Shown piece by piece: positions 1 to 25,169 of a stretch of 25,169 nt of DNA. The notes under the pieces are model-generated. The model saw only the letters and a list, made by a program, of their open reading frames with translations. It searched no databases and was not told the origin of the DNA. The stretch covers positions 1 to 25,169 of the IMG/VR virus record IMGVR_UViG_3300030100_000052. The stretch is one strand, 5' to 3'. The position numbers and the translations under genes are program-made. Origin of the DNA: a virus (lineage: Duplodnaviria > Caudoviricetes). The number at the start of each line of letters is the position of its first letter. The stretch's first letter is position 1.

Positions 1-393
1 CAAGTCTTTGGTTTAAGTGGTGGTAAGTCTGTAAGAGACATGAACTGTGAAAGACTTAAACTTTCTAAGTATTTATACGATATGGGTATGAAAGTAGCTG
101 CAATATCTTTACTGGCACAAGATGAAAGAGTGTTTAAGGCCATGTGGCAAGCAGGCACACCTGCTCCATACGAAGGCAAAATAGGAGAAGAAGCAAAAAA
201 GTTATGGTTAGCTAATCCTTCCAAAAGACCTGACAAAGCAGATTTTGAAGCAGAGTTTATTGCAGAGTGCACACAAGAACGCAATCCAAAAAGAGATGAA
301 ATACAAAAAGACGTAGCAGGCATAGTAAGCAAAGTGGTTGTAAGTAAAAGAAAATCTAAAAGACAATGCAAAAAAGAATTATATGGGGGTTAA
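1..393 (+). CDS. Conserved marine-phage hypothetical protein, 5'-truncated
   Basis: The frame is open from base 1 (QVFGLSGGKSVRD-MNCERLKLSKYLYDMGMKVAA...), so ATG 40 is probably internal. The CERLKL...GMKVAA...QDERV...AGTP motif is recalled from marine phage proteins. The stop overlaps the next ORF. Confidence 0.7.
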   Translation, partial: QVFGLSGGKSVRDMNCERLKLSKYLYDMGMKVAAISLLAQDERVFKAMWQAGTPAPYEGKIGEEAKKLWLANPSKRPDKADFEAEFIAECTQERNPKRDEIQKDVAGIVSKVVVSKRKSKRQCKKELYGG

Positions 394-2606
394 TCCTTCT
401 ATCTTGTAATCTTCCAAGTCAATATATTTACGAAGCTAATCAAGATTTATTTCAGTTACAAAAAAATGCCAACAACTTTGAAGGAGAGTTAGCCTACTCA
501 GTTGGTGATGATCAATTATCTACTTCAATAGATTTAACTTTTAATTTCACTTTTTATGGTCAAACTTTTGATAAAGCAAGAATGGCTACCAATGGTTGTC
601 TGCATTTTGGTTTAGGCACAGGTAATATAAATTACAATGATTATTGTGGCGATTTTACGCCTGATCCTATAAGTTCTCAATATACCTATACTATGTTTCC
701 TTTTTGGACTGATCTAATTAGAGACAATAATTCCCGCATGAAATCTTGGGGAGATAGCACTAAGATGATATTTGGTTGGTATGACATGAGAGAATATAAT
801 CGTAATTCAGACAATAGTTTTGAAGTCATACTATATCCAAACAATTCATTTGAATATAGATATGATGAATTAGATATTATCAACCATGATGTAATTATTG
901 GTGAGGTGGGGGCTAACTCTACTCAAGTTTATCAATATTTATTTCACGATGAATGTAATACAGGCACCACTAATAGCAGTGCATGTGTAAATACTAATTG
1001 GAATAATACATCTTCAAATACTTTACTTGAGGGTGGCGGAAGTTTGTATGGTGTTGGTAGTGGTAATGGAGTTGATTGTTCCAATCCTTTAAATGATAGT
1101 AGCTGTTCAGGCTATGCAGATGCTTTTTTAACGCAACAATGTAATATAAGCCAGCTTTATAGTGAATCATGTCCTAGTTATTGGGCAGCTTATGATGACC
1201 AGCAATGTGACGAAGATCCTCAATATGCACCCTTTTGTCCAGGTTTTAGACAAGAGGAATCAGTAGCTTTCTTTGATAACAGGAATGTTGACTTTGGTTT
1301 TGAAGATGAGCAAGAACAATTTGCTACAGGTATATTTATAGATGATGGCCCGCATCACCATGAAGAAGAACTTTTTATTACTATAGATATTTTTGAAGAA
1401 GAGATGTTTCCGCCCTTTGAAGAATTTGGCCATGATGACTTTGAAGATTTTTTTGGTGAGCCTGAAGAAGATGAGTTTATTATTTTCTTTGAACCAGAAC
1501 CTTTACCATTTATAGATGATTTTAGACCAAGGCATGAAGATCCACTACACCAAGAAGATATATTGTTAGAACAGTTTGTCCTACAAGAAACTTTATTTGT
1601 AGAAGATTTTACAGAACCTGAAAATTTCTTAGCGATTAATACTATAGAAGAACTTGATGATTGGTTTGAAGAGGAAACTAGAGAGATAAGAGAAGAGATT
1701 AGAGAAGAAAGAATTGTTGAAAGAGATGAGCCTGAAGAAGAGTTTATAGAAGAGATATTTGAAGAAGAGGCGGTTGAAGAAGTTTTTGAAGAGTTAGAAG
1801 AAGTGTTTGAAGAGCTAGAACAAGAAAGATTGGCAGAAGTTGAGGAAGAACAGCAAGAAGAAATAATAGAAGAGCTAGAGGTTATTGAGAGTGATGAGCC
1901 TACAGGTAAAAACAAAAATAGGGTTGTTGCACTTAATGTCATAAAAAACGCCTTAAACGCAGCCTCAAGCAGCGTAAACTATGGTTCTACTACCAATCAA
2001 TCAAGTTCTAATACAAATGTCAGCTCTAGTGTTGCTAATCAAACATCTAGTTCTGGGTCTGGCGGGGGTATCAGCACATCTAGTTCGCCTAGTATTTCAG
2101 ATCAATACGCTAGTGCTACAGCCCAAAATAATCAGGTTTTATCTATGAGTGGAGATGTGGGCGGATCTGTAACGGTTAGTATCACTCCTATGAATACTGT
2201 TGATGGCGGCACAGAAGTAGTAATGGCTGATGTGCAAGTGCAAAATGTCCAAGGTGAAATAGATACTGCCATTGGTGGCGTGATGACCCAATCAGAGGCA
2301 GATCAAATAGCAGACAAGATAATTGCTCAAAATATAGAAGCCCAACAAGAAGAAATGCAAGAGGAACAACAAGCCACAGGTGAGTATAGTGACGAGTCCG
2401 GGCTAGTTGCTTTGATAGGATATGTGCCACAATTCAACTCATATACGCAAACTACAATTCCAGATAGCACTAGTTGGTATACTTCTCAAGATATATACAC
2501 CTCTGCTACACTTGATGACAACATAAACGCTTTTTATAATTATGCGAGCACAAATATAAATAATTTACAAAGCATGATGCAAAATCAACCTGAGATATGG
2601 AGGTAA
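366..2606 (+). CDS. Large exported protein: signal peptide, nidogen/NIDO-like domain, Cys-rich repeats, very acidic tract, Ser-rich linker
   Basis: 746 aa ORF with an N-terminal MQKRIIWGLILLSC signal. FNFTFYGQTF...ATNG and FPFWTDL...NSFEVILY resemble NIDO-type domains. An E/D/F-rich middle and an S/N-rich segment follow. Confidence 0.7.
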   Translation: MQKRIIWGLILLSCNLPSQYIYEANQDLFQLQKNANNFEGELAYSVGDDQLSTSIDLTFNFTFYGQTFDKARMATNGCLHFGLGTGNINYNDYCGDFTPDPISSQYTYTMFPFWTDLIRDNNSRMKSWGDSTKMIFGWYDMREYNRNSDNSFEVILYPNNSFEYRYDELDIINHDVIIGEVGANSTQVYQYLFHDECNTGTTNSSACVNTNWNNTSSNTLLEGGGSLYGVGSGNGVDCSNPLNDSSCSGYADAFLTQQCNISQLYSESCPSYWAAYDDQQCDEDPQYAPFCPGFRQEESVAFFDNRNVDFGFEDEQEQFATGIFIDDGPHHHEEELFITIDIFEEEMFPPFEEFGHDDFEDFFGEPEEDEFIIFFEPEPLPFIDDFRPRHEDPLHQEDILLEQFVLQETLFVEDFTEPENFLAINTIEELDDWFEEETREIREEIREERIVERDEPEEEFIEEIFEEEAVEEVFEELEEVFEELEQERLAEVEEEQQEEIIEELEVIESDEPTGKNKNRVVALNVIKNALNAASSSVNYGSTTNQSSSNTNVSSSVANQTSSSGSGGGISTSSSPSISDQYASATAQNNQVLSMSGDVGGSVTVSITPMNTVDGGTEVVMADVQVQNVQGEIDTAIGGVMTQSEADQIADKIIAQNIEAQQEEMQEEQQATGEYSDESGLVALIGYVPQFNSYTQTTIPDSTSWYTSQDIYTSATLDDNINAFYNYASTNINNLQSMMQNQPEIWR

Positions 2607-2607
2607 T

Positions 2608-2955
2608 ATGGACTGGTTACAAAATAAAACAACACAAATAATTGCACTTGTTGGCATAGTAGGAACTCTTGCTGGGTTTGGCTACACTGGTGCTGAATAT
2701 GTTAATAGGCTAGAAAACCTTGAGGCAAAAATTGGCGGTATAAGCGAAGCAGAAGATAATGTGCAAGTTATTGAAGAAAGGTTTGCATCTATAGAGACAT
2801 CAGTACAGTTTTTAGAAAAAGAAATAGATGGTATAGACGTGCCTGATGTTACAGAAATAAAAACAGATATAGCCACCATCAAAGCTGATTTAGAAAGCTT
2901 AGATAAACAAATAGAAGAAATTAAAGATGACAACAAGAATCCTTTGGCTGGTTAG
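2608..2955 (+). CDS. Single-TM coiled-coil membrane protein (i-spanin-like topology)
   Basis: SD GGAGG lies just upstream. The hydrophobic IIALVGIVGTLAGFGY segment is followed by heptad-rich acidic helices. Confidence 0.7.
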   Translation: MDWLQNKTTQIIALVGIVGTLAGFGYTGAEYVNRLENLEAKIGGISEAEDNVQVIEERFASIETSVQFLEKEIDGIDVPDVTEIKTDIATIKADLESLDKQIEEIKDDNKNPLAG

Positions 2956-3130
2956 TATATTTTTAATTGGTTGTTCTACACCATCTAACTACATACCTAT
3001 AGCAGAAAACTCTAACTTAGAGTGGAACGATAGGTTTGACTCTGATAAATGGCGAGAAAAATATAAAAAATGTGAGGCATTTTTATATCACGATCATGAT
3101 GCTTGGAATTGGTGTATGGATAATGAGTAA
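2927..3130 (+). CDS. Small lipoprotein
   Basis: MTTRILWLVSIFLIG-C has a lipobox LIGC. The ORF overlaps the upstream gene by 29 nt in another frame. Confidence 0.7.
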   Translation: MTTRILWLVSIFLIGCSTPSNYIPIAENSNLEWNDRFDSDKWREKYKKCEAFLYHDHDAWNWCMDNE

Positions 3131-3518
3131 AGTTTTATTAGGTATAGTTTTAGTTTTGCTTGCAGTTTCTTATTACTTATACAGTCAAAACCAAATACTC
3201 CAAACTAATAACGCAGTTTTAGAAGGTGCAGTAGCTAACCAAGAAGAAGCCATCAAATCATTACAACAAGACTTTGAATTGCAAACTCAACAACTTCAAG
3301 ACTTAAGTATTAAAAGTCAAATAGCTCAAAGAGAATTAAATAGATACACACAGTTTATACAGAACTATGAGTTGGCCTCAAAGATATTGGCTGACCCAGT
3401 TGAAATGGAAAGGAAAATAAATAATGGAACAAAACACATTATGGAAGATATTGAGAAAATCAGCACCACTGTTGATAGTCTTGATAATGGCTTGCAGTTG
3501 CAGCCTGTTGCCAACTAA
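3123..3518 (+). CDS. Putative i-spanin (Rz-like)
   Basis: The likely start is ATG 3123 (MSKVLLGIVLVLLAVSYYLY). One N-terminal TM helix precedes a long coiled coil. The 3' end overlaps a lipoprotein gene, and an endolysin is nearby. Confidence 0.7.
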   Translation: MSKVLLGIVLVLLAVSYYLYSQNQILQTNNAVLEGAVANQEEAIKSLQQDFELQTQQLQDLSIKSQIAQRELNRYTQFIQNYELASKILADPVEMERKINNGTKHIMEDIEKISTTVDSLDNGLQLQPVAN

Positions 3519-3807
3519 ACAAATACAAGTCTCTGCAAAACCCATTGAAAGACAGATAGTTCAACCTATCATGCCTAGAGAAATAGATTTGAAACAATTG
3601 CAGTGGATTGCAGTAACGCCTGAAAACTGGGAAGAACAGCTTGCAAGAATAGAAAAACAAGAAGGCGAGCTAGTGTTTCTAGCTATGACAATTCCTGATT
3701 ACGAAGTTATGGCTTACAATATGCAAGAAATAAAAAGATATATTACAGAACTTAAAGATGTGGTTGTGTATTATAGAAAGGTAACTACTAACAAAGATGA
3801 GCAGTAA
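3424..3807 (+). CDS. Putative o-spanin (Rz1-like lipoprotein)
   Basis: The hydrophobic LLIVLIMACSC lipobox region is followed by a Pro-containing segment. It overlaps the i-spanin 3' end by 95 nt, the classic overlapped spanin arrangement. Confidence 0.7.
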   Translation: MEQNTLWKILRKSAPLLIVLIMACSCSLLPTKQIQVSAKPIERQIVQPIMPREIDLKQLQWIAVTPENWEEQLARIEKQEGELVFLAMTIPDYEVMAYNMQEIKRYITELKDVVVYYRKVTTNKDEQ

Positions 3808-4177
3808 ACCAGAACCATATGTATACAACGCAACCATTGAGAGAGTGGTTGATGGCGATACTATTGATGTCACCCTTGACTTAGGATTTGATGTCCGTCT
3901 GCATAAACAACGCTGCAGGTTGGCAGGCATAGACACGCCTGAGTCAAGGACTCGAGACTTAGCAGAAAAAAAACTTGGTCTAGCGGCCAAAGATAGATTA
4001 ATAGAGTTATGCACAGGATCTATAAGTATAAAATCATTTGGCAAAGGTAAGTATGGCAGAATACTTGCTATACCTTATACAGAAGATGGCGAAGATATTT
4101 GTCAACTTCTTATCAAAGAAGGCCATGCAGTTGAATATGACGGTGGCAAAAAAACCAAAGTCTGGGGGGACTATTAA
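3797..4177 (+). CDS. Thermonuclease (SNase/TNase family) nuclease
   Basis: Motifs RVVDGDTID, RLAGIDTPE and KYGRILA. Confidence 0.9.
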   Translation: MSSKPEPYVYNATIERVVDGDTIDVTLDLGFDVRLHKQRCRLAGIDTPESRTRDLAEKKLGLAAKDRLIELCTGSISIKSFGKGKYGRILAIPYTEDGEDICQLLIKEGHAVEYDGGKKTKVWGDY

Positions 4178-4178
4178 T

Positions 4179-4622
4179 ATGATTATATCAGAAGAAGGAA
4201 TTTCATTAGTTAAAAAATTTGAAGGTTGCAAACTTGAGGCTTATAAATGTGCCGCAGGTGTTTGGACATGTGGTTGGGGATCAACTCGTGGAGTTAGAGA
4301 AGGCGATGTGTGGTCACAAGAAAAAGCAGACATTATGTTAATTGATGAGTTACATGAGTATGGAAATTATGTAAATGATATGGTTACAATGCCATTGCAT
4401 CAAAATCAATTTGATTCTTTAACATCATGGTGTTTCAATTTAGGCCCCACAAATTTAGCTGAAAGTTCATTATTGCGTGTCCTAAATGAAGGCTCGTACG
4501 AAGAAGTTCCGTATCAAATAAAACGATGGAATAAAGTAAGTGGTGTTGTAAATGATGGATTGGTTCGCAGACGAGAAGCAGAGGCTTTATTATTTGAAGG
4601 TAAAGATTGGACAGAGGTTTAG
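4179..4622 (+). CDS. Endolysin, phage lysozyme (GH24)
   Basis: The likely start is ATG 4179, 1 nt after the nuclease stop. It has KFEG, an E-x8-C-x5-T catalytic triad (E15/C24/T30), QNQFDSLTSWCFNLG and GLVRRREAE. Confidence 0.93.
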   Translation: MIISEEGISLVKKFEGCKLEAYKCAAGVWTCGWGSTRGVREGDVWSQEKADIMLIDELHEYGNYVNDMVTMPLHQNQFDSLTSWCFNLGPTNLAESSLLRVLNEGSYEEVPYQIKRWNKVSGVVNDGLVRRREAEALLFEGKDWTEV

Positions 4623-6506
4623 ATGCCATTAAATAAATTTACATTTAACCCCGGCATAAATAAGGAAATGACTGACCTTATGAGTAAAGGTGGTTGGACA
4701 GATGGTAATTTAGTTAGATTTAGAAAAGGACTACCAGAAAAAATAGGTGGATGGGCAAAGAACACTGTCAATACTTTTTTAGGCGCATGTCGCGCGTTGA
4801 TAGGTTGGGTATCTCTTGATGCAACAAAATACCTAGGTCTAGGAACAAACTTAAAATATTATGTAAAAGAAGGTAATAGTTTCAATGATGTAACCCCAAT
4901 TAGATCTACAACAGCAGCAGGAGACGTAACTTTTTCTGCAACCAATGGGTCTTCAACAGTCACGGTTGCAGACACTGCTCATGGTGCAGTAGCAAATGAT
5001 TTTGTTACTTTCTCTGGTGCTTCTTCTTTAGGCGGTAATATCAACTCAAATGTTCTCAATCAAGAATATCAGATAGCAACTATAGTCAATGCAAACTCTT
5101 ATACCATAGAAGCAAAAAATACTAGCGGGGTTACAGTTACTGCTAATGCAAGTGATAGCGGTAATGGAGGCAGTTCAGTTGTAGGTGCTTATCAGATTAA
5201 TACTGGACTTAATGTTTATTTACCATCAACAGGTTGGGGAGTCAGCACCTGGGGAGATGGCACTTGGGGATCAGCGGCAGCTGTGAGTTTTGCTAATCAA
5301 CTAAGACTGTGGTCGCATGATTCGTTTGGTGAAGACTTGGTTATTAATCCAAGAGCTGGTGGTATTTTCTTTTGGGACGAATCATCAGGAGTTAATAATA
5401 GAGCAGTTAATATAACATCATTATCTGGTGCTAATTTAGCTCCTACAGTTGGATTACAAACCATTGTTAGTGATATTGATAGGCATGTAATAGTTTTAGG
5501 TGCTGATCCAATAGTTGGTAGTGCTAGAAGTGGTTCATCTGATCCTCTATTAATAGCATTTAGCGACCAAGAAAGTGTTACAGTTTGGGAGCCAACAGCT
5601 ACAAATACAGCAGGTGATATAAGATTATCTTCAGGTTCACAGATAGTTGGCGGCCTAAGAGCAAGACAAGAAATACTTATTTGGACAGATACATCTTTAT
5701 ATTCCATGCAGTTTGTAGGTGCACCTTTTACCTTTGGTGTTAACCTCATCAACGAAAATGTAGGCATGATATCGCCAAATGGTGCTGTGAACGCACCAGA
5801 TGGCGTGTATTGGATGGCAAGAGATGGTTTCTACAAATACACTGGCTCAGTGCAAAGAGTGCCTTGTAGTGTCTTAAATTACGTTTTAGACGATTTAAAC
5901 AATACTCAGTCATTTAAAATATTTGCTTTTAGCAATAAAGAGTTTAATGAAATAGGTTGGTTTTATGCATCTAGTAGTAGTGATGACATTGATAGATATG
6001 TTAATTACAACTATCTAGAAGGAGTTTGGAGTATAGGCCAGTTGTCTAGAACAGCTTGGCTTGATGAAGGAATATTTGCAAATCCTTTAGCTACTGAAGG
6101 ATCTAGCAACAGTAGTGTTTTATATAATCATGAAAGTGGAGATGACGATGATGGTTCTCCAATGGATAATGTATTTATAGAATCTGGTGATATAGATATA
6201 GAACAAGGAGAACAATTTGGATTTGTAAGCAGAATTATTCCTGATGTTAAATTTTTTGGCGACACTCCAACAACAGGTCAAATAAATTTTGTAGTTAAAA
6301 CTAGAAACTTTCCCGGAGAAAATTTAACTACTAATTCAACTAATAATGTAACTAGTTCAACTAAACAAAACTTTATTCGTGCAAGAGGTAGGCAAATGGT
6401 ATTTCGAGTGCAATCAGATGACGATGCTGATACAGGCGTAAGACTGGGTTTTAAATGGAGATTAGGAATAAATAGATTTGATATCAAAACTGATGGTAGA
6501 AGATAG
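4623..6506 (+). CDS. Tail hub / DNA-stabilisation protein (P22 gp10 / T7 gp12-like beta-propeller) with an inserted beta-rich domain
   Basis: 627 aa with N-terminal PGI...GGW..GNLVRF, LIAFSDQE..W and ILIWTDTSLYSM propeller motifs. It sits just ahead of the internal virion genes. Confidence 0.7.
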   Translation: MPLNKFTFNPGINKEMTDLMSKGGWTDGNLVRFRKGLPEKIGGWAKNTVNTFLGACRALIGWVSLDATKYLGLGTNLKYYVKEGNSFNDVTPIRSTTAAGDVTFSATNGSSTVTVADTAHGAVANDFVTFSGASSLGGNINSNVLNQEYQIATIVNANSYTIEAKNTSGVTVTANASDSGNGGSSVVGAYQINTGLNVYLPSTGWGVSTWGDGTWGSAAAVSFANQLRLWSHDSFGEDLVINPRAGGIFFWDESSGVNNRAVNITSLSGANLAPTVGLQTIVSDIDRHVIVLGADPIVGSARSGSSDPLLIAFSDQESVTVWEPTATNTAGDIRLSSGSQIVGGLRARQEILIWTDTSLYSMQFVGAPFTFGVNLINENVGMISPNGAVNAPDGVYWMARDGFYKYTGSVQRVPCSVLNYVLDDLNNTQSFKIFAFSNKEFNEIGWFYASSSSDDIDRYVNYNYLEGVWSIGQLSRTAWLDEGIFANPLATEGSSNSSVLYNHESGDDDDGSPMDNVFIESGDIDIEQGEQFGFVSRIIPDVKFFGDTPTTGQINFVVKTRNFPGENLTTNSTNNVTSSTKQNFIRARGRQMVFRVQSDDDADTGVRLGFKWRLGINRFDIKTDGRR

Positions 6507-6833
6507 ATGGCAAAGCTTCTTGACACTAGATTACCATTAGCTGTAAATGATGTTGATGTTTCAGTATTTAATCGTTTAGTTAGAATATTAGAATTAAATT
6601 TAGATAAATTTGATCCTAATGGCACGCCTCAGTTTACTGATGCACAAATAGGCATACTAAATTTTAATGCCGGAGATGTTATTTGGAATACATCTATTGG
6701 CGTATTACAAGTCTATACTGGCAACAAGTGGGTAGATCTACACACGCCTGTAGATCCACATGGGTTTGAAGCTAGCGCAGAAATTGGTAATATAAGTATT
6801 AAAACAAATGGTGATATCACCTTAACATTATAA
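6507..6833 (+). CDS. Small virion structural protein (tail-associated)
   Basis: Starts immediately after the tail-hub stop. The GDVIWNTSIGVLQVYTGNKW motif is typical of phage tail proteins. Confidence 0.55.
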   Translation: MAKLLDTRLPLAVNDVDVSVFNRLVRILELNLDKFDPNGTPQFTDAQIGILNFNAGDVIWNTSIGVLQVYTGNKWVDLHTPVDPHGFEASAEIGNISIKTNGDITLTL

Positions 6834-6846
6834 TCAGGAGCAAAAT

Positions 6847-7020
6847 ATGCCTGCAAAAAGAAAAACTACAAAGAAAAAAAAGGGAGCCACACCTACTAAT
6901 CCAGCTTTATATGCTAGGGTAAAAGCTGAAGCTAAACGAAAGTTTAAGGTGTACCCAAGTGCGTACGCTAATGGCTGGTTAGTAAGAACCTATAAAAAAA
7001 GAGGTGGAGGCTATAGATAA
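6847..7020 (+). CDS. 57-aa basic protein (not in the ORF track), resembling the N-terminal half of viral DUF5872-like proteins
   Basis: SD AGGAG upstream. It translates as MPAKRKTTKKKKGATPTNPALYARVKAEAKRKFKVYPSAYANGWLVRTYKKRGGGYR and fills the gap between its neighbours. Confidence 0.8.
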   Translation: MPAKRKTTKKKKGATPTNPALYARVKAEAKRKFKVYPSAYANGWLVRTYKKRGGGYR

Positions 7021-7022
7021 AA

Positions 7023-7319
7023 GTGCAAAGAAAAAGAAAAGATCCAAAGGTTGGAACAGGCAAAAAACCTAAAGGGTCTGGTCGCAGACTTTACACAGAT
7101 GAAAACCCAAAAGACACTGTTAAAATAAAATTTGCAACACCTGCTGATGCTAGAGCTACAGTTGCTAAAGTTAAAAAAATTAAAAAACCTTTTGCAAGAA
7201 AGATACAAATCTTAACTGTAGGAGAGCAAAGAGCTAAAGTAATGGGTAAAACACAAGTAGTGTCTATATTTAAGAAAGGCAAAGATAGCATTAGAAACAT
7301 GAGAAAAAAACGTGGCTAA
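7023..7319 (+). CDS. Highly basic hypothetical protein (LYTDENPKDT motif)
   Basis: GTG start 2 nt after the upstream stop, SD GGAGG, K/R-rich 98 aa. Confidence 0.7.
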   Translation: MQRKRKDPKVGTGKKPKGSGRRLYTDENPKDTVKIKFATPADARATVAKVKKIKKPFARKIQILTVGEQRAKVMGKTQVVSIFKKGKDSIRNMRKKRG

Positions 7320-7668
7320 ACCAACTGGAGGCTTAACTGAGTGGTTTGGTAAAGGACCAAAGGGAGATTGGGTAGACATAGGTGCGCCTAAAAAGAAAGG
7401 TAAGTTTCAAGCTTGTGGTCGTAAATCTGCTAAAAAGAAAGGTAAACGTAAATACCCTAAGTGTGTGCCAAGAGCTAAAGCTAAAGCTATGACAGAATCT
7501 CAAAGGCGTAGTGCAGTTAGAAGAAAAAGAGCTGCAGGTAATCCCGGTGGTAAACCAACTAATGTTAAGACTATATTAAAAAAGAAAGATGGTGGTATAG
7601 TATCTCGTATGCATAAAGGTTGTGGTGCAGTTATGTCAGACAGAAGAAAGAGAACTAAGTTTTCATAA
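7312..7668 (+). CDS. Highly basic protein resembling the C-terminal half of DUF5872-like proteins
   Basis: Motifs GGLTEWF..., CGRKS and YPKCVP. It is K/R-rich and its start overlaps the upstream stop. Confidence 0.7.
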   Translation: MAKPTGGLTEWFGKGPKGDWVDIGAPKKKGKFQACGRKSAKKKGKRKYPKCVPRAKAKAMTESQRRSAVRRKRAAGNPGGKPTNVKTILKKKDGGIVSRMHKGCGAVMSDRRKRTKFS

Positions 7669-7696
7669 ATAAAATATTAGCTATAATGAAAAGAAA

Positions 7697-8431
7697 ATGA
7701 AAAGTTTAGAAACAGCAAACAAAGGTCTTAAAGCTTTAGCTAAAAAGAATCCTTCTTTGGTTGAAGACAAATTTGGCTATGATGTTCCAGGTTATCAATT
7801 AGGTGGCATAGCAGGAATTGATATTCAAAATATTTCAAGATATTTTAAAGATGTATTAGGAATAGATACTGAAAATGTTACTGAAGAAGATATGGCCACC
7901 GCTATTGCTAGAGCATATGGCGCACCTTCAAAAGGTATAGGTTCTTACGCTAGATCAATGGGATATCAAAATACAACTCCCGGTGCTCCAATAAGTATTG
8001 ACGCTCAAGACAAAACACCAGATGCATATAGATTCTATCCAAGTGAAGTATCTAAAATTTATGCACAAGCTAAAGGCGTACCTTTTTCTCCATTAATAGC
8101 ACCTCCAAGAGAAGCTACTTTTGTAGATGACATTCAGCCTAGACGTATAGCCAGTCAACTCTATGCTAAAGATGGAACTTATGTTGAAGCAAAAGTTGAA
8201 GACTTTCCTGAAAGAGATGAATTAATCACAGGCCCTGGTGGTGAAAGAGGCGATAAAATACCAGCCATGTTAAGTGATGGTGAGTTTGTAACTAACTCAG
8301 CAGCAGTTAGAGGTATTGGTATTGCAGCTGGAGCAGATCCTAATGACGAATACGAACAAAGATTATTAGGTGCTCGTGAAATGTACAAGATGCAAAAATT
8401 TGGAGAAGAAATAGCCAAAAAACTTGTATGA
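7697..8431 (+). CDS. Putative internal virion protein
   Basis: GPGGERGDKIPAMLSDGEFVTNSAAV matches a motif (GPG..SDSIPAMLS.GEFV) common in phage tape-measure and internal proteins. Confidence 0.6.
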   Translation: MKSLETANKGLKALAKKNPSLVEDKFGYDVPGYQLGGIAGIDIQNISRYFKDVLGIDTENVTEEDMATAIARAYGAPSKGIGSYARSMGYQNTTPGAPISIDAQDKTPDAYRFYPSEVSKIYAQAKGVPFSPLIAPPREATFVDDIQPRRIASQLYAKDGTYVEAKVEDFPERDELITGPGGERGDKIPAMLSDGEFVTNSAAVRGIGIAAGADPNDEYEQRLLGAREMYKMQKFGEEIAKKLV

Positions 8432-8901
8432 ATCTAACCTTAGAAAAGGTAGAACCTATTGCTGAAAATGGTAAACGCATAGCTGATTTTTTATCAGAAC
8501 ACTTTTGGTCAGAACATTCTTTATCAAGCGAAGGATCTCCACCCATTGAATGGAGCCGAGCATCCTCTCACATAAATCATTTCTTGTTTAACGGTATTGT
8601 GTATAATGTATTAGATGGTGATACAATCATTGGTAGTATTGCTGCAAGTCCAAATGACTATTGGTGGTCAGCAGAACAATACATAGGCGATGGTTGGTTT
8701 TATGTCATGCCAAAGTATAGAAACATAAAAGACCAAACACCACCGTCACATCTTTTAATAGATGCAGTAATAGATTATGCTAAAGAACAAGACAAGCCTT
8801 TGATTCTTGGTATTTTTAACCTAGAGGGTGTAGAAAGAGCTAAGAAACTTTTTGAAAAAAAAGGCTTTCACCAAATAGGTGGTATGTATTATAGGAAATA
8901 A
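8428..8901 (+). CDS. GNAT-fold protein (positional analogue of P22 gp14 / T7 gp13)
   Basis: WFYVMPKYRN...LLIDAVIDYAK and AKKLFEKKGF match GNAT motifs A/B. The gene precedes the ejection genes. Confidence 0.7.
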   Translation: MNLTLEKVEPIAENGKRIADFLSEHFWSEHSLSSEGSPPIEWSRASSHINHFLFNGIVYNVLDGDTIIGSIAASPNDYWWSAEQYIGDGWFYVMPKYRNIKDQTPPSHLLIDAVIDYAKEQDKPLILGIFNLEGVERAKKLFEKKGFHQIGGMYYRK

Positions 8902-8908
8902 ATAAAAG

Positions 8909-10048
8909 ATGTGTCTGAGCAGTAAAACAAAATTAGGTCCAGAAGCACAGGTCATTACTGCGCCTCAAACTGGTTATTCTTTTGTTCAACCATATGCAGA
9001 AGACTATTCACGAAGATTACTAGCCTCTTACTTTGGCGCACCCGGTGAATATGAAGGTCTCATATCTAGACCTAGAGATATTCCCATTGAGCAAACTGCT
9101 GGGCTCACCCCCCTACAAATACAGGCCCGACAGCAAGCTGGAAGACTTGGTGAGTATCAACCCTATGTAACTGAAGCTGGTCGACTCTTCGGTAGACAGG
9201 AAAGAGCTTTAGATGAAGCTTTTGGATATTTACCGGGTGCTCGTGATGCTGTAACTGGTGGCCTTGGTGCGTTACAAAGAGCAGAGCAAACAGCCATGGG
9301 GACTACAGAAATGTATGATCCTTCAATGGCTAGAATGTTTTTTGATCCATACGAAGATCAAGTTGTCCAACAAACATTAGAAGACATAGGCAGACAGTCA
9401 GCACAAGCAGATATTGGTCTAAGAGACAGAGCCATATCGCAAGGTGCTTTTGGTGGCTCTCGTGGACGTATATCGCAAGAAGAATTAGCAAGACAAACAG
9501 GACGTGGAGCAGCAGAGGCTGTATCTGGTATTAGAAGTGCTGGCTTTGGTCAAGCGCAACAACAAGCGCAACAAGCATTTGAACGACAAAGAAGTGCTCA
9601 ACAAGGACTTGCATCACTACAAGCAGGACTTGGCGGCCAACAAGCACAACTAGGTCAAGCTCTTGGTGGTCTTGGACAATTAAGCGCAGGACTTGGCGGC
9701 CAGTTTGGACAGATTGGTGGTGGGTTAGCAGGACTAGGTAGACAAACACAACAACAGCTAGGCAATCAAATTAATATGTTAAATCAACTTGGTCAACAAG
9801 GCCAAGCCACTCAGCAAGCAGCACTATCAAGACAGTTTGCTGGAGCACAACAACTTGCTCAAGAACCTTTACAAAGATTGCTCACAGGTCAACAGCTTCT
9901 AGCTGGATCTCCAATGGGAGGTATCTCTGGAGGTACTGGTACAAGCGCATATCAACGTGGTGTCTATCAGCAACCCACAGCATTAGGACAAGCAGTAGGT
10001 GCTTTTGGAACCATTGCTACTGGCATTGGAGCTCTTGGACAGAGATGA
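8909..10048 (+). CDS. Internal virion / DNA ejection protein, Gly/Gln/Ala-rich
   Basis: It has a GAFGGSRG motif, FFDPYEDQVVQQTL, LG heptad repeats and a hydrophobic Gly-rich C-terminus, and occupies the usual podovirus position. Confidence 0.7.
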   Translation: MCLSSKTKLGPEAQVITAPQTGYSFVQPYAEDYSRRLLASYFGAPGEYEGLISRPRDIPIEQTAGLTPLQIQARQQAGRLGEYQPYVTEAGRLFGRQERALDEAFGYLPGARDAVTGGLGALQRAEQTAMGTTEMYDPSMARMFFDPYEDQVVQQTLEDIGRQSAQADIGLRDRAISQGAFGGSRGRISQEELARQTGRGAAEAVSGIRSAGFGQAQQQAQQAFERQRSAQQGLASLQAGLGGQQAQLGQALGGLGQLSAGLGGQFGQIGGGLAGLGRQTQQQLGNQINMLNQLGQQGQATQQAALSRQFAGAQQLAQEPLQRLLTGQQLLAGSPMGGISGGTGTSAYQRGVYQQPTALGQAVGAFGTIATGIGALGQR

Positions 10049-11877
10049 GAGGGATAATGTCAGGCCTTGAGCCAGTAAGATTAAAAGACGGTGGCTTCCC
10101 AGATCTAACAGGCGATGGCAAAGTAACACAAGCTGACATACTTAAAGGCCGAGGGGTAGAAGGTTTTGCAGAGGGTGGAGACCCTAGGTTTATGAGCCGA
10201 GAAGGTTTCTTCAGTATGAAAGACGACCCTAAAAGACTTAACGCACGAGATATTACTGATTTTATTTTTGATCCAAGCGATCCATTAGATTATGCAGCAG
10301 CTAGTATGGCAGCTACAGGGGTTGGAATTCCAGCGGCTGTAGGCATGAAAGGTTTGAACACTGCTAGAAAAGTCAAAAAAGGCCTTGGTGCTTTAGCTGG
10401 AATGGTTCCAACTACAATGCTTGCAAGAGAAGGCATAGAATTTGCAAAAGGTCCAGTTGAATACACTAGAGGAATTTTAGATCTTGTAACATCAGCACCA
10501 GAGACAGCTGGTTCAATGGGCGAAATAGCGCAAGCATTAAAAGAAGATCCAAAAGGAACAGCTTCTATCATTTATGAAACTGTTTCTGAAACAGCTGGAT
10601 ATCCTGTTCAAAGAGCAGAAGGTGGTATTATCGGTATGGTAGATGGTGGCATACTACCAGCTAGCGCAAAAACTCCAGGCGGTAAAAAGAAAAAATCTGT
10701 TATGACTGTTATGGATATAATGGATGAGATAGCAGAAAAACTTCCTGCAAAACCTAAAGCAAAACCTAAACCTAAACCTAAACCTAAAGCTAAAGCTAAA
10801 GCTAAAGCTAGAGAAGAAGCTGAAAGACAAGCTAGGCTTGATAGAGCTAGAGCTAATAGAGAATTAGATAGACAACCAACACCTGTAAGAACAGATGCCC
10901 CTGAAGTTGGCCCACCAAAACCTGTAACAAGCCAAGGTGCTAATGTTAACAAGGCAGCAGACGATGCTTTTGATGCATCTAAAAAAACAAACATGGAAGG
11001 TAGCGTTGCTCCTTCGTTAGAAAGACCTTTTTACAAAAAGAAAAGATTTATGATACCAGCCGCTGGTGTCGCTGCTGCTAGTCTTATTCCCTTGCTTGGT
11101 AAAGATGAAAAATCTAAACCAAATTTAAGAAACATTAATCCAAAAATTTTACCTAATAATGTAGATCTTACAGACAGAAAAAATACACTTACAATTCAAG
11201 GCTCTAGCAATGTAGTTGGTCGCACTGGTAATAAAATTGATGAAAATCCAGAAACAAATCAATCTTTAATGTATTACATGAAGCAAGATTTAGCTGACAA
11301 GGGTTTTAATTTAGATGCTGATACACAAACATTTACAGGCGATAAAAAACCAACCTTCTTTGATTACGTTAAATCTTTACCTGCTGGTTACATTGACAAA
11401 GTAGCAGACGATGAAGATTATGCTAAAAAAATGATGGCAGGTTTCTTAAACATGATGAAGCCAGTAGAGGGTTATGTTCCTATTAACCCATTGGTTGCAT
11501 TTGGTGAAGGATACCTTGGCGAAGAAACAAGACAAGCTGACATGTTGCCAGCTGATGCTAAACTTTTAGAATACTTAAAAAGAAACAAAGGAGCTTTAGC
11601 TAAACTTCAATCTTTAGAGGCTACAAGAGCAGGAACAACAATTGGAGAGGGAGCTGGATCAGATGAGGTCTTTGCAGGATATCTGCTCCTTAAAGATGGT
11701 CTTAGGGAAGAGTATGGAATCGGAGAAGATGAGATAGCAAACTACGATATTTACTATGTTGATCCAAAAACAAAACAAGAAACATTTGTAAGCTCAAGAA
11801 TGTTTGGTTCTTTATTTGATAATCCTATAAAAGAAATAGCAAATCCTAATTTTATATTAAAACTTAGAGGAACTTAA
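10045..11877 (+). CDS. Internal virion / ejection protein, modular
   Basis: 610 aa with an ATGA overlap. It contains an EF-hand/dockerin-like peptide, Gly/Ala hydrophobic helices and a KP/KA repeat. Confidence 0.6.
   Translation: MRGIMSGLEPVRLKDGGFPDLTGDGKVTQADILKGRGVEGFAEGGDPRFMSREGFFSMKDDPKRLNARDITDFIFDPSDPLDYAAASMAATGVGIPAAVGMKGLNTARKVKKGLGALAGMVPTTMLAREGIEFAKGPVEYTRGILDLVTSAPETAGSMGEIAQALKEDPKGTASIIYETVSETAGYPVQRAEGGIIGMVDGGILPASAKTPGGKKKKSVMTVMDIMDEIAEKLPAKPKAKPKPKPKPKAKAKAKAREEAERQARLDRARANRELDRQPTPVRTDAPEVGPPKPVTSQGANVNKAADDAFDASKKTNMEGSVAPSLERPFYKKKRFMIPAAGVAAASLIPLLGKDEKSKPNLRNINPKILPNNVDLTDRKNTLTIQGSSNVVGRTGNKIDENPETNQSLMYYMKQDLADKGFNLDADTQTFTGDKKPTFFDYVKSLPAGYIDKVADDEDYAKKMMAGFLNMMKPVEGYVPINPLVAFGEGYLGEETRQADMLPADAKLLEYLKRNKGALAKLQSLEATRAGTTIGEGAGSDEVFAGYLLLKDGLREEYGIGEDEIANYDIYYVDPKTKQETFVSSRMFGSLFDNPIKEIANPNFILKLRGT
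10750..10809 (+). repeat. In-frame 6-nt tandem repeat, 10 units of AAA(CCT/GCT/GCA), encoding KPKAKPKPKPKPKAKAKAKA
   Basis: Read directly from the sequence. Confidence 0.9.
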
Positions 11878-11878
11878 C

Positions 11879-14800
11879 ATGCCATTCCTTACATTCGAGG
11901 ATGGTTCAAAAACCTACATTCCAGACGAAAGCCCAGAGACTATTGCTAAAGCAAAAGAAGCTTATAAATTAAGCAAGAAAGGCGATGCTAGTGTATTAGG
12001 AGATATTGGTAAACAAGCTGTAAGAGGCCTTCAAAAAATTGGAGAAGGTGCTGCTACCACTGTAACAACAGGTATAGATCTTTTTGCTGATACAGATTTA
12101 ACAGCAGACGTTAAAAGATACTATGATGAAATTGATATCGGAGAAGCAGAGACCACAGCAGGAGAAGTCACAAGATACTTAGTACAATTTGGACTACCAG
12201 GGTTTGGTGCCGCTGGAGTTCTTGCAAGAACAGGAAAAATAGGAAGACTTGGTCAAGCTCTTGGCGCAGGTGTTGTGGATGGAGCTGTAGCTACAGATGA
12301 TGTGGTCACATTAAAGGATACTTTTTTAGATACAGAATCAGAATCAGATGAAGCAAGACTAGCTAGATTAAGAGGATCTGAAGCAGCCGCTGAAAGGCTT
12401 AAAGAAAAGATGGAAGTAGCTATTGAAGGTGGTGCTTTTGTATTTGGATTACCTTTGGCTGTAAAAGCTGTGGGTAAAACTGTAGGCGCAGGTGTTGATC
12501 TTATGTCTCCTGTTGGATCTTTTATAGCAAAGCTTGGATCTTCAAAAACAAAACCCGGTGAGATACAAAAATCTGCTTTTGATGCGAACGAAAAACAAGC
12601 AAAAGGAATACTAGGAGATTTATTTAAAAAAGAAAACTTTAGATTCTACGGAGATTCTCCTGATGAATTGGTAGGCCAAGCAAAATACGCAAAACTAAAC
12701 ATGGTAAGAGCCATGCAAGATCAAGTAGATTCGTCATTTAATTCTATAGAAAATATAATGCAGCGTACTGTAGATACAGGAAGCGTTAATCAAAGCACTG
12801 CATTATCTTTATCTAGAAACATAGAAGACTTTTTGTTTCCGAGAGTAAAGATAGACTATCAACAACCAGATTTATCTAGAGGTCAAAAGATACAAAAAGC
12901 AAAAAGACTTCAAGAAGAAGCTTTAGATAATATAAAAAATCTAGAAAAAAAATATATTAATTACGATTCTATTGGACTTAATTACAACAACGGTATATCA
13001 GAAACATTAAAATCAAACAGAGAATTGTTTGACACTTATTCTAAAGAAATTTTAGACATAAGCGATGAAACCTCTACAGGTTTTATGAATCTATTTTTAC
13101 CAGATGAATTAAGAAATGCTATTACAGAAAGCGTTGGGACTTATGGCACTAGAGCTTATAAAGCATATATAGATAAAGGGTATAAAGTAGATCCAAAATT
13201 TAGAGATGATGCTATAGAAGAACTACAATCTAAGTTAGCACTGAGTAACAATGAGGCTAAAGCCACCTTTAACGAACTGTTAAATCCTGGCCCTAAGAAT
13301 AAAGTCGGTACACCATATGAAGTAAATGAAGTTTTACTTGAAGGTTTAAAGATGGACAAAGGTATTTTGAAAGGCAAAAGTTTAGATGATTTACCAGCTG
13401 TAAGAAGGGCTTTAGGAGAAACTGCAGGCTACTTGCAAGGTGACTGGCGAACTGCACTAAAGAACACTCAACTGACAGCTACAACGACAGCTAAAAGACA
13501 AGCATCTTTAGTGGGCAAGTATAGGATGTTTGACGATATTAAAAAATTAGATGAGTTATCTCCAACAACCGGAGGAGCTAAGTTTTTAAAGACAGAAGAA
13601 GAAGCTTTAAAGATGGGCAGACAGTTAGACAATAACAACATACAAATGTTTAACGATCAAGGCGAATCAATAATACTTAAAAAATTTAAAGCAGAAGATG
13701 CTGGTGCACTAGATGGAATGTATGCAACTGAAAAAACTTACAACGCTTTGCTTGGTGCAGCATCAGATATTGCAGCTGAAAGTGACGCAATAAATAAAAT
13801 ATATGCATCAATGTTAGCTGTAAAAGCTGGATCCCAATACGGTAAAACTGTTTTGTCTCCGGGTGCACAAGTAAGAAACTTTAGCAGTATTCCTTTCTTT
13901 TCATTATTAAATGGTAATGTTGGAAGCACAGGAAGATTCGCTGATGCTGTGGCTCACTCCTTCGCAGGTATTTTTGATCCAAAGAAAAGAGTTATACGCA
14001 AAGATGTAGTTCAAGAATTAACAGAAGAGGGTATGGCCCAAGGTGGTGGTGCTCAACTTGGAGAAACATTAGAGTTAGCTAAACTAGCAACTGATAATTT
14101 GGATTGGGCTAGAGGTGTAGCAAAAATATCTGACACAGCTCCTGTAAAATTTTTAGAAAAAACATACAGAATGACTGATGATACAGGTCGTGTGTTTAAT
14201 TATTTAAATGAAAAAGATAGATTCAGAAAAGCAATATCAAAAAGTTTAGATTCTAGCATACCAATTGAGTCAGCAAAAAATATAACTAGGTTTGCAGATT
14301 TAATTCAAGGATCTTCTAGAACTGGAGCAATAATAAAACCACAGGACATATTAAATAAATATGGTGAAGAAGGTTTAGAAAAATTCATAAGAAGTGAGTC
14401 AGCAGAAATAACAGCTAACACAGTACAGAACTATCAAAGGGTTGTACCAATTGTCTCTCAAGTAATTAGAAAACTCCCTCTTGGTAACTTTGTTGCGTTT
14501 CCAGCTGAGATTATAAGGAACACTAGTAATGCTTATTCAAGAGGTATTAAAGAACTTTTAAGCGACAATAAAGAAATACAAAAGATAGGTATGCGAAGAG
14601 TTGTTGGTGCTACAACCACAACTGCCGCTTTGCCAAGTTCCCTTCTTGCTTTAGGTATGACACTTACTGGAGTCAACAAAGATTCAGTTAATGCTTACAA
14701 AAGATCTTTTGCAGCACCATGGGATAGAACAGCCACATTAGTTCCTATTGCGTCTGATAAGGATGGCAACCCAACCCAGTTCTTTAACTTTAGTTATATG

Positions 14801-15790
14801 AATCCATATGATTATTTACGAAGACCTGGAGTAAGAATACTTCAAGAAATAGAAAACGGTAACAGAGATGAAGAGAGTTTATTAAAAGTTGCCTCAGATG
14901 CTTTTGGTGGATCTCTTACAGAAATGTTCCAAAGTTTTGCTGAACCTGCTTTTTCTGCCCAAGCTGTATTGGAAGCTACCAATGGAGAAACTTCTACAGG
15001 TAGAAAAATATTTGGACCTTCAGATTCTTTTGGAGATAAAAACGCAAAAAGATTTTTTCATGTAGTTGATACTTTACTGCCAAGTATCACACCTTTTAAT
15101 TTACAATTTGATAGAACATCTAAACTGCCACTTGGAATAGGAGTTGAAACATTAAAAGCAAAAGGATTTCCTAGAGCTGTAATAGGAAGCACAGGTGGTA
15201 AAGGAGAAGATAAAAAAATATTAAACAAAAGCGGTAAAGAAATAGATGTAGCAGAAACTTTTGTGCAAGCTTTCAGTGGTATTAAAGTAATAAAGCCACA
15301 GATTGATTTAACTTTAAGATACAGAGGATTTGAAGCTAACGATGCTATTAGAGATTCAACCAATGAATTTAATAGAATATTAAGATCTCCTGATGCTCAG
15401 TCATCTGAGCAACTTTTACAAGGTTTCATCAATCAAAATGAAGCTAGGTTTAATGTGTTAAGAGATTTATATACAACCATTGATGATGCAAGAGCCTTGG
15501 GATTATCTGATAGAGATATTGAAAAACAATTAAAAGAGGCCAAGGTTGCTAACTATAAAGAAGTTATGAGAGGCAAGTTTAGACCAATAGAGCCAAGCTT
15601 TGACATGATTCAAGCATCTAGAGCTGGTGCATTTGGAAGTCCTCAACCAATAGATCCTAGCACCATTAGAGCAGCGCAGACTGAATTGCAACAAGATCTA
15701 ACTGGAAGATACATAACACCAGATGCAAGACAAAGAGCTATAGAAATTTTAAGAGAAGAAGAAAGAAAGAAACTAGTAGGCACACCCTAG
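11879..15790 (+). CDS. Large internal virion / ejection protein (T7 gp16 / P22 gp16-like position)
   Basis: 1303 aa, apparently helical, with Gly/Ala hydrophobic N-terminal segments. It is the last gene of the structural operon. Confidence 0.65.
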   Translation: MPFLTFEDGSKTYIPDESPETIAKAKEAYKLSKKGDASVLGDIGKQAVRGLQKIGEGAATTVTTGIDLFADTDLTADVKRYYDEIDIGEAETTAGEVTRYLVQFGLPGFGAAGVLARTGKIGRLGQALGAGVVDGAVATDDVVTLKDTFLDTESESDEARLARLRGSEAAAERLKEKMEVAIEGGAFVFGLPLAVKAVGKTVGAGVDLMSPVGSFIAKLGSSKTKPGEIQKSAFDANEKQAKGILGDLFKKENFRFYGDSPDELVGQAKYAKLNMVRAMQDQVDSSFNSIENIMQRTVDTGSVNQSTALSLSRNIEDFLFPRVKIDYQQPDLSRGQKIQKAKRLQEEALDNIKNLEKKYINYDSIGLNYNNGISETLKSNRELFDTYSKEILDISDETSTGFMNLFLPDELRNAITESVGTYGTRAYKAYIDKGYKVDPKFRDDAIEELQSKLALSNNEAKATFNELLNPGPKNKVGTPYEVNEVLLEGLKMDKGILKGKSLDDLPAVRRALGETAGYLQGDWRTALKNTQLTATTTAKRQASLVGKYRMFDDIKKLDELSPTTGGAKFLKTEEEALKMGRQLDNNNIQMFNDQGESIILKKFKAEDAGALDGMYATEKTYNALLGAASDIAAESDAINKIYASMLAVKAGSQYGKTVLSPGAQVRNFSSIPFFSLLNGNVGSTGRFADAVAHSFAGIFDPKKRVIRKDVVQELTEEGMAQGGGAQLGETLELAKLATDNLDWARGVAKISDTAPVKFLEKTYRMTDDTGRVFNYLNEKDRFRKAISKSLDSSIPIESAKNITRFADLIQGSSRTGAIIKPQDILNKYGEEGLEKFIRSESAEITANTVQNYQRVVPIVSQVIRKLPLGNFVAFPAEIIRNTSNAYSRGIKELLSDNKEIQKIGMRRVVGATTTTAALPSSLLALGMTLTGVNKDSVNAYKRSFAAPWDRTATLVPIASDKDGNPTQFFNFSYMNPYDYLRRPGVRILQEIENGNRDEESLLKVASDAFGGSLTEMFQSFAEPAFSAQAVLEATNGETSTGRKIFGPSDSFGDKNAKRFFHVVDTLLPSITPFNLQFDRTSKLPLGIGVETLKAKGFPRAVIGSTGGKGEDKKILNKSGKEIDVAETFVQAFSGIKVIKPQIDLTLRYRGFEANDAIRDSTNEFNRILRSPDAQSSEQLLQGFINQNEARFNVLRDLYTTIDDARALGLSDRDIEKQLKEAKVANYKEVMRGKFRPIEPSFDMIQASRAGAFGSPQPIDPSTIRAAQTELQQDLTGRYITPDARQRAIEILREEERKKLVGTP

Positions 15791-16515
15791 AATATATCTA
15801 TTACTAGCTCACATCTAGGATCGTCTTTGTCCACTCCACCAAACCTATAGACCACTTCTTTTATTTGTTTGAAGTCATCATCTTGTATGATCTGTGCCTT
15901 TACCAAAGCGTCACAAGCAAACTTATCTATGACTGAACATGGATTGCTTATGTCAAGTCGCCTGTTGCTTCTAGCGTAGTAGGTATATGTCAATCTAACT
16001 GGCTCTGTAAACTTAGGTAAGTCCTGTATCTCTGGCAATAGATCATCTGAGTATGTCTTCTTTGCTGTAGATAAAACTCTGTAATGAGCATTGCGATAGT
16101 TGTTTAGGTTTAGAATAAACTTTTTTTTCTTTGAATAATAAACATCTAAAGATAGTTTAATTTTTATTTTTTTATTAAACATATCTTTTTTTAATAAATC
16201 AGTAATTTGATCTCTATTCAATAATTTTTTCTTTTTTAATTTTTGATGTTTCATCCTCCAACTTAAATCCCTTTGTAAACTTTCAAATATCCAATCATGA
16301 AACTTTTCAGTTGTAGGACACCAAGTAGACTCATAAGCTCTAACCACACAACAATTAATAATTTCATGACATGCTTCCTGTAATTCTTTTGAATTATCTT
16401 GCATTATATCAGCCATCTTTTTTGTAAATGTTTTTTCCATGGCATCGCATTTATGGTGTTCACGCCAACCATCTATATATTTTTTTTTCTTCATATAAAC
16501 TTTTTGCCAATACAT
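15787..16515 (-). CDS. rusA: RusA-family Holliday junction resolvase with an atypical N-terminal extension (core probably starts at ATG 16182)
   Basis: RRLDISN...DKFACDALVKAQIIQDDD...PRCELVI matches the RusA catalytic Asp/Lys pattern. Confidence 0.75.
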   Translation of the reverse strand: MYWQKVYMKKKKYIDGWREHHKCDAMEKTFTKKMADIMQDNSKELQEACHEIINCCVVRAYESTWCPTTEKFHDWIFESLQRDLSWRMKHQKLKKKKLLNRDQITDLLKKDMFNKKIKIKLSLDVYYSKKKKFILNLNNYRNAHYRVLSTAKKTYSDDLLPEIQDLPKFTEPVRLTYTYYARSNRRLDISNPCSVIDKFACDALVKAQIIQDDDFKQIKEVVYRFGGVDKDDPRCELVIDIF

Positions 16516-16516
16516 A

Positions 16517-17599
16517 TTAAAACGGAGCCCCGGTGTCTACCCACGGCCTAATCTTTTGTATCGTGCCATTGAACAAATGTTTTATCTTATTGTATTGTTC
16601 TAAAGATTCTTTTGGAAAGCCACTGTTGATAACCTCTATCAACTCTTTGCTAGAATAAAAGTTATCTTCCTTAGAGTGTTTACCTTCTGGGACATTCACA
16701 AATCGCATCCCATCTTTCTCGTAAATTACTATGCTGTCGTCTTTTTCTATGAGCGTAGCTGGTATAAGATCTGGAATATAGTTGTGATTTGCACAACCTG
16801 TGGTCTGTCTTTTCTTACTTATTATCCTATTATCTTTAGAGCAAACCCAATTACCACTTTCAATATCAGCGTTAGAAAAACGACACGATCTACAATGTAA
16901 CTTACTTGGCAAAGACCTACCTAAATAAGCAGACTGTTGCTTTGGAGTCATGTAGCTGCGTATTCTGTAATCTGTCTCAGGTATGTAATTATCTGGTGGA
17001 GCGTCAGCTAACAGTATATTCTTGGCTTTGTCCATAAACATACTGAACTTCTCAAGATCAAAGTCTATGACTTCTGTGTATAAAGCTGAATTGTTTTTGT
17101 TGTAAACAATAACTATGCAATGACTTAACTTAAACAAACCCATATACAAATGTATTTGAGCATCATACTCTGCTGACCAATCACAATAGCTACCTAACTT
17201 TTCTAGTTTATTAAAACGATTTTCATTGGCTGTCTTAAACTCTAGTAGGTATGGTTTGTTTGCTTTTAAGCCGGGTAAATCTTTTGCTACACCATCTATA
17301 TGACCTTTTACATGGCCACCAAAAGCTTTAGTCTCAAACTGATTACCATTCTTATCTACGTCATAGATCTTCGCGCCAGGTATCTTTCTTAACTTTTTAA
17401 TTAGATCTTCTTCAACCACATTACCTAGATCCAACAGACGCAATACTCTTGGTTCCCAATCATCTGGCATCAGCCATCGCCAACGCAACCACAATAGCCT
17501 TTGGTTTGGATTACCTATTTGACTAATACCTAAATAGAATCTAAGACCTCTTTCTTCTTGTAGCTCTACATCATCGAGCAATTGGTTTATATCTTTCAT
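16517..17599 (-). CDS. Cas4-like PD-(D/E)XK exonuclease with a C-terminal Cys/His cluster
   Basis: Motifs YLGISQIG, GHIDG, LLEFKT and AQIHLYM (QxxxY), plus C-terminal CRSC...C...C..H. Confidence 0.85.
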   Translation of the reverse strand: MKDINQLLDDVELQEERGLRFYLGISQIGNPNQRLLWLRWRWLMPDDWEPRVLRLLDLGNVVEEDLIKKLRKIPGAKIYDVDKNGNQFETKAFGGHVKGHIDGVAKDLPGLKANKPYLLEFKTANENRFNKLEKLGSYCDWSAEYDAQIHLYMGLFKLSHCIVIVYNKNNSALYTEVIDFDLEKFSMFMDKAKNILLADAPPDNYIPETDYRIRSYMTPKQQSAYLGRSLPSKLHCRSCRFSNADIESGNWVCSKDNRIISKKRQTTGCANHNYIPDLIPATLIEKDDSIVIYEKDGMRFVNVPEGKHSKEDNFYSSKELIEVINSGFPKESLEQYNKIKHLFNGTIQKIRPWVDTGAPF

Positions 17600-19263
17600 A
17601 AACTTATCTCTGTTCCGTCTTTTGTTTTAACACCAACAACGTTCTCATACTTGCCTTGCTTTTGCACAATGATCTCAGAAATAGAATCGAACGCACCGTT
17701 CTTAATTAACTCAGCGGCCATCCAAGGTTGAGTGGGCGAGCCCCACTTAGGAGTTATCTTCTTCCATTTACGCACTGCCATATTATGTGCAGTAGGATGG
17801 CCAAACATTAAAGGCATCTTCTTTGAAAAGAACTCGTCCTTGATTGTAAAGACAACCTGACAATAGTCAGCACCATTCTTAGATTTAGTTACAGCTGCGT
17901 AGACATCCGTCACGGTCTTTCTTTTTGGAACCGATGCTTTCCTCTCATCTGATAAAACAGCTTGCTTCTCAGCCTTGGTGCGTCTTGCTACCTCTCTTTC
18001 TTTCTTAGTCCACAAAACATTTGTTTTACTGGCTTCAAACTTCTGCCCACATTCAACACATTCTTTAGCTGATGGTGAGTTAATAGCATTACAGCTTGCA
18101 CAGATCTTAGGTTTGTATCGTCCGGGCAATGTATCTCCTGGTTCTACCTCATCTAAACAACCATGGCGTGCAACATTCTCGCCATAGTCAAGCAATAAAC
18201 AATTCTCTTTGTCATCATGCAATCTCATGCCACGACCACACATCTGCACATACAAGCCAATGCTTTGTGTTGGTCTTAATAAAGCTATGCAGTCTGTTCT
18301 TGGAGCGTCCCAACCTTCAGTCAGCACACCAACGTTGCATAGCGCATGGATCTTGCCATCTTCAAAGTCTTGCAGTATTTGGTCTCGCTTATCGTTAGGT
18401 GTCTCACCTGTAATGAGTTCAGCCTTGATGTTGTATTGCTGTAAGTATTGAGTCATCTTGGCCGCATGTAGCACTGACACACAAAAGAAAACAGAAGCTG
18501 TTCTGCCTTTGGTGTAAGCGTTATCTATCCAGTCGTTGATAACCTCAATGATGGTTTCATCTACCATGGCTACATCTTCTAGTTCTTTTTCCCGGAAGTC
18601 GCCATTCTTAAACTTTAAACTAACCTTGCTAGCATCAATGATTGCATCATCATTAACTGCAAAAGCAGACAGTCTTGATAAGTAACCTGCTTGAATTAGT
18701 TCCGGGATAGATACACTGTAAGCTATGTCTTTGAAGAAATGATCTTTACGATCTCCATAGATATAACCTTGGCCCATGCGATAGGGCGTAGCAGTGCAAC
18801 CCATAACCTTCATAGGCTGACGAGCTGACAGAGTATCAATAATTTTTTTGTATCTGGTAAACGAATTAGGAGGCACGTTGTGAGCCTCGTCTATAATCAT
18901 GTAGTCAAACTTACCTACTTTCTCTAAGCGTTTAGGAGAGGCAAGCGTATCGCGACTGGCTATAAGTATCTGTGCATCATGTTGAAAGCGTTTCATACCA
19001 GCAGCTAACACACCTGTCGGTGCGTTAGGCCACACAGTCTTTAGTTTTGTTTCAGCTTGAGATACAAGTTCTTTTCTGTGTGCCATAACCAAGAACCTAG
19101 CATCAGGATTCTTTGCTAGCACCTCTTTTATAAAGTGAGAAAAGATAATTGTTTTCCCAGCGGCTGTAGGTAAAGCTATAAGAGCATGTTCTTCTACTGG
19201 CCTGGTGGCAAACCAATTGTGCAATGCATCAATAGCATTACGTTGGTAGTATCTAAGCTTCAA
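17596..19263 (-). CDS. Superfamily II DEAH helicase with a C-terminal zinc finger (RadD/YejH-like)
   Basis: Q-motif LRYYQ, LPTAAGKT, DEAH, TAT, EGWD, QMCGRGMR and CxxC...CxxC. The likely start is TTG 19263, 1 nt after the upstream stop. Confidence 0.92.
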   Translation of the reverse strand: MKLRYYQRNAIDALHNWFATRPVEEHALIALPTAAGKTIIFSHFIKEVLAKNPDARFLVMAHRKELVSQAETKLKTVWPNAPTGVLAAGMKRFQHDAQILIASRDTLASPKRLEKVGKFDYMIIDEAHNVPPNSFTRYKKIIDTLSARQPMKVMGCTATPYRMGQGYIYGDRKDHFFKDIAYSVSIPELIQAGYLSRLSAFAVNDDAIIDASKVSLKFKNGDFREKELEDVAMVDETIIEVINDWIDNAYTKGRTASVFFCVSVLHAAKMTQYLQQYNIKAELITGETPNDKRDQILQDFEDGKIHALCNVGVLTEGWDAPRTDCIALLRPTQSIGLYVQMCGRGMRLHDDKENCLLLDYGENVARHGCLDEVEPGDTLPGRYKPKICASCNAINSPSAKECVECGQKFEASKTNVLWTKKEREVARRTKAEKQAVLSDERKASVPKRKTVTDVYAAVTKSKNGADYCQVVFTIKDEFFSKKMPLMFGHPTAHNMAVRKWKKITPKWGSPTQPWMAAELIKNGAFDSISEIIVQKQGKYENVVGVKTKDGTEISL

Positions 19264-19264
19264 T

Positions 19265-19552
19265 TTAGTGAATCGTTTTGTCTGCTTTTTCTTCTGATAA
19301 GAACTCATCTATGTTAGATGGATCTTTAACAAAGTTGTCGTAAACAATTGACGATATCAGTTTGACTGCATCATCTGGGTTATGCGAAAACTTAAATGCA
19401 GTTAGGATAGCGAACCTAGCCAAAGTTATCACTGCTGCTTTGGTATCTAAATCCATTCTAGACCAATCATCTAAACATATCTCCATGTCTTCAATGACTC
19501 TGTCGCAAGTATCTTTATCTAACAAGTCTTCTGTCATCTTGTTCTTTTTCAT
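19265..19552 (-). CDS. Hypothetical protein
   Basis: 95 aa, tightly packed in the - strand operon. Confidence 0.65.
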   Translation of the reverse strand: MKKNKMTEDLLDKDTCDRVIEDMEICLDDWSRMDLDTKAAVITLARFAILTAFKFSHNPDDAVKLISSIVYDNFVKDPSNIDEFLSEEKADKTIH

Positions 19553-19703
19553 TTTTTACATCCACGTTTAATAATGTAAGTTTAGCATTATGCATAGACT
19601 TGCCTAGTTTAGGTGGCAGATTATTAATTGTTGTATCCACAGAGTTAACAAGATCTGTCATTGCACATATTAAAGCGTTAGCTTCTCTTCTATCTATATT
19701 CAT
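19515..19703 (-). CDS. Hypothetical protein
   Basis: ATG 19703 with SD GGAG at suitable spacing (MNIDRREAN...). The TTG start in the track lies within the SD. Confidence 0.6.
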   Translation of the reverse strand: MNIDRREANALICAMTDLVNSVDTTINNLPPKLGKSMHNAKLTLLNVDVKNEKEQDDRRLVR

Positions 19704-19713
19704 ATTTTTCTCC

Positions 19714-19753
19714 AAAAAAATAGTGAGGTGTTTTAGGGCCTAACCACACCTCA
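19714..19753 (-). terminator. Probable intrinsic terminator/attenuator
   Basis: 8-bp stem TGAGGTGT/ACACCTCA (19724-19731, 19746-19753), followed on the - strand by CTA and T7. Confidence 0.6.
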
Positions 19754-19770
19754 AGGTTATGACGGAGATT

Positions 19771-19980
19771 CTAAGCCCCTTCTTCTCTCCCGGAAATAAT
19801 TTCTTCTATTTCAGTTATGAGATTGTCTCCAAGCCTATCAACTATTGTTAACAAACCTTCTTTAATGGTGTCATGGACACCAAGAGCTTTTATTTCACTC
19901 TTGATGTCACCTGACAGACGATTAACTATGGCATTGTAACCGTCATATGTAGGGACTGGATTACTCATCACTTGTCCCAA
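19771..19980 (-). CDS. Hypothetical protein
   Basis: About 65-69 aa, overlapping the SSB stop. The ATG of MSNPVP is the likelier start. Confidence 0.6.
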   Translation of the reverse strand: MGQVMSNPVPTYDGYNAIVNRLSGDIKSEIKALGVHDTIKEGLLTIVDRLGDNLITEIEEIISGREEGA

Positions 19981-20474
19981 TCAAAGTCGTCATCATCGTT
20001 AGATGAATCAGATTGATTTACATCTTGTTTGCTTGCAACTGGCTTACTATCACTAGGGATAAACTTGCCAATAACATTTTTATCAGCCCACTTAGTGCCA
20101 TCGCCTTTGTCACCACCAACTTCGACTCGCATGGTCGCTAGAAAATTAACATTCATCATTTCTTCTAGCTGCTCGATACCAAAAGCTTCGACATCAGGTT
20201 CCATACCCATGGCCTTTCTCCAGTTACGCAACTTGCCTTTAGTTACATTAAGACCGTTGCCCTCTAGCATGTAGTTTTCCCAAACTTTTCTGCCTTGATA
20301 CTTAGGTCCGACAACATCATAAGTAACTTCTATCATCTTATGACCTTTCTCAGCAGATTTTTTAGACTTCCATGCTGTGGCTACCATTTCGTAATCGCCA
20401 ACTGGCATGAGTTCGATAAGACCACTGTCGTCTTCGACATCGGTCAGGTTCAGATTAAATATATCATCCGTCAT
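19968..20474 (-). CDS. DUF669-like phage single-stranded DNA-binding protein
   Basis: LMPVGDYEM...GPKYQGRKVWEN motif and an acidic tail SSNDDDDFDWDK. It lies next to a Sak4-like ATPase. Confidence 0.8.
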   Translation of the reverse strand: MTDDIFNLNLTDVEDDSGLIELMPVGDYEMVATAWKSKKSAEKGHKMIEVTYDVVGPKYQGRKVWENYMLEGNGLNVTKGKLRNWRKAMGMEPDVEAFGIEQLEEMMNVNFLATMRVEVGGDKGDGTKWADKNVIGKFIPSDSKPVASKQDVNQSDSSNDDDDFDWDK

Positions 20475-21233
20475 TTATTTCTCCTTTAATTGTTTTAGAG
20501 ATTGCTTGAACGCAGATAAGAATGCATTCCAATCAAGATCCAAAGGCATGTTGCCTAAGTCAACTCGACTCTTTGCATCAAAAGCTGCACTGAATTTATG
20601 AAACAACTTACGTTTGCCATAAGACACACCCCTAGTTGTTTCCTTAAAACCTTGGCCGCTAGTTCGAGTTGATACCTCGTAGTTAGCGAACAGGTTAAAG
20701 TCTACCCATTCCTTTATCTGTGAAGATACTTTCTTGTGTAAACTCATTTCCCAACGATCATAGGGCTCACGCTCTGGATCATTGAAAGTTCTGATAGCTA
20801 CATGGGAGAGAAGGATGATGTGCATCTTTTTCTTTTGTAGCAGATCAAACATTTTTAAGATACGGTTATAGAGTTCTGCTGACTCTGTATAACCTTTTCC
20901 GAAACCTAATGCCTCAATAGATTTTATTGAGTGAATATCACAAACCTTTTTTTGCACAAGCTTTTCAGCCCAGTCAGTGGTATCGAATACCAAAGTTTTG
21001 TAATCGTGTTCTTCTTCGTAAAGCGTTTGTAATTGTTTGACAATGTCATCGTAGCTTTCGCACAGAGGAAAGGATGGAGCATCAACAAAGTTAGTGCCAT
21101 CTTCTGTCTTCACAAATATAGGCTTGGGTGCTTTAGAGGCAAAGGTTGTTTTACCTATGCCATCTGTTCCAGCTACATTAATTTTTAAAGCCGGGACTTT
21201 AATTCCTGTTTCAATAGTATTCAATAGACTCAC
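20475..21233 (-). CDS. AAA_24 / Sak4-like ATPase (single-strand annealing recombinase)
   Basis: Walker A GTDGIGKT, Walker B TLVFDT, GFGKGY, ILLSH and DAKSR. Confidence 0.85.
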   Translation of the reverse strand: MSLLNTIETGIKVPALKINVAGTDGIGKTTFASKAPKPIFVKTEDGTNFVDAPSFPLCESYDDIVKQLQTLYEEEHDYKTLVFDTTDWAEKLVQKKVCDIHSIKSIEALGFGKGYTESAELYNRILKMFDLLQKKKMHIILLSHVAIRTFNDPEREPYDRWEMSLHKKVSSQIKEWVDFNLFANYEVSTRTSGQGFKETTRGVSYGKRKLFHKFSAAFDAKSRVDLGNMPLDLDWNAFLSAFKQSLKQLKEK

Positions 21234-21679
21234 TCCTCATCTCCTTTTAATGGATCAATAAAAGATATGTAAGGTCTCTCATTAATCTTGGTGGTTAATG
21301 CAGACTCGATCTTCTGCCAGGTTTCAGGATCAGCTTCTTGCATCTTCTTGCTTTGTCTAACATCTTCAACAAACTCTGACTTAAAAGGAAAGCCAGTTAC
21401 ATCTTTAGCTAAGTCTTGCAACAATTCTTGATCCCACTTTCTCGTCACTTTAAATTGCACTCGCAGATCTTTAGGTATGGCACCGTTAAGTTCTACTCTT
21501 TTAGATCCACCAGAATTTGATAGTGTTTGTGTGATTGGTTTTACTTCTTCGCATTCAACAATAGCATTGTCTAAATTTTTAGATTCTTCTTTCAGCTTTG
21601 CTTGTTGCTGCAAATTTATTTTTTTAAGCTTGAGTAGAGAACGCAAGCCCATTGATTCATAATTGTTTTTATCTGCCAT
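21230..21679 (-). CDS. Hypothetical protein, first gene of the leftward operon
   Basis: 149 aa with SD GGAG, an N-terminal coiled coil and an ATGA overlap with the ATPase. Confidence 0.75.
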   Translation of the reverse strand: MADKNNYESMGLRSLLKLKKINLQQQAKLKEESKNLDNAIVECEEVKPITQTLSNSGGSKRVELNGAIPKDLRVQFKVTRKWDQELLQDLAKDVTGFPFKSEFVEDVRQSKKMQEADPETWQKIESALTTKINERPYISFIDPLKGDEE

Positions 21680-21708
21680 ATACTTTTCTCCAAAAAAATA
21701 CTCTACCT

Positions 21709-21736
21709 ATCTTAATGATATAAAATCATTTGTCAA
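21709..21736 (-). promoter_or_regulatory. Leftward sigma70-like promoter
   Basis: TTGACA-16 nt-TAAGAT on the - strand. Confidence 0.7.
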
Positions 21737-21755
21737 TCATTTGTGAACAAATATC

Positions 21756-21784
21756 TTTACAATTTGTAATGCGTCAATTATCAT
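21756..21784 (+). promoter_or_regulatory. Rightward sigma70-like promoter
   Basis: TTTACA-17 nt-TATCAT, followed by SD AGGAG and ATG 21803. Confidence 0.65.
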
Positions 21785-21802
21785 TGTCTTTTTAGGAGAG
21801 AA

Positions 21803-21997
21803 ATGCAACTCAAAGATTACATTGAAAAACGAGGCGAAGAATCTTTAGCAAAAGATTTGAAAGTCTCAGTGTCAACTATCCGGGCTTGGCGTTGGGGTCA
21901 TAGACAACCCTCAGTCAACCAGGCCAAGAAGCTTATTAAAATGACCGGGCGTGCTCTCGATTGGGAAAGCATTTACGGATCTATCGAAAAGGTATAA
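21803..21997 (+). CDS. Cro/XRE-like helix-turn-helix regulator
   Basis: ESLAKDLKVSVSTIRAWRWGHRQPS HTH signature, 64 aa, first gene after the divergent promoters. Confidence 0.85.
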   Translation: MQLKDYIEKRGEESLAKDLKVSVSTIRAWRWGHRQPSVNQAKKLIKMTGRALDWESIYGSIEKV

Positions 21998-24001
21998 GTG
22001 GCTATTGACCTGAACCTCAATATTAAGGGGGAAGAAATCATGAACGACTCTCGCAGAGAGATGTTGATTTCTTTTTACGAGAATCATTTTCATCTCATAC
22101 CCTGTGGCTCTAGGTCAGACACAATACCAGATTACTTTAAACGTAAACATCAATACGAAGAAGACGATACACTGATTAAGAAATGGTCAAAGACACCAAG
22201 AGTCAAATGGTCTAACTACATAGAAAAACAACCCACATTAAAAGAAATCAAACAATGGTATCTACAGTTCCCAACTTGTAATTGGGCAGCTATCACAGGC
22301 ATAAACTTTGTGGTGCTTGATGCAGATACACAAGAGGCCTGTGAGTTTGTAGAGTCAGGGCAGATAACAAGAACCACCATGAAACAAAAGACACCTCGTG
22401 GTGGTTATCATTACTTCTACGCTATCAATCCAAACCTCAAAGTAAGAAACACCACAGGCAGACTAGACATCAGAGGAGAAGGTGGCTATGTCATGATATC
22501 GCCTTCTAACCAATACATGTTTGAAACTGTGGACAGCATGACCATAGATGACATGGACGAACTCCCTTGTCTTACTAGTAAAGACATGAAGGTAATCTAT
22601 GACTTCAACGATACAGGCAAGACTGGAACGCAAAACAATACTTTGCTTACGATAGATGGTGTTGATACTGGTATGCGTAACGATACCTTGGCAAGACTTG
22701 TTGGCAAATGGATTGCTGAAGGATGGGGCAGACGCGAAGTTATTATTAAATCACTTGATTGGAATCAAACCAACAACCCACCTATGAGTGTGCAAGAAGT
22801 ATTACAGACAGTAAATAGCATATGTGCAGGACATCTAAGAAGAAACCCAGATGAAAGCGTAGGTATCTTGGAATGGAATACAAGTCAGTGGCAGATACAA
22901 CTGACAGATGAACTCAAAGAGATCATGGATCAAGAAGATCCCATCGAACAGCAAAAGAATGAAGACAAACCAGACAGAGACCCACTTGGACTCAAGACAT
23001 TTGCAGATCCCTTTTGGGATGGCATGGACTCATCACGCATCGAACAGTTTTGGGGTGATGCATTTGTCTTTCAACAATCAAGAGTTTTGCTTTTAGGTAA
23101 ACCCAAGATAGGTAAATCGCACTGGCTAGGTGCATTCGCAGCAGCGGCCACCACAGGCACGGAGTTTATGAATCAACAGTTTAGTAGGCCACTTAAGGTT
23201 ATGTGGCTACAGGCGGAGATTATTCATGAGTTCTTAAAGAAAAGAATTGATATGTATTATCAGCCATTCGTTCATGACAAAGAGATGTTAGAAATAGGCA
23301 AGTCCAATCTGATTGCATCAGGTAGGCTACGCAAGAACCTCATGCGAGACAAAGACATAGATGAGATAGCAACAAGTATTGATTATCACAAACCAGACAT
23401 AGTAATGATTGACCCTATCATTAACTTCTTTGATGGTGAAGAGAACTCTAACTCAGAGATACATGCAATGCTCTCGAGGGTAGACAGACTCATAGAACTC
23501 TTTGGCGTAGCTTTTATTATCGCTCATCACACTGGTAAAGAAAGAGCAGATGACTTGTCGTTCATGTCAGCGCGTGGTGGTAGTGCCTTTGCTGGTTGGA
23601 TGGATTCAGGTGTCAAGCTGTCAGGTAAGAAACCCAACATCAATGTATTCTATGAGGCAAGGAATGCTAAAGAACCGGAACAACATCTCGCTTATTTTGA
23701 TTACGACAGAGGATTCTTTAGGGTGGTGGATGCACAAGATTCTCCAGACGAGGTGGAGATAGCAAGAGTTGTGGCATCAGCGATGGATAAGCACAAGTTT
23801 TACACACGACAGGATCTCGAACTTCTTGCTCGTAAAGCCTTGAAAGAAGCTGACCTAGCATCAGGAGAGAGAGCTGCAAGATACGCAGTCTCACATGTGC
23901 AAAAGTATTTAGGAGATAGAGTGAAGAATCACAATGTCCCAGGTAAGAACACTTGGTATTACTTAGAGGGTAATGAAATGAAGAGACCTTGGGATGAATA
24001 A
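21998..24001 (+). CDS. Bifunctional primase-polymerase (Prim-Pol) + PriCT + AAA_25/RepA-type helicase
   Basis: NWAAITG..FVVLDAD, KTPRGGYHYFY, LDIRGEGGYVM, GMRNDTLARLVG, Walker A GKPKIGKS, IVMIDP, IIAHHTGK and ARGGSA. Confidence 0.9.
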   Translation: MAIDLNLNIKGEEIMNDSRREMLISFYENHFHLIPCGSRSDTIPDYFKRKHQYEEDDTLIKKWSKTPRVKWSNYIEKQPTLKEIKQWYLQFPTCNWAAITGINFVVLDADTQEACEFVESGQITRTTMKQKTPRGGYHYFYAINPNLKVRNTTGRLDIRGEGGYVMISPSNQYMFETVDSMTIDDMDELPCLTSKDMKVIYDFNDTGKTGTQNNTLLTIDGVDTGMRNDTLARLVGKWIAEGWGRREVIIKSLDWNQTNNPPMSVQEVLQTVNSICAGHLRRNPDESVGILEWNTSQWQIQLTDELKEIMDQEDPIEQQKNEDKPDRDPLGLKTFADPFWDGMDSSRIEQFWGDAFVFQQSRVLLLGKPKIGKSHWLGAFAAAATTGTEFMNQQFSRPLKVMWLQAEIIHEFLKKRIDMYYQPFVHDKEMLEIGKSNLIASGRLRKNLMRDKDIDEIATSIDYHKPDIVMIDPIINFFDGEENSNSEIHAMLSRVDRLIELFGVAFIIAHHTGKERADDLSFMSARGGSAFAGWMDSGVKLSGKKPNINVFYEARNAKEPEQHLAYFDYDRGFFRVVDAQDSPDEVEIARVVASAMDKHKFYTRQDLELLARKALKEADLASGERAARYAVSHVQKYLGDRVKNHNVPGKNTWYYLEGNEMKRPWDE

Positions 24002-24836
24002 TCCTTACAAGATAGAGGGGCCAGCTCTGATTAGTTTCAGTGGTGGTAGAACATCAGGCTTCATGTTGTGGAATATTATCCAAGCATATGGTGGCACACT
24101 GCCTAAAGATATATATGTTACCTTTGCTAACACAGGCAAGGAAGCCCCAGAGACACTCGACTTTGTGCATGAGATAGGACAGAAGTGGGGCGTAAAAATA
24201 CATTGGCTAGAGTTGTATTTCGGTGAAGAGCGTCCAGTCTATCGCACTAAAGAAGTCACCTATGAAACAGCAAGCAGAAATGGCGAGCCCTTTGAGGCTT
24301 TGATTGATAGAAGACAATACTTACCCAACCCTGTGGCCAGATTCTGCACCACTGAGTTAAAAGTTAAAGTTATGTCAAGGTTTATGCGCAAACTAAAAGA
24401 ACATAAAAATTGGTATAACGTGATAGGTCTTAGATACGATGAACCTCGAAGAGTTTCAAGTGCCATGAACCAAAAGAATGCATGGACAAATGTTTTGCCT
24501 ATGTATCACGCAAAACATACAGTCAAAGATGTGACAGATTTTTGGGAGCAGCAAAATTTTGATTTGAATCTAACAAACTTTGGCGGTAAAACTTTGGCTG
24601 GCAACTGTGACCTCTGCTTTCTTAAAGGCAAGGACACAAAGGTTAAGCTACTGCAAGAAAGACCAGGCATGGCAGATTGGTGGATCAAACAAGAACAAAA
24701 GTTTGGAGTCAATGCTACAGCTACATTTAGAAAAGACAGCGATAACTACATTAAACTTTTAGAAATAAGTAAACAACCAGAATACAAGGAGCAAGATCTG
24801 TTTGATGAACAGATGACATGTTTTTGCCATGATTAA
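23994..24836 (+). CDS. PAPS-reductase-family (PP-loop) protein
   Basis: ISFSGGRTS, FANTGKE, RFCTTELK, IGLRYDEPRR, GNCDLCFLK and a terminal CFCHD. Confidence 0.85.
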   Translation: MNNPYKIEGPALISFSGGRTSGFMLWNIIQAYGGTLPKDIYVTFANTGKEAPETLDFVHEIGQKWGVKIHWLELYFGEERPVYRTKEVTYETASRNGEPFEALIDRRQYLPNPVARFCTTELKVKVMSRFMRKLKEHKNWYNVIGLRYDEPRRVSSAMNQKNAWTNVLPMYHAKHTVKDVTDFWEQQNFDLNLTNFGGKTLAGNCDLCFLKGKDTKVKLLQERPGMADWWIKQEQKFGVNATATFRKDSDNYIKLLEISKQPEYKEQDLFDEQMTCFCHD

Positions 24837-25050
24837 CCTAGACAAGAAAGCATTGCGCGAGGCCATGGTCGATACATTTACTGGCACGCTTATCAATCTG
24901 CCTTTGGTTTGGTTGGTCTTGTTTCTGTGCTTGATGGTCACACACAACAGCTTCTTGATATCACTAGCCCAAGCGAGCGTCCTAACGATAGTGGCAATCA
25001 TTAGAAAGTATTACATCAGAGTTTGGTTTAAGAATAGAGAGAAAGCGTGA
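24829..25050 (+). CDS. Small two-TM membrane protein
   Basis: 73 aa with two hydrophobic helices and a basic RKYYIRVWF tail. It overlaps both neighbours. Confidence 0.7.
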   Translation: MINLDKKALREAMVDTFTGTLINLPLVWLVLFLCLMVTHNSFLISLAQASVLTIVAIIRKYYIRVWFKNREKA

Positions 25051-25115
25051 TAAAGATTTTAGATTTATGTTCCGGGATTGATGGGTTCAGTCTTGGAAGA
25101 GGAGCAGAGAGATGA
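25047..25115 (+). pseudogene. 22-codon remnant of a DNA (cytosine-5)-methyltransferase
   Basis: GTG start in a GTGA overlap. It translates as MIKILDLCSGIDGFSLGRGAER*, which is C5-MTase motif I (LDL[FC]SGIGGFSLG) followed almost immediately by a stop. Confidence 0.75.
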
Positions 25116-25169
25116 AAGAGCATTATAATTTACTGGCTAAAAATAAACAGCTTCTGCCTATGGAATACA
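25112..25169 (+). CDS. Start of a hypothetical protein, 3'-truncated
   Basis: SD GAGGAG, an ATGA overlap, and MKEHYNLLAKNKQLLPMEY open to the window end. Confidence 0.55.
   Translation, partial: MKEHYNLLAKNKQLLPMEY

Follow-up and report, generated by a model that had tools for sequence, protein, structure and literature searches.

A recurrent Φ-x-x-G-G motif on unrelated late proteins of a marine podophage and its relatives, with a candidate reading module

The adenovirus protease and ASFV pS273R act on core proteins at GG sites with an upstream hydrophobic residue, the consensus being (M/I/L)xGG with both glycines needed. Phages T4 and phiKZ already provide examples of head cargo that is loaded and cut under the direction of a motif, though other motifs are used; according to the available text of PMC9026906, a short peptide (T4 capsid targeting sequence/gp21, phiKZ S/A-X-E) on unrelated internal proteins steers their loading, their processing or both. 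It belongs to N-terminal propeptides, and a dedicated prohead protease cleaves these after Glu. Crassviruses have a cargo protein, C1 (crAss001 gp45; PF25725; PDB 7QOG chain M), of which distinct parts were observed in head and tail, with segments 214-245 and 425-552 resolved and the latter bound to the portal (available text of PMC10172136). For the ejection proteins gp7, gp20 and gp16 of P22-type phages, the available text of the review PMC8954989 mentions no shared tag.

The window analysed here, the whole stretch of 25,169 nucleotides, belongs to a marine phage in which Φ-x-x-G-G recurs on otherwise unrelated late proteins, as it does in its relatives within a podophage group. No description of this motif was found in the literature covered, which left out most subscription papers; the terms 'GG motif' and 'glycine' have no occurrences in the available text of PMC5512222, and the available texts of PMC1796659, PMC11445458 and PMC4351075 do not describe it. 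No virion proteome was found for any of these podophages.

The gene order is similar to that of P22 (nozzle, GNAT, three Gly-rich/helical proteins), with all genes discussed on the + strand. A 627-aa tail nozzle or 'stabilization' protein (4623..6506; phrog_3287, E 3.7e-67), P22 gp10-like by the depositors' names of its homologues, had its best isolate matches in DSL-LC04, CRP-901/902, HTVC027P, MinM2 and HTVC023P. It is followed by two small Lys-rich ORFs of 57 and 98 aa (6847..7319) and by the small Lys-rich protein K118 (7312..7668); in relatives, a cluster of small Lys-rich genes, several of them motif-bearing, sits behind the major capsid gene. Further downstream are p244 (7697..8431), a GNAT-fold context gene (8428..8901; PF00583 above cut-off, phrog_1249), the Gly/Gln-rich putative ejection protein p379, gp7-like by position (8909..10048), the putative ejection protein p610, so assigned by position (10045..11877), and the large putative ejection protein p1303 (11879..15790). 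In the related genome G001, the orthologue of p379 matches phrog_4287 'DNA ejection protein' and that of p1303 matches phrog_22602, a virion structural protein. Compared with P22, p244 is an extra gene, and the related CHUG phages are without it. No portal gene was present in the window.

A sequence-only reading of the window had described a recurrent GG motif with D/E at position -1 in K118, p244 and p610, and translation confirmed all seven GG-type sites in these three late ORFs. K118 carries KKDGGIV, degenerate at -3 (7582..7602), about 25 aa before its C-terminus; its orthologues in G001 and G002 have MKNGG at the matching place, followed by a shared RGxG element. YQLGG (7793..7807) and the degenerate YAKDG(T) (8162..8176) were found in p244. 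Four copies lie within the first 202 residues of p610: LKDGG and FAEGG, flanking a 28-aa cassette (10081..10179), and the tandem doublet RAEGGIIGMVDGG with 8-residue spacing (10612..10650). Each copy ends in Gly and sits either inside its protein or close to the C-terminus. Statistically the window itself gives a weak signal. In K118, p244 and p610 together, proteins chosen post hoc, [DE]GG occurred five times with 1.29 expected (p=0.008); it occurred nine times in 18 late ORFs (5.28 expected, p=0.088) and once in 11 early ORFs (1.25 expected). Plain GG was not enriched (10 vs 10.1 expected), and a stricter pattern over the 31 called ORFs gave 2 sites, with 0.5 expected and a shuffle maximum of 3.

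In the relatives the enrichment is real, and the consensus had to be redrawn. D/E at -1 is not the conserved feature, as p244 orthologues from two further clades showed [DE]GG near expectation (69 vs 60.3 and 18 vs 17.9). The conserved motif is Φ-x-x-G-G, with Φ being F/Y/M/L; the hydrophobic peak around GG lies at -3 and not at -2, and the second Gly is replaceable, with T, D and S variants common. The residue following GG is I/V/L in 182 of 360 sites. Since the working pattern (M2) was picked by eye after several genomes had been viewed, the sole held-out test is the one in which the pattern was fixed on p244 homologues alone and then applied to other families with 300 shuffles. Four of six held-out cargo families were well above chance (66 vs 26.5, 36 vs 9.4, 22 vs 1.7 and 25 vs 10.0), each beyond the maximum of the 300 shuffles, the counts being non-independent events because the sequences are related. 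Two p610 families, which carry L/M/R/K at -3, failed the held-out pattern (11 vs 6.3, maximum 14; 9 vs 7.2).

The motif is restricted to a subset of the late proteins, the putative ejection proteins p244 and p610 and the small Lys-rich proteins. As in T4 and phiKZ, unrelated late proteins share a short peptide that replication proteins lack, the latter showing no enrichment in the held-out test (3 vs 4.2). The nozzle family is not enriched (57 homologues; [FY]xxGG 3 vs 27.7 expected). The most Gly-rich protein, p379 (16% Gly), is without the motif, with family counts of 0 vs 2.6 in one clade, 4 vs 15.5 in another and 7 vs 2.3 (maximum 8) in a third, and p1303 showed no enrichment in the clade of the window (7 vs 5.5). 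At the other extreme, G001, G002 and G003 encode proteins of 74-87 aa that consist solely of six to seven tandem motif repeats. These homologue counts support a short motif under selection that is common to unrelated late proteins, the putative virion cargo.

Within p610 the doublet forms a conserved island among divergent flanks: G193, I195 and G201 were invariant in 14 of 14 aligned sequences, and the Gly identity was 1.00/0.94 compared with a flank mean of 0.42 (17 homologues). The cassette between LKDGG and FAEGG is cleanly missing in some homologues. The proposal that the motif marks boundaries is supported in p610, where it forms cassette edges and all three clean indels fall at a motif; in p244 this was true of one clean indel in four. 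The YQLGG slot of p244 is Y/F-x-x-GG in most aligned homologues and gapped in 10 of 35. Homologues of p244 range from 244 to 605 aa with 0-6 [FY]-type copies, a number that does not follow length (rho 0.11, p 0.44, n=54).

Across 80 related loci, p244 combines this variable, motif-punctuated N-terminal part with a conserved C-terminal module (8204..8428), GPG...D.IPA.LS.GE.V..A.AV plus helices, for which there is no Pfam family. The degenerate YAKDG, whose Gly is invariant in alignment A1 (31 sequences), lies immediately upstream; that it adjoins a conserved module common to tape-measure proteins had been overlooked in the first reading. The unannotated module of about 55 aa has 27,375 representatives at E<=1e-3. 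It was matched by tape-measure PHROGs at residues 169-210 of p244, which has the GPG...D.IPA.LS.GE.V core of the tape-measure module, and by the tape-measure chains 8zdo_S (E 1.9e-14) and 8rk3_A (E 9.2e-6). Candidate folds for the module are C1-like, Hint-like and ribbon-helix-helix. AlphaFold2 predictions from 31 and 126 sequences gave a pLDDT of about 50 for the beta part and put the motif in a low-confidence hairpin. With this low-confidence model, Foldseek returned no match at E<=0.001 and the best VIA-align Z was 3.5 among 48,161 chains. When a complex between the module and the doublet peptide of p610 was predicted, the score was 0.00 and no answer was given.

The same motif-flanked module is found in the C-terminal region of tape-measure proteins (lambda gpH; PDB 8ZDO gp16; PDB 8RK3). 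These occupy the tail lumen and hold motif and module in one chain, with up to 8 repeats in giant proteins, whereas the podophage has one module per genome and its motif copies are distributed among several genes. The linkage is fixed: in 45 giant proteins, GG stood exactly 14 residues upstream of 138 of the 181 module copies, and a downstream motif accompanied 151 of the 181, compared with 8.6% of random windows. Seven of 11 giant proteins scanned contained a tape-measure Pfam family. Among 105 podophage-type module proteins, 86 have the motif just upstream. The window's p244 departs from the tape-measure flanking, with FPERDEL in the -14 slot, the degenerate motif further up and helices downstream, and represents a podophage variant of the module.

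In every phage tested, the motif goes together with the module. The window, G001-G003, DSL-LC04, HTVC023P and MinM2 encode the module, and each of them has motif copies. The module is missing from CRP-901 (first 50 of 53 kb), phiM5, Octadecabacter DB2, PaP4 (26 of 44 kb) and all 15 CHUG loci, seven of which span the expected gene position, and no motif enrichment was seen in any of these; both are thus missing in the CHUG-type and LUZ24-type controls.

Among 18 C1 homologues the motif occurs 49 times with 10.8 expected, and crAss001 gp45 has at least six copies. Its compact segment on the portal wing has a G...GE.V pattern (available text of PMC10172136) and begins at the copy A425-F-G-G, so that one motif copy is inside the modelled segment 425-552. 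The domain is internal in gp45 (842 aa) and C-terminal in p244. Homology between the p244 module and C1 is only a lead, with an Atlas score of 0.84 (bar 0.9), an hhalign probability of 0.2-1.3% at constant register and PF25725 in none of five genomes.

The best reading of these data, which we hold tentatively, is that the motif serves for docking and that the p244 module reads it. Φ-x-x-G-G would be an address tag to which this C-terminal module is predicted to bind, and p244 a candidate cargo anchor and motif reader. Located at the portal, the module would bring ejection proteins and small basic proteins that bear the tag into the prohead. A motif peptide would complete its beta part, as apparently happens in cis in tape-measure proteins, and avidity would rise with tandem copies. 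Packaging of the tagged proteins and binding of the motif by the module are inferred, as is attachment of the module to the portal, for which C1 is the model. The held-out enrichment, the tape-measure spacing, the upstream motifs in podophages, the co-occurrence, the repeat proteins, the AFGG of gp45 and the failure to detect a maturation protease family all argue for docking. Against it, p379 and the p1303 of clades A and B are motif-less, though packaged if they are ejection proteins; the p244 indels mostly fall away from motifs and its copy number does not follow length. The tenuous homology to C1 and the two p610 families that failed the held-out pattern also count against it. Tape-measure proteins sit in tails, so portal docking is not the general role of the module.

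Docking fits better than the analogy with adenovirus and ASFV, a part of the earlier interpretation that, unlike the shared, selected motif, found no support. The hydrophobic residue lies one position farther from GG here, the second Gly can be replaced, and Peptidase_C5, C48, JAB and S78 were above cut-off in none of five genomes (one 98% complete, two complete isolates), though a very divergent enzyme could escape such a search. The single JAB match (11.8 bits, cut-off 25) lay within a primase. Unlike the T4 and phiKZ peptides, the podophage motif sits internally or at the C-terminus, is built on Gly and occurs in repeated copies; a prohead protease was not found (PF04586 in 0 of 5 genomes).

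Doubtful, yet next in weight, is a maturation cleavage site, at or near which cargo and tape-measure polyproteins would be cut by the module or by some protease, of the phage or of its host, that escaped recognition. The motif might instead or also mark cut sites, including the unmapped cut of the lambda tail ruler protein. Lambda gpH is cut near its Gly-rich C-terminus, site and catalyst being stated as unknown in the available text of PMC12617516; FATGG at 733 and YATGG at 778 bracket its GE.V module (placed by sequence inspection) in that neighbourhood, but a cut at FATGG would yield about 80 + 12 kDa where the published estimates are about 78 and 14 kDa. The resolved gp45 segments, from a protein with parts in both head and tail, lie between motif copies, but the modelled C1 segment spans AFGG. 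In the available main text of PMC10172136, 'motif' occurs once, and 'cleav', 'protease' and 'peptidase' do not occur. Cassette gain and loss at motifs, as in p610, recurs in gp45 variants with deletions of 110, 69 and 35 aa, but further deletions in gp45, of 21 and 46 aa and shorter, begin away from motifs. Redundant sites are known in phiKZ propeptides (available text of PMC9026906). Among 15 offsets around GG in non-cargo proteins, F/Y is least frequent at -3 (41 vs 71), as expected from cut-site avoidance, a depletion that is without a matched control. The replaceable second Gly and the acidic residues of the module, which vary among its podophage, lambda and crAss versions, also count against cutting, and S/T after GG in just 19 of 360 sites makes self-cleavage by N-O acyl shift unlikely.

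No HExxH, JAB-like or GDSG pattern was seen in the ORFs of G001, and among the 53 of its 96 ORFs scanned, S74 was the only protease name. S74 is a self-cleaving chaperone family; the domain is on the G001 orthologue of p379, and the window's p379 had no S74 match. A 226-aa His/Cys-rich gene (phrog_3704), considered as a protease, gave no usable Atlas match and, being absent from DSL-LC04 and MinM2 (50 of 65 kb), was rejected as a general reader. Depositors named an M15A peptidase and a 150-aa 'ATP-dependent protease' in DSL-LC04 and an M15 peptidase in HTVC023P.

A broader proposal, in our estimate improbable, is that the GPG/GE.V module of about 55 aa is a motif-reading mini-domain, possibly a protease, common to podophage cargo, C1 and thousands of tape-measure proteins; it would read Φ-x-x-G-G in cis or trans, load and cut ejected proteins, and be the gpH catalyst. 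We give no greater credence to a motif without dedicated reader, whose aromatic-Gly turns would stick to each other or bind DNA and so condense flexible cargo into a core, the module being folded context. Lys-rich proteins of pure repeats, the predominance of 8-residue spacing (19 of 56 close pairs), the freely variable copy number and the low-confidence AlphaFold2 hairpin agree with this; lone copies in constant positions, both in small proteins and at the p610 N-terminus, the co-occurrence with the module and the fixed 14-residue spacing do not. Chance in Gly-rich sequence, or a functionless relic of small DNA duplications, would accord with the weak window statistics, and recombination between short repeats could alone explain indels ending at motifs, but this is very improbable and largely refuted already by the homologue counts, given enrichment in four held-out families, a motif-less p379, Gly conserved amid divergent flanks and different codons at the window's sites.

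Little is understood of how short-tailed phages choose the proteins that they carry and eject. A portable tag of five residues, together with its candidate reader, would be directly testable in the cultured phages HTVC023P, DSL-LC04, MinM2 and crAss001. Lambda gpH, with two candidate sites, and crAss001 gp45, parts of which occupy both sides of the portal, share the motif. A working tag could load chosen proteins into phage heads.

The record of 25,169 bases is viral and about 45% complete. Its tail protein (4623-6506) has its nearest counterparts in DSL-LC04, CRP-901/902, HTVC027P, MinM2 and HTVC023P, which most likely places its source among the short-tailed marine phages of this broader group. 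In a close relative, G001 (98% complete), the gene order is terminase, portal, GroES, major capsid, adaptors and nozzle, followed by the orthologues of p244 (7697-8431), GNAT (8428-8901), p379 (8909-10048), p610 (10045-11877) and p1303 (11879-15790). Based on this order and two PHROG matches on the G001 orthologues, we infer that p244, p379, p610 and p1303 are probably ejected cargo. The p379 orthologue of G001 (L087:1837-3099) carries a C-terminal Peptidase_S74 domain, absent from the window's p379, and the p610 orthologue (L087:3099-5047) is split into ORFs of 349 aa and 298 aa, compared to a single 639-aa ORF in relative G002.

Elsewhere, the G001 tail region (L086:11202-16021) holds a cluster of CsgF, CsgG, FecR, CHASE2 and adenylate/guanylate cyclase genes, with the cyclase domain encoded by its own ORF there but as part of a fusion in G002 and G003. 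A 226-aa His/Cys/Trp-rich late protein of G001 (L086:2972-3652, phrog_3704) also occurs in HTVC023P and gave no usable Atlas match. In the window, a 746-aa protein (366-2606) with a signal-like N-terminus, a Cys-rich stretch and a very acidic middle matched nothing in Pfam or PHROG, and a PAPS-reductase-family gene (23994-24836) adjoins the primase-helicase gene.

All seven Gly-Gly sites named in the sequence-only reading were recovered in place on translation of the window. Taken by itself, the window offers thin evidence: [DE]GG occurs 5 times in the three chosen proteins (1.29 expected) and 9 times over all late ORFs (5.28 expected), and plain GG was not enriched. The acidic residue at −1 was not general across p244 homologues; in 25 of these, Y (4.6-fold) and F (4.9-fold) were enriched at −3. 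The pattern [FY]xxGG, fixed on p244 homologues, exceeded all 300 shuffles in the held-out DSL-type p244 (66 against 26.5), HTVC023P gp79 (36 against 9.4), gp82 (22 against 1.7) and gp83 (25 against 10.0) families, these counts being numbers of sequences that share kinship and thus not independent events. For gp83, restricting the count to distinct site contexts also removed the −3 peak (7 against 9.5). Two p610 families, with L/M/R/K at −3, failed (11 against 6.3 and 9 against 7.2). Control families were overall flat or low: replication proteins (3 against 4.2), p1303 (7 against 5.5 and 7 against 4.9), nozzle (3 against 27.7) and p379 (0 against 2.6, 4 against 15.5 and 7 against 2.3). The homologues, and not the window alone, settle the reality of the motif.

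Besides p244 and p610, the motif is carried by small Lys-rich proteins encoded close to the capsid gene and, in G001-G003 and DSL-LC04, by the products of genes adjoining those for terminase and portal. G001 (L086:2714-2938), G002 (L089:17745-18008, minus strand) and G003 (L092) each encode one protein of 74-87 aa built purely of six to seven tandem 12-residue Lys-rich units ending in Y/M-A-K-G-G. Met/Lys/Gly-rich multi-motif proteins resembling it occur on L113 and in DSL-LC04 (L094). A second C-terminal element of the small Lys-rich proteins, R/K-G-x-G followed by basic residues, lies a few residues past the motif (window 7603-7665; orthologues on L085, L086 and L089). In p610 a motif doublet (residues 190-202) forms a conserved island with three positions invariant in 14/14 sequences. 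In p610 each of the 3 clean indels starts and stops at a motif, against 0.4 expected; in p244 this holds for only 1 of 4, and p244 motif copy number did not correlate with protein length. Short-repeat recombination could have a share in where the indels fall. Residues 18-33 of p610 (window 10096-10143) contain a D-x-T-G-D-G-K-V loop, possibly similar to a dockerin/EF-hand calcium loop; it forms a 28-aa cassette that is removable and has a motif on either side.

The degenerate YAKDG site of p244 stands ahead of a conserved C-terminal module (about 55 aa, GPG...GE.V), which matched no Pfam family. The module is present in the window, G001-G003, DSL-LC04, HTVC023P and MinM2 (p244 recognised there by profile), all of which have motif copies. 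Searches of CRP-901 (50 of its 53 kb), phiM5, DB2, PaP4 (26 of 44 kb) and 15 CHUG loci did not reveal it, and in these module-less podophages the motif is at background (CHUG loci, 3 against 4.8). The only G001 late genes shared with DSL-LC04, HTVC023P and MinM2 yet found in neither CRP-901 nor the CHUG loci encode p244 and a small, basic DUF6321 protein; terminase is likewise blank in this comparison, but lies outside the searched stretches.

The module also matches tape-measure PHROGs, and its profile of 31 sequences, run against 1.84 billion entries, retrieved 27,375 representatives (E≤0.001). Among the best 150 of these, on which the following details rest, 45 are giant proteins; 7 of 11 scanned have a tape-measure Pfam family, and several add transglycosylase, M23 or NlpC domains. 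In the giant proteins, GG lies exactly 14 residues upstream of the module in 138 of 181 copies, a motif follows downstream in 151 (8.6% at random), and 319 of 498 motifs fall within the 12% of length around modules. Four proteins (P0252, P0283, P0340 and P0353; 5,700-7,900 aa) have up to 11 matched module stretches. By inspection, lambda gpH has the same layout (FATGG at 733, YATGG at 778).

The nearest named Atlas cluster to the module, at a score of 0.84, is the crassvirus cargo family C1 (crAss_CARG1), a kinship that is a lead only. In profile comparison the GE.V cores align in a single register without significance and PF25725 was not found in five genomes, so the module is only a candidate C1 member. 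Certain is that the p244 group and C1 share the motif itself. In the member crAss001 gp45 it is repeated (49 against 10.8 in 18 homologues), and across 22 length classes natural deletions of 110, 69 and 35 aa start or end at motif copies; others (21 and 46 aa, some short ones) do not. Segment 425-552, portal-bound according to PMC10172136, opens at A425-F-G-G.

The co-occurrence, the fixed linkage and the lack of a detected protease make recognition of the motif by the module the simplest account; it would act in cis within tape-measure proteins and in trans in podophages. A portal-anchored p244 would then load motif-tagged proteins, a proposal we hold tentatively, at somewhat under an even chance. 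Cleavage at the motif, also put forward in the sequence-only reading, is rather less probable and retains real support. PMC12617516 describes a cut in lambda gpH close to this region and states that neither its position nor its catalyst is known, although cutting at FATGG would leave pieces of about 80 + 12 kDa against the reported 78 and 14 kDa (approximately). Pieces of gp45 occur in head and in tail (PMC10172136), and −3 is the rarest offset for F/Y in non-cargo proteins (41 against 71, a comparison without matched control). C5, C48, JAB and S78 peptidases gave nothing above their cut-offs in five genomes, and Pfam and PHROG searches, which covered 28 ORFs in the window and 53 of the 96 in G001, yielded the S74 chaperone domain as the sole plausible protein-cutting family. 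Acyl-shift self-cleavage is ill suited, since I/V/L mostly follows GG (182/360). Condensation of the cargo with no reader involved is doubtful, and recurrence of the motif by chance is highly improbable given the held-out families.

Loading through p244 and cleavage are mutually compatible, as the T4 targeting sequence combines loading and processing in one peptide (PMC9026906). In searches of the open literature, with subscription papers mostly outside their scope, the Gly-Gly motif with its module across marine podophages, crassviruses and tape-measure proteins did not come up; systems in which a peptide directs how head cargo is loaded and processed are in themselves an already known kind.
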